Assembly: GCA_003645455.1 (NCBI GenBank)
Contig: QNFE01000003.1
Location: forward strand, 1,442 to 65,441
Direction: 5' to 3'
Length of the DNA stretch: 64,000 nucleotides
Source: Gammaproteobacteria bacterium
GTDB taxonomy: Bacteria > Pseudomonadota > Gammaproteobacteria > QNFE01
The translations under genes and the position numbers were made by a program. The notes beneath the pieces are model-generated. The model worked only from the letters and a program-made list of their open reading frames with translations. It ran no database searches and was not told the origin of the DNA. This document shows, piece after piece, positions 1 to 64,000 of the stretch (positions within the stretch are counted from its first letter, which is position 1; the number at the start of each line of letters is the position of its first letter).

Positions 1-1
1 A

Positions 2-163
2 GTTTGGATAGCGGAGCTTTTAAATACTGCTATTGAAGCTGTCGTTGATAAAACTGGTGAGGACATTCATCCTTTGGCAGAGAAAGCAAAAGATGTAGGA
101 TCGGCGGCAGTTTTTACAGCTATGGTTTTGTTGGCTTTTGTTTGGTTTGTTATTTTGGTATGA
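2..163 (+). CDS. dgkA: Diacylglycerol kinase, C-terminal fragment (window edge)
   Basis: Frame ending in TGA at 161-163 translates to ...NTAIEAVVDKTGEDIHPLAEKAKDVGSAAVFTAMVLLAFVWFVILV, matching the DgkA C-terminus; overlaps next gene by ATGA. Confidence 0.5.
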   Translation, partial: VWIAELLNTAIEAVVDKTGEDIHPLAEKAKDVGSAAVFTAMVLLAFVWFVILV

Positions 164-606
164 ATGTTGTTTTGTATCATCCACAAATACCGCCAAATAC
201 TGGCAATATAATTAGATTATGTGCTAATATACCTGCGTATTTGCATTTGATAAAACCATATGGGTTTTTATTGGATCACAAAAATGTGCGAAGAGCAGGT
301 TTGGATTATCATGATTTGACGCAAATTAAGGAACATGAAAGCTGGGACGAGTTTTTGCAAAGCGTAGATAAAGAAGTTAATATCTATACAGTTAGCACCA
401 AAGGCAAAACTATTTATACTCAACCTGATTTTCAAGATAGTGATTATTTTATTTTTGGATCCGAAATATCTGGATTACCAAAAAAAATAAGAGAGGGGTT
501 TAAAAGTCTAGTTATTCCAATGAGAGCGGGATCTAGATCAATTAATCTGTCAAATAGTGTCGCTATTGTATTATATGAAGTTAAAAGGCAGTTAAGTTTT
601 TATTAA
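160..606 (+). CDS. trmL: tRNA (cytidine/uridine-2'-O)-methyltransferase TrmL (SpoU family)
   Basis: MNVVLYHPQIPPNTGNIIRLCAN... typical TrmL N-terminus; ORF track 142..606 with internal ATG at 160. Confidence 0.75.
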   Translation: MNVVLYHPQIPPNTGNIIRLCANIPAYLHLIKPYGFLLDHKNVRRAGLDYHDLTQIKEHESWDEFLQSVDKEVNIYTVSTKGKTIYTQPDFQDSDYFIFGSEISGLPKKIREGFKSLVIPMRAGSRSINLSNSVAIVLYEVKRQLSFY

Positions 607-611
607 ATTTA

Positions 612-1277
612 TTGAGAGTAAAAAACATTATGAATAAAATTATTGACAACAAAAAACTATATATATTTCTGTGTGCTTTTGTTATTGGCACTTTTACAGG
701 CTGTGGTGGTGGCATAGAAGAGGATGCAGAGGGTGGCGATGAAGAGATAACTTTTTATGAAGAGGAGGGATATTCTTGTTTTGATAAAGAATCAGAAGAA
801 TATGATTCCTTTTTAGATGAAATGGAGTTAGATCGTGACTATATAGACTCTTTGCCTGATGGCGAACAAGAGATAGAATACGATGAAGACGATGAAGAGG
901 CTTATAGCCCTATTCAAGATAAAGCAGATCTTGGAGCCTCTATATGTTTGCTTGAGTCTGATGAGCTTGAAGTAGAAATTGAAGAAGAAGAGGAATCAGA
1001 GGAGCTTGAAGTTACAGCGGAGAGTATTGCAGAATCAGGTAAGTATATCCTATTATCACAAAAATTCTTCTTGTCCAATAGGTTACAGAGTTCTTTAAAT
1101 GCTGTTAATCGTGCCATTAAATTAAATCCATATTCAGCATTAGGTTATCAAATTCGCGGTAGCATTTTCTATAAAGCTCGTTTTTTATCTAAGGCTAAAA
1201 AAGCATGGGAGAAAGCCATTGAGTTGGACCCAACCTTATATAGAGTCCGAATGCATCTGGAGACAATTTATTTTTAA
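612..1277 (+). CDS. Acidic lipoprotein with C-terminal TPR repeat
   Basis: Lipobox FTGC after hydrophobic N-terminus; long D/E-rich region; TPR-like C-terminus (AWEKAIELDP). Confidence 0.45.
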   Translation: MRVKNIMNKIIDNKKLYIFLCAFVIGTFTGCGGGIEEDAEGGDEEITFYEEEGYSCFDKESEEYDSFLDEMELDRDYIDSLPDGEQEIEYDEDDEEAYSPIQDKADLGASICLLESDELEVEIEEEEESEELEVTAESIAESGKYILLSQKFFLSNRLQSSLNAVNRAIKLNPYSALGYQIRGSIFYKARFLSKAKKAWEKAIELDPTLYRVRMHLETIYF

Positions 1278-1302
1278 ACTAATGATAAAAAATAACAACA
1301 AT

Positions 1303-2511
1303 ATGATAAAAACTTTATTTGTCGCTATGTTAGTGCTATTTTCAGGTAGTGCCAATTCTACTATGTATAATTTTCAGAGTTCACAAGAATTGGCACAAAA
1401 TCGTTATAATCGTCACCTGGAATCACAACTGTCATCAAGAATTAAAAGGATTGTCGGACACAATGGTTTTGTTATCCATGTTTTTGCGACATTAAACCCC
1501 ACTCAGAAGAAAAAAATAACAAAGAATAAGAAGAATTATAAGAATAAAATATTGTTAATAAACGATCAAATCGCACATTTGTCTGCCAACAACAGTAATT
1601 CTTCTCAACACAACAACAGATCGTCATCAAAATTACCAGGAATGCCTGACAAAAGATTTAATGTTGCTACTGCACAAAATCAGAATCGAGGTGTTGCCGG
1701 ATTTTTATTAGACGGATTATTTGAAAAAAATCCAATAAATGAGCCATTGTTCCATGATTTGATCGTCATGGATACAAAGCAACTACTCAACCAAAATAGA
1801 AATAGATCACCTGGTGTCCCAGATAATGCAAATATACCCCATATAAATAATTCACCACAGGTTGGGTTAAAATCTTTACCAGGATTTGAGATGCATGCAG
1901 ACATCCCAATGACTTCTAAAAAAAACAATCCACCGAACGATAAAATTAAAGCCTTAAAAAACATAAAAAGAATGTATCAACAAAAAAGTAAACTAAAGCC
2001 TAAAACCAAAAACCGTCTTCATAGAAATTATTATGGCGTAAAATCTGTCAAGATTGATGTTTTGCTTGACGAAAGTGTAAGCCTTGAAAAAGAAGAATTT
2101 ATCTCACACCTTATTATTGAGCGAGCAAAACTTTTAAAAAATCCTGCTAATTCTTTGAGCATTGTTCGTGCCCGTTTTGACTATAAAACATGGTCAAATG
2201 GTTATATTCCTCCTCCTATTATTTTTTCACAACCACCAATAATAAGAAAGCCCATAGTTATTCAGCAACAACAATCGCCCCCCCCACAGATTATAAAAAT
2301 AGAGCCTGCAAAACAAGAAATAGTTAAAAAAATATATCCAGAAATACAATTGCCAGAATTTATAAAATATTGGTGGATAGGGTTGTTGATTATATTATTT
2401 ATATGGTTTGTAAGTCACAGATTAAACATCAGAAGATCTGATGAGCAACATCGTAGAATGCAAGAAATGATGATGTTGCAAAACAAATCCCAGGTAAGGT
2501 ATATTAATTGA
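1303..2511 (+). CDS. FliF/YscJ-like bitopic membrane protein (N-terminal TM, periplasmic ring-building-motif-like modules, C-terminal TM, short cytoplasmic tail)
   Basis: Signal/TM MIKTLFVAMLVLFSGS; motifs LESQLSSRIKRIVGHNGFVIHV and SVKIDVLLDESVSLEKEEFISHLII resemble FliF/YscJ family signatures; TM YWWIGLLIILFIWFV; paralogous to 2524..4893. Confidence 0.4.
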   Translation: MIKTLFVAMLVLFSGSANSTMYNFQSSQELAQNRYNRHLESQLSSRIKRIVGHNGFVIHVFATLNPTQKKKITKNKKNYKNKILLINDQIAHLSANNSNSSQHNNRSSSKLPGMPDKRFNVATAQNQNRGVAGFLLDGLFEKNPINEPLFHDLIVMDTKQLLNQNRNRSPGVPDNANIPHINNSPQVGLKSLPGFEMHADIPMTSKKNNPPNDKIKALKNIKRMYQQKSKLKPKTKNRLHRNYYGVKSVKIDVLLDESVSLEKEEFISHLIIERAKLLKNPANSLSIVRARFDYKTWSNGYIPPPIIFSQPPIIRKPIVIQQQQSPPPQIIKIEPAKQEIVKKIYPEIQLPEFIKYWWIGLLIILFIWFVSHRLNIRRSDEQHRRMQEMMMLQNKSQVRYIN

Positions 2512-2523
2512 ATCACAGTTATT

Positions 2524-4893
2524 ATGATAAAACAAACACCACAATATAGATTAAAATATTATACAGTAATATTTTTGTGCTTGTTGTGGCAAAACACTGA
2601 TGCTGAGATTATAGTTCAAAAATATGGTGTGGATGCCAACGTAAATCAAAGATTTAATTCCAACATGGAAAGACGCCTTTCAATACCCATTAAAAAACTT
2701 CTTGGTAATAATAGTTTTATCGTTCAAGTTGATGCCAATCTTAAAAATGTGCAAAAAACAAAAGTCATAAATTTGCCATCAAAACCTGTTAATAACAATA
2801 CCTACCATCCTGCATTAGATTTATACATAAACGATCAATTTGCTCCCAAAATAAACCAAAAATATTCTCCGGTGTATCCTGGTATAAACTCCATGGATTC
2901 AATAAATAAAACAGAATCTAATCACATATACGATTCTTTACAGATGGGATCAGAACCAGATAATGTCATTGACTTCCCTAACCCTAATATTGTTGATAAT
3001 AATGGTAGCTTTTCACAAAATATGCTACTACCTGGCATACAAATAACAAATTCAAGTAAGTATAATTTATCGCCACAACAAAACAGGCAATTGCAAACCT
3101 ATCAAAAATATCAAAAAGCTCAAGCATTGCAAAGAATCAATAAACTTCGTCAAAAAACAAAAAAAAACTATAAATTAATAGGAACTTCAATTAAAGTAGA
3201 TAGATTAAAAATAAATGTTCTTATTGACGAAAATGTTGATTTTGAAAAAGAAGAAATTATTAGAAACCTAATCATAACACAAACGAATTTATCTTTTGAT
3301 AGAGGTGATTCCTTGGAATTAATTAGAACCACTTTCCCAAATGCTATTGATAATAATAAGCATAAAAACCAACAAAATGCCAATGCGAGATATAGGCAAA
3401 ATTATTTACAACCTACGATTGCGCCTGTGCCCAGTCAACAATACCCCCCACAACCTATTGTGTTGCCTCAACCCCAACCACAACCACAACCACAGATTCA
3501 AATCGATAGACAAAATTATCAACCTTCTTTGTTTGACTACTCAGGCATAACCTCTTTACAATTTTTTGACATTAAAAATTTTTTAATAGATTATTGGTGG
3601 TCTGGAATACTTTTATTAGTTTTTATCATATATTATTTTAACAAAAAATCATCCCAAAGAAGATTTAATAACGATGATTATTTTTATAATTTTGCTAACT
3701 CGCAGGCGACTCCTGATCTACTAATACATCGTAGTCAACCTCAAATTATAGCCGAGCCTCAAACTAAAATTATAAATCCGCAACAAAAACCACCTTATCA
3801 GAAAACCTCATCACAGAGAGAAAGATCCTTAGTTAAGGAATATCATGGTAATAGCAATGGTCATGATCGTAAAACTACCGAGGCCTTGAATAAATTAAAA
3901 GAATCCGTTTATAAAGATGAGTTGGTTAATTTGATTATATCACAACCTGCAAATTTTACGGAGCAAATCCAAGAATGGATAAATTCAAATTCCAAACAGG
4001 CAAAAAAATACATCATAACTGCTTATGCTTTATTAGGTGAAGGGATTTTTAACGGTGTGTTTAACAAATTGAGTGACGATGATAAGGCTTCTCTTAATAA
4101 TGCTGTGTTAGAGTATAAAAAAAGCACCAGCAATTCTGATTTTCAAAGGCATTCAAGAGAGCTTTATAGGTTATTTAGTTGTAACATTATGTCAAGACCA
4201 AACAATGCCTCTGGTTTATCAATGCCGTTTGCATTTTTAGAAAAAATGAATAATTCTCATATAAAGTATTTAATAGAAAATGAAAATTACAAAATAAAAG
4301 CCTTAGTTTTGTCTCAATTAAATAGTAAAAAAGCCGCCCAAATTATTAGCGACTATGAAGACCGAGAACGCAGCTTAATTGCAATAGAAATTAGTAATTT
4401 TAGAGAATTGCCAATTGCAACTTTCAGACAAATAGCTACACGCCTAGCAAAACAATCCAAAAAAATCCCAAGTTTTAATAATGTGTTGGTTGATGGAGTT
4501 GAATTATTAGTGAATATGTTAGGACAATTAGATGAGGGTCGTGAAAAAATGATTCTAAATTCTATTAAAAGTTACGATCCAAATTTATTTTTCAAAATTA
4601 AGCAACACTACTTAAATTTTAATGATCTGACAAAGCTACCAAATATTGCATTAAAAAACTTAATAGGTGCCGTAGATAGAAGAATGCTTGCCACGGCATT
4701 AAGTGGTGCTGATGGAGATATAGTTCAAAGATTTTTACAGGTTTTAAGTGAAACATCTGCCAATGCACTTAAATATACTTTAAAACAAATTGGCAATCCT
4801 AGCTCCGATGAAACATTAAAAGCGAAACAATTGATTTCATCACAAGCACGCCACATGTTAAAATCAGGGCTATTGAAAAATCCTGTCGTATGA
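2524..4893 (+). CDS. FliF-like periplasmic/TM region fused to a cytoplasmic FliG/MgtE_N-like domain
   Basis: N-terminal part paralogous to 1303..2511 (IKVDRLKINVLIDENVDFEKEEIIRNLII); Pro/Gln-rich linker; TM YWWSGILLLVFIIYYF; C-terminal region aligns by eye with FliG middle/C domains (ALVLSQLNSKKAAQIISDYEDRERSLIAIEI...; LPNIALKNLIGAVDRRMLATALSGADGDIVQRFLQVLSE). Confidence 0.45.
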   Translation: MIKQTPQYRLKYYTVIFLCLLWQNTDAEIIVQKYGVDANVNQRFNSNMERRLSIPIKKLLGNNSFIVQVDANLKNVQKTKVINLPSKPVNNNTYHPALDLYINDQFAPKINQKYSPVYPGINSMDSINKTESNHIYDSLQMGSEPDNVIDFPNPNIVDNNGSFSQNMLLPGIQITNSSKYNLSPQQNRQLQTYQKYQKAQALQRINKLRQKTKKNYKLIGTSIKVDRLKINVLIDENVDFEKEEIIRNLIITQTNLSFDRGDSLELIRTTFPNAIDNNKHKNQQNANARYRQNYLQPTIAPVPSQQYPPQPIVLPQPQPQPQPQIQIDRQNYQPSLFDYSGITSLQFFDIKNFLIDYWWSGILLLVFIIYYFNKKSSQRRFNNDDYFYNFANSQATPDLLIHRSQPQIIAEPQTKIINPQQKPPYQKTSSQRERSLVKEYHGNSNGHDRKTTEALNKLKESVYKDELVNLIISQPANFTEQIQEWINSNSKQAKKYIITAYALLGEGIFNGVFNKLSDDDKASLNNAVLEYKKSTSNSDFQRHSRELYRLFSCNIMSRPNNASGLSMPFAFLEKMNNSHIKYLIENENYKIKALVLSQLNSKKAAQIISDYEDRERSLIAIEISNFRELPIATFRQIATRLAKQSKKIPSFNNVLVDGVELLVNMLGQLDEGREKMILNSIKSYDPNLFFKIKQHYLNFNDLTKLPNIALKNLIGAVDRRMLATALSGADGDIVQRFLQVLSETSANALKYTLKQIGNPSSDETLKAKQLISSQARHMLKSGLLKNPVV

Positions 4894-6386
4894 AAATTTT
4901 TATATTGATATTGTTGCTATTTTCAAATAGTGCAATAGCATGGAAAAATTTTGAAAACATAAATGTCCCAAAAATAATAAAACCAGACGCTAAACAAAGA
5001 TTATTGTTAAAAAAGGGCATAACAGCAATACAAAAAGATAATCTCAAAGAAGCTTTAAATAATCTTGTGCCCATAGCAGATATGGGTTATCTCAAAGCAT
5101 CAGTGAGTTTAGCAAAATACCTATATAAATCAAAGCATATGAAGCTATTCAAGTTATCCCATAAATATCATTATATAGCAGCAAAACACAATATGTGGCA
5201 AAGTCAAGTGGTTATATCATATGCTTACCTACAAGGAGACTACACAAAAAAAAATTTTTTAATGGCAAGGTATTGGTTGGATAAGGCAGCTTATAATGGA
5301 GGTGGCTCTCAGATAGATTCTTTGTATGAGAAATTAAATCAAATCTCTTATAAGCAGGCTAAAATACTGATAGAACAAAAAAAATACAATGCGGCTGAGA
5401 AAATTTTAAAACCCATGGCAAAGATAAGATACAAAAACAGCAAATCTTTGTTAAATAGCATCCAAAAAATTGGCAAAAATGGAGAGAAAAAACAAAAAAT
5501 AGTAGAAAAATTGAATACAAATAATGGTAAAAAAAAGCAAGCAGCAACACAATATCATCTTGCCATTACATATCTAAAAGACAAAAATATTTCAAAAGAA
5601 AAACAACAACGGGCATTAAAATTATTAAAAAAATCAGGTGCTCCTGGAAACTCTTCTGCTCAGTTTAAGTTAGGGCTTATAATGTTAAAAGGTGATCTCA
5701 TAAAACAAGACATAAAACAAGGAATTCACTGGTTAAGAATGAGTGCCGAACAAGAAAATAAAGATGCTCAGTATACTCTGGGAGTGTATTATATATCAGG
5801 AACTAAAATTCCAAAAGATGATTATGAAGCTCACAGGTGGTTCAAACGTGCATCTAATAATGGTCATATAAAAGCCACCCATAATCTTGGTATAACATAT
5901 CTATACGGTATAGGGGTATCATCTGACAAGCCAAAAGCCATGTATTGGCTCAACAAAGCTAAAAAAAATGGCAATTATAAATCGTCCCAAATATTAAAAA
6001 ATCAAAATAATAATAGGGCATCATACAAGGAAAATAAAAAATATAAAAATCATAAAACACATGACAAAAAAGAAATTTACGAAGCAGTTAAGGGTCATAA
6101 TTGGTTTTCAAGCATAAAGGGTAGCGATAAGTATAGCCTGCAATTGTTAGTAGCTTTTAATTTCGATACTTTGTTAAAATTCTTAAAACAAAATAATATA
6201 AAATCGTCATATTTTCATTATAGCCGTAAAACAGATCAGTCCCAAAAACAACATATTTTAATCTATGGTATTTTTGATGATTATGAGAGCGCTTTTGCTT
6301 ATGCTAAAAAAATATCAAATGATTTTAAAAAATTTAAACCATGGGTTAGGAAAATATCTGCAATTGAGGATGAGACAAAATTATAA
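4890..6386 (+). CDS. Secreted Sel1-repeat protein with C-terminal SPOR (peptidoglycan-binding) domain
   Basis: Signal peptide; Sel1 repeats (AQYTLGVYYISG..., ATHNLGITYLYG...); C-terminal YSLQLLVAFNFDTLLKFLKQ...ILIYGIFDDYESAFAYAKK resembles SPOR; ATGA overlap with upstream gene. Confidence 0.55.
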   Translation: MKIFILILLLFSNSAIAWKNFENINVPKIIKPDAKQRLLLKKGITAIQKDNLKEALNNLVPIADMGYLKASVSLAKYLYKSKHMKLFKLSHKYHYIAAKHNMWQSQVVISYAYLQGDYTKKNFLMARYWLDKAAYNGGGSQIDSLYEKLNQISYKQAKILIEQKKYNAAEKILKPMAKIRYKNSKSLLNSIQKIGKNGEKKQKIVEKLNTNNGKKKQAATQYHLAITYLKDKNISKEKQQRALKLLKKSGAPGNSSAQFKLGLIMLKGDLIKQDIKQGIHWLRMSAEQENKDAQYTLGVYYISGTKIPKDDYEAHRWFKRASNNGHIKATHNLGITYLYGIGVSSDKPKAMYWLNKAKKNGNYKSSQILKNQNNNRASYKENKKYKNHKTHDKKEIYEAVKGHNWFSSIKGSDKYSLQLLVAFNFDTLLKFLKQNNIKSSYFHYSRKTDQSQKQHILIYGIFDDYESAFAYAKKISNDFKKFKPWVRKISAIEDETKL

Positions 6387-6390
6387 AAAC

Positions 6391-7392
6391 ATGAATAATA
6401 ACAGCAATAATAAAAATCTATTGATAGATAAGTTTAACCGTCCAATAAAATATTTAAGGATTAGTGTCACGGATAAATGTAATATGCGTTGTTTTTATTG
6501 CCTACCAAAGGATTATAGAGATTTTACAGTTCCAGAGCGTAGGTTGAATTTTATTCAAATTGAAAAAATTGTGAATGCTTTTGCAAATCTTGGAGTGCAA
6601 AGTGTGCGCTTAACCGGAGGTGAGCCTTTGGTTCGTGCTGGAATTTGTGATCTTGTGCGAACCATAAAAAACAATAAAAACATCACGGATCTTTCAATGA
6701 GTACCAATGCGAGTTTATTGATAGATAAGGCTTATGATTTGAAACAAGCAGGTTTGGATAGATTAAATGTCAGTTTGGATTCTATGAATCCCAAAACTTT
6801 CCATGATATAACCTGTGGTTTTAAATTATCAGATACATTAAATGGATTAGAGGTGGCTAAAAAAGAGGGCATAACTCCCATTAAAATAAACATGGTCATT
6901 ATGAGGGGCATCAACGATAATGATATAGATAATATGATAGAATACTGTATGGAGAATAAATTTGTTTTAAGGCTTATTGAGGCTATGCCTGTTGGTATAG
7001 GAGGTCGCAAAGCACGCGATTATTATATCAATCTTAACGAGGTGATTGACGATTTAAAACAAAAATATAATTTAATAAAAACAGAATTTATGGGTTCTGG
7101 TCCTGCAAAATATTATAAAATAATGGACACTAATTTTAAAATTGGCTTCATAACACCAATATCACAACATTTTTGTGATGCTTGCAACAGAGTAAGGCTT
7201 TCGGTGGATGGAATGTTGTATCTATGCTTAGGGGAGGATAATAAAGTTGATCTGAGACGGCATTTGATGCAAAATATATCCGATGATGGTTTGGAGCAAA
7301 TTATCAAAGATGCTATATTAAAAAAACCAGAGAAGCATACTTTTTCAAAAGAATCAACAACATATAGACCCATGTCTTTTACTGGAGGTTAA
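6391..7392 (+). CDS. moaA: GTP 3',8-cyclase MoaA (radical SAM)
   Basis: LRISVTDKCNMRCFYCLP CxxxCxxC motif; GGEPL; C-terminal CDACNRVRLSVDG. Confidence 0.85.
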   Translation: MNNNSNNKNLLIDKFNRPIKYLRISVTDKCNMRCFYCLPKDYRDFTVPERRLNFIQIEKIVNAFANLGVQSVRLTGGEPLVRAGICDLVRTIKNNKNITDLSMSTNASLLIDKAYDLKQAGLDRLNVSLDSMNPKTFHDITCGFKLSDTLNGLEVAKKEGITPIKINMVIMRGINDNDIDNMIEYCMENKFVLRLIEAMPVGIGGRKARDYYINLNEVIDDLKQKYNLIKTEFMGSGPAKYYKIMDTNFKIGFITPISQHFCDACNRVRLSVDGMLYLCLGEDNKVDLRRHLMQNISDDGLEQIIKDAILKKPEKHTFSKESTTYRPMSFTGG

Positions 7393-7399
7393 TATTGTT

Positions 7400-8008
7400 A
7401 TGAATAAACAGCAATACTGGGATAATATCTATGACAACAAAAATCATAATGAGTTAAGTTGGCACCAAAGCATGCCAAAAATATCGTTAGATCTTATCAA
7501 AAAAACAAAAATAAAAAATCATATTATGGATATAGGAGGAGGAGCATCGAGTCTATTAGATAATTTGTGTGAAGCAGGATATGATAATTTATCAGTTCTT
7601 GATATATCACAGAGCGCTATAAAAAAGCTTCGTCTGAGATTGGCAAAATTTAATACAAAAATTACTTACTATGTATGTGATATTACCAAATTCAAAGTAA
7701 AAAATAATGAATATAATCTATGGTATGATAGGGCAGTTTTTCATTTTTTAATTCATCAACAGGACAGAAAAAAATATCTAACAATATTAAAAAATACACT
7801 CAAAAAAAAAGGTTTTGTTATCATAGCAACTTTTAACAAAAATGGACCTAACATGTGTAGCGGTTTAGAGATAAGAAAATATGACCAAACAAAAATCTGC
7901 CAAGAAATGGGTGATGATTTTAAATTGATAACAGCAATTGATGAAAATCATCTAACCCCATCAGGGGCAACCCAAACATTTGGTTATTTTTTATTCCAAT
8001 ATTTGTAA
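7400..8008 (+). CDS. Class I SAM-dependent methyltransferase
   Basis: MDIGGGASSLLDNL motif I-like; roughly 200 aa. Confidence 0.5.
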   Translation: MNKQQYWDNIYDNKNHNELSWHQSMPKISLDLIKKTKIKNHIMDIGGGASSLLDNLCEAGYDNLSVLDISQSAIKKLRLRLAKFNTKITYYVCDITKFKVKNNEYNLWYDRAVFHFLIHQQDRKKYLTILKNTLKKKGFVIIATFNKNGPNMCSGLEIRKYDQTKICQEMGDDFKLITAIDENHLTPSGATQTFGYFLFQYL

Positions 8009-8013
8009 TTTTT

Positions 8014-8298
8014 ATGCAAAAAATAATTTTTATAATTCTATTGTTTTTATTATTGACCTTGCAATATAGATTTTGGTTTGGTAAGGCAAATTATAATCAG
8101 TTACAAGATCTGCAAGAGCGCATAGAGACATTAAACCAACAGATAGAGACAATGAACAAGCAAAATAGAGAATATGGAGCAAAAGTGCAATTACTAAAAA
8201 AAAGACTTGATGCGGTTGAGGAATATGCTCGATATGAATTACATATGAAAAAGAAAAATGAAGAATTTTATCCGCTTGATAAAAATCTTGCAAAATGA
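8014..8298 (+). CDS. ftsB: Cell division protein FtsB
   Basis: N-terminal TM then coiled coil; sits immediately upstream of ispD as in many gammaproteobacteria. Confidence 0.65.
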   Translation: MQKIIFIILLFLLLTLQYRFWFGKANYNQLQDLQERIETLNQQIETMNKQNREYGAKVQLLKKRLDAVEEYARYELHMKKKNEEFYPLDKNLAK

Positions 8299-8966
8299 TT
8301 ACAGCCATAATTCCTGCCGCAGGGTGTGGGCAGAGAATGAAAAACAAAACCCCAAAACAATATTTAAAAATTGCTGATAAAACTATTTTAGAGTGGAGTT
8401 TGCAAGAATTTATATCTCATCCAAAAATAGATAAAATAATAATCGCTATCAACAAAAATGATAATTTTTTTAAAACAACTAATCTTATAAACATCAAAAA
8501 AATAACAACCTGCATCGGGGGAGATAGTCGTTTTGATAGTGTTTATAATGCGATGAGAACGATAAAAAACGAGGACGATAATTATTTTGTGATAGTGCAT
8601 GATGCCGCTCGTCCGTTATTTAACAAAAAAGATTTAAACAATTTATTAGAGGCAAAAAATGATAGTGGAGCGATTCTTGTTGCCAATATTAATGAGACTG
8701 TAAAAAAAGTTATCAATGGCAAAATTCAAAAAACTCTCAATAGGGACAACTTATACCGGGCTTTAACACCACAATTTTTTAAACTTAGCTTATTAAAAAA
8801 AGCCTTTGAAAATGCCAAAAATAAAAAAATAAATATAACGGATGAATCGATGGCAGTTGAAAATTTAGGAGTTAATCCTGCGATTATCATAGGAGATGCC
8901 AACAATATAAAAATCACGACCAAAGAAGACTTAGATTATGCGAAAGAATTACTAATTTCATCGTAG
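8295..8966 (+). CDS. ispD: 2-C-methyl-D-erythritol 4-phosphate cytidylyltransferase
   Basis: MITAIIPAAGCGQRM... IspD N-terminal signature; VHDAARP. Confidence 0.85.
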   Translation: MITAIIPAAGCGQRMKNKTPKQYLKIADKTILEWSLQEFISHPKIDKIIIAINKNDNFFKTTNLINIKKITTCIGGDSRFDSVYNAMRTIKNEDDNYFVIVHDAARPLFNKKDLNNLLEAKNDSGAILVANINETVKKVINGKIQKTLNRDNLYRALTPQFFKLSLLKKAFENAKNKKINITDESMAVENLGVNPAIIIGDANNIKITTKEDLDYAKELLISS

Positions 8967-9062
8967 CGGACGAAAATAATTAATAATTAACAGTTATTAG
9001 TTAATAGTGAACGGACAACCAAAATCCTCCACACAACAAAAATCCCACAAAACCAAAAAACC

Positions 9063-9215
9063 CCGTCATTGCGAGGCGGACGGAAAAATGATGTAATATC
9101 AAGCACTTAAACCGCCACGGCAATCTCTTGAGGGGATAACGGACACCCAAAGAGATAACCACGGCAGTTGATTGCACCAGTTCCTCTTTTCTCTCCGTCT
9201 GCCTCGTTATGACGG
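9063..9215. repeat. MITE family 1 copy (TIR CCGTCATTGCGAGG...CCTCGTTATGACGG, about 150 bp)
   Basis: Terminal inverted repeats visible; near-identical copy at 12110..12261; related copies at 32822-32990, 33790-34022, 34545-34728, 61370-61560, 63695-64000. Confidence 0.7.
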
Positions 9216-9315
9216 TTTTTTTTAGATTTAGAATAGAGTTTTTAATTCTCAATTATCCATTCTCAATTTTCAATTATCCTCGTCTGCCTTGTTTTAAATT
9301 CCACCTTTTAAATTA

Positions 9316-9330
9316 TTTTTTGCTATAATA
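9316..9330 (+). promoter_or_regulatory. Extended -10 promoter element TGCTATAAT upstream of antitoxin-like gene
   Basis: TTTTTTGCTATAAT motif; same motif at 11416-11426 and 27316-27324. Confidence 0.4.
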
Positions 9331-9355
9331 TCAGTTTTTTAAAAAATATAATAAA

Positions 9356-9550
9356 ATGCAAACAATAACATTAAACATAAACGATGATTATATGCAAAAT
9401 TTTAAAACCATCTTAAAAGCTTTGCCAAAAAACAAAATCACAATAGCAAAAAATGAAGACGAATTATTTTTATCAACCTTAAAAAATAATCACAAAAAAG
9501 ATTATGTCAATAAAAATGAAATTTTTGAAGCACTATCGGTTAAATCTTAA
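9356..9550 (+). CDS. Putative antitoxin (MQTIxLxIxD family), partner of downstream RelE/ParE toxin
   Basis: 64 aa; stop overlaps the toxin start; N-terminus shared with 10280..10549 and 11454..11744. Confidence 0.4.
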   Translation: MQTITLNINDDYMQNFKTILKALPKNKITIAKNEDELFLSTLKNNHKKDYVNKNEIFEALSVKS

Positions 9551-9816
9551 TGCAGATAAGATATGAAAAAAAGTTATTAAAAGACATCAAAAAACTAAAC
9601 AACGACAAATTAAAACAAAAACTAAAAACTATTTTTGAATTATTTGAAACTCAAAACACAATGGAGACAATTCAAAATATAAAAAAATTAAAATCACACG
9701 AGAACTATTATAGATTAAAAATATCAGATTACAGACTTGGTTTTCACTATCAAAATAACATTATCACAATAATCCGCATACTTCACCGCAAAGACATTTA
9801 TAAAAAATTTCCATAA
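9550..9816 (+). CDS. RelE/ParE-family type II toxin
   Basis: 88 aa; C-terminal YRLKISDYRLGFHYQNNIITIIRILHRKDIY matches RelE/ParE signature. Confidence 0.6.
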   Translation: MQIRYEKKLLKDIKKLNNDKLKQKLKTIFELFETQNTMETIQNIKKLKSHENYYRLKISDYRLGFHYQNNIITIIRILHRKDIYKKFP

Positions 9817-10085
9817 TAAAGACAAAAAGTAATTTTTATCTTGGCAGGTTATGATATTGGCGGTTTGTTTTGGTTAAATATGCGAATTATATCAATACAA
9901 TCATCGGTTTGGTTTATTCTGTAAATTATAGTATAACCTTTATATATCATATTTCTGACATTTTGATTATTGAAATATATTTACTTTCTATGTTTGTATG
10001 GAAAGTTTGGTATGTCATCAATCGCCTCATCTAATTTATCTTTAAAATTTTTACAAGCAGATAAATTATCATAAGCAATATAATA

Positions 10086-10247
10086 TGAGACCCTTGCATA
10101 AATCAAGCACAATTTATAAAACACATAAAATGCACCTTTTCATAGCAAAAATTCGTCAAAGGGAATTACCATATTCCTCATTTTTGCTATAAAAATGCAC
10201 TATTTTCTGCATTCTTCTAAACAGCACTTGATTTATGCAAAGGTCTC
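10086..10247. repeat. MITE family 2 copy (TIR GAGACCTTTGCATAA...TTATGCAAAGGTCTC)
   Basis: Inverted termini visible; related copies at 16916-17101, 27135-27231, 44235-44331, 45640-45796, fragment 36061-36077. Confidence 0.65.
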
Positions 10248-10279
10248 ATTCTAAAATTTGATAGAGATTTTCCTCGTGC

Positions 10280-10549
10280 CTACGAGACCGTCTGATTTTC
10301 ATATTTGGCATTTAATTTATGCAAAAAATCTTTCATATTTTTGTCGTATTGTGCTTTTGAGTGCATAACAACTTTACCGCTATCAATATCTTTTAAGTCT
10401 TGATGAAGTTGTTTTTGTCGTGCATAAAAATATGGGTCTGCTTTTAGATTATCATCTCTTTCTATTTTAATATAATCGCCATATTTTGCCACAATAGTCA
10501 GAAAATCTTGCATAAAATTATCTTTGACTTGAAGTTTTAAAGTTTGCAT
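10280..10549 (-). CDS. Antitoxin-like protein (MQTLKLQVKD..., paralog of 9356..9550); cognate toxin apparently lost
   Basis: N-terminal similarity to the two other MQTI antitoxin-like ORFs; downstream is a MITE plus a roughly 33-codon ParE-like remnant. Confidence 0.35.
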   Translation of the reverse strand: MQTLKLQVKDNFMQDFLTIVAKYGDYIKIERDDNLKADPYFYARQKQLHQDLKDIDSGKVVMHSKAQYDKNMKDFLHKLNAKYENQTVS

Positions 10550-10649
10550 AAAATAATAGTTTTTAAAAAATTAAACCACAATAACACAAAAAATTAAATC
10601 ATTCAAAAATCTCGTGTTATAATACCAATTTTTTAATTTTAAAAATATA

Positions 10650-10862
10650 ATGTTATCAATAACCATAAACAACCAAACAATTGAAAATTTTTATAAAAAA
10701 GATTGTCAAAATAATCAAAATAAATTCATTGATAATTTAATAGGTTATATTGAAAATTATAAAATAAAACAAAGCATAACAACAGGTTTGCATCAAGCAC
10801 AGCTCATAAAAAATGGCAAATTAGAAAAAATAGATTTAAAACAAGCCTTAAGGAAGCTCTAA
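10650..10862 (+). CDS. Hypothetical small protein, possible antitoxin for downstream RelE-family toxin
   Basis: 70 aa ORF upstream of toxin gene; no recognisable motif. Confidence 0.25.
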   Translation: MLSITINNQTIENFYKKDCQNNQNKFIDNLIGYIENYKIKQSITTGLHQAQLIKNGKLEKIDLKQALRKL

Positions 10863-11017
10863 ATAACTACGATAATCATTAAAACAGCCACTATGCACTT
10901 GACTTGCAATTTTTTAAAAAAGCCCACAGAACCTTGCTATAATGGCCTTTAAAAAAAATCACAATTAAATAAATTGACTATTTTTCTAATCACCGCAGTT
11001 ATTCAGAACTTCCTTAA

Positions 11018-11347
11018 ATGCCATATAAAATAATACCAACCCCTGAATTTATAAAAAATGTAAAAAATCTACGCAAAAAATTCAAAAACATAAAAACAGA
11101 TATTGAAAACCTGAGTTTGAAGCTTGAAAACAACCCAACAATTGGCACTAAATTATCAACAAACACTTACAAAATAAGATTAAAAAACAGCGATATTAAT
11201 AAAGGAAAAAGCGGAGGATATAGAGTCATAACATACATTGTCAATCAGCAAAACGAAATAATTTTATTAACAATTTATGCCAAGTCAAACCAAGAAATAA
11301 TAACGGACTCAGAAATTGAAAAGTTGATAGACAATACCAACAACTAA
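11018..11347 (+). CDS. RelE/ParE (HigB-like) family type II toxin
   Basis: KIRLKNSDINKGKSGGYRVITYIVNQQNEIILLTIYAKS matches the KSGGYRVIYY RelE/HigB signature. Confidence 0.55.
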   Translation: MPYKIIPTPEFIKNVKNLRKKFKNIKTDIENLSLKLENNPTIGTKLSTNTYKIRLKNSDINKGKSGGYRVITYIVNQQNEIILLTIYAKSNQEIITDSEIEKLIDNTNN

Positions 11348-11453
11348 CCCTTAAAACCAGCTGATTTTAAAAAACAAGATATTACCTTGTTTTAAATTCC
11401 CCTTTTAAATTATTTTTTGCTATAATATCAATTTTTAAAAAAAACATAACAAA

Positions 11454-11744
11454 ATGCAAACAATACAATTACAAATTGAAGATAAAAATATTGAAACATT
11501 TTTAACTATTTTAAATAATCTAAAAACTAATTTAATAAAAAATCTTACAATATCAAATGCAACAACTGAAAACTTAACCAAAAAATATCAAAACTCACCA
11601 CAATTCACAAAAGATAAAATTTATTTTCAATCTTGCTTAGATGACATTAACAACAACAAATCAAAACTATTAAAAGAAAACGAATATCAAACCCAAATAA
11701 CTGATTTTGAAGAAAAATTAAAATCAAAATATGCAGATAATTAA
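11454..11744 (+). CDS. Antitoxin-like protein (MQTIQLQIED..., paralog)
   Basis: Shared N-terminus and shared promoter sequence with 9356..9550. Confidence 0.35.
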   Translation: MQTIQLQIEDKNIETFLTILNNLKTNLIKNLTISNATTENLTKKYQNSPQFTKDKIYFQSCLDDINNNKSKLLKENEYQTQITDFEEKLKSKYADN

Positions 11745-11998
11745 AAGCACTCAATATCTAAAAAAACTGCAAATTATCATGGAATATATTGCAAAAGATA
11801 ATTTATCAAGAGCATTAAAATTTAGAAAAAGTTTAGATGATGAAATTGATAACAACATAATAAATATGCCATTCAAATATCGCAAATCAATATGAGAGAT
11901 TTAATATTCAAAGGTTATGTAATTCCATATAAAATTGAGACTAACAACAATCGCATAATTATAATAGGTATAAATAAATACAAACTAAATTTATAATT
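11734..11998 (+). pseudogene. ParE-like toxin gene, frameshifted
   Basis: ATG at 11734 overlaps the antitoxin stop. Frame 1 gives MQIIKSTQYLKKLQIIMEYIAKDNLSRALKFRKSLDDEIDNNIINMPFKYRKSI* and the +1 frame continues RDLIFKGYVIPYKIETNNNRIIIIGINKYK*, which is a ParE C-terminal signature. Confidence 0.4.
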
Positions 11999-12109
11999 TA
12001 TAACTATGAAAACAATTAAAACAACAACAGGATTAGTGCAAACAATGAGAGAAATCCGCGACAAATATAGTTGCGAGATTTTGCCTATGTCGCTAACCTA
12101 AAAAAATTC

Positions 12110-12261
12110 CCGTCATTGCGAGGCGGACGGAAAAATGGTGTAATATCAAGCACTTAAACCGCCGTGGCAATCTCTTGAGGGGATAACGGAAACCCTGCGA
12201 GATAACCACGGCAGTTGATTACACCAGTTCCTCTTTTTTCTCCGTCTGCCTCGTTATGACG
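12110..12261. repeat. MITE family 1 copy
   Basis: Near-identical to 9063..9215. Confidence 0.7.
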
Positions 12262-12408
12262 GATTCTTTTTTTGTTTGGCAAAAATATAAAAATTAGTTA
12301 TTTCGCAATTCCACATAGTGGAAACAAGCTCTAAAAACAGAACAAAAAAAACAACAACAAAAACCAAAAAAGTTTATAATAGATGATTTTTTAAAACCGG
12401 AGCAATTT

Positions 12409-13322
12409 ATGAAAAAAGTAATTTTTATTTTAAGTTTATTTTTAACTAACCTATTGTTCGCCTATCAGTATGACCCTTTAAAAGCAGTTATGGCATATGA
12501 CGCACAAAAAAAAGGTGATTATAAAAAAGCAAGCGTATTGTGGAAGCAAAGTTGTGATGAAGGTAATGCAAATGGTTGTTTTAATCTTGGGTCATGTATG
12601 ACAATGGCAAAGGTGTTAGACAAGATAAAGTAAAAGCTATCATGCTCTACAAACAAGCCTGTGATGGAAGAGATGCCATGGGTTGCTTTAATCTTGGGTT
12701 GATGTATAGTAAGGGACAAATTTTAAAGCAAAATTTAGTAAAAAGTAAATTTTATGTTGGCAAGGCATGCGATTTGGGGCATCAACGAGGGTGTGAAGCC
12801 TACAAAAAACTCAACGAGCAAGGAATAAGTTCTGCCCCTATAAACGGTAGTGGCGACAACATAACAGATAATTTTAAAAATGCGATGACTTATTATAAAG
12901 CTGAAAATTTTTCACAAGCTTTGATTTATTTTGAAAAATCTTGCAATGATGGTAAGTTTATATCTTGTAATAATGCAGGTGGCATGTATCGGCTGGGGGA
13001 AGGCACAACTAAAAATCATCAATCTGCTTTGAATTTATTTGAAAAGGCTTGTAATGGCAAGACTTATATAGGTTGTTATAATTTGGCAGAGATGAACCTT
13101 TTAGGACAAGAAGTAAAAATAAATAAAAACACTAGGGGTGAGGGATTTAAACTTCTAATATATTCTTGTGATACTGGTAATCATGGTTTGTCTTGTTATA
13201 AGTTAGGAACATTGTCAGAGAATGCAAAAGATGAAAAAATGCAAGGTTTAAGCCAGTTTTATTTTAAAAAATCTTGTAAATTAGGACATAAAGAATCCTG
13301 CGGTAAAATATCAACAGAGTGA
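12409..13322 (+). pseudogene. Secreted Sel1/HCP-like cysteine-rich repeat protein with -1 frameshift near 12590
   Basis: ORFs 12409..12633 and 12594..13322 are the same gene split in GGG at 12588-12590: GCFNLG | VMYDNGKGVRQD is the expected repeat reading. Confidence 0.5.
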
Positions 13323-13337
13323 TTATTAGGTTTTTAA

Positions 13338-13556
13338 TTATGTAGATATGCTTTGCAAAATTTCAATATCTTTGCGGATTAGGTTGTTGATAGTTTTATT
13401 TAATGAAAAATTTGCCTTGCTATTTTTGTTTTTGTTTATAAAAAATTCTTTGTTTTCTTTGTCAAGGTAAATCGGAATATCTAATTCATTTTCAGGGCGA
13501 TAAAATTTACCTTGTTCGGCATCAGTAAAATCATATTCTTTTTTCATTTTTTGCAC
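13338..13556 (-). CDS. brnA: BrnA antitoxin
   Basis: KKEYDFTDAEQGKFYRP... BrnA-like; overlaps brnT. Confidence 0.5.
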   Translation of the reverse strand: MQKMKKEYDFTDAEQGKFYRPENELDIPIYLDKENKEFFINKNKNSKANFSLNKTINNLIRKDIEILQSIST

Positions 13557-13840
13557 CTTTGATAGTAATGGTTTTTTTCATTTTTGGTTGCGAGCCTTGC
13601 ACTTATAATACGAACGATTTCAAATTTATCAAAACCTCTGTATGTATGTGCCATAACCACAATTAAATTATTTTTTGTTTTTCCTAATATAATCCATCTG
13701 TCTTCATTTTGAGAGTTTTCATTGTCCTGCTTATTTAATGAAAAAGGATCAGAAAATACAGACAAAGCATCCTCAAAAGAGATTTTGTGTTTTTTTAAAT
13801 TACTTGTTGCTTTTTTATTGTCCCATTCAAATTTCATCAT
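13544..13840 (-). CDS. brnT: BrnT ribonuclease toxin
   Basis: MMKFEWDNKKATSNLKKHKISFEDALSVFSDP matches the BrnT N-terminal signature. Confidence 0.65.
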   Translation of the reverse strand: MMKFEWDNKKATSNLKKHKISFEDALSVFSDPFSLNKQDNENSQNEDRWIILGKTKNNLIVVMAHTYRGFDKFEIVRIISARLATKNEKNHYYQRCKK

Positions 13841-14000
13841 AAAACTGCAAACAAGAAAAATTGACTACTATACCTTAATACTTTAATTTTTGCAAATATC
13901 TTTATCTGACCGAGAAAAAATATTATTGCGATTTTACAACTTTTAATTTTTGTTTTTGCTATTATGGTTATTTTACATTATAAAACATTAGGTAAAAATT

Positions 14001-14261
14001 ATGCAAACCGCTAAACTTTTTTTAAATGGCAATAGTCAAGCCGTTCGTTTTCCTAAATCATATAACTTTAAAACAGACAAAGTGTATTTAAAAAAAGTGC
14101 CACAGGGTGTGCTTTTGATGCCAGCTGAAAACAATAATGATGATAATATATGGGATAAATGGCAGAAAAATTTAGACGAGTTTAGTTCTGATTTAAAAAT
14201 TAAAAGAGAGCAGAATAAAACACAACAAAACAGAGCGAAAATAGATGAGTTATTTGCTTGA
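14001..14261 (+). CDS. vapB: VapB antitoxin (AbrB/SpoVT-like)
   Basis: NGNSQAVRFPKSYNF... motif; overlaps vapC. Confidence 0.6.
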   Translation: MQTAKLFLNGNSQAVRFPKSYNFKTDKVYLKKVPQGVLLMPAENNNDDNIWDKWQKNLDEFSSDLKIKREQNKTQQNRAKIDELFA

Positions 14262-14649
14262 TACAAATATCTGCATTTATATTATCAACAATAGTTATAA
14301 AGAGGTTGTAGATAAGTTTAAAACAATTGCAATAGGCGATATTCATATCTCATCAATTACTGTCTCGGAACTTTTTTATGGAGTGCATAAAAGTAAAAAT
14401 AAAGATGATAATTTAATCAAATTAGACAACTTTCTTAATCCTTTTGAAATTCTTGTTTATGACAAAAAAGCATCACAAACTTATGGTTCTCTTCGTGCAA
14501 AATTAGAAAAAACAGGCAATGTTATAGGGTCGCTTGATATGTTAATAGCATCATCTGCCATCAGCCAAAATTTTACTTTGGTAACAAACAATGAAAAAGA
14601 GTTTAATCGTATTGGCAATTTAAAAATTGAAAATTGGATTGAAAAATAA
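14245..14649 (+). CDS. vapC: VapC PIN-domain toxin
   Basis: MSYLLDTNICIYIIN... PIN signature; 134 aa. Confidence 0.75.
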   Translation: MSYLLDTNICIYIINNSYKEVVDKFKTIAIGDIHISSITVSELFYGVHKSKNKDDNLIKLDNFLNPFEILVYDKKASQTYGSLRAKLEKTGNVIGSLDMLIASSAISQNFTLVTNNEKEFNRIGNLKIENWIEK

Positions 14650-14652
14650 AAT

Positions 14653-14844
14653 ATGTATACTGACACAATAATAAAAGATGTTTGGAAAAATAAAGATGAA
14701 TATTTAAAAAATCATTCATATAACATTGACAACATAATCAAAGACTTGATGCAAAAACAAGAATTATCCAAGAAAAAATTTTATACTTTGCAAGAGTTGC
14801 CACAGAAGTCTGCGAATATAAAAAAACAAAATCAAGCACAATAA
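14653..14844 (+). CDS. Hypothetical small protein
   Basis: 63-aa ORF, no motif recognised. Confidence 0.2.
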   Translation: MYTDTIIKDVWKNKDEYLKNHSYNIDNIIKDLMQKQELSKKKFYTLQELPQKSANIKKQNQAQ

Positions 14845-14857
14845 AAAAGGTTAAAAT

Positions 14858-15340
14858 ATGTTAAAAATAGGTTATGGAATAGATACCCATGCTTTTATGG
14901 AAGGCGATAATATAGTATTAAATGGTATAAAAATCAAACACAATAAAGCGATAAAAGCTCACTCAGACGGTGATGTTGCTATCCATTCGTTATGTGATGC
15001 AATCTTAGGGGCAAGTGCATTGGGGGATATTGGCGATTATTTTAAAGATACGGATGACAAATATAAAAATATTGATAGCACGATTTTATTAAAAAAATCA
15101 TACCAGATGGCACAACAAAAAAATTATAAAATCAATAATATTGATATGACAATAATAACCGAAACACCAAAAATATCAGAACATAAAAACAAAATGAAAG
15201 AAAATTTATCTGCAATATTAAAAATTGATATTGACGATATAAATATCAAAGCCACAACCTGCGAAAAATTAGGTTTTATTGGTGGCAAAAAAGGAATAAG
15301 TGTGCATTGTGTAGTTCTTATGGAGGATAAAAAATGTTAG
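14858..15340 (+). CDS. ispF: 2-C-methyl-D-erythritol 2,4-cyclodiphosphate synthase
   Basis: MLKIGYGIDTHAF...HSDGDV...IGDY motifs. Confidence 0.85.
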   Translation: MLKIGYGIDTHAFMEGDNIVLNGIKIKHNKAIKAHSDGDVAIHSLCDAILGASALGDIGDYFKDTDDKYKNIDSTILLKKSYQMAQQKNYKINNIDMTIITETPKISEHKNKMKENLSAILKIDIDDINIKATTCEKLGFIGGKKGISVHCVVLMEDKKC

Positions 15341-16392
15341 GTCCAGTTATGATAGACATCAGATCTTTCGTGCTTGATGAGCAAGAGATAACTATGATAA
15401 AAAATCCGCTTTGTGGTGGAGTAATTTTATTTAGCAGAAATTTTTCTGACAAAAAACAATTAAATGATCTATGTCAAAGCATCCGTGCCATAAAAAAACC
15501 ATCGCCACTTATATGCGTAGATCACGAAGGAGGTAGAGTGCAAAGATTTCATCAAGGTTTTATAAGTCTACCACCTATGGCAGAATTAGGTAAGATATAT
15601 CAAGAAAACAAGCAAGATGCGATAGAATATTCTTATAACATAGGGGAGTGCATAGCTATGGAGTTACAATCTTGCGGCATTGATTTTAGCTTTACTCCGG
15701 TTTTGGATATAAATCACGGCAATAGTGGGGTAATAGGAGACAGAGCATTTTCACATAACCCTTTAACCATTACAACCATAGCACATTCTTTAATGAAAGG
15801 CATGCAAGACAATGGTATGCAAGCTGTCGGCAAACACTTCCCAGGACACGGCTATGTCAAAGCCGACTCTCATTTATCTTTGCCTATTGATGACCGTGAT
15901 TTTGATTCAATTTACACCGCAGATTTAAGACCATTTAAAGCTATGATACAACACAACATAGCAGCCATAATGCCAGCCCATATTATTTATCAAAAAATAG
16001 ATCCAGATCCCGCAGGTTTTAGTAAATTTTGGCTCCAAGATATTCTAAGGAATAAGTTAGAATTTGAGGGGGTAATATTTTCAGATGATTTATCAATGGC
16101 AGGGGCAAAATTTGCAGGCAGTTATATTCAAAGAGCAAAAAAGGCTTTGGATGCAGGCTGTGATATGGTATTAGTTTGCAACCATCCTGCGGAGGCTAAT
16201 AATATCTTAGATAATTTAGATGTTGATAAAATAAAAAATTATAATCAAGCCATATCATCAATGAGATTGTTGAGAATGCACGGCAAAAATATAACATCAT
16301 ATGATAAATTAAAATATAACAATAGATATCAAAATATTTCGCAAAAAATAAAAAATAAATTTGAAAATCACGATTTACAAATGGACTTATAA
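15334..16392 (+). CDS. nagZ: Beta-N-acetylhexosaminidase NagZ (peptidoglycan recycling)
   Basis: KHFPGHG motif; DHEGGRVQRF. Confidence 0.8.
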   Translation: MLGPVMIDIRSFVLDEQEITMIKNPLCGGVILFSRNFSDKKQLNDLCQSIRAIKKPSPLICVDHEGGRVQRFHQGFISLPPMAELGKIYQENKQDAIEYSYNIGECIAMELQSCGIDFSFTPVLDINHGNSGVIGDRAFSHNPLTITTIAHSLMKGMQDNGMQAVGKHFPGHGYVKADSHLSLPIDDRDFDSIYTADLRPFKAMIQHNIAAIMPAHIIYQKIDPDPAGFSKFWLQDILRNKLEFEGVIFSDDLSMAGAKFAGSYIQRAKKALDAGCDMVLVCNHPAEANNILDNLDVDKIKNYNQAISSMRLLRMHGKNITSYDKLKYNNRYQNISQKIKNKFENHDLQMDL

Positions 16393-16402
16393 CTTACAAC
16401 TT

Positions 16403-16903
16403 ATGACAGGCTTAAAACTAATTTATGACAATCAACAAATTGAAAAAGCAATCACAAAAATTGCCACCCAACTTAATATAGACTACAAAAATAAAAACCC
16501 ATTATTGTTATGTGTTTTAAATGGGGCAATAGTATTTTTTGGAAAATTATTGCCGTTGTTAGATTTTAATTGTCAGGTAGATTCAATCTGTGTTGCAAGA
16601 TATGGCAAAAAAAATATAGGTGGAGATTTAAAATGGTTAAAATATCCCAATCTAACCCTTAAAAACAAAGATATAATAATAGTTGATGATATTTTAGACG
16701 AGGGCATAACTCTTACTCAAATTATCAAATATTGTCAAGAAAATCAAGCCTCTTCAATAGTGTCCGTAATGCTTGCCGACAAACAAAAAAGCCCTATAAA
16801 AGCAGACTATACGGCTTTAAATATCCCAGATAAATTTATCGTAGGTTATGGCATGGATTCAAATGAAAAATATAGAAATCTTGATGGCATATATTCAATC
16901 TAA
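16403..16903 (+). CDS. hpt: Hypoxanthine phosphoribosyltransferase
   Basis: IIVDDILDEGITL PRPP-binding motif; roughly 166 aa. Confidence 0.6.
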   Translation: MTGLKLIYDNQQIEKAITKIATQLNIDYKNKNPLLLCVLNGAIVFFGKLLPLLDFNCQVDSICVARYGKKNIGGDLKWLKYPNLTLKNKDIIIVDDILDEGITLTQIIKYCQENQASSIVSVMLADKQKSPIKADYTALNIPDKFIVGYGMDSNEKYRNLDGIYSI

Positions 16904-16915
16904 TAAACATATAAA

Positions 16916-17101
16916 GAGACCTTTGCATAGAGACCTTTGCATAATTTATAAAACACATAAAATGCACCTTTTAATAGCAAAAATTCGTCATCACGAGCGT
17001 AGCGAGGAACTCCAAAGGACTTGCCATTTTCCTCATTTTTGCTATAAAAATGCACTATTTTCTGTCCTCCATAGATCGCACTTGATTTATGCAAGGGTCT
17101 C
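16916..17101. repeat. MITE family 2 copy
   Basis: TIR GAGACCTTTGCATA...TTATGCAAGGGTCTC. Confidence 0.65.
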
Positions 17102-17189
17102 ATAAAAAACAATAATGATAAAGTGGTTAATATCTTTTTAATTATAAATTTAGTATCATAGTGTTTTTTTTAAAATAAGGACAAGCTTT

Positions 17190-17783
17190 ATGAACCCACT
17201 AAAATCTATCCCCCAAACCATAGTATTAGGCTTTGCATTATCCTTAATACTAGCTTTCGTCTTTAAAAGTAATAACTTTAATTTGTTGGAGTTATCAGTG
17301 TGGTTACATGTAATATTCGGCATAGTTTGGATTGGGTTATTATATTATTTTAATTTTATTCAAGTTCCTGCTATGGCTGATGCTTTGGCGGATAAAAATG
17401 GTCCGGGTCCTGCTGCTATTGGTAAATATGTAGCTCCCAAAGCATTATTGTGGTTTCGCTGGGCAGCTCTTGCAACCTGGATTACAGGCATTACAAGCTT
17501 AGAAGCGATGGCTCCTGGCACCTCATTAAAAGCATTTATGTTACAACCTGGGTTTGAGGTAATTGGCATAGGTGCATATTTGGGTAGCATAATGTTATTT
17601 AATGTATGGGTTCTTATTTGGCCAAACCAAAAAAAGATCTTGGGGCTTGGCAAAACGAAAGCCACTCCCGATCAAATAAATGGTGCAAAAGTTGTAGCGC
17701 TGTATGCCTCACGGATAAATACAATATTATCTATCCCATTATTATTAACCATGACAGCATATGGACATGGTATGGTTTTTTAA
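17190..17783 (+). CDS. Polytopic membrane protein of unknown function
   Basis: Multiple hydrophobic helices; no catalytic motif recognised. Confidence 0.35.
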   Translation: MNPLKSIPQTIVLGFALSLILAFVFKSNNFNLLELSVWLHVIFGIVWIGLLYYFNFIQVPAMADALADKNGPGPAAIGKYVAPKALLWFRWAALATWITGITSLEAMAPGTSLKAFMLQPGFEVIGIGAYLGSIMLFNVWVLIWPNQKKILGLGKTKATPDQINGAKVVALYASRINTILSIPLLLTMTAYGHGMVF

Positions 17784-17811
17784 AAAAATTTTATAAGCAA
17801 AACAGCAATTT

Positions 17812-18414
17812 TCAGATTTTAGATAATTCAAAGCGGTAAAACCAATCCGAACCCAATAAAGGCTCTTTTTTGATAAGTTTTAAAGCTGGTGTGTTATCTA
17901 ATAAATCCTCAAATACAACATCTAAACGAGTGGCAATCTTACCTACTAAGGGAGATAAAAAACGTCTTATGGGGGCAGGTTGATTTTTTTGTAAAAACTT
18001 ATCAATAATGATTATTTTGCCATCTTTTTTAAGTACCCTGGAACACTCTTGCAAGGCACGATAAGAATCTGGCACCACTGCCAAAATAAGGTGCATAATA
18101 ACGATATCAAAACTATTATCTGCATAGGATAAATCCATAACATCATCAATTTTAAGATCTATTTTTACTCCATATTTTTCTGCCCTACCATGGGCAATTT
18201 TTAACATAGCAGGAGTAATATCACAGCCATTATAAACAGCATCTTTTGGTAAAAAAGGTAAATCAAGGCCTGTGCCGACTCCTGCAATTAAGACTTTTTT
18301 ACCTCTTAAAGGGCCTAAGTTTTTAATGCTTTTTTCGCGCATTGTAGTGCTGAATTTTTTAACAGCAAAATCATAAAAAGGAGCAATCAAGGAATAACTG
18401 TGTTTTAAGCTCAT
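17812..18414 (-). CDS. Class I SAM-dependent methyltransferase
   Basis: VLIAGVGTGLDLPFL motif I. Confidence 0.5.
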   Translation of the reverse strand: MSLKHSYSLIAPFYDFAVKKFSTTMREKSIKNLGPLRGKKVLIAGVGTGLDLPFLPKDAVYNGCDITPAMLKIAHGRAEKYGVKIDLKIDDVMDLSYADNSFDIVIMHLILAVVPDSYRALQECSRVLKKDGKIIIIDKFLQKNQPAPIRRFLSPLVGKIATRLDVVFEDLLDNTPALKLIKKEPLLGSDWFYRFELSKI

Positions 18415-18519
18415 AATTTTAAAAATAAATAAAAAGTATATTTTAACAAAAAAATAGATAAAATGTTATAATAAGATGTTTTTAATGTCGCAAGACATAC
18501 TTACAATTAACTTATCCTA

Positions 18520-19155
18520 ATGTTTGAAAATCTATCAATTCTTGAAATTATTATAGTCGTGGCATTGCCGATTTTATCAGCGGTAATTTTGCACGAGGTA
18601 GCCCATGGATATGTCGCATATTTATTAGGGGACAACACCGCAAAAATGATGGGTAGGTTATCATTGAACCCCATCAAACATATTGACCCGATTGGCACGA
18701 TTTTAATTCCGGCTTTATTAGTTATGATACAAGCAGGTTTTGTGTTTGGCTATGCACGTCCGGTGCCAGTTAATTGGTTTAATTTAAAAAATCCAAAAAT
18801 TGATATGGTAAAGGTAGCCATCGCAGGACCATTGACTAACTTATGTTTGGCATTTTTTTGGGCGATAACTTTAAAATTTTTTATACCAACTGAAATCCAT
18901 CTGTTGATTTTGATGGCAGAGCTTGGAGTATTTTTAAATATATTTTTAATGGTTTTTAATTTGTTGCCAGTTCCTCCTTTGGATGGTGGGCGAGTTTTAC
19001 GAGGATTTTTGCCAGATAAATATGCCATTTATCTTGACAAAGCTGAACCCTATGGAATGATTATTGTGGTGTTGTTGTTGATAAGTGGTTATCTGATGCC
19101 GATCATGAAACCTATTATTTTATTTTTTTTAGAAATAATTAAATATGTGGTCTGA
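18520..19155 (+). CDS. Site-2 protease family (M50) membrane metalloprotease
   Basis: HEVAHG zinc motif within TM helices. Confidence 0.6.
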   Translation: MFENLSILEIIIVVALPILSAVILHEVAHGYVAYLLGDNTAKMMGRLSLNPIKHIDPIGTILIPALLVMIQAGFVFGYARPVPVNWFNLKNPKIDMVKVAIAGPLTNLCLAFFWAITLKFFIPTEIHLLILMAELGVFLNIFLMVFNLLPVPPLDGGRVLRGFLPDKYAIYLDKAEPYGMIIVVLLLISGYLMPIMKPIILFFLEIIKYVV

Positions 19156-20386
19156 TAATCAAATTATTAAAAGCCTATTTAATCGACGGATGTTGATCTG
19201 TGTTTTTACAGGTTTTGCCTCGGGTTTGCCTTTGTATGTTGTATATACTTTATTGCCTGCGTGGCTCAGAAGTGAGGGGGTAAGTTTAACTAATATCGGA
19301 TTTTTTGCTTTGGTGGGTACGCCATATACTTGGAAATTTTTTTACTCACCTTTAATTGATAGATACCCTTTGCCATTTCTGGGGATTCGCCGTGGTTGGA
19401 TGTTTATAACCCAGATTATATTATTTTTTATAATTGCCGCCTTTGGTTGGTTTGAACCTAATATATCCTTGTGGAGTATCGCAGTTTTAGCTTTTGCTTT
19501 GGCTTTGTTTAGTGCCTCTTTGGATATAGTGCTTGATGCTTATCGCCGTGAATTATTACCAGATAGTGAGTTAGGGCTTGGTAATTCAATTCATGTCAAT
19601 GCTTATCGGGTGGCAGGTTTAATCCCGGGATCACTGGCTTTAATTTTATCAGATCATTTAAGTTGGGAGTGGGTTTATTTTATTGTGGCTTTATTTATTT
19701 TGCCCGGGATTTTTATGACTTTATTTATCAAAGAATTAGAGCATAAAAATAAAACCCCGAACACCTTAAAAGATGCGATTGTTTTGCCGTTTATTGATTT
19801 TTTTACTCGCAATGGTGTCAAACAAGCTTTATGGGTATTGGCTTTTATGTTGTTTTATAAACTCGGCGACTCAATGGCAACGGCTTTATCAACTCCATTT
19901 TATCTTGATTTAGGATTTACCAAAACTCAAATAGGAATTGTCGCTAAAAATGCCGCTTTATGGCCGATGGTAATAGGCGGTATGGCAGGCGGTTTATTGA
20001 TGGTTAAAATTGGTATCAATAAAGCATTATGGTTGTTTGGTTTCGTGCAGATTATTACAATTGGTGGTTTTGTAGTTTTGGCAGAAGTCGGCAATAATTT
20101 GGCAGTTTTGGCAGTCGTCATCGCTTTTGAATATTTGGGGGTAGGGCTTGGCACCGCAGCTTTTGTGGCTTTTATTGCCCGCTCTACAAACAAAACATTT
20201 GTCGTGACTCAATTTGCCCTATTAACCGCTTTGACAGCTCTTCCTCGCACATTTGCCAACTCTATCACAGGAATTATGGTAGACTATATGGGTTGGAGTA
20301 ACTTTTTTTGGGTCTGTATTTTCTTGGCAATTCCTGGAATGTTAATGCTTTTCAAAGTTGCCCCTTTTTTTGAAAGATCTGAATGA
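19145..20386 (+). CDS. ampG: AmpG-family muropeptide MFS permease
   Basis: MFS topology; AmpG-like N-terminus (LPLYVVYTLLPAWL); genomic context with nagZ. Confidence 0.7.
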   Translation: MWSDNQIIKSLFNRRMLICVFTGFASGLPLYVVYTLLPAWLRSEGVSLTNIGFFALVGTPYTWKFFYSPLIDRYPLPFLGIRRGWMFITQIILFFIIAAFGWFEPNISLWSIAVLAFALALFSASLDIVLDAYRRELLPDSELGLGNSIHVNAYRVAGLIPGSLALILSDHLSWEWVYFIVALFILPGIFMTLFIKELEHKNKTPNTLKDAIVLPFIDFFTRNGVKQALWVLAFMLFYKLGDSMATALSTPFYLDLGFTKTQIGIVAKNAALWPMVIGGMAGGLLMVKIGINKALWLFGFVQIITIGGFVVLAEVGNNLAVLAVVIAFEYLGVGLGTAAFVAFIARSTNKTFVVTQFALLTALTALPRTFANSITGIMVDYMGWSNFFWVCIFLAIPGMLMLFKVAPFFERSE

Positions 20387-20555
20387 CCTATGTGATTGGT
20401 AAAATAGTCCGTTTGCCTCCGATTGTGAATCTTTAAGAAGACGGTAATAGTAAGTCTCTGACAAGCTTCTTAAAAATTTGCAAGCGGTGATAAAGTTGTA
20501 AGTTTTAACGATTGCATAGGTTATTTAGGTATTCCACTTATAATAGAGGATAAAA

Positions 20556-21167
20556 ATGGCTAATTTATTTATTATTACTGCCCCATCTGGGGTTGGTAAA
20601 ACTTCGCTTATTCGCGAGCTAATGCAACAGGATGTTTTGAGTATAAATTTGGCAATATCACACACAACAAGACCTGCCAGAGACGGTGAACGTGATGGGG
20701 TTGAGTATTATTTTATTGATGAATTATCTTTTAAAAAAATGATTAATGATAATGATTTTGTAGAATACGCAGAGGTTTTTAATAATTTTTATGGCACCTC
20801 AAAACAGGAGATTGCAAATAAATTATCTGAAAATCAAAATATTATTTTGGAGATTGACTGGCAAGGAGCAAAAATCGCTCGCAAAGTCTTTAAAGATGCA
20901 ATAAGTATTTTTATTTTACCACCATCAATTGGGACGATTGAAAAAAGACTCAATATAAGAGCCACAGATAACCTTGATATAATTAAAAATCGGTTAAAAC
21001 AAAGCAAGATTGAGCTCTCTCATTATGATGAGGCAGATTATCTTATTATCAATGATGATTTTCAACAAGCCGTGCAGGATTTGCATAATATCATAGTAGC
21101 CTCCCATAACAATATAAAAACTATGCAAAAACAATACTCCGAACTGATTGAAAGCCTCTTAAAATAA
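20556..21167 (+). CDS. gmk: Guanylate kinase
   Basis: ITAPSGVGKTSL P-loop; HTTRPAR. Confidence 0.85.
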   Translation: MANLFIITAPSGVGKTSLIRELMQQDVLSINLAISHTTRPARDGERDGVEYYFIDELSFKKMINDNDFVEYAEVFNNFYGTSKQEIANKLSENQNIILEIDWQGAKIARKVFKDAISIFILPPSIGTIEKRLNIRATDNLDIIKNRLKQSKIELSHYDEADYLIINDDFQQAVQDLHNIIVASHNNIKTMQKQYSELIESLLK

Positions 21168-21949
21168 TGAAAAAATTTGCGGTTATTGGCAACCCTATCA
21201 AACATAGTTTGTCGCCTATAATTCATCAAAATTTTGCTAAACAATTTAAGATAAAATTAGAATATCAAAAAATTCTTGCCACAGATGATAACTTTAAAAA
21301 AATTGTCACAGATTTTTTTAAAAATGGTGGGGTAGGTTTAAATATTACCGTACCTTTTAAGTTTATAGCTTTTAATCTTTGTGATATTTTATCGGATAGG
21401 GCAAATATGGCAGGCTCTGTTAATACTTTATATCTTGATAAAAACAATAAAATCTGTGGCGACAATACCGATGGTGCAGGTTTGGTAAATGATTTAGAAC
21501 AAAACTTAAATTATAAAATAAAAAATAAAAAAATTTTAATCTATGGGGCAGGGGGAGCAACCGCCGGAATTATTTATCCAATTTTACAAAACCTACCAAA
21601 AAATATTGATATAACTAATCGCACCATCAAAAAAGCCTATGATATGGCAGAGAGATTCAATAAATTTGGCAACATACAAGCTATATCAATTGATAAGTTA
21701 AATAATAACTGTTATGATTTGATTATCAATGCCACCTCAACCGGATTAAGTGGCGAAACCTTGCCTTTAACATCAGGTATAATACACAATACAACACTTT
21801 GTTATGATTTAGCATACAGCAAAAAGCCAACTAATTTTATGCTGTGGGCAGATAAAAACGGAGCCAACAAAACTACAGACGGCAAAGGAATGTTAAAAGA
21901 GCAGGCTGCCATCTCATTTTATATCTGGCACCATAAAAAACCTATCTAG
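21167..21949 (+). CDS. aroE: Shikimate dehydrogenase
   Basis: KHSLSPIIHQ motif; GAGGA NADP site. Confidence 0.8.
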   Translation: MKKFAVIGNPIKHSLSPIIHQNFAKQFKIKLEYQKILATDDNFKKIVTDFFKNGGVGLNITVPFKFIAFNLCDILSDRANMAGSVNTLYLDKNNKICGDNTDGAGLVNDLEQNLNYKIKNKKILIYGAGGATAGIIYPILQNLPKNIDITNRTIKKAYDMAERFNKFGNIQAISIDKLNNNCYDLIINATSTGLSGETLPLTSGIIHNTTLCYDLAYSKKPTNFMLWADKNGANKTTDGKGMLKEQAAISFYIWHHKKPI

Positions 21950-22258
21950 CAAAAATCCCTGTTATAATGGGATTCTTTTTGCTTTTTATATCTATGCAAA
22001 CATTTGGGATAAAATATTCAAAAATAAAGTTTATAAAATGTGTTATGATAGTACCTTTTTACTCTTTTAAAACTTATGAAAATTTTTAATAAAATTGCCA
22101 CAGTCCCTGTTGCTGTTATCCTAATCGGCGGTGTAGCAGTGTATGCAACTTCCAATAAAAACGGGGGGGGGTAGATAATTGTTCAAATTATCAAACTTAT
22201 CCACAAATACCATCAGACTTACAACCCACTACAGCCCAAAAAACCCAATCTTGCAAAA

Positions 22259-22888
22259 TTGCTAATAATCCAAAACGAACACCTAATAAATACAAAGGCA
22301 AAAGGGGGTGCAAAACAATTATTACACACAAAACTTTACAATAAAACATCATTTTATTGTGATCGTCCATATAAACAGCATAAAAAATCACCTGATAGAA
22401 AGTGTTATGAAAAAGACTGCTCGCTGAATATCAACAAAGGCAAGGAATTACAAAAAAACACAATAGATTCGGAACATATTGTTCCTCGGTCAACATTAGG
22501 AAAAAAATCACCTGACTACAAACTATCTCAAAGTGACTTACACAATCTTCGCCCTACTGTTGCCATATTAAACAATCAAAGACAAAATTATCCATTTATT
22601 GATAATATAAATAGCCCACACATAGAAATTAGCAAATGTGATTTAAAGATTACCCATAAAGCAAAACTGGTATCGCCACCAAACAGCAAAAAAGGAACAA
22701 TAGCTCGCACCTATTTATATATGAATGACACCTATTCCTTGCAATTAAGTGAACAAGAATTAGAGCAATATTTAAGATGGCACAAACTTTATCCGCCAAA
22801 TAACTGGGAAATAAAACGCAATATTTTAATTCAAAAATATCAAGGCAATACTAACCCTTGGATTGATATTTATGAGACAAAAAAATGA
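22259..22888 (+). CDS. Endonuclease I (EndA/Vvn family) domain, separated from its in-frame signal-peptide segment (22076..22171) by TAG at 22172
   Basis: AKQLLHTKLYNKTSFYCDRPY...SIARTYLYM... matches periplasmic endonuclease I; upstream in-frame MKIFNKIATVPVAVILIGGVAVYATSNKNGGG* ends right after a G9 tract. Confidence 0.55.
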   Translation: MLIIQNEHLINTKAKGGAKQLLHTKLYNKTSFYCDRPYKQHKKSPDRKCYEKDCSLNINKGKELQKNTIDSEHIVPRSTLGKKSPDYKLSQSDLHNLRPTVAILNNQRQNYPFIDNINSPHIEISKCDLKITHKAKLVSPPNSKKGTIARTYLYMNDTYSLQLSEQELEQYLRWHKLYPPNNWEIKRNILIQKYQGNTNPWIDIYETKK

Positions 22889-23340
22889 AAAAATATCTCA
22901 TAACTACAATGTTATTTTTTGTGGCAAGTTCTGTTTATTCTTTTAATGATAAATCGTCAAACCATAAAAATCCTGCAAATTTGGCAGAATTAACAAAATT
23001 ATTTAATAATGGATTAAATGAATATGATAAGGGCAATTATACCAAAGCTGCTGATTTATGGCAAAGAGCCTGTGATGGTGGGGTATCTGGTGCTTGTTAT
23101 AATCTCGCAGTCCTGTATACCAACGGCACAGGGGTTAAAAAAAACCCAAAAATAGCTTTTGAATTATATCAAAAATCTTGCAACAATCATTATGCTGATG
23201 CTTGTTTTAATCTGGGAATTATGCATAATCAAAAACACGGCATTTATAAAGACAAAACCAAAGCCAAAACATACTTTAAAAAAGCCTGTGATTTGGGGCA
23301 TTCTTTTAGTTGTCAAGGCTTAAAATCTATCAAGGATTAA
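22885..23340 (+). CDS. Secreted Sel1/HCP-like cysteine-containing repeat protein
   Basis: Signal peptide; ACYNLAVLY, ACFNLGIMH repeats. Confidence 0.6.
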   Translation: MKKYLITTMLFFVASSVYSFNDKSSNHKNPANLAELTKLFNNGLNEYDKGNYTKAADLWQRACDGGVSGACYNLAVLYTNGTGVKKNPKIAFELYQKSCNNHYADACFNLGIMHNQKHGIYKDKTKAKTYFKKACDLGHSFSCQGLKSIKD

Positions 23341-23532
23341 GTTATGCTGGTAATTAGAAATTATTATACACGAAAATCAGATAAATTGACAAAATAAATA
23401 TTTTTGTTTATAATTCTATTTTTTGCTTAAAATATATTAATATTATCTAAACTTCTTAGAAAAAGTGGGAGATTTTGATAAACCCATCAAAGCATTTGTT
23501 GATTTAACCCAAGGTAAAACATACGGTAAATA

Positions 23533-25029
23533 ATGGCATCACTACTAAAAGAATATTCAAAAGAAAAACTTACAGGGCAAATCTGGACTCCTTTTTATAT
23601 AGTTGATAAAATTCTTGATGATATAAAATATGATGGCTCTGATGTTCTTGGTAAAACAATTTTAGACCCTGCCTGTGGAGATGGACGATTTTTGATAAAA
23701 ATAGCTCAACGGATAATAAAATATTCAAAACTCTGCGATTTACAACATAATCTCAATAATATCTATGGCTGGGATATTGACAAAAAAGCCATCAAGATTG
23801 CTCGTCAAAAATTAGATAAAATAATCCAGCCTTATGATATCTGTGTCAATTGGAATTTAAAAATTTGTAATTCCCTGCAACAGATAAACGGACAAATTGA
23901 TTTATTTTCCGATAAAAAACAAATTCAAAAATTTGATTTTATTGTCGGCAATCCGCCATATATTCGCATTCAACATTTGAATGAGAGCACACGACAATAT
24001 ATCAAAAAAAACTATTCTTTTTGTAAGATGGGTTCAACTGACATATATATAGCATTTTATGAGTTGGCTTTGAATTTATTAAAAAATGATGGTGTTTGTG
24101 GTTATATTAGCCCCAATTCTTTTTTTTATACTGATACTGCAAAATATTTACGAGAGTATTTTCAAGACCATAAAAATCTTCTGCAAGTCAGTAACTATGG
24201 CACAATCCAGTTATTTGAAAATGCGATTACCTATAGTGCAATAGTTATTTTTAACAAACAACAACAAAATAATTTTTTATATCAATTAGCGGAGAATAAT
24301 ACAGATTTTAAACAAAGATATATAGATTTTAAGGAATTGACACAATATTCTTTTTGGCAATTAGCCACCAAAAAACTTAAAATCAAAAAAGGCATAAAAC
24401 TAAAAGACATCGCCGATATTCATGTGGGTTTGACAACTTTGGCTGATAAAATTTATATGATGCCACTATATAAAAAAGAGGGTGATTATATTTATCTTAA
24501 ATCAAAATATAATGGGGTGATACAGATTGAAAAATCTATTTGTAAACCTATCATAAAAGCCTCAAGAATAAAAAGCTCTGATGAGCCGATAAAAGAATTT
24601 GTGGTATTTCCATACAAAAAAACAACAGATGGTAACAGGATCATCAAAGAACAAGAGTTAAAACAAAAATATCCGCTTGCCTATGCTTATTTATCATCCA
24701 ACAAAGATATTTTATTAAAAAGAGATAATGGCAAAAAAAATAAAGTAGTATGGTATGCCTTTGGCAGAAGTCAAGGATTACTGACAAGTTTTGGCGAGAA
24801 AATCTTGCTATCACCGATGAATAAAAAACCTAATTTTATTTATCATAAAAATAAAAATGCTTGTTTTTATTCAGGTTATTGCATTAAATATAAAGGCGAT
24901 AATGATAAATTATTACAACAACTAAACTCAACCAGAATGGCAGAGTATATTCAAAGCTCGTCATCTGATTTATCATCTGGCTGGAAAGCTTATAACAAAA
25001 GAGTTTTGCAAGAGTTTGTCATAGTATAG
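23533..25029 (+). CDS. N6-adenine DNA methyltransferase (gamma-class, TaqI/Eco57I-like), solitary
   Basis: DPACGDGRFL motif I and FIVGNPPYIRIQ motif IV (NPPY). Confidence 0.65.
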   Translation: MASLLKEYSKEKLTGQIWTPFYIVDKILDDIKYDGSDVLGKTILDPACGDGRFLIKIAQRIIKYSKLCDLQHNLNNIYGWDIDKKAIKIARQKLDKIIQPYDICVNWNLKICNSLQQINGQIDLFSDKKQIQKFDFIVGNPPYIRIQHLNESTRQYIKKNYSFCKMGSTDIYIAFYELALNLLKNDGVCGYISPNSFFYTDTAKYLREYFQDHKNLLQVSNYGTIQLFENAITYSAIVIFNKQQQNNFLYQLAENNTDFKQRYIDFKELTQYSFWQLATKKLKIKKGIKLKDIADIHVGLTTLADKIYMMPLYKKEGDYIYLKSKYNGVIQIEKSICKPIIKASRIKSSDEPIKEFVVFPYKKTTDGNRIIKEQELKQKYPLAYAYLSSNKDILLKRDNGKKNKVVWYAFGRSQGLLTSFGEKILLSPMNKKPNFIYHKNKNACFYSGYCIKYKGDNDKLLQQLNSTRMAEYIQSSSSDLSSGWKAYNKRVLQEFVIV

Positions 25030-25142
25030 GTCAAAAACTCCGTCATAATGAGGCAGAATGATGCGGTTATCTCTTTGGGTCTTGTTGTTTGCCCTATAAT
25101 GTCGTTTGATTTTCGTTGCCATAACATGGATTATTCTGATGG

Positions 25143-25240
25143 GCTGTGAAAAATGGTGTCAGTAAAACCACAGACGGCAAGAGTATGTTAAAAGAGCAGG
25201 CTGCGATTTCTTTTTATATCTGGCATCATAAAAAAACCTA
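25143..25240 (+). repeat. Diverged duplicate of the aroE 3-prime end (about 90% identical to 21841..21949)
   Basis: Translates in frame as AVKNGVSKTTDGKSMLKEQAAISFYIWHHKKT*, compared with aroE ...KNGANKTTDGKGMLKEQAAISFYIWHHKKPI*. Confidence 0.7.
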
Positions 25241-25343
25241 AAACCTTGTCATTGCGAACGAAGTGAAGCAATCTTGCAAAAGCAGACGGATAATAACAAT
25301 AGATAACCACAGCACCTGATTACGCACAAGAGTATCTATTTTT

Positions 25344-26003
25344 TTAATAACCTAATAAACGAATATAACTTACCAATCCTGCTACTTCTTGTTTGTTAAG
25401 AATTCCATCCCAAGCCGGCATAAAACGCCCTTTGCCTTTTTGAATGCTTTGTATTAGGTCTTGATTACTAAGTTTATTAGTGTTGATAGGGTTGGTGTGA
25501 TCGGTCGGAGTTATGCCGATTAAATTTGTCATAATACCATCACCGTCACCATCTTTACCGTGACACACCGCACAATAGGTTTGATAGGTTTTTTTACCTA
25601 AGTTAGGGTCTCCCATAAGTTGATGCCGGCTACGAGATAAAAATCTTAAATAAGCAATTATTGAATCTATTTGACTGTCATTAAAAACTGTGTTCCACTC
25701 TGGCATAGCATCTGATAAAATATTGTGTCTATCTCTACCTGTTATCGTTTGTTTGCCCCGACCTGTAATAATTTTTTTTAAAATTGTATCACTACGAGAG
25801 CGGACAGTTGTTGTTAAATCGGCAGGTTTGATTTTCATAGCTTTTGCCAAAGTGCCATCACCTTTGCCATTTTTGCCGTGGCATAATTGACAATAAGAGG
25901 TAAATAATTTACGACCATCAAAGGCATCACCATTTGCTGCTAATATCGGCTGGTGAAAAAATATAAAAATCAACAATATGATAGGATAAATTTTTTTATT
26001 CAT
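25344..26003 (-). CDS. Dihaem c-type cytochrome (c4-like)
   Basis: Two CxxCH motifs (CQLCHG, CAVCHG); signal peptide. Confidence 0.6.
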   Translation of the reverse strand: MNKKIYPIILLIFIFFHQPILAANGDAFDGRKLFTSYCQLCHGKNGKGDGTLAKAMKIKPADLTTTVRSRSDTILKKIITGRGKQTITGRDRHNILSDAMPEWNTVFNDSQIDSIIAYLRFLSRSRHQLMGDPNLGKKTYQTYCAVCHGKDGDGDGIMTNLIGITPTDHTNPINTNKLSNQDLIQSIQKGKGRFMPAWDGILNKQEVAGLVSYIRLLGY

Positions 26004-26004
26004 T

Positions 26005-26367
26005 TTAAAGTTCCTTGCCGTTAAAAACCTTGATAGTTAGTTTTTCCATATCAATATTCTGAATACAACCTAAGTTTATTCGGTAATGATTGGGTTGACG
26101 AAATGTTTGATGAAAAGGGTGGATGCCACATTTTTGACAAAAATAATGTTTAGCGGTTTTATCGCCAAATTGATACATAGTAAGATTATTGCTCTCATCT
26201 GTTATCTTTATCTCATCAGGCGACACCACAAAAGATGACATAACATAACCCTTGCGTTGGCATATAGAGCAATTACATCTCAAGCCAGTGCTAATTTTAT
26301 CAGATTCTGTAAATTCAAATTTAATGGCTTGGCAGTGGCAAGAGCCAGTATATTTTTTTGTATTCAT
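26005..26367 (-). CDS. GFA-family (glutathione-dependent formaldehyde-activating/CENP-V-like) zinc protein
   Basis: CHC...CNCSIC...CQKCG cysteine pattern. Confidence 0.55.
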   Translation of the reverse strand: MNTKKYTGSCHCQAIKFEFTESDKISTGLRCNCSICQRKGYVMSSFVVSPDEIKITDESNNLTMYQFGDKTAKHYFCQKCGIHPFHQTFRQPNHYRINLGCIQNIDMEKLTIKVFNGKEL

Positions 26368-27110
26368 TTTTTGTTATCCATCCATTGTTGAACGGTTTTT
26401 ACTAATAATTCATTTTTATCATTAAAAAAATGGTCTGTCTTGACTACTATTTGTTGGTATTTAGGGTTATTTTTAGCAGCTTGTTGGCGTTTTTTGACCG
26501 AATCTAAAACAGGTTTAATATCATCTGTGCCGTATAAATCTAAGGTTGGGATTTTTATTTTTGACAGATATTTGACGGTAAAATTTGGCATACCGATACC
26601 GACAAAATATTTAAATGGATGGGGATTATTAGCCATAAAATGAGATGCCATAACAGTTCCCATACTGTGAGCTACGACAAAATCAACTTCTAATTTTTGT
26701 TGTTGCAAGTAATCAATGGCAGCTTTAATTCTTTTGTCGGCGAGAGTTAATAATTTTAAGTATTCAGGAGCCTCAATACCATTAGCAAGAACTGGCATTT
26801 GCATTGATAGGGTGTGATAACCATATTTTGTAAGCTCTATTCGTAAGGGTTGGATAATTTGTTGCATATTAGGGTGGACACCAATTCCATGCATAATTAT
26901 CACAGCTTTGCGGCTTGGTTTTTCAGATGCAGTCAAAATTGATAAAAAAGAATGTTTGCGGGCTTTAAGCCATACTACTTCACCATCCATCAAACTATCT
27001 TCAATAGCAACACTCCACCTTTTTTCTTTGGCAAAGTTAGGGGTAATATCACCTGCAAAAATTGCAGATGAATAAAAAAATATAAGCAATAAAAACGTCC
27101 AAAATTTCAT
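26364..27110 (-). CDS. Secreted alpha/beta-hydrolase
   Basis: AHSMG nucleophile elbow; signal peptide. Confidence 0.5.
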   Translation of the reverse strand: MKFWTFLLLIFFYSSAIFAGDITPNFAKEKRWSVAIEDSLMDGEVVWLKARKHSFLSILTASEKPSRKAVIIMHGIGVHPNMQQIIQPLRIELTKYGYHTLSMQMPVLANGIEAPEYLKLLTLADKRIKAAIDYLQQQKLEVDFVVAHSMGTVMASHFMANNPHPFKYFVGIGMPNFTVKYLSKIKIPTLDLYGTDDIKPVLDSVKKRQQAAKNNPKYQQIVVKTDHFFNDKNELLVKTVQQWMDNKK

Positions 27111-27134
27111 TATAAACTCTTAAAAATATTTATT

Positions 27135-27231
27135 TGAGACCTTTGCATAAATAAAGTGCTGTCTATGGAATGCTGCAAAAAAGTGCATTTTGTGTATTTT
27201 ATAAATTGTGCTTTATTTATGCAAAAATCTC
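27135..27231. repeat. MITE family 2 copy (short)
   Basis: GAGACCTTTGCATAAATAAAGTGC...GTGCTTTATTTATGCAAAAATCTC. Confidence 0.55.
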
Positions 27232-27315
27232 AATACAATAAGAATGCGATATTTTAACAAATAATCAATAAAAAAACAACAAATATTTAAAAAAATATTT
27301 TTTAAGTTTATTTTT

Positions 27316-27324
27316 TGCTATAAT
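27316..27324 (+). promoter_or_regulatory. Extended -10 element TGCTATAAT upstream of prpE
   Basis: TTTTTTGCTATAAT about 30 nt upstream of start codon. Confidence 0.4.
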
Positions 27325-27351
27325 TAGTGTTTTATATTTTATGGGGGCATT

Positions 27352-29241
27352 ATGACATACAAAGAAGAATATCAAAATTCTTTACAAAATTCTATTAGAT
27401 TTTGGCAAGAAAAATCTGCTGATTTACCTTGGTATCAAAAACCATCAGAGGTTGCATTAAAGGACGATGGAGGTATCCATCACTGGTTTGCAGATTCAAA
27501 AATGAATACCTGTTATATGGCAGTGGATTATCATTGTGAAAATGGCAGAAGCTCACAAGATGCTTTGATTTATGATTCGGCGGTAAGTGGTAAATCTACC
27601 CGATACACCTATGGCGAATTAAAACAAGAGGTCGCAAAAACAGCTGGAATGTTGGTAGAATTGGGGGTCAAAAAAGGTGATAGAGTTGTCCTATATATGC
27701 CAATGATTGCAGAATCTGCTATTGCTATGTTGGCATGTAGCAGAATTGGAGCTGTGCATTGTGTTGTTTTTGGTGGTTTTGCAGCCCCCGAGCTTGCTTC
27801 GCGAATTGATGATTGCACCCCTGTAATAATTTTAAGTGCCTCTTGTGGGGTTGAGGTTAATAAAATAATCCCTTATAAGCCTATCTTAGATAATGCTTTA
27901 AAATTATCATCTCATCAACCTCTAAAATCTGTGGTTTTAGTGCGTGATGAGTTGGAAGATATGCCAGTGCCTGAGATGGTAGATGGTTTTGATGTGGATT
28001 GGCATTCTTTAAAAACCATCGCAAAACCTGTGGATTGTGTGCCTGTTCGTGGCGATGATTTGTTATATATTCTTTATACCTCTGGCACAACTGGAAAACC
28101 TAAGGGTGTGACACGTGAAAGTGGCGGTCATGCTGTGGCGATGAAATATTCAATGAAAGCCATTTATGATATGAATCCAGGTGATGTATTCTGGGCGGCC
28201 TCTGATGTAGGTTGGGTGGTAGGGCATTCATACATAGTTTATGCCCCTCTGTTACAAGGATGCACGAGTATTTTTTATGAGGGAAAACCGATAATGACTC
28301 CTGATGCAGGTAGTTTTTGGCGGATAATTGAAGATTATAAAGTCAAAGCCTTATTTACAGCACCGACAGCTTTTCGGGCAATTAAAAAAGAAGACCCAGA
28401 TGGAAAACTGATTAAAAAATACAATATATCAAGTTTAGAAAAAATCTTTGCCGCAGGCGAGAGATTGGACCCACCAACCTATGACTGGTTGGTTGAAAAA
28501 ACTGGCAAACCAGTATTTGATCACTGGTGGCAAACCGAGACCGGCTGGGCGATTGTAGCTAATATGACAGGAATTGAAGAGATGCCTGTAAAGCCTGGTT
28601 CATCAACCGTGCCAACTCCTGGTTTTGATATTAGAATTTTAGATGATAAAGGTGTTGAATTACCGACAGGGGAGCAGGGAAATATCTGTATAAAACTACC
28701 ATTGCCGCCGAGCTGTTTAACAAAAATTTACGGTGATGATAATAGGTTTTATAATGAATATCTATCAAGATTTAAAGGGTATTATTCAAGTGGTGATGGC
28801 GGTTACTTTGACGAAGACGGTTATTTATTTATTATGGGTAGAACTGATGATGTTATCAATATATCAGGACACAGACTATCAACAGGTGAGATGGAAGAGA
28901 TAGTAGCCAAACATAAAAGTGTAGCAGAGTGTGCCGTAGTTGGAATAAACGACAAGCTAAAAGGACAGATTCCCTTAGGTTTTGTCGTTTTAAAAGCAGG
29001 TGAAAATATAACCTATCAAAAACTTATGCATGATTTGGTGCAAATGGTGCGATCGGATATAGGAGCGGTGGCTTGTTATAAAAAAACCATCATAGTGAAA
29101 CGGTTACCAAAAACCAGATCTGGTAAAATTTTACGAAAAACGATGCGTCAAATGGTGGACGGTGATGAATATATTGTGCCATCCACGATTGATGACCCTG
29201 CTATAATAAACGAAATAGAATTAAAAATCAGAGCAGTTTGA
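27352..29241 (+). CDS. prpE: Propionate--CoA ligase
   Basis: Long stretches match PrpE by memory: RVVLYMPMIAE...RIGAVHCVVFGGFA..., ILYTSGTTGKPKGV...DVGWVVGHSYIVYAPLL. Confidence 0.75.
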   Translation: MTYKEEYQNSLQNSIRFWQEKSADLPWYQKPSEVALKDDGGIHHWFADSKMNTCYMAVDYHCENGRSSQDALIYDSAVSGKSTRYTYGELKQEVAKTAGMLVELGVKKGDRVVLYMPMIAESAIAMLACSRIGAVHCVVFGGFAAPELASRIDDCTPVIILSASCGVEVNKIIPYKPILDNALKLSSHQPLKSVVLVRDELEDMPVPEMVDGFDVDWHSLKTIAKPVDCVPVRGDDLLYILYTSGTTGKPKGVTRESGGHAVAMKYSMKAIYDMNPGDVFWAASDVGWVVGHSYIVYAPLLQGCTSIFYEGKPIMTPDAGSFWRIIEDYKVKALFTAPTAFRAIKKEDPDGKLIKKYNISSLEKIFAAGERLDPPTYDWLVEKTGKPVFDHWWQTETGWAIVANMTGIEEMPVKPGSSTVPTPGFDIRILDDKGVELPTGEQGNICIKLPLPPSCLTKIYGDDNRFYNEYLSRFKGYYSSGDGGYFDEDGYLFIMGRTDDVINISGHRLSTGEMEEIVAKHKSVAECAVVGINDKLKGQIPLGFVVLKAGENITYQKLMHDLVQMVRSDIGAVACYKKTIIVKRLPKTRSGKILRKTMRQMVDGDEYIVPSTIDDPAIINEIELKIRAV

Positions 29242-29287
29242 TTACCTACTAAGCAATTGAATTCAATCTTTGTTTGGGGACTTATGG

Positions 29288-29320
29288 ATAACTTCCTAAC
29301 TACGGAAGTTATATTTTAAT
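29288..29320 (+). terminator. Hairpin (ATAACTTCC...GGAAGTTAT) followed by T-rich run after prpE
   Basis: 9-bp perfect stem, then ATTTTAATTTT. Confidence 0.4.
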
Positions 29321-29489
29321 TTTATATTATAAACAATTGATTTTAAGGTATAAAAATTGTAAAAGCAAAATGCTGCTTCCGAAAACATAGGTTAATCAAG
29401 GGCTTCTTTGTAAAAATTTGAATGATTGATGCTTGAATTATGTAAAAATCTTATATATAATATGCAGTTTTTAAATTGATACCGATATT

Positions 29490-30164
29490 ATGAATAATTA
29501 TTTATCTGGAGTCTTTGGCTCCTCTCCTATAAGTCCACTACAAGCACATATGGCAAAAGTTCAAGATGCCATAACATTGTTATCTGAATTTTTTGATGTT
29601 GTTATAATGCAAGATTTTGAATCTGCTGAAAAAATTAAAATTCAAATATCTGAATGTGAAAAAGAGGCAGATTTTATGAAAAAAAAAATAAGACTTAATT
29701 TGCCGAAAGGTCTTTTTATGCCATTTGCTCGTGCTGATCTTTTGAATGTTTTGCTGATGCAGGATAGAATCGCTAATAAAGCCAAAGATATAGCAGGAAT
29801 AGTGGTCGCTCGTAGAATCATAATCCCTAAAAAAATTGATAAAAAATTTTTAAAATTTGTAAATAAATGTATAAATGCCTCAGCTCAGGCAAAAAAAGCT
29901 ATTGATGAATTGGACGAATTAGTTACCGCAGGTTTTCGTGGTAATGAGGTAAAAATTGTTAAAAAAATGTTAAATAAATTGGATAAAATAGAATCAGATG
30001 CTGACAAAAAAGAGGCAACGATTCGTAATATTTTATTTATAATTGAAAAAACATTAGACCCCATTGAGGTTATTTTTCTGTATAAAATAATAGAAGATAC
30101 CGGTGAATTAGCGGACTTGTCTCAAAGAGTTGGCAGTCGTTTGCAATTGATGTTAGCTAAATAA
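29490..30164 (+). CDS. DUF47/PhoU-like protein associated with PiT transporter
   Basis: Family always paired with pit; helical; 224 aa. Confidence 0.55.
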   Translation: MNNYLSGVFGSSPISPLQAHMAKVQDAITLLSEFFDVVIMQDFESAEKIKIQISECEKEADFMKKKIRLNLPKGLFMPFARADLLNVLLMQDRIANKAKDIAGIVVARRIIIPKKIDKKFLKFVNKCINASAQAKKAIDELDELVTAGFRGNEVKIVKKMLNKLDKIESDADKKEATIRNILFIIEKTLDPIEVIFLYKIIEDTGELADLSQRVGSRLQLMLAK

Positions 30165-30186
30165 CAAAACAACAATATAAAATACT

Positions 30187-31449
30187 ATGGAAAATACATA
30201 TCTTATTTTAATTTTGGTTGCCACTTTTGGAATTTTTATGGCATGGGGTATAGGGGCGAATGATGTAGCAAACGCTATGGGAACCTCAGTAGGAGCAGGG
30301 GCTTTAACAATCAAACAGGCTATAATAGTCGCAGCTATTTTTGAGTTTTCAGGGGCATATCTGGCAGGGGGGGAGGTTACCAAAACTATCCGCAAAGGAA
30401 TCGTTGATGTTGGTTTATTAAATAGCTCGCCTGATTTGTTGGTGTATGGAATGCTTGCCGCTTTGCTTGCCGCAGGCACTTGGTTATTGATTGCCTCAAA
30501 ACTTGGTTGGCCGGTCTCAACTACCCATTCAATTGTCGGTGCTATTATAGGTTTTGCGGTCGTGGGAATTTCAGTTGATGCCGTGCAATGGAGCAAAGTA
30601 GTTGATATTATGCTAAGTTGGGTAATCACCCCATTGATAGCAGGAATATTATCTTTTTTGATTTTCAGATCTGTCCAAAAACTAATCTTAGATACCAAGC
30701 ACCCATTTAAAAATGCGAAAAAATATGTTCCGATATATATGTTTCTCGCGGGCTTTGTTATATCTCTTGTGACGTTATTTAAAGGCTTAAAACATATTGG
30801 TTTACATACAACACTTTGGCAAAATTATCTAATTGCCACAGGGGTTGGCTTGTTGATTATGTTAGTTGGCACATATTTTATTCGTAAAATCCATATAGAT
30901 AAAGAGGCAGATAGAGAATATCATTTCACAAGCATTGAAAAAATATTTGGAGTTTTAATGGTGATTACAGCATCGGCTATGGCTTTTGCTCACGGCTCAA
31001 ATGATGTAGCTAATGCCGTAGGTCCTGTGGCAGCTGTGGTAAGCATCGTGCAAAATGCAGGAGAAGTAGGACAAAAATCAGTAATGCCGGCATGGGTGCT
31101 GTTGCTCGGTGGCGCAGGAATAGTCATAGGGCTTGCCACTTACGGACACAAAGTTATGGCAACTATTGGCAAAAAAATTACCGAACTTACTCCAAGCCGT
31201 GGTTTTGCCGCCGAGTTATCCGCAGCCTCAACTGTTGTTGTAGCATCAGGTTTTGGTTTGCCAATTTCAACCACTCAAACGCTCGTAGGTGCGGTGTTGG
31301 GGGTAGGTTTTGCTCGTGGGTTGGCAGCTTTGAATCTTGGTGTTGTCCGCTCAATTTTTATGTCATGGGCTATCACACTGCCCGCAGGTGCAATCCTTGC
31401 TATTATTTTCTTTTTCATTTTGAAAAGCATAGGTTTTGCAAGTTTTTAA
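30187..31449 (+). CDS. Inorganic phosphate transporter, PiT family
   Basis: GANDVANA motif twice (N and C halves). Confidence 0.8.
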   Translation: MENTYLILILVATFGIFMAWGIGANDVANAMGTSVGAGALTIKQAIIVAAIFEFSGAYLAGGEVTKTIRKGIVDVGLLNSSPDLLVYGMLAALLAAGTWLLIASKLGWPVSTTHSIVGAIIGFAVVGISVDAVQWSKVVDIMLSWVITPLIAGILSFLIFRSVQKLILDTKHPFKNAKKYVPIYMFLAGFVISLVTLFKGLKHIGLHTTLWQNYLIATGVGLLIMLVGTYFIRKIHIDKEADREYHFTSIEKIFGVLMVITASAMAFAHGSNDVANAVGPVAAVVSIVQNAGEVGQKSVMPAWVLLLGGAGIVIGLATYGHKVMATIGKKITELTPSRGFAAELSAASTVVVASGFGLPISTTQTLVGAVLGVGFARGLAALNLGVVRSIFMSWAITLPAGAILAIIFFFILKSIGFASF

Positions 31450-31508
31450 AATATGCTACTTTATAACAAGAGGACACGCTACCTTGTGGAAGCCCTGATT
31501 AACTACTA

Positions 31509-31529
31509 ACAAGGGGACATGTCCCCTTG
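31509..31529. repeat. 22-nt perfect palindrome ACAAGGGGACATGTCCCCTTG(T)-type mini-element copy
   Basis: Same palindrome at 60387-60408, 60619-60640 and 62561-62582; imperfect second palindrome at 31466-31487. Confidence 0.6.
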
Positions 31530-31603
31530 CTAAAATGTATTTATTATTTATTCTTATAATTATTAGAGCTTTATTACCAAATCTTTCTTTTAATAAAAAA
31601 ATT

Positions 31604-32785
31604 ATGTCAAAAAAATTAAAAATAGCCGTTGCTGGCACAGGGTATGTAGGTTTATCAAATGGGATTTTATTAAGTCAATATAACAAAGTTGTAGCCCTTG
31701 ATATCGTTGCTGAAAAAATAACTATGTTAAACCTGGGCATCTGTCCGATCGAAGATGACAGGATGCAAAAAATATTACCACAGCTTATCAACAAATCTTT
31801 TTTTGCCACCCTTGACAAAAAAGAAGCTTATAAAAATGCAGATTTTGTTATTATAGCCACTCCCACAGACTATGACCCCGATACTAATTATTTTAATACC
31901 TCATCGATTGAGTCTGTTATACGGGATGTTTTATCAATCAATCCTGGGACAATAATGGTTATTAAATCCACGGTTCCCGTAGGTTATACCAAATCAATCA
32001 AAGACAAATTTAACACCAAAAATATAATATTCTCGCCAGAGTTTTTGCGAGAAGGGCAAGCATTATATGATAACTTATATCCCAGTAGAATAATAATAGG
32101 AGAGAGATCAAAACGAGCAGAGCAATTTGCAGGTTTATTAACACAAGCGGCAAAAAAAGAAAATATTCAAGTTTTATATACCCACAACACGGAGGCTGAG
32201 GCAATCAAACTTTTTGCCAACACTTATCTGGCGATGAGGGTAGCATATTTTAATGAGTTAGATTCTTATGCTTTAACTCATAACTTAGATAGCAAACAAA
32301 TTATCGAAGGGGTAGGTTTGGATCCAAGAATAGGCATGCACTACAATAACCCAAGCTTTGGTTATGGTGGTTACTGTTTGCCAAAAGACACCAAACAATT
32401 ATTAGCAAACTATAAAGATGTGCCCTCAAATATGATAGAGGCCATAGTCAATGCCAACTCCACTCGTAAAGATTTTATCGCAAATTCCATTACCAAACAA
32501 AATCCAAAAATAGTGGGTGTTTACAGGCTTACCATGAAATCAGATAGTGATAATTTTAGAAGCTCGGCGATTCAAGGCATAATGAAAAGAATCAAATCTC
32601 GAGGCATTGAAGTTATAATCTATGAACCCGCCTTAGAAGACAGTCAATTTTTTAATTCCAAAGTTATTAAAAAACTTGCTGAATTTAAAGAAAAAAGCGA
32701 TATAATAATAACTAATAGATTGGAGGATGATATAAGTGATGTCCGACATAAGGTTTTTACCCGTGATATTTTTAATAAAGATTAA
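31604..32785 (+). CDS. ugd: UDP-glucose 6-dehydrogenase
   Basis: [12 protein letters not shown] Rossmann; [10 protein letters not shown] active-site Cys. Confidence 0.8.
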
Positions 32786-32821
32786 AGTTCCACCAAAACA
32801 AACAAATAAAATAAAATAAAA

Positions 32822-32990
32822 ACCCCCGTCATTGCGAGCGTAGCGCGGCAATCTCCTAGGGCAGACGGACACCCAAAGAGACTGCCACGGCATCCTGCCT
32901 CGCAGTGACGGTATATTTTAAGAGACTGCCACACTGCACTTCGTTGCATTGCTGTGACAGAGTTTTTTCGGAGAGATTGTCGTGCAAAAA
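32822..32990. repeat. MITE family 1 copy
   Basis: CCGTCATTGCGAGCG...CGCAGTGACGG termini. Confidence 0.6.
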
Positions 32991-33002
32991 ACACATAAAA
33001 AA

Positions 33003-33027
33003 AGCCGTGTTAGCACGGCTTTTTAAC
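33003..33027. terminator. Bidirectional rho-independent terminator between ugd and the OMP gene
   Basis: AAAAAAGCCGTGTTAGCACGGCTTTTT: 6-bp GC stem flanked by A and T runs. Confidence 0.55.
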
Positions 33028-33049
33028 TTAACTTTTTAACTCAACTTTA

Positions 33050-33706
33050 TTAAAAATACTTAGCTATTCCAATGGTTAAATCAAGACCACCACCATCAAC
33101 TGTTTCGGTATCTGAGCTTGTGTAACTAACTCCATCTGTTGTAAAAGTGTCCTCTTCGTTATATTTTACACTATAGAACTTAGCACCCATATTTAAATGC
33201 AAGCCAGGTTGTAACTTTTTAACATATTCAGCAGTTATATGAAAACCTGTGGCAGTCTCATATTTTTGTTCATATTTTTTAAAACCAACTATGTTAGCAT
33301 TGTCAAATGTCATCTCCAATTTGCCGGCAGAATACATTCCTAAACCACCACCAAATCTTAACAGAGATTTATCATCAATAGTTTTTTTGTATTTTAGAGT
33401 GAACAACATCAAATTACGCGAAAAATCGCCTGTGGCATTAGATACTGGAGTCATGCTACTTTTTTGTGTTCCAAGTGATAATTCAAAATCAAGCATAGGG
33501 TTGATAACATAACCGACATTCAAACCAAAACCCACACCACCACCTGCTGATAGAGTTATATCATCACCTGCTGTGGTTGTGCCGATTTTATCTTCTTTCG
33601 TGCCAAAACCAACTGCAAAATCACCACCTACATAAAATTTTGCATCTTCGGCATACAAACCACCTGCAAAACCTAACAACATCAAACCTACTAATATTCT
33701 TTTCAT
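33050..33706 (-). CDS. Outer-membrane beta-barrel protein (OmpA/OmpW-like porin family)
   Basis: Signal peptide; alternating hydrophobic strands; C-terminal aromatic (AKYF). Confidence 0.55.
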   Translation of the reverse strand: MKRILVGLMLLGFAGGLYAEDAKFYVGGDFAVGFGTKEDKIGTTTAGDDITLSAGGGVGFGLNVGYVINPMLDFELSLGTQKSSMTPVSNATGDFSRNLMLFTLKYKKTIDDKSLLRFGGGLGMYSAGKLEMTFDNANIVGFKKYEQKYETATGFHITAEYVKKLQPGLHLNMGAKFYSVKYNEEDTFTTDGVSYTSSDTETVDGGGLDLTIGIAKYF

Positions 33707-33789
33707 AATAAAAATTCCTTTAAAGATTGATTGCCATAAAAAAGGTTAAAAATAACAACAGTTTGGCAATCAAAAAAAACTGTTGTTGT

Positions 33790-34022
33790 TGTCATAAAAA
33801 ATAATCCCGTCATAACGAGTGACAAAAACCTCGTCATTGCGAGCGAGCTTGCGAGCGTGGCAATCTTTTGGGGTTTGTCCTGTCTTGTTTGCAGGTCTAA
33901 TAGCACCCCAAGAGATTGCTTCGTCGCTACCGCTCCTCGCAATGACGGGACTCTATTAAGAGATAACCACGGCGGATAATTGCTCCGTGTTTCATCCTTT
34001 CTCCGTCTGCCTCGTTATGACG
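33790..34022. repeat. MITE family 1 copies (composite)
   Basis: Multiple GTCATTGCGAG / CTCGCAATGAC / CGTTATGACGG motifs. Confidence 0.55.
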
Positions 34023-34029
34023 GATATTT

Positions 34030-34464
34030 TTATTTTGATTTTATTAATTTGCTTTCAAGTACACCTTTTCTACCAGTTTTTTCATCCACTATATGCAGTT
34101 TTGTTCTGGGAACAAGTATTCCCATTTTTGCTTCTTGCCAGATAAAATATAGTTTTCCTTTTAAGGCTTTGATGGTAACAGAATCTGTATTTTCAGCTAT
34201 TGACTTGACAGTGTGAGTACCTGCTGGAACTTCTTTATAAAAATAGGTATTCATTTTTGTTAAACCTATGAGTTTGTTATCTAACATGGTCTCCATTCTA
34301 TACGCTCCACCAAAAAATTCATTCCTATAAATATAAATTCCTGCCTTTTCAGCTGGTGCTTTAAAATTTTTTGCCGTATGGTCTTCCTCATCAGTTGCCA
34401 TAGGAACAGTGCTACAACCTGCAACAAAATAACCAACAAATAGTAAAAATATAATTTTTTTCAT
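34030..34464 (-). CDS. Lipoprotein, DUF2846-like
   Basis: Start at internal MKKIIFLLFVGYFVAGCS (lipobox); the ORF-track N-terminal extension lies in MITE sequence. Confidence 0.4.
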   Translation of the reverse strand: MKKIIFLLFVGYFVAGCSTVPMATDEEDHTAKNFKAPAEKAGIYIYRNEFFGGAYRMETMLDNKLIGLTKMNTYFYKEVPAGTHTVKSIAENTDSVTIKALKGKLYFIWQEAKMGILVPRTKLHIVDEKTGRKGVLESKLIKSK

Positions 34465-34544
34465 AATATAATTCCTCAAAAATTGATTGCTATAAAAAGT
34501 TAAAAACGACAACAGTTGGCAATCAAAAAAACTGTTATTGTTGT

Positions 34545-34728
34545 CATAAAAAATAATCTCGTCATTACCTAACTTATACAATTGCGAGCAACAGAATCCC
34601 GTCATTGCGAGGAACGAAGAGACAAAGCAATCTCTTTGGGTAAAAAGAGAGACTGCCACGCTCGCAGTGACGAAAACCCCCGTCATTGCGAGGAACGAAG
34701 CAATCTCATAAGGTCAGACGAACACCAA
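34545..34728. repeat. MITE family 1 copies
   Basis: GTCATTGCGAGGAACGAAG motifs. Confidence 0.5.
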
Positions 34729-34960
34729 AGAGACTGCCACACTCGCAAGCTCGTTCGCAGTGACGGATTCTTTTAAGAGACTGCCACACTCGCAAGCTCG
34801 CTCGCAGTGACGGATTCTTTTAAGAGACTGCCACACTCGCAAGCTCGCTCGCAGTGACGGATTCTTTTAAGAGACTGCCACACTCGCAAGCTCGCTCGCA
34901 GTGACAGTATATTTTTTGCTTGCTCGCAGTGACAGTATATTTTTTGCTCGCTCGTTATAA
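34729..34960. repeat. Tandem repeat, 47-nt unit (AGAGACTGCCACACTCGCAAGCTCGCTCGCAGTGACGGATTCTTTTA), about 4.5 copies, derived from MITE family 1 sequence
   Basis: Units begin at 34729, 34776, 34823, 34870; nearly identical. Confidence 0.7.
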
Positions 34961-34977
34961 CAAAATGATATCGTTAT

Positions 34978-35280
34978 TTAATTGCAACCATCATCTGATA
35001 TTTGATATTTTATACCGTCAGCACAGCCCAAAATAGTATAGGTTGCACTACAATAATCTTCTACCTTTTCTTTGCACCATGCAAACATTGTATCTTTGTT
35101 GCTGGTAGCAGTAGTTGTCCAGCATTGATTGAGATCATTTAGTCGTTGGCCCTCTGGGGTCTCATTTGATTCGGTGATTTTACAGGTGTTGTATGTGGTT
35201 TTACTCTCATCCTCATCTTCGTCCTCAGAGCAAGCACCAAGCATTAAAAACGGCAACAATAATAAAGTGTATTTTTTCAT
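34978..35280 (-). CDS. Small Cys-rich lipoprotein
   Basis: Lipobox LGAC; 8 Cys; acidic. Confidence 0.3.
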   Translation of the reverse strand: MKKYTLLLLPFLMLGACSEDEDEDESKTTYNTCKITESNETPEGQRLNDLNQCWTTTATSNKDTMFAWCKEKVEDYCSATYTILGCADGIKYQISDDGCN

Positions 35281-35540
35281 TATCTTATCTCCTGGGTATC
35301 ACCACAATTATAATCCGCCGAGAGTTGATTATATTCTGTGTTAATTATCTCATCGGTTTGACAAGGCATTGAGAGGGCTGAATTTATACTAAGATTTTTT
35401 AATTCATCGTTGATATAAAAACTAATATCATTATCTGTGAGATTAAAAACACTAAATGTTTTGTCTGTCCTATTTTCATCTGCCTGTATGGTAGATATAG
35501 ATAATAACAGACCAGCAAGAGTTGCAATTTTCGTTTTCAT
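35280..35540 (-). CDS. Small secreted protein
   Basis: Signal peptide MKTKIATLAGLLLSISTIQA. Confidence 0.3.
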   Translation of the reverse strand: MKTKIATLAGLLLSISTIQADENRTDKTFSVFNLTDNDISFYINDELKNLSINSALSMPCQTDEIINTEYNQLSADYNCGDTQEIR

Positions 35541-35678
35541 AGTAAATTTCAAAAGTAAAAAAGTGGATATTATATATAAATGCTATTTTTAATGCAAGTG
35601 TTTATTACCTGTAATGCTAATTTACCTTACATTTTATTGGAATATTATATATTTTTATCGGTTTAATTGGTATGTTCT

Positions 35679-36059
35679 ATGTCTTATTATCCACAACAAA
35701 AAATTCGTAATGAGTTTGCCGACAGGTTGCAAGGTGCCATTGGTAACAGCAAGTTGTCAAAACTTAATCAGACTCAACTTGCAAAAATTTTTTTAGTCAC
35801 TCGTCAGGCAGTTATGATGTGGTTAGATGGTGTTACTATGCCAAACCAAGCCCGTATGCCGATTATTGCCAAAAAACTTGGGGTATCGCTTGGCTGGTTG
35901 CGAGATGGAGCAGGGCAAATGTATGATATTGCAGTTGATATTGATAATAAAAACACAAAATCTATTAGTGCGGAGGAGTATAATCTATTGAAAAAATATC
36001 GCCTGCTTGATGATGATAATCAACAAATAATTCACAATCTTTGTAAAAAATTAAATTGA
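35679..36059 (+). CDS. XRE-family helix-turn-helix regulator
   Basis: QTQLAKIFLVTRQAVMMWLDG HTH. Confidence 0.5.
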   Translation: MSYYPQQKIRNEFADRLQGAIGNSKLSKLNQTQLAKIFLVTRQAVMMWLDGVTMPNQARMPIIAKKLGVSLGWLRDGAGQMYDIAVDIDNKNTKSISAEEYNLLKKYRLLDDDNQQIIHNLCKKLN

Positions 36060-36088
36060 ATTATGCAAAGGTCTCTTATAAGATTTAA

Positions 36089-36523
36089 TCATGTATTGGT
36101 TTGATAGGTTGCCAACCACTGCTCGACAATCACAACAGCACTTATTTTATCTATATCGGTTTTTTTTAATTTTTTTTTATGCAATCCTGTTTTTCTTTTT
36201 TCTATCAACATATTTTCAGCCTGATAGGAGCTTAATCGCTCATCACACATTATAGGCGTTATTTTGAAATGTTGTTCTAATTGTTGGGCGAACTTTTGGG
36301 ATAATTTTGTCATAGGTTGAGTATTGCCATCTAATTTCAAAGGCAAACCTACTAATAAAACGCCAGGATTATATGCTTTGATTATTTTTTGAATATTGTC
36401 AAATGTTTGTGGGTTGTTGAAAATGGTGGTAAGTGGTCCTGCGGTTTTGGTGATTGTATTGCCTACGGCTACTCCTATTCTTTTGGTGCCATAATCAAAA
36501 CCTATAACTGTGGCGGAACTCAT
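36089..36523 (-). CDS. ruvX: Holliday-junction resolvase-like RuvX/YqgF
   Basis: [17 protein letters not shown] signature. Confidence 0.75.
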
Positions 36524-37416
36524 TTCAATAAAAATTCTACCAGTGCTTTTTGTGAAAAAAGACGATTTTGTGCCTCTGCGAATACTAAACTTTGTTTGCC
36601 ATCAATAACATCTGCGGACACCTCTTCGCCACGATGAGCGGGTAGGCAGTGCATAAAAACAGCATCGGATTTGGCAAGACTCATAATCGTATCATCAACA
36701 ATAAAATCTTTAAAATCATTTAATCGCTTTTTTTGTTCCTGCTCTTGTCCCATACTCGCCCAGACATCGGTGGCGATTAAATCAGCATTGTAAGCGGCTT
36801 TTTGGGGCTCATTAGAAACAATAACATTAGGATTATCTTGATATAATTTTTTATTTGGCTCATATCCTTTGGGTATGGCAATTTGTAATTTAAAATCAAG
36901 CAGTTTGGCAGCATTGATATAAGAATAACACATATTGTTGCCATCACCTATCCATGCAACTGTTTTGCCTTTGATGTCACCTTTGTTTTCAAAAAAAGTT
37001 TGCATATCAGCGAGCAGTTGGCAAGGATGATATTCGTCAGTCAAAGCATTGATCACAGGCACAGATGAAAAACGAGCAAATTCTTCGATATCTTGTTGAG
37101 AAAAAGTTCTAATCATAATAATATCTACCATTGAAGAGATAACCCGAGCGCTATCTTTTATTGGTTCACCTCGTCCGAGTTGTGAGTCCGCAGGGGATAA
37201 AAAAATAGTAGAACCACCCATCTGATTCATCCCGGCCTCAAAAGATACCCGGGTTCTGGTCGAGGCTTTGTCAAAAATCATCGCCATTGTTTTGCCGATT
37301 AAATACTGGTGCAAAACCCCACTTAAATGTTGTTTTTTAAGTTTGCGAGCTCGGTTAATTAGATGATAAAAATCATCTGTTGTAAGGTCTTTTAAGGATA
37401 AAAAATGTTTTAACAT
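36520..37416 (-). CDS. argF: Ornithine carbamoyltransferase
   Basis: STRTRVSFE carbamoyl-phosphate motif and HCLPA ornithine-binding motif. Confidence 0.7.
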
Positions 37417-37517
37417 AAAAAAATAGTTGTAATTTTTAAAAAAGTTTGCTATTTTACTCTTTTTTTTAAAAAATGCAAGGTTTTTATTTTATGTTAGTGA
37501 GTCAAAATTATGAAAAA

Positions 37518-39746
37518 ATGGAATTAGCTGAATTTGTCAAAAAGGCATATTTGGATTATTCGATGTCGGTCATATTAGATCGGGCTTTGCCTCATATCGG
37601 TGATGGCTTGAAACCTGTGCAACGGCGGATTATATTTGCGATGAGTCAACTTTCCTTGCATAATAGTGCCAAACCTAAAAAATGTGCCAGAACTGTTGGT
37701 GATGTTTTGGGTAAATTTCATCCTCACGGTGATAGTGCTTGTTATGAGGCGATGGTTTTAATGTCGCAATCTTTTTCAACCCTATATCCTCTGATAGAAG
37801 GTCATGGCAATTTTGGTTCGGCAGATGACCCTAAATCATTCGCCGCGATGAGATATACCGAGGCAAAGTTATCCGCTTTTGCCGAATTATTGTTAGATAA
37901 AATAAATCAAGGCACAGTGCAATGGCAACCAAACTTTGATGGCACATTGCAAGAACCTAAATTATTACCCTCAGCCGTGCCGCATATTGTGTTAAATGGC
38001 ACAACTGGAATTGCCGTTTCAATGGCAACGGATATTCCACCGCATAATCTAGCAGAAATATGCAAGGCTTGTATTAAAATTTTACAAAGTCCTAATTTGA
38101 GCGAAGATCAATTATTTAAACTAGTGCCTGCACCTGATTATCCTACGGCAGCTACCATTATATCCAAAAAAGAGGAGATAGAGCAGGTTTATAAAACAGG
38201 CAAGGGCAGTATTCGCACCAGAGCCGTGTATATGGAAAATGGTAAAAATATAATTATCAATCATCTGCCATATCAAGTATCTCCATCCAAAATAATAAAA
38301 CAAATAGGTAGTTTAATCCAGAGCAAAAAACTATTATCTTTGGATGACATAAGAGATGAATCTGACCACGAAAACCCGATTAGAATCGTTTTGCATATCA
38401 AAGGCAATAGACAAAATGCCACCAAAATAATGCAAAATTTATATGCACTGACAGATTTGGAGAAATCATTTCGAGTTAATATGAATATGATCGGCATAAA
38501 TGGCAGACCGCAGGTTAAATCTTTGTTAGTTATTTTGCAAGAGTGGTTATCCTGGCGGATAAATATTGTCAAACTTCATCACTTATGGCGACTTGATAAA
38601 ATATCAAAAAGATTGCATATTTTAGATGGTTTATTGATAGCTTATCTGAACTTAGATGAGGTGATAAGGATTATAAGAGAAGAAGACGAGCCGAAGATAA
38701 AACTTATGCAAAAATTCTCTTTGAGTGAGATTCAAGCCGATGCAATCTTAGAGACGAAGTTAAAAAATCTGGCAAGATTAGAGCAGATAAAAATCAAAGC
38801 CGAGAGAGATTTATTAAAAGAAGAACAAAATACAGTTAAAGAGATTTTATCAGACCAAAAAAATCTTAAAAAAGAGGTTATTAGTGAATTAAAAGAGGCA
38901 ATTAAAAAATATCCAAACTCGCGTATTAGCCCTATTGTTGAGATGGAAAAATCTGTCGCTATCAATATTGAATCTTTGCAACCTACCTATGGTATTACGG
39001 TAATTTTATCAAAACACGGCTGGATAAGAGCCGCCAAAGGACATAATATTGATATTGAAAAATTAAATTACAAACAATCAGATGGTTTATTCAAAGCAGT
39101 TGAATTAAAATCAACCGATGAGGTCGTTATTATTGACAATACAGGTAGGGCATATAGCATCGCAGTTATAAATCTACCAAGTGCCAGAGGTCTGGGCGAG
39201 CCGATTAGTAGCAAAATCAAATTATCCGATGGAGCGGTTATAATTGATATGATAGGGGGCTTGAAAGATACTGATAAAATCTTATTTTCAACGAATGCAG
39301 GGTATGGTTTTATGAGTGAGTTTCAACAGATAAAAAGTAAATTATTAGCGGGCAAACAAATTATAAATATTGGCGATAATAATTCTATGTTGCCACCTAT
39401 AATAGTGCAAAATGAAAAAACCCAAAAAATTATCAGCATTAGTAGTATAGGTTATATGCTTTGTTTTGATTTATCTCAATTGCCAACCCTATCAAATGCC
39501 AAGGGAGTTAAAATCATCAATATTCCTGCCAAATCTCGTTTGCAAAATAATGAGATTTTATCAAAAATTAATTTATTTTATCCTAATGATAAAATAATAT
39601 TAAATGCTGGTAAAAGAATTTTTACCATCAATCCATCGGACATTCAAATTTTTATGGGAAAAAGAGCCCTCAGAGGCAAAAAACTCCCCCGAGGGTTGTG
39701 TGGTGTTGATACAATTCAAATTAAATCAAGTTTAACGAGTTATTAA
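37518..39746 (+). CDS. parC: DNA topoisomerase IV subunit A
   Basis: [29 protein letters not shown]; size about 745 aa fits ParC rather than GyrA. Confidence 0.75.
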
Positions 39747-40522
39747 CGAATTCTTTTTAGGATGTTTTTTCTAAAATCATTGTCGGTTAAACCTGTTTTA
39801 AATTTATAATCGCTCCATTCTAAAACAGTAGATTTACCAGATTGATGATTTATCATAGTCATTTTTGCAGGACGCCAATGTTTGTTTGCGTATTGTTTAT
39901 ATCCATCTGCTGTCAATGTTTTTAACAATGAATCTTTGCGATCATGATAAACAATTTTTATGGCTACTAATCGTTTTTTATCAATCCAAACTATACTCTT
40001 TTTATAACCTGAATATTTGTAGGCTGGAATTCGGACAATTTTATAACATTCAATTCCATTGATTTTTTCATCACCCTTATATTCATAGGTATATTTTTCC
40101 ACCTCTTGTGATGATATGTCCTCATAAGCGAATTCAGAACCCATAAAAGGACCTGATTTATTTTTGGATGAGATACGTTTGACTCTTTTCAAAGCAGGTA
40201 AATACATCCATTGTTGGTCAGGTTCTAAACCGTGTGACCAGGTTAAAAAAGCTGTACCTTTTACATCAGCAGGTTTATCAAAAATTGAGATGCTTTTGTT
40301 GCCATCACCTGTTACCTCTAATGTTCGATTGCGGATATAACGAATACTAGTATCACCTTGTTTATTTTTGAGAGTCATTTTCATCTGAGCTGTGGTATCG
40401 TGAAAACCTAAATCAGAATCATAGGCTTGTTGGCTTATTTCCAAACCTCTCTCTTGTGGGGTTTGTGCTATGGCTACAAACGGTATCAACAGCAAAAAAA
40501 TAAAAGTTTTTAAAAATTTCAT
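39743..40522 (-). CDS. LolA-like outer-membrane lipoprotein-sorting family protein (partner of MMPL transporter)
   Basis: Signal peptide; conserved context next to MMPL gene. Confidence 0.45.
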
Positions 40523-40547
40523 AATAATCTCCTAAAAAATAAAAATC

Positions 40548-42836
40548 CTAAGCTTTTTTTCTGTCCATCCACATCAATAGTGGTGGTAAAAATAGAAAAT
40601 CAGCAATAAGTGCCAAAACTATTGTAATGGCGGTTAATAATCCAGTATCAGAATTGATACTAAAACCAGATTGCGACAAGACGGAAAATCCGCCCACCAG
40701 AATTACAGTTGTTACTAATAAAGCGGCTCCTACTGTATTAAAAGCATACCGCACAGCCTCAGGTGCCGGCATATTTTTCTCTCGCCTTGCTCGTAAGTAT
40801 TTGCTTAAAAAGTGAATACTGTCATCAACAACAATGCCAAGCGACATCGAAGTTACCACAGATGCCGCCAATCCAATTTGTCCTACCAATACACCCCAAA
40901 CCCCAAACGCCATCATAGCAGGGGCAATGTTTGGTATAAGGCTTATCATTCCGTGTTTAAATGAACCCAGTGCAAAAATAAGCAAAGCGGATATCATAAT
41001 TAAAGCTACCGCAACACCGCTTAACATACTTTTGATATTTCTCATACCAATATGCGAGAACATCAGCGCAGAACTGGCAGGGTCAATATCAATCTCTGGG
41101 GCATTTTTATCAAACCAAGCTATGGCATCATCTGAGTATTTTATCATATCTTGCGATGAGATAGAGTTTAAAGTTGCAGTTAATTTTAATGAGGACTTAT
41201 CCACATTCATCTGATTGTTAAGGTCTAAACCATAGGGTAGTGACATCTCGTATAATAACAAATATTGAGCGGCCAGATCACGTTTTTCTGGGATTTTATA
41301 CCAAGCCTCATCATCTGAGTGCATATTTTTATTTAATCTTTTTTCAACATCGGTAAAAGAATAGACGTGCAAAGTATCTTTTTTGTTTTTTAGATATTTA
41401 CTAAATTTTTCAACAGTGTGGAGGAATTTAGGGGATGATATGCCACCTGCCTCACGGCTACCCAAAGAAAAATCAATAAAATATAAACCAGTTAAATTAT
41501 CGGTTAATAAGTCTGCTTTTTGGCGAAACTCCATTGAGGTATCAAAATACTCCACCATTTTATCGTTGAGTTGGTTCAGCGGCACTAAACTTATCAAACC
41601 TACAATAACTATTGTCATTGCTATAAAATAACGTTTTTGATATTTTATAACATTAGTTGCCAAGTTATCAATAATTTTATATTTTGCTTGTTGCACTTTG
41701 CCGTGTTTTACTTTGACAGGCAAAAAACTCATCAAAATTGGTAAAATTGTCAAGGACAAAAAGAAAGCATAAATAACTCCTATGGCAGTAATGTTGCCAA
41801 GATCACGAAAAGGTGGTGCATCAGAGAAATTCATACTAAAAAAACCGATAGCAGTAGTAAGCGAAGTTAAAAATATGGGATGAAAATTGATACGAATACT
41901 TTCAACAATTGCCTCATTTTTATTTTTACCCTGTTGCATATGTTGCAACATACTCATCAAAAAGTGGACACAATCTGCCACTGCCAAAGTCAAAATCAAC
42001 AAAGGAGCCGAGGCGGAGGGTGGGCTGAGTTTTATCCCCAACCAGCCTGCGGTGCCCATCGCAGTTATGATTGATAAAACTATAATTAAAAATGTGCCAA
42101 GTGTGCCACTTAATGATTTGGTAAACCAATACAAACCGAGCATAATTATCAAAAATGTAATCGGCACTAAGGTTTGCATATCAGATTTTGATGCCTCTGG
42201 AAATGCATTATTCATCATAACACCACCGGTATCAGTAAATTCAATATCAGGATATTCGGCTCGATATTTTTTTAACATCTCTCGGACAAATGTAGCAATT
42301 TCAGCAATTTCATTGTTATGTGCCCCTGGCAATTGCACCGTAATATTTACCCCTGTGGCATGCCCCGCAGGAGATATAATCCGATTTATCAACAACGGCT
42401 CGGCAAGGGCTATTTTTTTAATTTTTTGAATATAGTTCTTGTTTATGGTCTCTTCTGCATCAATCAAATCACCAACAATCAAATCATCCTCATCAGAATA
42501 AGTATGTTGAAAATTAGCCAATGAATCAACTCGCGAAGAATATGGAGTTTGCCAACTATCTGTTGTGAGTTTTAAAATCGCCTCAAATGTTTGGGCATTA
42601 AAAACATTGCCAGATTTAGGACGAAGCATTATCATCACATTATCATTTTTGTTGTAAGTATCTTGCATCTTATCAAAAGCGATTAGTTGTGGATTATCTT
42701 CGCTAAAAAATATCCTATAATCAGAGCTAAATACCAAATTTTTAGCCCCATATGTTGCCACAGTCGCCAATAACAACATAAAAACCAAAACAGCAAAACG
42801 GTTTTTTAAAATAAAATTGGCATATTTTGTAATCAT
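40548..42836 (-). CDS. MMPL/RND-superfamily transporter
   Basis: 762 aa, two 6-TM bundles with large periplasmic loops. Confidence 0.7.
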   Translation of the reverse strand: MITKYANFILKNRFAVLVFMLLLATVATYGAKNLVFSSDYRIFFSEDNPQLIAFDKMQDTYNKNDNVMIMLRPKSGNVFNAQTFEAILKLTTDSWQTPYSSRVDSLANFQHTYSDEDDLIVGDLIDAEETINKNYIQKIKKIALAEPLLINRIISPAGHATGVNITVQLPGAHNNEIAEIATFVREMLKKYRAEYPDIEFTDTGGVMMNNAFPEASKSDMQTLVPITFLIIMLGLYWFTKSLSGTLGTFLIIVLSIITAMGTAGWLGIKLSPPSASAPLLILTLAVADCVHFLMSMLQHMQQGKNKNEAIVESIRINFHPIFLTSLTTAIGFFSMNFSDAPPFRDLGNITAIGVIYAFFLSLTILPILMSFLPVKVKHGKVQQAKYKIIDNLATNVIKYQKRYFIAMTIVIVGLISLVPLNQLNDKMVEYFDTSMEFRQKADLLTDNLTGLYFIDFSLGSREAGGISSPKFLHTVEKFSKYLKNKKDTLHVYSFTDVEKRLNKNMHSDDEAWYKIPEKRDLAAQYLLLYEMSLPYGLDLNNQMNVDKSSLKLTATLNSISSQDMIKYSDDAIAWFDKNAPEIDIDPASSALMFSHIGMRNIKSMLSGVAVALIMISALLIFALGSFKHGMISLIPNIAPAMMAFGVWGVLVGQIGLAASVVTSMSLGIVVDDSIHFLSKYLRARREKNMPAPEAVRYAFNTVGAALLVTTVILVGGFSVLSQSGFSINSDTGLLTAITIVLALIADFLFLPPLLMWMDRKKA

Positions 42837-43276
42837 TTTTTAACCTCTTGTGGAATCCATGTTTGAGTGCGATAAAAAAAAGCTACATAACCACGAACTT
42901 TTAATTTACCATTTTCAAACCACATCTTGCAATCATATTCTTTGCCTTTTTTTGGTGAATATATTGTGCCACCTGAATACTCTTTGCCATCTTTTTTTAG
43001 ATTTTCTAAAATTATCATACCTATTATTTTTTTATTTTTTCTTTTGCCTGTGCATTTATCACATATTGGGTCTTGCTCTTCTGACTTTTTGCGGAATAAT
43101 TTAATAATTTTGCCATAAAATGCACCGTTTTTTTGATAAATTTGCACAATAGATTTTGCAGTGCCTGTCTCATCATCAATTGTTTTGTAGGTTCCTGTTA
43201 GTGGATCTGTGGTTGCCATAACATTATAACTGCTTATCAACAAAAATAAACCTATAATTTTAAATAAAGTTTTCAT
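42833..43276 (-). CDS. DUF2147-family secreted protein
   Basis: Signal peptide; conserved C..C pattern. Confidence 0.45.
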   Translation of the reverse strand: MKTLFKIIGLFLLISSYNVMATTDPLTGTYKTIDDETGTAKSIVQIYQKNGAFYGKIIKLFRKKSEEQDPICDKCTGKRKNKKIIGMIILENLKKDGKEYSGGTIYSPKKGKEYDCKMWFENGKLKVRGYVAFFYRTQTWIPQEVKK

Positions 43277-43305
43277 GATTCTCTCCTGTTTTAAAAAATA
43301 AAAAA

Positions 43306-44091
43306 CTACATATTGTTATGTAGTCTCTCATACTCATCAGCAAAAATATTGTTTTGCAAATCTGCTTTGATTTTGTTACAATCAATTGCATCTGATAAGG
43401 GTTGCCAATTTAACCCATCTAAGGTTGAATTGATCATGCTTAATGTGGCAGAATCTGTGTCATCTACACCAAGATTTTGCCAGTTTATATCTGTTGTTGC
43501 TAACAATGCACCTCCGTATACTTGTGACCACAAGCCATACAAAATTTTCTCAGAACTAATGGATTTAGGAGGTATCAATTCTTTGTTATCAAAAGCCTTT
43601 TTTATAATATTGTTTATTATACCAATAACCAAAACTTCTTTTTTTTTAATCTGCTCTAAGGTTGCAGGCTGTAATTTAGCCAATATGTGGGATGAGCGCA
43701 TTATTTGCATATTTTTAAAATCATCAGGATGTAGGCGATTTAATAACTGGTAAGTAAAAAATATCGCTATTATTTTTTGACGAGTTGAACCCTCATAATT
43801 AGCCACTTTTTGAAAAAAATCAATGTGGCTATCAATACAACAGGTGCATAAATCTGCCACAATTTCTTCTTTGTTGGCATAATGTAAATAAATCGTGCCT
43901 TTGGAGCATTGGATTTCTTTGGCAATTTTGTCCATAGACAAACCAGCAAAACCATCAGTTGATAGGATTTTGCGAGCAACATCTAAAACCAGATTCTTTC
44001 TGTTATTTATTTCTTGTTGTTTGCGTGATAATTTTTTGCAGCAAAATTTATCAGCAATTTTGTTCAATAAATCATTCAATGTTATCTCCAA
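43306..44091 (-). CDS. TetR-family transcriptional regulator
   Basis: N-terminal HTH FAGLSMDKIAKEIQCSKGTIYLHYANKEEIV. Confidence 0.6.
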   Translation of the reverse strand: MEITLNDLLNKIADKFCCKKLSRKQQEINNRKNLVLDVARKILSTDGFAGLSMDKIAKEIQCSKGTIYLHYANKEEIVADLCTCCIDSHIDFFQKVANYEGSTRQKIIAIFFTYQLLNRLHPDDFKNMQIMRSSHILAKLQPATLEQIKKKEVLVIGIINNIIKKAFDNKELIPPKSISSEKILYGLWSQVYGGALLATTDINWQNLGVDDTDSATLSMINSTLDGLNWQPLSDAIDCNKIKADLQNNIFADEYERLHNNM

Positions 44092-44234
44092 ATAATATTA
44101 TTTTGACTATTCGTCAAATAATGACAATGTGTCAATTATAGTAATATTATTTGAAAAGTCAACTTTTTTTACAATAAAATTAAAAATAAATTGATATATA
44201 TCGGTTATTTTATGTATAATCTCCATTTTGTTAC

Positions 44235-44331
44235 GAGACCTTTGCATAATTCAAGTGCTGTTTAGAATAATAAGAAAATAGTGCATATTTTATTGTTGTT
44301 ATAAATTGTGCTTGAATTATGCAAAGGTCTC
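44235..44331. repeat. MITE family 2 copy
   Basis: Near-identical to the internal part of 45640..45796. Confidence 0.65.
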
Positions 44332-44361
44332 GTTACATTTTTAAATTTAAATAATTATGCT

Positions 44362-45630
44362 ATGCTCAAAAATAATGTAGTGCTATTTTCCGCTTTATTT
44401 GTTGTGTTTTTTATATCGTCCTGCTCGGCTGATTTAAAAAAAGATGCAGAAATTAAACAGAACACCGAACAACAAAATGTAGCTAAAAAAACAGCCGTAA
44501 CCGAACAACAAAATGTAGCTAAAAAAACAGCCGTAACCGAACAACAAAATGTAGCTAAAAAAACAGCCGTAACCGAACAACAAAATGTAGCTAAAAAAAC
44601 AGCCACAGAAGATAAATTGATAGAATCGGAGTGGCCAATAGAAGCAAATATAGACACAAAAGAAACAACAAATCAAAAAGTTTTAGTAAAAAATAATGAA
44701 ACAGAAAGCGATAAAATATCTTCAATTAAATACTATAAAAAATTAAATAATAAATATCGAAAAATCGAAAAATATACTATAGAAGTGGATGCGCCATTAA
44801 TAAAAAACAATGAATTTCCTGTGTCCCTACCTTATTACAACGATCTTTTGACTGGTAAAAATAAACTCAAAGCAATATTGATGATACCGATGAAGCTTAC
44901 CATCACTAATTCAGCCCAACGGCGTCTGTTTACTATTTTTACTCAAAAATCAAAATCAACACTTAAAATTGGCACAAAATTAATAAAAGTAAAGCAGGTT
45001 TTTATAGAAAAAAATCAAGAGAGAGAAAATGATTTAGCTGTTTTTGTGGGAAACAACAAACAGATATATCATACAAAAAAATCAAAATCAAAATATATTA
45101 TAAAATTTTTTCTGCCTGTAAATCACAAGCATTTTAATGACGGTTTTATTAAAGTTTCAATAGCATCAACCAATGGCATAGAATTAACAAAAATTTGTGA
45201 AAAACATATTACATGTATAAAACCTGCCTTTATTAAAATATTGCCAAGATATGTTCATTACAATTTTGATGTGGCAAATACTTCGGGCTTTAATAGGAAC
45301 AAACCAAAACAAAAATTTACCATTAGTAGTTCTAATGTAAATTTATTAATAAAAGAAAACGGTAAGAAAAAAACAACTATATATTATCATAAGTTACCTG
45401 CATCATTTACAGTTAAATACGATGCAAAAAAAAGTAAATTTAATCGCAGTTTGATAAGAAAGTCTTTTATTGTAATAAAAAATAATTTGGATATATATCC
45501 CATAATACCCTATATGTCATCTGATAAGTATTCTATTGATGATGTGATAACAATAACTAATTTGACATCAAAACAAGAGTTGACCACACAGACAATTAAT
45601 AGAGTCAAAAAAATGTCTACAAAACATTAA
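44362..45630 (+). CDS. Lipoprotein, paralog 1 of a tandem three-gene family (DIYPIIPYMSSD C-terminal motif), with 36-nt in-frame tandem repeat
   Basis: Lipobox ISSC; (TAVTEQQNVAKK)x4; shared domain with 45810..46703 and 46768..47850. Confidence 0.5.
   Translation: MLKNNVVLFSALFVVFFISSCSADLKKDAEIKQNTEQQNVAKKTAVTEQQNVAKKTAVTEQQNVAKKTAVTEQQNVAKKTATEDKLIESEWPIEANIDTKETTNQKVLVKNNETESDKISSIKYYKKLNNKYRKIEKYTIEVDAPLIKNNEFPVSLPYYNDLLTGKNKLKAILMIPMKLTITNSAQRRLFTIFTQKSKSTLKIGTKLIKVKQVFIEKNQERENDLAVFVGNNKQIYHTKKSKSKYIIKFFLPVNHKHFNDGFIKVSIASTNGIELTKICEKHITCIKPAFIKILPRYVHYNFDVANTSGFNRNKPKQKFTISSSNVNLLIKENGKKKTTIYYHKLPASFTVKYDAKKSKFNRSLIRKSFIVIKNNLDIYPIIPYMSSDKYSIDDVITITNLTSKQELTTQTINRVKKMSTKH
44467..44606 (+). 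repeat. 36-nt perfect tandem repeat x3.9 inside coding sequence (VNTR)
   Basis: GAACAACAAAATGTAGCTAAAAAAACAGCCGTAACC repeated head to tail. Confidence 0.85.
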
Positions 45631-45639
45631 AACCATTTT

Positions 45640-45796
45640 GAGACCTTTGCATAATTCAAGTGCGATTTAAATAATAAGAAAATAGTGCATATTTTATTAA
45701 AAAAGAGGAAAATAGCTTGCTATTTGACAAGTTTTTTGGTAAAATAGGTGCATTTTATTGTTGTTATAAATTGTGCTTGAATTATGCAAAGGTCTC
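45640..45796. repeat. MITE family 2 copy
   Basis: TIR GAGACCTTTGCATAATTCAAGTGC...GCTTGAATTATGCAAAGGTCTC. Confidence 0.65.
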
Positions 45797-45809
45797 ACTT
45801 TATGCTATT

Positions 45810-46703
45810 ATGCTTACAAACTATTTAAAAATTGCCATTATGTTGCCACTATTTATGCAAGTTATTGTAGCTTGCTCTTCTGCTGAAACATATGTCATAG
45901 AATTACAGGCTCCACTTATAGATAACAACGAATTTCCAGTTGCTATTGATTATTATAACGACTTATTGGATAACAAAAATAAATTAAAAGCTTACTTGTT
46001 GGTGCCAGTTAAACTTACAATTACTGGCTCACAAAAAAGAAGGTTGTTTACAATTTATACCATGAACTCCAATTCTAAATTAAAATTTGGCACAGATTTA
46101 TTAAAAATTAACCAAGTGCATCTAACTAAAAAACAAATAAAAGTAGCCAATTTACAAACTTTTATCGGTCCAGATAAAAATATTTACCATACAAAAAAAT
46201 CAGATACAACTAATATTATAAAATTCAAAATACCTATCACCCACAAACACTTCAATGGCGGATCTGTGAAGATTCTTGTCGGATCTAGCAACGGCACAGA
46301 GCTCTCAAACATATGTGAACTAAATTCAAAATGTATGAAAGATGCATCTTTTACTATTAAACCTAGATACATTAAGTACGGTTTTAAGTTAAATGGAGGC
46401 TCTAACTACATACATTATGCGCCAACACACACAAATAAAGTTTATAAATCAAATGTGGACCTACATATCTTTAAAAACAACATTAAAAGAAATACATTGC
46501 TCCGCGAAGATTTACCAGCTTCATTTTCTGTGGGATACAATAAAAACAATCAAAAATATACCATAGATATTCGTCCTATAATTCCTTATATGTCATCTGA
46601 TGCATATCACAGTAATGATAAAATTATAAGCACATACTCAGTATCTAAACCGATATTAGATTACAAAAACATCAAAAAAGCAGAAAAATTATTAGATAAT
46701 TAA
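45810..46703 (+). CDS. Lipoprotein, paralog 2
   Basis: Lipobox VACS; NNEFPVAIDYYNDLL...KLKAYLLVPVKLTITGSQKRRLFTIYT shared block. Confidence 0.5.
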   Translation: MLTNYLKIAIMLPLFMQVIVACSSAETYVIELQAPLIDNNEFPVAIDYYNDLLDNKNKLKAYLLVPVKLTITGSQKRRLFTIYTMNSNSKLKFGTDLLKINQVHLTKKQIKVANLQTFIGPDKNIYHTKKSDTTNIIKFKIPITHKHFNGGSVKILVGSSNGTELSNICELNSKCMKDASFTIKPRYIKYGFKLNGGSNYIHYAPTHTNKVYKSNVDLHIFKNNIKRNTLLREDLPASFSVGYNKNNQKYTIDIRPIIPYMSSDAYHSNDKIISTYSVSKPILDYKNIKKAEKLLDN

Positions 46704-46767
46704 ATAAATATGTTTTTTAATATTTTTATTATGGTATAGTAGGACACTCTTTTCTTAGGAATTTATT

Positions 46768-47850
46768 ATGTTTAAAAATTATTTAAAGTATCTGTTATTA
46801 TTATCTTTTCTTGCTGTATTCACAGTCGGTTGCTCATCCAATCAAGAAGAAGAATCTATTGATGATGAGACTGTTGTGGAGGGTGCTGTTGAAAAACCAG
46901 ACAACAAAAAACAGTCTAAAACAACAAAACGAGCAAATGAAAATAGTAATAATGTCACAAGTATAAAAGGCAAAAAGGCATTGCCAGAAAAATATACTCT
47001 AGAAGTTGTAGCACCAAAAATAGACAACAATGTATTTCCAGTTCCAGTTAAATATTTTGATGATTTGTTGACTCATAATGGCAAACTAAAAGCAGTTTTG
47101 ATGGTACCAATGAAACTTACTATTGAAAACACTCGTGAGCGTCGCCTGTTGACAATCTATACTCAAAATGTTAATTCACAAGTTCCATATGGTGCTGATT
47201 TAAGATCCATAAAACAACTTAATTTATCAAAAACGGAAAAGCATAGAGCGAATCTCTTAACTTTTGTAGGGCCAAATAAAAAAATATTTCGCACCGCAAG
47301 CTCTGCTACAACTCAGGTTGTAAATTTTAACTTACCAATAACTCACCAACATTTTCACGAAGGTCATGTCAAGGTGCTTGTAGGCTCATCAAATGGGGTG
47401 CAATTAACTGAAATTTGTGAGGTTAATAATACAGAATGTCTGACGAGTGCAACTTTTAAAGTCGTGCCAAGAGCCGTTCAATATTCCTTGGTGGCCACGG
47501 ATAAATCATATTTTTTCAACCCCAGTCCTAATCAAAAATTTAAAATATTGAAATCAAATGTGGATGTGCAAGTAAATGAAAATAATGTGCAAAAGGCGAT
47601 TGTTTCTCGTAAAAAATTGCCTGCTGAATTTCTTGTAGCTTATGTTACTCAAAAATTTAGACCTCATTTGGTGAATAGTGCAATGCCAAAATCAAGAGTG
47701 AATAACATGGACATATATCCTGTTATTTATTATATGTCATCAAATGCTTATAAGCCATCTGATGTAATTATTTCAACTCACTCTTCAACCCGTCCTGATA
47801 TTACAGTCCGTAATGCTGCAAGAGCGGTTAAAATTTTACAAAAAAAATAG
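46768..47850 (+). CDS. Lipoprotein, paralog 3
   Basis: Lipobox TVGCS; same conserved blocks; C-terminal DIYPVIYYMSSNAY. Confidence 0.5.
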   Translation: MFKNYLKYLLLLSFLAVFTVGCSSNQEEESIDDETVVEGAVEKPDNKKQSKTTKRANENSNNVTSIKGKKALPEKYTLEVVAPKIDNNVFPVPVKYFDDLLTHNGKLKAVLMVPMKLTIENTRERRLLTIYTQNVNSQVPYGADLRSIKQLNLSKTEKHRANLLTFVGPNKKIFRTASSATTQVVNFNLPITHQHFHEGHVKVLVGSSNGVQLTEICEVNNTECLTSATFKVVPRAVQYSLVATDKSYFFNPSPNQKFKILKSNVDVQVNENNVQKAIVSRKKLPAEFLVAYVTQKFRPHLVNSAMPKSRVNNMDIYPVIYYMSSNAYKPSDVIISTHSSTRPDITVRNAARAVKILQKK

Positions 47851-47872
47851 GAGTTTTAATTTTTTATATTTA

Positions 47873-47905
47873 AAAGGCACTCGATTGTGAGTGCCTTTTT
47901 TTTAT
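47873..47905. terminator. Bidirectional rho-independent terminator
   Basis: AAAAGGCACTCGATTGTGAGTGCCTTTTTTTT: 7-bp stem plus T-run, between convergent genes. Confidence 0.6.
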
Positions 47906-48594
47906 TTAAAAACATTGTTGATTGATAACAGTTGTTTTGTAAGATGTGGTCTTATTAAAGTTTTTGCTATTTCTTTTATTTGCCAGTAATTGACTGCAAC
48001 ATCATATTTTTTTTGTAGCAATTGTAATATTATGGATCCACTATAGGACAAAAGTTTTTTGTCGTATGCGATAGTTACCCCTCTTTGAGGAAATATGTGA
48101 TAAAAACAATCTTTTTTAATTGGTTCTGTGTTTTTAAAATCATACGAAAAATCTAGACCAAACCCTAAAAATTCAATTAAACTAAATTCAAAATTCCTTA
48201 AAACCTGATGAATGTTGATATTCTGATTTAAATCTTTCAAGGTATTTTTGTATAAATAAAAAATAACAGGGCATCCGAGACTGTGTGGTAGCAAGCGGTA
48301 TATTAACTCATTTAAATAAATAGCACTCATAAGCTTGACCCCTTTTAATCTGTGATATCTGTTGTCTGTTGCCTCCCATTTGCTGGCAACTGATAATTTT
48401 TGATTATCTCTGTAGGATACTGCCAAAGCAGTAAATGGTTGCAAGCATAAGAACTTGTGTTTTTTAGATTGTTTTGCACCTTTTGCTAACAGGCTTATCA
48501 TTCCATAATCACGGCTTAATAGTTTTAATATTTTGCTGTTATTGCCGTAATTTATGTGGTGCATTATAAAACATGGTTGCTTAAAAACATTCAT
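47902..48594 (-). CDS. recO: DNA repair protein RecO
   Basis: Size and position downstream of era; N-terminal OB-fold region pattern. Confidence 0.65.
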   Translation of the reverse strand: MNVFKQPCFIMHHINYGNNSKILKLLSRDYGMISLLAKGAKQSKKHKFLCLQPFTALAVSYRDNQKLSVASKWEATDNRYHRLKGVKLMSAIYLNELIYRLLPHSLGCPVIFYLYKNTLKDLNQNINIHQVLRNFEFSLIEFLGFGLDFSYDFKNTEPIKKDCFYHIFPQRGVTIAYDKKLLSYSGSIILQLLQKKYDVAVNYWQIKEIAKTLIRPHLTKQLLSINNVFK

Positions 48595-49463
48595 CTGTTT
48601 TTAAAAGTTTCTTCAAAAATATTTGTTTTTAATTTTACCCATGTTTTTAAAAAAACCTTTTTATCAAAAAACTTTTCCAAAGATTGACGAGAATTTGTTG
48701 CAATTTGTTTTAATTTGCTACCATTTTTACCAATTATAATAGCCTTGTGATGTGTTTTTTCCACTAATATTACAGCTGATATTTTTACCATATTATTTTC
48801 TTCTATTATTTTTTCAATCTCAACCACTAATTGATAGGGCAGTTCTTGGTCTAATTGTTTTGTTAATTGCTCGCGAACGATTTCCGCACAAAGAAAATTG
48901 GTAGATTTATCTGTCAGCTCATCATTATTATAGATAAAATCAATTTTAGGTAAAAATGGTTGTATTTGATTTTTTAACAAGTCAATTGATATATTTTTTT
49001 TTGCAGATAAGGGTATAATTTGTGAAAAATTAAATAACTTATCTAATTTACTAATTTGCAACAACAGAACATTCTTATCTTTTATTAAGTCAATTTTTGT
49101 TAAAACCAACAAAACAGGAATATTTATTTTATGTTCAGTCATATGGTCTATAATTTTTTTATCTTCATTTGTAATTTTATTGGCTTGAATTAACAACAAC
49201 ACACAATCGACATCCTTTACGACAGATAGGGCAGTGCGATTTAATATTTGGTTAAATGTTTTAGTTTTCCCTAAATGAATTCCCGGTGTATCCATATAAA
49301 TGTATTGGCAAGTTTTTTGGGTATCTATTCCAATTATGTTGTCTCGTGTGGTTTGGACTTTTGATGCAGTTATCGATAATTTTGTTTTTAATATAGAGTT
49401 TAGAAGAGTTGACTTTCCTACATTTGGACGACCTATAATGGCAATAAACCCACACTGCTTCAT
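48591..49463 (-). CDS. era: GTPase Era
   Basis: GRPNVGKSTLLN G1 motif; DTPG; C-terminal KH. Confidence 0.85.
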   Translation of the reverse strand: MKQCGFIAIIGRPNVGKSTLLNSILKTKLSITASKVQTTRDNIIGIDTQKTCQYIYMDTPGIHLGKTKTFNQILNRTALSVVKDVDCVLLLIQANKITNEDKKIIDHMTEHKINIPVLLVLTKIDLIKDKNVLLLQISKLDKLFNFSQIIPLSAKKNISIDLLKNQIQPFLPKIDFIYNNDELTDKSTNFLCAEIVREQLTKQLDQELPYQLVVEIEKIIEENNMVKISAVILVEKTHHKAIIIGKNGSKLKQIATNSRQSLEKFFDKKVFLKTWVKLKTNIFEETFKNR

Positions 49464-50140
49464 TTATTTTTTATCTCAATTAGGGCTTCTTTGGCAGCTT
49501 TTTGTTCTGCTTTTTTGCGGCTTTTATCACGACCACTTGTTTTTATTCTTAAGGATTCAATAAAGCAACCAACAATAAAGTCTTGTTCGTGTGCCATTCC
49601 TTCTGTTTTTAGTAATTCATATGAGGGTAAATCTAATTTTTGAGATTGCAGATATTCTTGTAATATTGTTTTGGAATCTTTGAGTGATTTTAGATCAGGA
49701 ACAGCATTCAATCTATTACGATACAGATTAACTATTACATTTTGAGTAGTATCCATATTATAATAACTATCGAGATATATGGCGCCTATTATAGCCTCCA
49801 AAGCATCAGCTAAGATAGATTCACAGCGGAAACCTCCTGATTTTTTCTCTCCACTACCGAGATATAAAAAATCTCCAAGATCTATTTTATTGGCTATTGC
49901 ACAAAGAGTTTCTTTGCGAACCATGCTAGCACGCAGACGAGATAACTCCCCTTCTTTTAAGTTTGTGTGTCGCTTATAAATTTCACTAGTAATGACAAAA
50001 TTTAAAATACTGTCTCCTAAAAATTCCAATCTCTCGTTGTTTGTTTGTGATGCACTACGATGAGTTATAGAATTCCTTAATAGTTCCAAACTATTAAAGC
50101 GGTATTTTAAATTTTTCTCTAATATTTCAACATTATTCAT
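49460..50140 (-). CDS. rnc: Ribonuclease III
   Basis: ERLEFLGDSILNFVITSEIY signature; start at internal MNNVEIL. Confidence 0.85.
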   Translation of the reverse strand: MNNVEILEKNLKYRFNSLELLRNSITHRSASQTNNERLEFLGDSILNFVITSEIYKRHTNLKEGELSRLRASMVRKETLCAIANKIDLGDFLYLGSGEKKSGGFRCESILADALEAIIGAIYLDSYYNMDTTQNVIVNLYRNRLNAVPDLKSLKDSKTILQEYLQSQKLDLPSYELLKTEGMAHEQDFIVGCFIESLRIKTSGRDKSRKKAEQKAAKEALIEIKNK

Positions 50141-50166
50141 AATAAAAAATTTAAAAAAAAAGCATA

Positions 50167-50757
50167 TTATAACAAAATAGCAGGTAATTTTAAATTTTCT
50201 TTTGACAACATCGATATTAACCTTATCAGAGGTAGGCCCATAAGGGCAGTAGGGTCGTGTGATTCTATTGTTTTTAATAGACAAATACCTAATCCCTCCG
50301 ACTTGAAGCTACCAGCACAATTATATGGCTTTTCTGTAAATAAATAATTTTCTATTGTTTTTTTGCTATTGTTTCTAAAATGGACGATAGTTTCGATGTT
50401 TGCCACTTGAAAATTATTTGTTTTTGAGTTCAATAAACATATTCCTGAATGAAATTTAACACTGTTATTTGAAAAATTTGTCAACTGCTCTATCGCTTTT
50501 TGATGAGTCAGTGGTTTCCCTATAATTAAATCATTATAGGTTGCAACTTGATCGCCTCCAATGATTAAAGCATCTGTAAAATTTTTTTTTAAACTATCTG
50601 CTTTTTTTATACTTAGTCTTTGCACTAAATCTGATGCTTTTTCATATTTTAGTGGGGTTTCATCGCAGCATGGGGCAACAGCTTCAAAAGGTATTTGTAA
50701 TCTTTTTAATAAATTCTCTCGAATCTCTGATGTGGATGATAAGATAATTTTTTGCAT
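50167..50757 (-). CDS. maf: Maf-like nucleoside triphosphate pyrophosphatase
   Basis: ILSSTSEIRENLLKRL...IIGGDQV Maf motifs. Confidence 0.65.
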   Translation of the reverse strand: MQKIILSSTSEIRENLLKRLQIPFEAVAPCCDETPLKYEKASDLVQRLSIKKADSLKKNFTDALIIGGDQVATYNDLIIGKPLTHQKAIEQLTNFSNNSVKFHSGICLLNSKTNNFQVANIETIVHFRNNSKKTIENYLFTEKPYNCAGSFKSEGLGICLLKTIESHDPTALMGLPLIRLISMLSKENLKLPAILL

Positions 50758-50820
50758 TTTTTTTGTATTTTAATTATAAATTTGTTATTATACACTTTTT
50801 ATTTTTTATGGAAATTTAAT

Positions 50821-51012
50821 ATGAATCAACAGTATCGTGACACAACCACAAAAATGGAAGAAGCTGGTGTTAAAACTGACTACATAATAGGTTGGCAAGG
50901 TGGCTTTATGAAGCATCCAAAACGAGAAGAACAAAGACTTACCGAAGCCTATGAGGCAGGATACAATGACGGTTATGAGGGTAAAAATGAATCCTACGCT
51001 AACTGGTCGTAA
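50821..51012 (+). CDS. rmf: Ribosome modulation factor-like small protein
   Basis: GWQGGF...EAGYNDGYEG resembles RMF motifs; 63 aa. Confidence 0.35.
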   Translation: MNQQYRDTTTKMEEAGVKTDYIIGWQGGFMKHPKREEQRLTEAYEAGYNDGYEGKNESYANWS

Positions 51013-51535
51013 ATAAAATTTGTTTTAAAAAACTATAAATCTGCTTAATGTTATTGATATCTAACAAAGTCAAAGAGTTGGGTAGATTTATTTTATAATC
51101 ACTTGCCACCGCAATTATTTTTTTATCAATCCTGTATAACAATTCATTCTTTAACTCTTTTCTGTTTATTTCTATTTTAAGGTAATCTTCGTTTTTAAAG
51201 CCCTCAACAATAATTAAATCTAAATTATCCTGATTCAATCTGTTTAATTCGTCTTGCAAATTTGGTATATGTTCTTTTTTTCTATTAGCCATCATAACCC
51301 ACTTATATGGAGAACTCAACAAAACACAAGATGCTCCACAAGATCTGAGCTTATAACTATCTTTGCCAGGAATATCAATGTCAAAATTATGATGAGAACC
51401 TTTAATAACAGCAACATTTATGTTGTCATCATCAAACATTTTCAATAATTTACAAATGAGAGTAGTTTTTCCTGTGCCACTTTTGGCAACAAAACCAATA
51501 ATGGGTATTTTTTTCATATGATTAGGCATTTGCAT
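50999..51535 (-). CDS. mobB: Molybdopterin-guanine dinucleotide biosynthesis adapter MobB
   Basis: GFVAKSGTGKTTL P-loop. Confidence 0.65.
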   Translation of the reverse strand: MQMPNHMKKIPIIGFVAKSGTGKTTLICKLLKMFDDDNINVAVIKGSHHNFDIDIPGKDSYKLRSCGASCVLLSSPYKWVMMANRKKEHIPNLQDELNRLNQDNLDLIIVEGFKNEDYLKIEINRKELKNELLYRIDKKIIAVASDYKINLPNSLTLLDINNIKQIYSFLKQILFTTS

Positions 51536-51621
51536 AGTTTAACAAATAATACTTGCTAACAATACAATAATTTTATTTTAAATTTGTTAAAATATGCAAT
51601 ATCTAACAAGAAATTTTTTTA

Positions 51622-52854
51622 ATGACCAACACAACTCTTTTTATTATTTTATTTTTTTTAATAATTATTTCTGGATTCTTTTCAGGGTCTGAGACCGCTT
51701 TGATGAAAATTAACCGACACAGGTTAAAGTATCTAAAAAATAAAGGTCACAAAGCTGCAATAATTACCGAAAAACTACTGCAAAGAACAGATAAACTTAT
51801 CGGCATAATTCTGCTTGGCAATAATTTTGTCAATATATTAGCATCAGCTATTGCAACAATTATCGCAATGCGTATCTCAGGTGAGGGGGCAATTGCTATT
51901 GCAACCGGAACCCTAACCTTAGTTATTTTGATATTTGCCGAACTTGCCCCTAAAACTCTTGGAGCTCATCATCCTGAAAAATTTAGCTTTATATCAGCAT
52001 ACATTTATCGTATCTTGTTATTTGTTTTATACCCATTGATTTGGTTTATAAACCTAATTGCTAATAATTTATTAAAATTATTTGGAGTTAGTTTGGATGA
52101 TAAAAAAATTGATATAAGTCGCGATGAATTACGCAATATTGTCGAAGAAGCAAGTGGCAACAATCCTCATGATTATCTAACGATGCTGACAAATGTCATT
52201 GATTTGGAAAAAATTACTATTGATGATATAATGATTCCTCGCAACAAGATAATAGGTATAGATATCAACGAATCATGGCAAGAAAATGAGCAATTTATTG
52301 TGGATTCTCCATATATCCGGTTGCCAGTTTATTCTGACACCATCGATAATATCAAAGGCATAATACATTTAAAAACAATAATAAATTCACAAATTGACAA
52401 AAAAACTATCCTTGATAATTGTCGCGATCCAATATTTGCTCCTCAAAACACATCCCTCACCGATCAATTATTAAAATTTCAACTATTAAAAAGAAGAACT
52501 GCATTTGTTGTTGATGAATACGGTAGCATAGTAGGTCTTAGCACATTAGAGGATATCTTAGAGGAAATAGTGGGGGATTTTACCAATCAGAACTCCCATC
52601 AAACCAACAAAATAATAAAACAAAGTAAGGGCTCCTATGTAATAGATGCAAGCATCAGTTTGCGTTTATTGAATTCCAGCCTTGGATTGAAGCTCCCTTT
52701 GAACTCTGCTAAAACTCTCAATGGATATATTTTAGAATATTTGAAGGATATTCCTAAAAAAGGAGTGAGTTTTTTACTGCAAGATAACCCATTGGAGGTT
52801 ATGAGAATACAAAACAACCAAGTGCGAACAGTCAAGTTAATAAAAATAAAATGA
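51622..52854 (+). CDS. CNNM/HlyC/CorC-family transporter (DUF21 + CBS pair + CorC_HlyC)
   Basis: N-terminal 4-TM DUF21, tandem CBS region, C-terminal transporter-associated domain. Confidence 0.7.
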   Translation: MTNTTLFIILFFLIIISGFFSGSETALMKINRHRLKYLKNKGHKAAIITEKLLQRTDKLIGIILLGNNFVNILASAIATIIAMRISGEGAIAIATGTLTLVILIFAELAPKTLGAHHPEKFSFISAYIYRILLFVLYPLIWFINLIANNLLKLFGVSLDDKKIDISRDELRNIVEEASGNNPHDYLTMLTNVIDLEKITIDDIMIPRNKIIGIDINESWQENEQFIVDSPYIRLPVYSDTIDNIKGIIHLKTIINSQIDKKTILDNCRDPIFAPQNTSLTDQLLKFQLLKRRTAFVVDEYGSIVGLSTLEDILEEIVGDFTNQNSHQTNKIIKQSKGSYVIDASISLRLLNSSLGLKLPLNSAKTLNGYILEYLKDIPKKGVSFLLQDNPLEVMRIQNNQVRTVKLIKIK

Positions 52855-54215
52855 GCAAAGATAAGATTCAATATATTTGTAAAAATTGTCAAGCTACTGC
52901 AATAAAATGGTCAGGGCAATGCACAAAATGTCATAATTGGAATTGTTTAGAGCAAATCAAGGTTGCTCTTAATATGCCAGATAAAATGATTGCGACAAAC
53001 TATGCAGGATCTCAAAAACAAAGCGAGGTTATGTATTTATCACAAATAAAACCACAGCAACAAATTCGCAACACAACCAACATAAGTGAATTAGATCGTG
53101 TGCTCGGAGGTGGCTTGGTTATAGGATCGGTAGTTTTAATCGGTGGAGATCCTGGAATAGGAAAATCAACCCTTCTTTTGCAAGCTGCGATCAATCTTAG
53201 CACAACATACAAAGTTTTGTATATAACCGGAGAAGAATCTCTGCAACAGGTGTCACTTCGAAGTAAAAGATTAGAAATGCCCCCTAATGATTTGATGATT
53301 TTATGTGAGACAGGAATAGAGCATATCCAAGAGATAACAGCAAAACATCAACCGCAAGTTTTAGTTATTGATTCTATTCAAACTATATATAGTACCAACA
53401 TAAACTCATCTCCTGGTAGCGTATCACAGGTAAAAGAGTGCACAGCAGCATTGGTTCGTTTTGCCAAACAAACCCAAACATCAGTTTTTATCATAGGTCA
53501 TGTTACCAAAGAAGGAGCCATAGCAGGACCTAGAATTTTGGAGCACATGGTTGATACTGTTTTATATTTTGAAGGAGATAGCAACGCAAGGTTTCGTATT
53601 ATTCGCTGTGTTAAAAATCGCTTTGGGGCAGCTGATGAGATAGGTGTATTTGTGATGAGCGACAAGGGGCTTTTGCCTGTATCAAATCCATCTGCTATTT
53701 TTTTATCACAACACTCATCTGATGTATCAGGATCTGTTATAATGGTGACATATGAGGGAACAAGACCGCTATTGTTAGAGATTCAAGCCTTGGTTGATGT
53801 AGCATACGGTCAGACAAGAAGATTAACCTTGGGGCTTGATCACAATCGTTTAGCAATGTTGCTTGCAGTATTGCATCAACATACAGGGCTTGCTATGTTT
53901 GACCAAGATGTCTATATCAATATTGTAGGAGGAGTTAGAATAAATGAAACTGCGGCAGATTTAGCCGTAGTATGTGCCTGCATATCATCATTTAAAAAAA
54001 TAGCAATATCTAACAAAACTATTATTTTTGGCGAGATAGGTTTAGCAGGTGAAATTCGTCCTGTTCCAAATGGGGAGCAAAGATTACAAGAGGCATTAAA
54101 GCATGGTTATACACATGCTATAATACCACGAGCTAATCACCCAAAAAATAAAATAAAGAATATGAATATAGTATCTATAGATAGGCTGTCACAGGTTATA
54201 GACCACATATTGTAG
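52851..54215 (+). CDS. radA: DNA repair protein RadA/Sms
   Basis: C4 zinc finger CKNCQ...CTKCHNW; GGDPGIGKSTL Walker A; Lon-like C-terminus. Confidence 0.85.
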   Translation: MSKDKIQYICKNCQATAIKWSGQCTKCHNWNCLEQIKVALNMPDKMIATNYAGSQKQSEVMYLSQIKPQQQIRNTTNISELDRVLGGGLVIGSVVLIGGDPGIGKSTLLLQAAINLSTTYKVLYITGEESLQQVSLRSKRLEMPPNDLMILCETGIEHIQEITAKHQPQVLVIDSIQTIYSTNINSSPGSVSQVKECTAALVRFAKQTQTSVFIIGHVTKEGAIAGPRILEHMVDTVLYFEGDSNARFRIIRCVKNRFGAADEIGVFVMSDKGLLPVSNPSAIFLSQHSSDVSGSVIMVTYEGTRPLLLEIQALVDVAYGQTRRLTLGLDHNRLAMLLAVLHQHTGLAMFDQDVYINIVGGVRINETAADLAVVCACISSFKKIAISNKTIIFGEIGLAGEIRPVPNGEQRLQEALKHGYTHAIIPRANHPKNKIKNMNIVSIDRLSQVIDHIL

Positions 54216-54226
54216 ATATTGTCAAA

Positions 54227-55057
54227 TTAGTTATCAATATTAGCCTGTTTGGCTTGCATTATTATCCCAAAATAAGGGTGATCAAAATAATAATTCTCAC
54301 CTAATTCTATGGTTTGATTTTGTTGCAATCTATATATATTGGTTTTTTTAAAGTCAAGTTTTGCAAACCAACTATCCAAAAAATCTAAGGCTTTGATGTT
54401 GATAATTTGATCTAATTTTTTTGTAGGTTTTAACATAACAACGTCTACATAAAAAATAAATTTTTTTTTATCGTTATATTTCAATAGAATAGACCCATCA
54501 AATTCGTGTAATTTTTTAACATTATGACTATTATTGTCTTTGATTTGTCTTATGAATTCTGGGTGTAATTTATTTTGTTTTTCGTTTATAATTTTCATAA
54601 CAAACTGTTGTCTCCATTGTTGTTGTAAATCATCAAAGGCTATAATGCGAGTCTTGTTATATTTTATGTTGATAGCATTTAATATTCCAGTAGGGCTAAA
54701 AATTAGATGCTCCTTACCATTTGTTATTCTCACAGGGTTATTAACATCAACAACAGGCTGTATATAACTGATATATTTAATTATTTTGTATTTACCTTCG
54801 TTTGATTTTAATTTATCTAACACGTCTTTTAACAGGGTTGGTTGAGTTATTTTAAAGCCGTATTCTTCAAGTTTTTTTAGAGTAAAATATTGTTCTGTTT
54901 CAGGAATAGATGTGTTTTTATTATTGTCCGTATTCTTATTTTTAACAACATTTAAGTGTTTAAAAATAATTAATTCTACCTGTATATTATTTTTGTCGTC
55001 TGATATGGCAGGCATAGCATAAAATAGGGCAATGGCAAATATTATAAGTTTTTTCAT
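54227..55057 (-). CDS. Secreted hypothetical protein (C-terminal YYFDHPYFGII motif)
   Basis: Signal peptide; no assignable function. Confidence 0.3.
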   Translation of the reverse strand: MKKLIIFAIALFYAMPAISDDKNNIQVELIIFKHLNVVKNKNTDNNKNTSIPETEQYFTLKKLEEYGFKITQPTLLKDVLDKLKSNEGKYKIIKYISYIQPVVDVNNPVRITNGKEHLIFSPTGILNAINIKYNKTRIIAFDDLQQQWRQQFVMKIINEKQNKLHPEFIRQIKDNNSHNVKKLHEFDGSILLKYNDKKKFIFYVDVVMLKPTKKLDQIINIKALDFLDSWFAKLDFKKTNIYRLQQNQTIELGENYYFDHPYFGIIMQAKQANIDN

Positions 55058-58000
55058 AGTTTAATTTTCTCTATAAGTGACACAATAAAGTTTATTTTTT
55101 CATCATCTGTGGCAAGTGTTTTGTTAAATTCTAACCTATTATTATTTTTTAATTTATATATTTCAGGTTTGTCGGCAATTAGTTTAATTAAATTTGTCAT
55201 ATTTATTTTAGGATTATTTAAAATTTCCATATAACCACCGTCCTCATTCAATTGCATAGTTTTTATATTCATATGTTGCAATTGTAACCTAATTTGAGTT
55301 TGAAAAATCAAGTTTTTTAATTGTTTTGGTAATAAACCAAATCTATCAATTAACTCTAATTGAATACCATATAGAGATTTTTTATCAACCGAAGCGGCAA
55401 TTTTTTTATAAAATACTAAACGTGTATTGATGTCAAAAATATAGGTCTCAGGGATCAGGGCAGGAATATCTATTTCAATACTGGTTTTTTTCTCATCCAT
55501 TAATAGGTTATCAAGATTAGTAACCTTGCCTGTTTTTAGGATTGCAATTGTTTTTTGCAATATTTCCAAATAAAGATTGTAACCTATCTGTTGCATCTGT
55601 CCGCTTTGCTCTTCGCCCAAGATTTCTCCTGCACCACGGATTTCCATATCGTGGCTTGCTAAGGTAAAACCTGCTCCGAGATTATGAGTTTTTTCTATTG
55701 CCTCTAATCTTTTGATGCCATTTTTTGTTATTAAATTTTTATCAGGTATCAGTAAATAAGCATAGGCTTGATGAGACGATCTACCGACTCGTCCTCGTAA
55801 TTGATGCAATTGTGCTAAGCCTAATTTATCAGCACGGTTGATTATAATAGTGTTAGCAGCTGCTATATCTATACCAGATTCAATAATAGTTGTTGCCACC
55901 AAAATATCAAATTTTTGCTCTGAAAACTCCATCATAACTCTCTCTAATTGAGTTTCGTTCATTTGTCCGTGGGCAAAATCAATCTTAGCATTTGGCAATA
56001 AAGAAGATAAGTTGCGACACATTTTGTTGATGGTTTGCACATTGTTATGCAAAAAATAAACCAAACCTCCTCTTGATATTTCACGATTTATAGCATCAAC
56101 GATAATGTTATCATCCCATTGAGTTATAAAAGTTTTTATCTCTAATCTCTCAGGAGGTGGCGAAGCAATTATAGACAATTCTTTTAGTCCTGATAGACCA
56201 AAATTCAATGTTCTAGGAATAGGGGTGGCAGTCATGGTTAGAATATCAATATTAAGCCGATAGGTTTTTAATTTTTCTTTATGACGAACTCCAAAACGAT
56301 GCTCCTCGTCAATAACAATAAGCCCTAGGTTTTTAAATTTATTATCACGACTTAATAATTTATGGGTACCAATAACAATATCCATCTCACCTGATAGCAT
56401 TTTTGCACGAATTTCTTTTGTTTGTTTGGTCGTAGAAAAACGCGATAAAGCTGCAATATTGATAGGGTGATTAGCAAATCTATCAATAAAACTTTCATGG
56501 TGTTGCATAGCAAGTAGAGTGGTGGGGACTAAAATTATAGTCTGTCTATCAGATCCTGCACAAATAAAAGCAGCTCTCATAGCAACTTCTGTTTTACCAA
56601 AACCTACATCTCCGCAGATAACTCGATCCATAGGTTGTTTTTTTGCCATATCATTTTCAATATCATAGATAGCTTTTGCCTGATCTGTTGTTTCAATAAA
56701 TTCAAACTCTCGAACAAATTTTTGATAAGATTTTTTATCAATTTTGTGGGAGAAGCCCTCTACCATCTGCCTTTTTGCATTCAATTCTAAAAGGGCAACC
56801 GCTGTATCGCGAATTTTTTTAGTGGCTTTTTTTTTCTCTTTTTCCCATCTGTTATTACCTAAACTATGCAAAGGAGCATTTTCAGAGCTTGTTCCAGTAT
56901 AACGAGAAATCAGATTTAAATTAGCAACCGGGATATAAAGATAAGATTCGTTAGCAAAATTAAGCTTAATAAACTCCGTCTGGCTGTTTTTTAAAAATAA
57001 CCCCAATCCACCAAAACGAGAAATGCCATAATCCATATGAACCAGAGCATCACCCAGATTCAAATCTTCTAAATTGTTAATAATATTGCCTGAATATGTA
57101 TTTTTTTGTTGGGTTTTGCTGTCAATAATAGCTTTATATTTAGTTAATGTATCATCACAGATAATAGATGTATCTATTTGTTTTAATAGATAATTATAAT
57201 TTGATGACGGTGCGACAATTAATTTTATTCTGCTGTTATTTTCTTTGAGTTGTTGATATGTTTCACAAAGAGTGGAATCTATTGCAAAGTCAGATAGGGC
57301 ATCTTGAATAATTAAAGCCTTGCCTGCTGAATGACAGGTGATAATAATTGATCCTGTGTGTGTTTGGGAATAAGCAACAAAAGATTTAATAGCATTTTTA
57401 TCAATTTTAGAATAGTTAAATTTATCAATAACTTGCAGTGTTTTTTTGAGAGGTTTTTTGTCTTCGGTAAAATAATAATTTTCTTTACTTTCTATTGTTT
57501 TTTTTATCGTTGCAGGGTCAAGATAAAGCTGTGAAACATCTAAAATAGGTTTATTTTTTTCTGTTAAATAAGCATATCTGCTATGACATATCTTAAAAAA
57601 ATCATCCATACTCTGCATAGATTTATCAAAAACAAAAGTTGCATAATTCTCAGGTAAATAATTAAATATAGTTGCCATCTCTTTGAAAAACAAAGGAATA
57701 TAATATTCAACTCCTGCGAATGTTTTGCCCTCCGATATTTTTTCATACATTGTATCAGAGCGGTAGGTGGGGAACTTTAAACGATAATTGTTACGAAAAA
57801 AATCAATGGAGTTGTCGTCCAATAAAAACTCTTTGGCAGGCAAAACTTCTATTTTATCAATTTTTTCAATAGTTCGTTGGTCAGATGTAGCAAAAATTCT
57901 AATAGATTCAATCTCATTATCAAATAACTCAATCCTAAAAGGATTTTTAGCAGCCATGGGATACAAATCAATAATTGATCCACGAATAGCATATTCTCCG

Positions 58001-58485
58001 TGTTTTTCTACCTGTGATACTCGGGTCCACATCATCTGTTCTAATTGAGATTTTAAATCATCTATATCCAATATATCGTTGTTTTTTAAAAGAAATACAT
58101 TTGATTTCAAAAAATTACTGGGAACTATTTTTTGCATTAAAACATTTGCAGTTATGATTAAAAAACCTTTTTTAATTGTTGGTAACCTATATAGGGTTTT
58201 AAGTCTTTGGGAAATAATTTGATTAAAAGGAGAAAAGCCATCATATGGCAGAGTTTCATAATCAGCAAAATGCATAATGTTAGTGTCATCTACATCTGTC
58301 ATAACAAACTTTAAAGTTTTTTCTAAATCAGTTGCATGTTTTTTGTCGCTACATATCAATAAGCAAAATTTTTTCTCGTTTTTATTTTTTTGCATAAAAT
58401 GCTTTAACATCAAAGATGTGGCATATAAAGGCACAGCAGGATTTATAGGTTTTAAAGCAAAATCAAAACTCATACAACTAAACAA
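55054..58485 (-). CDS. mfd: Transcription-repair coupling factor Mfd
   Basis: 1143 aa; GDVGFGKTEVA helicase motif I; DEEHRFGV motif II. Confidence 0.85.
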   Translation of the reverse strand: MFSCMSFDFALKPINPAVPLYATSLMLKHFMQKNKNEKKFCLLICSDKKHATDLEKTLKFVMTDVDDTNIMHFADYETLPYDGFSPFNQIISQRLKTLYRLPTIKKGFLIITANVLMQKIVPSNFLKSNVFLLKNNDILDIDDLKSQLEQMMWTRVSQVEKHGEYAIRGSIIDLYPMAAKNPFRIELFDNEIESIRIFATSDQRTIEKIDKIEVLPAKEFLLDDNSIDFFRNNYRLKFPTYRSDTMYEKISEGKTFAGVEYYIPLFFKEMATIFNYLPENYATFVFDKSMQSMDDFFKICHSRYAYLTEKNKPILDVSQLYLDPATIKKTIESKENYYFTEDKKPLKKTLQVIDKFNYSKIDKNAIKSFVAYSQTHTGSIIITCHSAGKALIIQDALSDFAIDSTLCETYQQLKENNSRIKLIVAPSSNYNYLLKQIDTSIICDDTLTKYKAIIDSKTQQKNTYSGNIINNLEDLNLGDALVHMDYGISRFGGLGLFLKNSQTEFIKLNFANESYLYIPVANLNLISRYTGTSSENAPLHSLGNNRWEKEKKKATKKIRDTAVALLELNAKRQMVEGFSHKIDKKSYQKFVREFEFIETTDQAKAIYDIENDMAKKQPMDRVICGDVGFGKTEVAMRAAFICAGSDRQTIILVPTTLLAMQHHESFIDRFANHPINIAALSRFSTTKQTKEIRAKMLSGEMDIVIGTHKLLSRDNKFKNLGLIVIDEEHRFGVRHKEKLKTYRLNIDILTMTATPIPRTLNFGLSGLKELSIIASPPPERLEIKTFITQWDDNIIVDAINREISRGGLVYFLHNNVQTINKMCRNLSSLLPNAKIDFAHGQMNETQLERVMMEFSEQKFDILVATTIIESGIDIAAANTIIINRADKLGLAQLHQLRGRVGRSSHQAYAYLLIPDKNLITKNGIKRLEAIEKTHNLGAGFTLASHDMEIRGAGEILGEEQSGQMQQIGYNLYLEILQKTIAILKTGKVTNLDNLLMDEKKTSIEIDIPALIPETYIFDINTRLVFYKKIAASVDKKSLYGIQLELIDRFGLLPKQLKNLIFQTQIRLQLQHMNIKTMQLNEDGGYMEILNNPKINMTNLIKLIADKPEIYKLKNNNRLEFNKTLATDDEKINFIVSLIEKIKL

Positions 58486-58746
58486 AAAAGAAAAAATTAT
58501 AGGTATTGTAAACCAAAACTAAAACCAATATTCAATTATTAACAAAACCATAAGATTCTAAGTTTGTTATAATGTTATTCATAACTAACAAATAACTTCG
58601 CATAATGTATATTATGTTAAATTACATAAAATAATAGATGGCAGCAATTTGACAGGATACATATGGGAGTGATTTTCTTGTTGGGGACGATTTATGGATG
58701 AGGAATAAAAAATATGGTTTTTTTATGGTTTTTTTGAAGTTTGTTA

Positions 58747-59991
58747 TCAAAGCCATTCTGCAATGACTTTGATATAATCATCTAAATTCTTTATGCTGTC
58801 ATTAGGAGATGATTTTGAGCTGGAATTGCTTGCAGGTAAGTTATGAGCAATATTATTCCTGATATTATTTATTTTTTTAAAAGTCTTGCCTATTTCTATT
58901 TCTTTTGTTGATAATTTTTTGTTGTTCTTATAATCACTCCAAGAAAATAAAATATCCTTAGCTTCTTTTCTGTTATCTTTATTTGTGTCGTCTAATTTTT
59001 CTTTTTTGCACATAATAGATACACTTGCCTCAGCAAGGCACATATACGCCATAGAAAAATTTTTATTTTCATGATACCATTTAGATAAATTAAGTTGAAA
59101 TTCTGGCAGTGATTGATTTTTGAATCTATTAAAAAAATCTTCTAAATCAGAAGCAATCAATGGCAATATTTTGTTGGATGATGTTTTAAAATTATCAATA
59201 GTTTGTGATAAACTGTTTATGCTTTTTTGTAAGGATCTCATATCTGAAATACTAATGGCATCAGATAATTGATTAAATTTTCCTGAAATATTTTTGTCAT
59301 CAATGTTGGTATTAATTAGTTTTTTAAGTTCAAAACTGTTACCATAGTTTTTAAGATTACTAATTGCCTGACCCCAACTTAACAACTCATAAAATATAGA
59401 AACATCTATGATTACAGAAGCCTCATCTTTTTTTAACATAGCATAAAAGATTCCTTTTATCTTAAAACCTGCACGAATTTTGCCAAATTCTGCCACAATT
59501 AAAGACATTATAGAATGAGACCTAAAAAGATGAGTAATGTCTAAATACAACTGATCTTGCTCGCTTAAGTTCTCTATTATTTTTTGAAATTTTTCAAAAA
59601 TACCCCATAATTCCTCTTGATTGTCTCCTGGAAGCACAACAAAACACTCAGATCCAGGTAATTTTTTACTAATTTTATCATTAAGTGGCTGTAAAAAGCA
59701 ATCATCAATATCTGCATTTTCTTTTTTTTCTAAAATTTTATATGCATAGTCACTGTCATCATTATCACTATAAATTTCGTTAATATTGTCCCACATTGAT
59801 TCGCTTGTACCAATTAAAAATAATCTATCAATTTTATACTTTTCAATTATAGGGTTGGTGGCATATTGTTGATTTCTATATAACTTATTGTTATTTTCAA
59901 ATTTGTAAGTAGTTGTAGTATAATTGTTTTTATTGTTATCGTTTTTAGCAGATTTGCCAGTTCCCAGCAAACTTATAAGAATCTTTGCCAT
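58747..59991 (-). CDS. Csx1/Csm6-like CARF-HEPN protein
   Basis: N-terminal CARF signatures (AKILISLLGTGK...; DITHLFRSHS); C-terminal HEPN R-X4-H (NNIRNNIAHNL); adjacent to CRISPR array. Confidence 0.6.
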   Translation of the reverse strand: MAKILISLLGTGKSAKNDNNKNNYTTTTYKFENNNKLYRNQQYATNPIIEKYKIDRLFLIGTSESMWDNINEIYSDNDDSDYAYKILEKKENADIDDCFLQPLNDKISKKLPGSECFVVLPGDNQEELWGIFEKFQKIIENLSEQDQLYLDITHLFRSHSIMSLIVAEFGKIRAGFKIKGIFYAMLKKDEASVIIDVSIFYELLSWGQAISNLKNYGNSFELKKLINTNIDDKNISGKFNQLSDAISISDMRSLQKSINSLSQTIDNFKTSSNKILPLIASDLEDFFNRFKNQSLPEFQLNLSKWYHENKNFSMAYMCLAEASVSIMCKKEKLDDTNKDNRKEAKDILFSWSDYKNNKKLSTKEIEIGKTFKKINNIRNNIAHNLPASNSSSKSSPNDSIKNLDDYIKVIAEWL

Positions 59992-60243
59992 TATTGTCAT
60001 TCCCCCCTATTTTGTAAAAAATTACACAATAACACAAAGTATGTTGATAAACAAAATTATCTTTTAAGGTTTTATGCTGTTATTCAAAGCAGGTAAAATA
60101 TTTGGCAAAGATTGGTCAGATATTAGGCTCAAATGAATCATGTCTTTGTGTTTAATTTTTTCAATCGACAGATATCAAGAACTGTAGCTATTTTTATAAT
60201 TGATAGGCCGTTTTTATACATTGGTTTGGACTATATTATTCTC

Positions 60244-60796
60244 ACCCTTATTCCCTCCCTTCTCTTTGTGCTTTACTAAATGCAGCCTCTTGGATATTTA
60301 ACAGTTAACAGTTATTAGTTGAGTTATCACTATTAATTTTTAACTATTCATTATTAACTATTTCAGTCGGGTCTCGGTCTCTGACAACAAGGGGACATGT
60401 CCCCTTGCCAAATTAGGGTGTCTTAATCCCCTCGGTGTTTTGTAATTGACAGAGGTAGTTAGAAAATTAGTATATTTGTGCCAGTGGTGAATTTTTAAAA
60501 AATAAACATAACTTGTTATGTTGTTTTTTACAAAATTTGACAATGGTGCAAAGATGCTGATTTAATGACTGCCTATGTTGATTACAAGACGCCATATGTC
60601 GGGTCTCGGTCTCTGACAACAAGGGGACATGTCCCCTTGTCAATAAAATAACCAGGTCTTAATCCCCTTTATGTCGAGCTTCTAATAATTGAAAATGGAG
60701 AGTTGATAATTGAGAATTTTGCATAACCTTACCTTGTGTTTTGTTTTATCCCATAATTTTGTTATACACAATTTTTGATTTTTAATTTTCAATTAT
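60244..60796. CRISPR. Degenerate array end: three split CRISPR repeats, each interrupted by a 100-165-nt insertion, with two spacers derived from the palindromic mini-element
   Basis: 5-prime repeat parts at 60246-60262, 60420-60437, 60656-60676; 3-prime repeat parts at 60366-60385, 60595-60617, 60797-60820; spacers 60386-60419 and 60618-60655. Confidence 0.55.
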
Positions 60797-61266
60797 TGTC
60801 GTCGGGTCTCGGTCTCTGACTTTAATAAACTTACGGCACTTATGCAATGTAAAAGCAGTCTTAATCCCCTTTATGTCGGGTCTCGGTCTCTGACCGAAAG
60901 GTTTTGTTCGTTCTGTTTCGTATACGAAAGGTCTTAATCCCCTTTATGTCGGGTCTCGGTCTCTGACCCTGTCAGTTACTGATGGTGGGATTAAAGATGC
61001 GTCTTAATCCCCTTTATGTCGGGTCTCGGTCTCTGACCAGAAGAAGTAATCGCCTGAAGAGGTAGTAAAATACAGTCTTAATCCCCTTTATGTCGGGTCT
61101 CGGTCTCTGACACAGAAATAATTGGTCGTGGCGAATGGCATAGTGCTTTGTCTTAATCCCCTTTATGTCGGGTCTCGGTCTCTGACTCTACCTCCTGTTT
61201 TTCACTTTTAAAAACAATTACTTACAGACCCCCGTTAACGGAAATCTGTCGTAGCGAAAATCTGAC
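60797..61266. CRISPR. CRISPR array: 37-nt repeat GTCTTAATCCCCTTTATGTCGGGTCTCGGTCTCTGAC, 5 full repeats (60858, 60931, 61001, 61075, 61150), one partial leading repeat, possible degenerate terminal repeat 61227-61266; spacers 33-40 nt
   Basis: Direct inspection: identical 37-mers regularly spaced with unique 33-38-nt spacers. Confidence 0.85.
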
Positions 61267-61369
61267 TATTTTTTTGAGTCAAAAACTGGTGTTTATTATA
61301 CAATTTTATGGTTTTAAAAGTCAAGGTTTTTTTTGATTTTGGGTGGCTTTGAGAGATTAGATTTCCTCC

Positions 61370-61560
61370 CTGCGGTCGCGATGCTTTGTTTCTTCGTTTC
61401 TGGCAATGACAGTTCATCCGTCACTGCGAGCGAGCTTGGCGAAACGTGGCAGTCTCTCTTTTTACCCCAAGAGATTGCTTCGTTCCTCGTAATGACGGCA
61501 ACGAATTACCTAACTTATACAGCAATGACGGCTCCCTAAAAGAGATTGCCATATTCACAC
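61370..61560. repeat. MITE family 1 copies between array and cas operon
   Basis: GTCACTGCGAGCGAGC..., CTCGTAATGACGG, CAATGACGG motifs. Confidence 0.5.
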
Positions 61561-61588
61561 ACTCACTTGCAATGATGAGGTTTAATAA

Positions 61589-61861
61589 TTAAAAAGGACA
61601 GTCATCATCATAAGCAGTATAACCGTTATTGTTATTATAAGAGTTGTGTTTTTGATAGACTTTGCAGAATATTTCCATATTTGTGACTATTTCTTGGAAT
61701 ACTGTCCGATCTTCATAGGCGATATGAAATGGAGCATCGTTTATCATCTGGTCGGTTTTTTTGGCAATTATTGCAGGATCGATAAAATAATCAGGCAACA
61801 GACGAGCTGCATTAATTTCTTGGGTTATTAAATCACATCTTAAATCGTGCTTGGTTTTCAT
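61589..61861 (-). CDS. Hypothetical 90-aa protein, last gene of cas operon (ATGA overlap with cas2)
   Basis: No motif recognised; two Cys near C-terminus; not convincingly Cas4. Confidence 0.3.
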   Translation of the reverse strand: MKTKHDLRCDLITQEINAARLLPDYFIDPAIIAKKTDQMINDAPFHIAYEDRTVFQEIVTNMEIFCKVYQKHNSYNNNNGYTAYDDDCPF

Positions 61862-62160
61862 TTATTTCTCCTTATTTTAGTAAAATTTTTTGGTAAAAGA
61901 TAATCTAATGGCGTATCTTTGCCATAGATTGAAATTTTGGTTTTTTTATCAAAACGATATATTTTTATATCATCTTGTTTTGGATCAATTATTTTATTAA
62001 TATCTGTTTGATATTCTAAGATTTGTCTGTTCGTTGTGTCTGCCATATATACCGAATATTGAATAGGCAAGGTTATGGCACACAGGTATTGGTGAACTTT
62101 TCTCAATCGTTTTTTGCATTTTATATCGTAACAAATTAAATATAAATTTGTATGTGCCAT
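61858..62160 (-). CDS. cas2: Cas2 (copy b)
   Basis: LYLICYDIKCKKRLRKVHQYL...IQYSVYMA...DDIKIYRF Cas2 signature. Confidence 0.7.
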   Translation of the reverse strand: MAHTNLYLICYDIKCKKRLRKVHQYLCAITLPIQYSVYMADTTNRQILEYQTDINKIIDPKQDDIKIYRFDKKTKISIYGKDTPLDYLLPKNFTKIRRNK

Positions 62161-62163
62161 TTT

Positions 62164-63255
62164 TTAAAATAACTCCGCTTGAATGGGGGTTGTTATATTT
62201 AACACTACATCGTCATCGTTGTCATTGATGAGGCTGTTTTTGAGTTGATAACTTTGTAATCTTAACCATCTTCTGTATGGTGGTAGCCATTTTTCTAATT
62301 GATGATAATAGATTTTACGCCCTGTTTTTGATAACAAGCATTTTTTAGCATTTTTAATAAAATGTTCTTGGCGAATATCTTGCTCGGCAAACAAACGCCA
62401 GATAAAATATTCCGCCGAGGGGCGAATTGGCTCTATTATATCAGAGGCAAGAGCAGCATGATTGTAGGATGGTTTATGTAGAAAACCTATGTATGGATCC
62501 AGACCTGCTTGATATTAACTCGGCAGTTAAATACATGTATTCAACTTCCCATAAGAACTAACAAGGGGACATGTCCCCTTGTCAAAATAGAGAAGTTTAT
62601 TGTTGCCAGTTTAATAAATAGCTTTGACAGCTTGGCTGTATAAAATTGTATAAGTCAAAGACAACACCGAATTAACAGGATCTGGGGCAGGATGTTTGGC
62701 TCGTTTGGTAAAATTCAAAGATGGAGCAAATAATTGAGTATAGGCTTGAAAGAAAAATTTGGAGGCACAGCCTTCTATACCGAGTAACTGGTTGGTATTG
62801 ATGGGTTCTGTCAGAGATTTATTTGTCAATAAAAATTTTAATTTATCATAGGTTTGCTGTAAAATTTTATCTTTATCGGTGCGAGTGCTGGTGATTTTTT
62901 TAATCAATTTTAGCTGTTTGGTGATTTTGTTGGTAATTTGATGGGTTGCCAGATTAAGCGGAATATCTTTTTTTTCTAACCATCTATATTGTGAGATTCT
63001 GCCTTTGGCATCTTTGTGAGGCGAGCCAAAGATTATGACAGGTTCCACTGATCTTTTGTTGATAAAAACAATGCTGACATTATGCTTTTGGCAAGCATAT
63101 AATAACTTGGCGTTGAGATTGCAGTGACCGTAGATTATTATTCTCTCGATGAGCTGCAAAGGTAAGGCTTGATAAGTTTTATCGGCTTTGAGTTTGATCC
63201 TTTTGCCATCGGTATCAAGGTTGATGTGTTGTTTGTCAATATAGATTGTTTTCAT
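62164..63255 (-). pseudogene. cas1: cas1 interrupted in frame by a 96-nt palindromic mini-element insertion (62518..62613) carrying stop codons
   Basis: N-terminal part ends ...LSLTYTILYSQAVKAIY*; C-terminal part resumes QAGLDPYIGFLHKPSYNHAALASDIIEPIRP...; same frame on both sides; catalytic E/H/D present. Confidence 0.7.
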
Positions 63256-63263
63256 TTTAGTTG

Positions 63264-63557
63264 TTATCCGATATATATCATATTGTTTTCAGCAGGCTTC
63301 AAAGCAATGCCACAGGTTATCAGAGGATTATTTTTAGGTAATTTTATGATTAGAAAACGATCTGTTTTTTTGTTTAGTTGGGGGATGATCTGGTTTTTTA
63401 TATTCTGGCAATTTGCCGGGGTCAGATAACACTCATAGACCGATTTTTGCCATTGATAAGAATAGGATTGCAAAATCTTGCATATACGAGATCGGGTGTT
63501 ATGACAACTTATGTCATAGGATAATAAATAAAAATGATTATTTGGTTTTAAGCTCAT
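63264..63557 (-). CDS. cas2: Cas2 (copy a), upstream of cas1
   Basis: HFYLLSYDISCHNTRSRICKILQSYSYQWQKSVYECYL...DRFLIIKL Cas2 signature. Confidence 0.65.
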   Translation of the reverse strand: MSLKPNNHFYLLSYDISCHNTRSRICKILQSYSYQWQKSVYECYLTPANCQNIKNQIIPQLNKKTDRFLIIKLPKNNPLITCGIALKPAENNMIYIG

Positions 63558-63694
63558 AACAACAATGGTGGAATTAAAAAAAACCACTATTGTATATTAT
63601 TTTTTTAAATATGTGTTTTATGACAAGCTTGTCATTTTTTTTGGCGAGTAAAAATAATGCCAGTCCATTTTTTAAGTGGTCAGGGTGGTTATCT

Positions 63695-64000
63695 CTTTTT
63701 GAAGTCGTCATTGCGAGGAATTCGCCGCAGAGCGGATACCGTGGCAATCTCTTGAGGGTTTAGTGTGTAACCTCAGGAGATTGCCACGGCTACGCCTCGC
63801 AATGACGGGGTTATGTTTTGGTGCTGTTGCGGTGTTTTATATTAACTTATTTCTTGTCTGCGAATTACCTAACTTATACAGCAATGACGGGGTTTTTTGT
63901 GGCAGTCTTTTGGTTTAGCCAAGAGATTGCTTCGCTACGCTCGCAATGACGGCTCCCTAAAAGAGGTTGCTTCGTTCCTCGCAATGACGGGGTTTTTTGT
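63695..64000. repeat. MITE family 1 copies (window edge)
   Basis: GTCATTGCGAGGAATTCGCC...CGCAATGACGG repeated. Confidence 0.55.

Follow-up and report, generated by a model that had tools for sequence, protein, structure and literature searches.

Towards the right-hand end of the window, the whole 64-kb stretch of DNA that was analysed, lies a CRISPR-Cas locus that, judged by its profile matches, is a complete-looking type III-A (csm) system, including its array. The cas genes are carried on the minus strand. A cas2-like gene (63264-63587; 107 aa; TIGR01573, 36.5 bits) stands upstream of cas1, which is present in two parts, an N-terminal part of 214 aa (62614-63255; profile positions 2-212) and a C-terminal part (62167-62514; profile positions 212-322). 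These are followed by cas2 (61858-62160; 100 aa; TIGR01573, 42.1 bits against a cut-off of 24.5), then by the array and, downstream of it and also on the minus strand, by a gene for a CRISPR-associated protein of the TIGR02221 (TM1812) family (58747-60000; 126.4 bits against a cut-off of 76.25).

In a preliminary description of this DNA the effector was held to be missing. The effector genes are found just beyond the right edge of the window, which they adjoin on a contig (L090) that is 100% identical to window positions 60403-64000, and the supposed absence is thus an effect of where the window ends. The contig carries cas10/csm1, csm2, csm3 and csm4, all of them open and full-length, with bit scores of 517.7 (Csm1), 58.8 (Csm2), 222.5 (Csm3) and 126 (Csm4) that are over the respective NCBIfam cut-offs, together with a 549-aa RAMP protein which, from its position, is probably csm5. 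A Cas02710-family gene and two unassigned genes also lie beyond the edge, and no cas6 was seen at the locus.

The interruption of cas1 is a clean insertion of 99 nt (62515-62613; fold z = -5.1), which consists of a 97-nt MITE, TTAAACTGGCA...TGCCGAGTTAA, and a duplicated TA. At the centre of the MITE (62562-62581) is a 20-nt perfect palindrome, CAAGGGGACATGTCCCCTTG, referred to here as PAL. Removal of the 99 nt restores a 329-aa protein that aligns without gaps to ten homologues, and a JGI contig from a sister strain (L096) encodes an intact 329-aa Cas1 (P0121) belonging to the same 90%-identity cluster. The cas1 junction on this contig reads AIKAIYQAGLDPY, the empty site being GCTATCTA|TCAGGCAGG, which bears out the earlier statement that a palindromic mobile element breaks cas1. 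The insert has the attributes of a MITE, namely terminal inverted repeats, a TA duplication, small size, no ORF, multiple copies and a relative in which the site is empty. Metagenome contigs that share several other MITE families with the window contain at least seven more members of the family, 90-96% identical. Apart from the insert the reading frame is open in both parts of cas1, which suggests that the element probably arrived recently. In its terminal inverted repeats, TA duplication, foldback structure and many copies the insert is like the TA-targeting MITEs of the IS630/Tc1-mariner type (e.g. Correia), from which it differs in that no autonomous parent or transposase has been identified for it and in that its centre, the PAL module, is common to unrelated elements.

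Organisation and orientation of the array

The array holds seven spacers, separated by a 37-nt repeat that reads GTCTTAATCCCCTTTATGTCGGGTCTCGGTCTCTGAC on the plus strand. Transcription of the array is assigned to the minus strand on the basis of several sequence features. The best promoter-like site, TTGACT-18-TATAAT at 61324-61295 (11 of 12 consensus positions), is on that strand and is located in the leader (61187-61345), and the 150 nt of leader beside the first repeat are about 89% conserved in a sister strain, on a contig (L099) that ends exactly at the leader-repeat junction. At the opposite end of the array is a truncated repeat, and the repeat, when read on the minus strand, closes with ATTAAGAC, an 8-nt tag of the kind typical of crRNAs. 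This strand also carries the cas genes. Rfam searches with the repeats gave only sub-threshold matches to CRISPR-DR8, and both sister-strain contigs (L096 with the intact cas1 and L099 with the leader) end before the array.

The younger part of the array (60821-61186, minus strand) comprises spacers S5 to S1 (37, 36, 33, 37 and 38 nt, respectively) and five intact 37-nt repeats. Beyond it the repeats are broken. The first 20 nt of repeat R6 (60801-60820) are separated from its last 21 nt (60656-60676) by I1 (60677-60800), a 124-nt MITE-like insert with GTCG on both sides and 34-nt inverted arms that are 74% complementary; it has a 13-bp terminal stem (fold z = -2.1), and partial copies of it occur at 9244-9277 in the window and twice in another locus (L079). 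Spacer S6 (60618-60655) follows, and then the first 23 nt of R7 (60595-60617), which is split in turn by I2 (60433-60594), a 162-nt MITE-like foldback whose 79-nt arms are 72% complementary with 2 nt between them (fold z = -5.0) and of which neither the window nor the fetched loci yielded a second copy. The last 13 nt of R7 (60420-60432), AGGGGATTAAGAC in the crRNA sense and including the 8-nt tag, lead to spacer S7 (60386-60419) and finally to the terminal repeat R8 (60366-60385), of which only the first 20 nt, GTCAGAGACCGAGACCCGAC in the crRNA orientation, are present. No further repeat remnant was found to the left of R8. All of these repeat parts and spacers read on the minus strand; viewed on the plus strand, the 3' 20-23 nt of the repeat stand to the left of S6 and S7 and the 5' 13-21 nt to the right.

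S6 and S7 are the two spacers that contain PAL, and the interruption of the repeats around them was missed in the preliminary description. The disrupted repeats are exactly those around the PAL spacers, the five younger repeats being intact. This confinement is compatible with silencing of the two spacers and also with ordinary decay at the trailer end, where terminal repeats are often truncated and degenerate repeats are common without any selection.

On the plus strand both spacers open with AACAAGGGGACATGTCCCCTTG, which abuts the repeat, and diverge thereafter, as had been described. The bases AA precede PAL at 60386 and 60618, straight after GTCGGGTCTCGGTCTCTGAC (the final 20 nt of the repeat on the plus strand), and the tails past PAL are CCAAATTAGGGT in the unit at 60386 and TCAATAAAATAACCAG in that at 60618, each followed by the repeat start GTCTTAATCCCCT. 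With the array transcribed from the minus strand, these are the two oldest spacers and the part they share, formerly taken for their start, is the leader-distal 3' end. In the crRNA sense S7, the oldest, reads ACCCTAATTTGG-CAAGGGGACATGTCCCCTTG-TT (34 nt) and S6, the second oldest, CTGGTTATTTTATTGA-CAAGGGGACATGTCCCCTTG-TT (38 nt), so that both end in ...CAAGGGGACATGTCCCCTTGTT against the downstream repeat. The same 22-base palindromic module is thus found at the same position in both.

The two units behave as spacers. Their lengths fall within the range of S1-S5 (33-38 nt), and each lies between repeats that were once complete, the flanking repeat parts making a full 37-nt repeat when I1 and I2 are taken out. 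In their transcripts PAL would form a 3' hairpin of -15 kcal/mol, compared with -0.6 to -3.5 for S1-S5. The window contains exactly four copies of PAL (31510, 60388, 60620 and 62562), against an expectation of none from shuffled sequence. Two overlapping ENA contigs from an independent assembly cover the region, k141_804148 matching window positions 55747-60654 with one mismatch and k141_1148694 matching 60403-64000 with 100% identity, and Logan contigs are identical to the window wherever they overlap it. As three assemblies agree on the array structure, an assembly artefact is ruled out, and the sequence feature is real and non-random.

The palindrome and its carriers

Comparison of the copies indicates that PAL is a module present in several elements rather than a single element. 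Its carriers include two MITE families, a Mu-like phage and MmeI-like restriction genes of other phyla. The second of the MITE-like families accounts for the other chromosomal copy in the window (31505-31539, plus strand), which has an arm, GGAAGCCCTGATTAAC, at 31480-31495, a counterpart of 88% identity in another locus (L088:1339-1407) and a degenerate PAL nearby at 31465-31487. Both chromosomal copies (31510 and 62562) are preceded by ACT, just as had been noted. Within a set of species-representative genomes the exact 20-mer was found at 66 loci, mostly in MAGs of Bacteroidota, Chlorobiota and Ignavibacteria. Scanning metagenomes for AACAAGGGGACATGTCCCCTTGYYAA gave 21 loci, of which 13 belong to a sample that holds the same lineage; neither the window itself nor a copy with the spacer tails was among the 21.

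In IMG/VR, PAL is restricted to two contigs, one with 11 copies in 10.6 kb and the other with 20 in 17,977 nt. The latter, IMGVR_UViG_3300022552_000049, thus has about one PAL per 0.9 kb, compared with two non-array copies in the 64 kb of the window. These PAL-dense contigs are a Mu-like transposable phage, and IMGVR_UViG_3300022552_000049 encodes an rve domain with Mu-transpos_C, a MuB-like AAA protein, Gam, MuF, terminase and baseplate J. Tandem PAL units of 33, 36 and 40 nt are present in frame in the phage genes for the transposase, the MuF-like protein and the terminase, where they encode TRGHVPL(P/S)xDxL. The phage also holds one copy of the cas1 MITE family (94-97% identity), which ties it to the host lineage. 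Of all PAL sites within open frames of at least 150 codons, 81 of 103 use the RGHVPL frame.

At 35 of the 66 genome loci PAL lies inside MmeI-like type IIG restriction-modification genes, and 33 of these 35 have an IS200-like Y1 domain embedded within their methyltransferase domain. The source lineage itself has an MmeI-like gene with a nested Y1 domain and PAL (L089), and direct sequence comparison shows the 33-nt PAL unit of this gene to be identical to the centre of the cas1 MITE. No other CRISPR array holding PAL was found among the fetched loci, the only repeats seen there being tandem copies of PAL and a single flanking duplication (L028). A protein search with the TRGHVPL-repeat peptide gave nothing significant, and no account of the PAL sequence, the RGHVPL repeat or an MmeI with IS200/HUH was found in the literature.

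As a short, GC-rich hairpin palindrome in many copies, single or in tandem, and linked to a gene that encodes an IS200-like Y1 domain, PAL resembles the REP/RAYT (Y1/HUH) systems. It differs from these in having the same sequence in different phyla and in lying often within genes, in frame, and also in that the Y1 domain sits inside an MmeI-like gene that itself contains PAL; cleavage or mobilisation of PAL by such a domain is hypothetical. PAL is also like the Rickettsia palindromic elements in being an in-frame palindrome tolerated in coding genes at inter-domain linkers, although those elements are 100-150 nt long and confined to Rickettsia, whereas PAL units span 20-36 nt, encode TRGHVPL and occur in several phyla and a phage. 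Identity with PARCEL repeats was rejected, since these are 75-nt, 25-residue amphipathic repeats (PMC2996958) as against the 20-36 nt of PAL encoding TRGHVPL. A role for PAL as a terminator was also dropped, there being no T-run. As an undescribed 20-nt perfect palindrome that does not vary from one phylum to another, that essential phage genes tolerate in frame and that is linked to restriction genes enclosing a transposase domain, PAL may merit a study of its own.

Origin of the two palindromic spacers

An exact match to the spacer-tail strings, ...CTTGCCAAATTAGGGT and ...CTTGTCAATAAAATAACCAG, would mark the donor of the spacers. No full protospacer for S6 or S7 was found in the window, the 66 genome loci, the 21 metagenome loci or the two viral contigs. 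The best partial matches are to the Mu-like phage, with 34 of 38 positions for S6 (L094:5-42) and 31 of 34 for S7 (in a PAL unit of the terminase), and are no better than those to other PAL sites with AT-rich tails. Against cultured phages, S6 gave only a 23-nt match to PAL (Vibrio phage vB_VcorM_GR28A) and a weak match to a Staphylococcus phage. S1-S5 had no match among phages, none of the seven spacers matched plasmids, and four 20-22-mers from S1, S2, S3 and S5 found no match in IMG/VR. The database comparison that the preliminary description had called for thus returned no full match in phages or plasmids.

The same description had the two spacers derive from the element that disrupts cas1, and this holds at most for the shared module. 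The cas1 MITE family, which is 90-96% conserved, reads TCAAAATAGAGAAGTT after PAL, unlike the spacer tails; compared base by base, S6 agrees with it at 29 of 38 and S7 at 30 of 34 positions, and the contiguous match extends to only 26-27 nt. Past PAL both spacers continue with YCAA (CCAA in one and TCAA in the other). Among AA-PAL sites of a gammaproteobacterial and phage set, which was partly selected for YYAA, YCAA is the commonest continuation, with TCAA at 24 and CCAA at 7 of 70 sites; in an unbiased phage set YCAA follows at 5 of 21 sites. Since the tails start with this flank of the PAL family, the whole of each spacer appears to be PAL-derived.

A PAM-defined position had also been proposed for the shared spacer end. 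Type III-A systems use no PAM, and none is to be expected here; moreover, the shared end is leader-distal, and the three bases adjoining AA-PAL vary between copies (TTT, TCT, ACT, TAT, ACC and others), so that the suggested comparison of flanks yields no PAM-like conserved motif. The earlier interpretation is partly supported and needs correction with respect to the type of system, its orientation, the presence of the effector and the source element.

It is probable, in our assessment, that S6 and S7 are genuine acquisitions from PAL-bearing DNA and that their shared end was fixed by PAL itself. S7 and then S6 would have been the first two spacers integrated by Cas1-Cas2, each captured from a different piece of DNA containing AA-CAAGGGGACATGTCCCCTTG-YCAA. 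As PAL is spread over MITEs, phage and restriction genes, the likeliest donor would be PAL-dense foreign DNA such as the Mu-like phage, or a diverged MITE copy. Random sampling of such DNA cannot account for the shared register, since it is estimated that about 2% of random 36-nt windows in the PAL-dense phage hold a whole AA-PAL and that two such random PAL spacers share the register about 1 time in 15. We infer from this that PAL determined the end. The shared 3' end, ...CCCCTTGTT, lies one nucleotide past the foot of a 22-nt hairpin, ACAAGGGGACATGTCCCCTTGT, and on the crRNA-sense strand it provides the 3'-OH that integration links to the repeat. The PAL hairpin may have stopped 3'-to-5' trimming of the prespacer, leaving a fixed end, or a PAL-specific nuclease may have cut beside the hairpin, with Cas1-Cas2 capturing the resulting end. 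The other end would then have been set by the usual length ruler to give 34 and 38 nt. The tandem PAL units of the phage are themselves 33, 36 and 40 nt long, so that a spacer-sized PAL unit is on its own no proof of ruler-measured acquisition. We know of no Cas1-Cas2 system shown to define a prespacer end at a hairpin. At later stages two unrelated foldback MITEs interrupted the repeats flanking S6, the terminal repeat was truncated, and the PAL-centred MITE entered cas1 at a TA and stopped further adaptation.

The normal lengths of the spacers, together with the lack of repeat-like flanks at any of 164 PAL sites in 90 other loci, make it unlikely that PAL was instead inserted twice into the array as a REP-like unit, for instance by a hairpin-specific Y1/HUH enzyme at the junction of a spacer with its downstream repeat, where it would have replaced or truncated older spacers. 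Insertion of the element into the array had been offered in the preliminary description as its alternative, to be favoured if the copies elsewhere lacked the spacer tails and carried repeat-like flanks; no copy with the tails was found, as that reading would have it, but neither was any copy with such flanks. PAL is clearly mobile or expandable, being found in different MITE families, in 33-54-nt tandem units and in frame in phage and restriction genes. Two other small elements have moreover entered the array and a third has entered cas1, and the lineage encodes the PAL-carrying MmeI-like gene with its nested IS200-like Y1 domain. Yet if the module, at least 26 nt long, is subtracted, both units would retain only 8-12 nt of an older spacer, although their totals of 34 and 38 nt are in the normal range, the tails begin with the YCAA flank and not with unrelated sequence, and the bases beside AA-PAL elsewhere (xxT, often ACT, TCT or TTT) are unlike the repeat end CTGAC. 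A transposon insertion, furthermore, does not duplicate a CRISPR repeat. A different course would be a single acquisition, the spacer and its repeat being copied by unequal recombination between repeats and the non-PAL part of one copy then being replaced by recombination with another PAL locus. The two units agree in all 44 nt made up of PAL+TT and the opening 20-23 nt of the repeat, and PAL copies elsewhere would offer short homology for recombination. We regard this course as quite improbable: the tails differ in length (12 versus 16 nt) and in sequence without graded divergence, while the shared part is 100% identical, a one-sided homology of 20-26 nt provides no simple route to a neat, length-keeping replacement, and the inserts I1 and I2 beside the units are unrelated.

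The preliminary description saw in this locus a history of autoimmunity followed by decay, and self-targeting spacers are reportedly associated with degenerated CRISPR-Cas loci (Stern et al. 2010). The likeness to such loci is that the spacers resemble the cell's own mobile DNA, that one cas gene is broken and that the adjoining repeats are damaged. S6 and S7 could on this account have come from the cell's own PAL MITEs, or have found matches there after PAL invaded, with the autoimmunity being relieved by disruption of the flanking repeats. Splitting or truncation has indeed affected the repeats on each side of S6 and the terminal one after S7, with the five younger ones intact, the 30 of 34 positions that S7 has in common with the cas1 MITE are suggestive, and a PAL crRNA could, because PAL is palindromic, form a duplex of 20-26 nt with any PAL transcript whichever way this is read. 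It is nevertheless doubtful to a high degree that this happened. In the 64-kb window the longest self-match is 26-27 nt and covers the PAL module only, which falls short of a self-targeting match, and only the 3' part of the crRNA would be paired, whereas in type III systems the activation of Cas10 depends on pairing near the 5' tag. The effector operon, unlike that of degenerated loci, looks intact with its genes open, and the broken gene is cas1, the loss of which affects adaptation and would not relieve interference. Damaged repeats at the trailer end, as mentioned above, arise commonly without selection. The partial repeats flanking the units, and a 26-nt match inside the cas operon (62560-62585), might also recall a degenerate regulatory mini-array of the CreA/CreR kind, in which partial repeats and a pseudo-spacer guide Cas proteins to a partly matching site near the cas genes. 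This is the least probable of the readings considered here by some distance, as the repeat halves are exact, their partial state is explained by two foldback insertions into once-complete repeats, and the matching site is in a recently inserted MITE within the coding region of cas1 and not in a promoter. To our knowledge, CreA/CreR-type modules have been described for type I and type V systems only.

To return to acquisition with an end set by PAL, a more specific version, which we consider speculative and rather improbable, is that PAL is the hairpin substrate of the Y1/HUH domain in the MmeI-like genes, the two forming a REP/RAYT-like pair that has spread across phyla and into the Mu-like phage as an in-frame TRGHVPL insert. 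A cut beside the hairpin would then give the end captured by Cas1-Cas2, and the spacers would record the cut site as T|AACAAGG... on the plus strand, or ...CCTTGTT-3' on the crRNA strand. An MmeI-type cut at 20/18 nt from a site within PAL was also considered and was dropped, as it predicts cuts 6-10 nt outside PAL rather than 2 nt.

Acquisition that is biased to a defined position is of a known kind, and the new aspect here is that a multicopy palindrome sets the position. Hot spots of acquisition have reportedly been observed at free phage ends, at double-strand breaks and at restriction cuts (Levy et al. 2015; Modell et al. 2017; Maguin et al. 2022). The likeness to these lies in independent spacers being taken at or next to one defined position where an end meets Cas1-Cas2. 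The difference is that the position here is a palindrome of 20-22 nt in many copies, with the spacers coming from different copies, and that the system is a type III-A without Cas4 or a PAM, for which the end-forming activity is hypothetical. If PAL does fix the prespacer end, then a DNA structure or a hairpin-specific nuclease, and not a PAM, would choose what is held in CRISPR memory, which would constitute a new input into adaptation for type III systems, which work without a PAM. At this locus, in addition, a CRISPR system is seen being taken apart piecemeal by small mobile elements, in cas1 and in two repeats, with the effector remaining.

The cas locus and its array

A type III-A effector operon that looks complete is found immediately to the right of the window edge, on a locus (L090:1-9185, contig ena:ERZ27227324:k141_1148694) that overlaps the end of the window at 100% identity. 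The operon contains a Cas02710-family gene, cas10/csm1, csm2, csm3, csm4 and a gene for a 549-aa RAMP protein, together with genes for an AAA/PDDEXK_9 protein and a 517-aa protein without assignment; no cas6 is seen in the operon on this stretch of L090. Within the window cas1 is present as a single copy, bracketed by two distinct cas2 genes at 61858-62160 (100 aa) and 63264-63587 (107 aa). Between cas2 and the leader lies a 90-aa ORF (61589-61861), which is conserved, with 77% identity in a sister strain, and has no assigned function.

Two foldback MITE-like inserts (60433-60594 and 60677-60800) split the pair of repeats adjoining spacer S6, and no others. These inserts are unrelated to each other, and the younger repeats of the array are all intact (5/5). 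The splitting of exactly the repeats on either side of S6 may reflect chance, target preference or selection. Spacer S4 (60895-60930; CTTTCGTATACGAAACAGAACGAACAAAACCTTTCG) has at its 5' end a 14-nt perfect palindrome, TTTCGTATACGAAA, and is the third spacer of the array with a palindrome at one end.

PAL inside coding sequences

PAL, the 20-nt perfect palindrome carried by S6 and S7, is also found in frame within MmeI-like type IIG restriction-modification genes, in which an IS200-like Y1_Tnp domain is nested within the methyltransferase domain (L002, L004, L009, L017, L029, L048, L066, L089 and about 30 more loci). It occupies two fixed hot spots, one ahead of KKDGIFYTPKY and the other with the HUH motif on one side and the Tyr helix on the other, and some relatives that lack the Y1 domain (L019, L033 and L079) still carry PAL at the first of these. 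A literature search found no description of PAL with a nested Y1_Tnp domain in MmeI-like genes.

In a Mu-like transposable phage (L094 and L095, which together are IMGVR_UViG_3300022552_000049; L093, identical to L086; and L076) PAL occurs about 20 times within 18 kb, and many of these copies form tandem in-frame TRGHVPL(P/S)xDxL units within the transposase, a MuF-like protein and the terminase linker. The 97-nt MITE that disrupted cas1 is present in the phage as well, in a single copy.

Other PAL sites and dispersed repeats

At 31457-31539 the perfect PAL at 31510 is preceded, 22 nt upstream, by a degenerate PAL, ACAAGAGGACACGCTACCTTGT (31465-31487), and the intervening GGAAGCCCTGATTAAC is the arm of a second MITE-like family. 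In a Burkholderiales MAG (L028:520-740) coding-like sequence of about 55 nt is directly duplicated on either side of a PAL-bearing segment roughly 76 nt long, an unusually long duplication for a flank. ACAAGGGGACATGTCCCCTTGTT has a sole exact 23-nt match in a set of 50,697 records of cultured phages, in an unannotated stretch of Vibrio phage vB_VcorM_GR28A (MT366762.1:74009-74031); a Staphylococcus phage shows a weaker match (31 nt at 90%).

A dispersed repeat family with the motifs GCAATGACGG and CGTCATTGCGAGG occupies the distal part of the leader and the DNA to the right of the cas genes (61416-61549 and 63660-64000), and recurs at 34560-34905, 32818-32857, 9050-9293 and 12100-12280. The leader of the sister strain (L099) has both motifs too, as do Ga0164315 contigs, and small repeats are very abundant in the source genome.

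Follow-up and report, generated by a model that had tools for sequence, protein, structure and literature searches.

A 100-nt palindromic element interrupts cas1 at a TA site in a type III-A-like CRISPR locus

In the 64-kb stretch of DNA that was analysed here (the window), the cas1 gene is read as two pieces that lie in the same frame on either side of a short palindromic segment. This arrangement raises the question of what the segment is, how it came to lie within the gene, and whether a functional Cas1 can still be made. The initial annotation had proposed that a small palindromic mobile element broke cas1 recently, and this proposal is now supported by an uninterrupted allele with an empty site, by a recurring family of related elements, and by the dN/dS of the gene. 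We conclude with high confidence that a 100-nt MITE inserted at a TA dinucleotide in codon 214 (TAT) of cas1, duplicating the TA, and that Cas1 is most probably dead. The coordinates of the element and of the surrounding features are collected in table 1.

The interrupted gene and its empty site

The locus is type III-A-like, with the gene order cas2-cas1-cas2. A contig from another assembly (L001) extends past the right end of the window and encodes Cas10/Csm1, Csm2, RAMP proteins, and accessory genes; its gene table, with precomputed Pfam assignments, places a Csm1_B/Cas10 palm domain, Csm2_III-A, and RAMPs upstream of cas2-cas1-cas2, which is the gene content of a type III-A system. No second cas1 was found within the 64-kb window.

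Translated from 63255, the 5′ piece of cas1 comprises 214 codons ending AVKAIY (TYTILYSQAVKAIY), followed by TAA at 62613-62611; the corresponding NCBI entry is a 214-aa shortened Cas1 from a MAG named Gammaproteobacteria bacterium. The frame restarts at 62514 with TAT CAA GCA (Y Q A G L D P...) and continues through YQAGLDPYIGFLH...DIIEPIRP to a stop at 62164. The 5′ piece matches positions 1-208 of the Pfam Cas_Cas1 profile (E 5e-40) and the 3′ piece positions 208-283 (E 6e-21), and the break thus falls at one single profile position. The in-frame split that had been annotated is borne out both by the translation and by the way in which the two Pfam matches meet at position 208. The TAA stops attributed to the insert are likewise present, three of them in frame and the first directly after Y214. 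A single-polypeptide Cas1 (PF01867) would carry the Glu, His, and Asp/Glu residues together; here they are split over two pieces with stops between them, E161 in the 5′ piece and the conserved His, Asp, and Glu in the 3′ piece.

We aligned Cas1 with 14 intact homologues (26-38% identical). The alignment agrees with the earlier statement that the catalytic residues flanking the insert are intact, and none of the homologues (0/14) has residues at the insert site. A natural insertion at this position in homologous Cas1 proteins, which the initial annotation had named as the observation that would speak against a recent event, is therefore absent from 14/14 homologues and also from the intact allele described below. 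The gap in the alignment measures 34 columns, which indicates that the extra DNA is 102 nt in length and not 96 nt as first reported; the larger figure follows equally from the empty-site alignment and from the nhmmer coordinates, whereas 96 nt is just the length of the segment that the first TAA and the second TAT enclose. The additional 102 nt correspond to 62513-62614 or, equivalently, to 62515-62616, and consist of a 100-nt element and a 2-nt duplication.

The allele without the insert comes from another JGI metagenome. The 90%-identity cluster of the 214-aa protein contains P0122, an uninterrupted Cas1 of 329 aa, and the contig that encodes it (L091) carries cas2, the intact cas1, and the beginning of the gene that follows, with cas2 and cas1 in the same order as in the window. 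Once the insert is removed, the window Cas1 is identical to that of L091 at 311/329 residues (94.5%), and the window cas1 minus 102 nt is 990 nt long, the same length as the L091 gene. The empty site in L091 reads ...GCT ATC TAT CAG GCA..., with one TAT only, whereas the filled site in the window reads ...ATT TAT-TAAACTGG...GAGTTAATAT-CAA GCA, in which the insert, TAAACTGG...CCGAGTTAA, is followed by TAT CAA GCA GGT. Correspondingly, BLAST aligns the L091 TAT (1420-1422) to both 62616-62614 and 62514-62512 of the window. Given that the single TAT of L091 stands at exactly the position of the insert, this is a true empty site. The initial annotation had left the exact boundaries and any target duplication to an alignment, which now sets the element at 62515-62614 and identifies TA as the duplicated target; based on the empty site, the TTAA ends are part of the element. 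A 3-nt TAT duplication would suit the cas1 site but not the copy of the element in L082 (table 1).

The same comparison dates the event. Between the cas1 genes of the window and L091, dN/dS is 0.057 at a dS of 0.53, with similar values for both halves, and no further stops or frameshifts are found in either cas1 half. The low dN/dS indicates that purifying selection acted strongly on cas1 over almost the whole period since the strains diverged and, taken together with the lack of other lesions, that the insertion is recent.

Table 1. Positions of the cas genes, the CRISPR array, the inserted elements, and related copies. Coordinates are those of the window unless a contig is named.
Feature	Position	Strand	Basis and remarks
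cas2, upstream of cas1	63264..63587	(-)	Pfam CRISPR_Cas2, E 6e-15
cas1 5′ piece	62611..63255	(-)	ORF list/translation; Pfam Cas_Cas1; identical to P0001; NCBI RLA08817.1, locus tag DRQ51_01315
Left copy of duplicated TA target	62615..62616	.	Within codon TAT, Y214; empty vs filled site
MITE	62515..62614	(-)	100 nt; boundaries from empty-site allele L091 and family alignment/nhmmer
Palindrome	62561..62582	.	Perfect, 22 nt, ACAAGGGGACATGTCCCCTTGT; core of the element; terminator-like on cas1 sense strand
Right copy of duplicated TA target	62513..62514	.	Empty vs filled site
cas1 3′ piece	62164..62514	(-)	Y + 115 codons + stop; translation, Pfam, P0121/P0123
Second cas2, downstream of cas1	61858..62160	(-)	Pfam CRISPR_Cas2, E 6e-16; exposed to any polar effect
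CRISPR array	60366..61186	(-)	37-nt repeat, minus strand GTCAGAGACCGAGACCCGACATAAAGGGGATTAAGAC; 7 spacers
Hairpin element (inverted repeat I2)	60677..60800	.	In CRISPR repeat; 4-nt GTCG duplication; parts spacer A from main array
Palindrome-bearing trailer-side spacer A	60618-60655		38 nt, normal length
Second hairpin insertion (I1)	60433..60595	.	Two 79-nt arms, 72% complementary; splits repeat between palindrome-bearing spacers
Palindrome-bearing trailer-side spacer B	60386-60419		34 nt, normal length
Half copy, sister MITE family	31488..31530	.	Same palindromic core, arm GGAAGCCCTGATTAAC; intergenic
Full copy of the element	L082:2054-1955		97% identical to cas1 copy
Full copy of the element	L089:1741-1840		97% identical to cas1 copy
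Full copy of the element	L079:462-363		90% identical to cas1 copy
Full copy of the element	L085:2210-2311		Same two ends
Partial or diverged copies	L074, L075, L083, L070		L074 and L075 diverged; L083 half copy; phage L070 3′-truncated, 10039-10122

The element, its family, and its palindrome

On the minus strand, which is the sense strand of cas1, the element reads TTAAACTGGCAAC...TTAACTGCCGAGTTAA. Its terminal inverted repeats are TTAAACTGGCA and, as the reverse complement, TTAACTCGGCA (the pair of ends can also be written TTAAACTGGCA...TGCCGAGTTAA); they are short and imperfect, with one indel. The whole element folds into a single long hairpin (-32.7 kcal/mol, z -3.85), and the terminator-like call on the cas1 sense strand is based on a 12-bp stem with a T-rich tail. 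Within its 100 nt every frame is too short for a protein, and the element thus has no capacity to encode a transposase. A search of the whole window against Rfam gave nothing at the gathering threshold, the sole match within the insert being to a snoRNA by chance (E 0.57).

Further copies were found by scanning JGI metagenome contigs for the palindrome with five flanking bases. Including the cas1 copy, the full-length family has five members; the four others are 90-97% identical, share the termini TTAAACTGG...CCGAGTTAA, and are mostly flanked by TA, which stands on both sides of the copies in the window, L082, and L089. A 2-nt TA duplication in a genome of 32% GC is weak evidence by itself. 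The genes beside the copies differ and include DUF4276 and KilA-N genes, a lipid A acyltransferase and a HAD hydrolase, an AAA ATPase, and an HTH protein; the diverged L074 copy is stop-free and lies in frame inside a 758-aa DNA methylase ORF. Most matches of the scan derive from one metagenome, Ga0164315, and the contigs have a GC content of 30-34% as compared with 32% in the window; the kinship of this source with the window is judged by GC content and by repeat families common to both rather than by gene sharing. Only one full copy, that in cas1, is present in the 64-kb window, and no other copy of the arms of the insert was found there. Small size without coding capacity, terminal inverted repeats, a target duplication seen against an empty site, and multiple copies in unrelated contexts are all found in this family, as they are in MITEs. 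Conservation across the family is highest at the central palindrome and not at the termini, which is atypical for a DDE-type MITE.

The initial annotation had reported the 22-nt palindrome of the insert at 31509, 60387, and 60619 as well. We find ACAAGGGGACATGTCCCCTTGT as an exact match at 62561 and 60619, which confirms the last of these sites, and with one mismatch at the last base at 31509 and 60387 (four hits, vs 0 expected from shuffles). The core that the cas1 insert shares with the other three sites is 25-27 nt, and its arms are unique within the window. None of the three sites proved to be a copy of the element itself. Those at 60387 and 60619 are both inside CRISPR spacers and share only the palindromic core of 26-27 nt, and the site at 31509 belongs to a half copy of a related but different family. 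The neighbours of this half copy are a phosphate-transporter-like ORF and a UDP-glucose-dehydrogenase-like ORF (named from translations alone). The sister family has the same core with the arms GGAAGCTCTGATTAAC, and its full copies are found at L089:1366 and in L073, L084, and L086.

The palindrome is also found well outside of these families. Its 20-mer is present in 66 loci (one genome per species), mostly from Bacteroidota, Chlorobiota, Ignavibacteria, and Cloacimonadota and none from the source MAG, and in most of these loci it lies within very long open frames, where it is read as RGHVPL. More than half of the loci (36/66) are homologous to one gene type, a type IIG methylase of the MmeI/Eco57I class, and a methylase of this type (L032:748-4485) contains an inserted domain that resembles Y1_Tnp or a REP-associated tyrosine transposase. 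In a methylase from a low-GC metagenome (L090:7846-10551) the palindrome-encoded units occur three in tandem, and phage contigs contain in-frame tandem LTRGHVPLP... units. The hairpin form of the palindrome is CAAGGGGACATGTCCCCTTG. Searches of the full-text literature for the palindrome, the peptide RGHVPL, and RAYT/restriction-modification fusions returned nothing relevant; PARCEL repeats (PMC2996958) have a different motif.

With respect to the mode of transposition, TA duplication is a pointer to transposases of the IS630/Tc1-mariner type, and the duplicated TA target is the sole feature behind our assignment of the element to this type. The element would accordingly have been mobilised in trans by a TA-duplicating DDE transposase. 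No autonomous partner or transposase with matching ends was found, in that no pair of ends at IS spacing occurs in the window or in any examined locus; scans of IMG/VR for the ends of the element returned approximately the number of hits expected by chance, none of which was a true copy by nhmmer.

A second possibility is that the element is REPIN-like, the central hairpin being recognised and spread by an HUH/Y1 (RAYT-like) enzyme and not by a DDE transposase, which would leave the consequence for cas1 unchanged. Conservation of the element is greatest in the 20-nt palindrome, which is common to two families with different arms, and in the 36/66 loci and in L090 this palindrome lies in frame in methylase genes with a Y1_Tnp or REP_Tyr_transpos-like domain. 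However, the cas1 copy is flanked by a target duplication and ends in inverted repeats, both of which are absent from REP/REPIN and IS200/IS605-type elements. The Y1-like matches fall below the cut-off in NCBIfam (40 vs 80 bits) and just above it in Pfam (28.5 vs 23), no Y1-like methylase gene lies within the window, and the link between the palindrome and the Y1 domain is one of co-occurrence only. Based on this co-occurrence, a hairpin-recognising HUH enzyme is a possible alternative mobiliser, although we consider a REPIN-like origin unlikely and favor a MITE moved by a transposase of the DDE type.

Phage DNA, palindromic spacers, and further hairpin insertions

The 20-nt palindrome links the element to phages. 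A scan of IMG/VR for this sequence identified two contigs, L070 and one of 18 kb that is represented by L071 and L072, with 11 and 20 copies, respectively; L070 and L072 are 99.9% identical over 7.2 kb. L070 belongs to a tailed phage, as it encodes a portal, a prohead protease, a virion structural protein, Tail_P2_I, a tail collar fibre, baseplate J, and an endolysin. Between the baseplate J and endolysin genes of this phage (UViG_3300022552_000049) lies a copy of the MITE, at about L070:10037-10122, which shares 94% identity with the cas1 insert over 86 nt (E 2e-31). Similarity sets in exactly at the left junction, and the last ~16 nt of the element are absent.

The two spacers that bear the palindromic core also resemble this phage DNA. 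Spacer A has a 29/29 match in L070 and a 31/32 match in L071, and spacer B has a 31/34 match to a site that is repeated three times in L071; no full-length identical protospacer for either spacer was found in IMG/VR. We attribute the presence of the palindromic core in two spacers of the array to their derivation from palindrome-rich foreign DNA. On the minus strand the array repeat ends ...AAAGGGGATTAAGAC (GGGGA..AAGAC), an end that resembles those of type III-A repeats. We prefer transcription of the array from the minus strand, against the Rfam CRISPR-DR8 matches to the repeats, which are on the plus strand and below threshold. Read from the minus strand, both palindromic spacers would yield crRNAs complementary to the sense strand of the phage sites that they match best.

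Two hairpin insertions lie in the repeats beside these spacers (table 1). Removing I2 joins a 21-nt and a 20-nt part of the repeat, which, once the 4-nt duplication is subtracted, restore its 37 nt exactly, and the halves flanking I1 give back 35/37 nt. With both insertions removed, the array originally had seven spacers, five in the regular array and the two palindrome-bearing ones at the trailer end. An end of I2 recurs at window positions 9244-9277 and in L080, and no other copy of I1 was found. I2 is unrelated to the cas1 MITE.

Three hairpin-element insertions are thus found within 2.3 kb, one in cas1 and two in the repeats flanking the palindrome-bearing spacers. These hits may not be random, and could reflect either an insertional anti-CRISPR delivered by phage or the escape of the host from type III autoimmunity, with an undescribed hairpin-recognising mobilisation behind both; we regard this as a doubtful reading. 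In the first variant, the phage would deliver mini-elements that disable CRISPR adaptation. In the second, the host would have been selected to silence its spacers and adaptation after a matching palindrome had spread in its own genome. For both variants, a perfect palindrome of 20-22 nt that moves between phyla, and is found in frame in type IIG methylase genes as well as in phage proteins and MITE cores, suggests a mobilisation system that recognises hairpins.

The phage copy also bears on whether the insert is a transposon at all, as it could be phage DNA that was captured in cas1 by illegitimate or microhomology-mediated repair. The high identity to the intergenic region between baseplate J and endolysin, an apparent endolysin start, and the similarity of the sequences past the right junction (TATCAAGCAGGTC vs TATCAAACAGATC, 10/12) would all be consistent with capture. 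However, the identical two ends, including the right end TTAACTGCCGAGTTAA that is missing from the phage, delimit the complete unit in at least four non-phage contexts. Lacking this right end, the phage copy is the truncated one and not the source of the boundaries. The alignment of the family thus largely refutes capture, and we consider it highly improbable.

Fate of Cas1 and comparison with known systems

We return to the insertion of a MITE, which is an ordinary knock-out of cas1. By inserting at TA, the element places TAA right after Y214 and adds two more in-frame stops and a strong terminator-like hairpin. The resulting 214-aa product retains the conserved Glu only, with the His, Asp, and Glu left in a piece that has no canonical start ahead of them; the first canonical start in the 3′ piece is a TTG at 62394, downstream of all three residues. 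NCBI calls a 112-aa ORF in this piece from a CTG start, and this ORF holds His, Asp, and Glu. Judging from the sequence, the Cas1 integrase is most probably dead and spacer acquisition lost, and the interference genes upstream of cas1 look intact. Given that the terminator-like hairpin lies on the sense strand, the downstream cas2 may be affected too.

Alternatively, the insertion could be tolerated, with Cas1 being made through ribosomal bypassing, in which the TAT codons would serve for take-off and landing, or from two polypeptides that reassemble. The TA duplication does yield identical TAT codons on either side; UAA follows the first of them immediately, and the gap holds a strong hairpin. 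In addition, NCBI calls the 112-aa ORF, and the frames of both halves are still open. Matching TAT codons are, however, a trivial by-product of the TA duplication. The gap of 99 nt is approximately twice the 50 nt of T4 gene 60, the hairpin lies away from the take-off codon, a pair of polypeptides would be split within the catalytic helical domain, and the open halves are explained equally well by the recency of the insertion. It is thus very unlikely that Cas1 is still made in either of these ways.

The palindrome-bearing spacers could give the insert a role of a different kind. If the units at 60387 and 60619 were Cre-like regulatory mini-arrays, they would guide a Cas complex to the cas1 palindrome, and the insert would be part of a circuit. 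Each unit resembles a spacer flanked by half repeats of which only the spacer-proximal parts are present, and both share 26-27 nt with the insert. A Cre-type mini-array is a stand-alone degenerate unit, whereas these units derive from an ordinary array: their half repeats are ordinary repeats that were split by the hairpin insertions, removal of which rebuilds normal repeats, and the spacers are of normal length. In addition, the intact allele in L091 indicates that the insert is not native to cas1. The bases shared with the insert lie at the end of each spacer that is far from the crRNA tag, and the 12 guide bases adjacent to the tag do not pair with it; in light of what is generally known of type III activation, targeting of the cas1 insert by these spacers looks unlikely. 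We rejected mini-arrays of this kind, which seem barely credible here.

Over the cas1 region, three further assemblies from public sources agree with the window at 100% identity. L001 (ERZ27227324) and L002 (ERZ27245762) cover the whole insert, and L003 (Logan SRR6478866) ends within it; as these assemblies may share reads with one another, they exclude an error specific to one assembler and leave their independence as samples unproven. The chance that the perfect palindrome created an assembly artefact is negligible: although palindromes break de Bruijn graphs, and a Logan contig and an ENA contig stop at 62588 and 60403, respectively, at or beside palindrome copies, two other assemblies traverse the entire insert at 100% identity, its junctions are clean and transposon-like with a TA duplication, and members of its family occur elsewhere.

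The disabling of a cas gene by a transposable element is a kind of event that is already known in nature. This case is unusually well documented, through the uninterrupted gene of a related strain and the copy of the element in a phage, and the filled and the empty allele of this type III-associated cas1, both of natural origin, form a clean pair for testing the cost of losing adaptation. At 94-97% identity, the MITE family is shared by a bacterial lineage and by a tailed phage to which the spacers of this lineage are similar, and a family common to bacterium and phage is direct evidence that such mini-elements travel with phages. The insert also led to a perfect palindrome that is very widely distributed and whose biology appears to be undescribed. 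What this analysis adds to the initial annotation is an allele with an empty site, a copy of the element carried by a phage, two more hairpin insertions within the array, and a palindrome that is widely dispersed.

The closest parallels are the TA-duplicating bacterial MITEs that are mobilised by IS630/Tc1-mariner transposases, for instance Correia in Neisseria, RUP in Streptococcus pneumoniae, and Nezha in cyanobacteria. The cas1 element resembles these in that it is ~100 nt long and non-coding, has terminal inverted repeats and a TA duplication, folds as a hairpin over its whole length, and occurs in many, mostly intergenic copies with the occasional disruption of a gene. The likeness lies in these features; unlike these MITEs, the cas1 element has short and imperfect terminal repeats, and its conservation is highest in a central perfect palindrome, which occurs outside of the element as well.

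REPINs lack a target duplication and carry conserved REP units at the ends of their hairpins. Similar to REP/REPIN elements with their RAYTs, the palindrome is short, conserved, dispersed in the genome, and co-occurs with a Y1/RAYT-like domain. In contrast to them, the element duplicates TA and has its conserved unit in the centre, and the RAYT-like domains are found only embedded in type IIG methylases and not flanked by the element. Programmed translational bypassing is known from T4 gene 60 and from the mitochondrial byp elements. The cas1 gene shares with these the matching take-off and landing codons, a stop that directly follows take-off, and a structured coding gap of probable mobile-element origin; it differs in having a gap of about double the length and a hairpin that lies away from the take-off codon, and in being known from sequence alone.

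Rickettsia palindromic elements (RPEs) are palindromic mini-elements, typically of ~150 bp, that lie inside protein-coding genes (PMC10969869). The present family likewise includes palindromic mini-elements in coding genes. RPEs are usually kept in frame, a property that is found here only in the diverged, stop-free L074 copy, whereas the cas1 copy has three in-frame stops and truncates the protein. Natural insertions of IS elements and MITEs in cas genes have been surveyed in databases (Nat Commun 2023, PMC10359306), and as in those cases, a transposable element in a cas gene inactivates part of a CRISPR-Cas system. The present insertion differs from them in that the gene affected is one for adaptation, in the type III locus of an uncultured organism, and in that it is accompanied by a natural empty-site allele and by a copy of the element in a phage.

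Palindromes in the CRISPR array

The two palindrome-bearing spacers of the array (table) share an identical stretch of 22-26 nt (AACAAGGGGACATGTCCCCTTG...) that starts at the repeat border, and they diverge after it. The two match best to different palindrome sites on the tailed-phage contigs L070 and L071. Their common boundary suggests that the hairpin may bias spacer capture. The two repeats that flank these spacers are themselves split by hairpin-forming insertions, to which the cas1 element is unrelated. For one of the two insertions, 4 nt (GTCG) are duplicated, and the end of this insertion is found again at window 9244-9277 and in the metagenome contig L080.

Coordinates of the features discussed
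Feature	Position	Strand	Remark
Palindrome-bearing CRISPR spacers	window 60386-60419 and 60618-60655
Hairpin-forming insertions	window 60433-60595 and 60677-60800		each splits a CRISPR repeat
417-aa ORF	window 58747-60000	-	downstream of CRISPR array
GC-richer mini-element family	window 34728-34905; also 61380-61590, 63690-64000, 32800-32910, 33830-33950
Phage palindrome regions	L071:5254-5339 and 8351-8442
Palindrome-bearing MmeI/Eco57I-type methylase genes	L032:748-4485; L090:7846-10551; 36 of loci L004-L069

Surroundings of cas1 and of the 31509 palindrome

Two different cas2 genes, of 107 and 100 aa, flank cas1 (window 61858-63587), and this cas2-cas1-cas2 arrangement is common to the interrupted strain and the related strain with intact cas1 (L091). 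On either side of the module lie mini-elements of a second, GC-richer family (...GAGACTGCCAC...CTCGCAGTGACGG...), which also occurs as a tandem array (47 nt, 3.8 copies) and is shared with the phage contigs, where identity reaches 100% over 32 nt. The 417-aa ORF probably encodes a CARF-HEPN nuclease ancillary to the type III system, judging from a weak match to the Csx1 CARF domain (E 0.003) and an RNNIAHN motif close to its C-terminus. Elsewhere in the window, a degenerate palindrome copy (ACAAGAGGACACGCTACCTTGT, window 31466-31487; 17 of 22 positions match) lies 43 nt upstream of the copy at 31509, within the same intergenic region.

Palindromes in the phage contigs

Palindrome density in the L070/L071 pair is about one per kilobase. 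All L070 palindromes lie between ORFs of at least 70 aa. The endolysin ORF is the exception, through its spurious 5' extension; the apparent start of the endolysin gene is an ATG within the inner ACATGT of the element. In ORFs 5055-6416 and 7892-9112 of L071, some of the palindromes are arranged as tandem repeats (33 and 36 nt) that are in frame and read LTRGHVPLP.... Immediately past the element's right end, the phage sequence (L070:10117-10140, TATCAAACAGATC) and that of cas1 (window 62498-62514, TATCAAGCAGGTC) are identical at 11 of 13 positions, which could reflect target-site preference or chance.

The palindrome within methylase genes

MmeI/Eco57I-type IIG methylase genes of several phyla contain the perfect palindrome CAAGGGGACATGTCCCCTTG in frame, where it is translated as RGHVPL. 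It frequently occurs twice, some 1 kb apart, or as tandem copies. These genes also carry an inserted Y1-transposase/RAYT-like domain. Full-text literature searches found no paper on CAAGGGGACATGTCCCCTTG or on RGHVPL. We also observed that a low-GC metagenome contig (L074:11068-11170) carries a cas1-type MITE copy that has diverged, lacks stops and lies in frame within a 758-aa DNA methyltransferase ORF (...DLHKNQQGDMSPCHKRDVNCCQF...). In being in frame and stop-free, this copy resembles a Rickettsia palindromic element.
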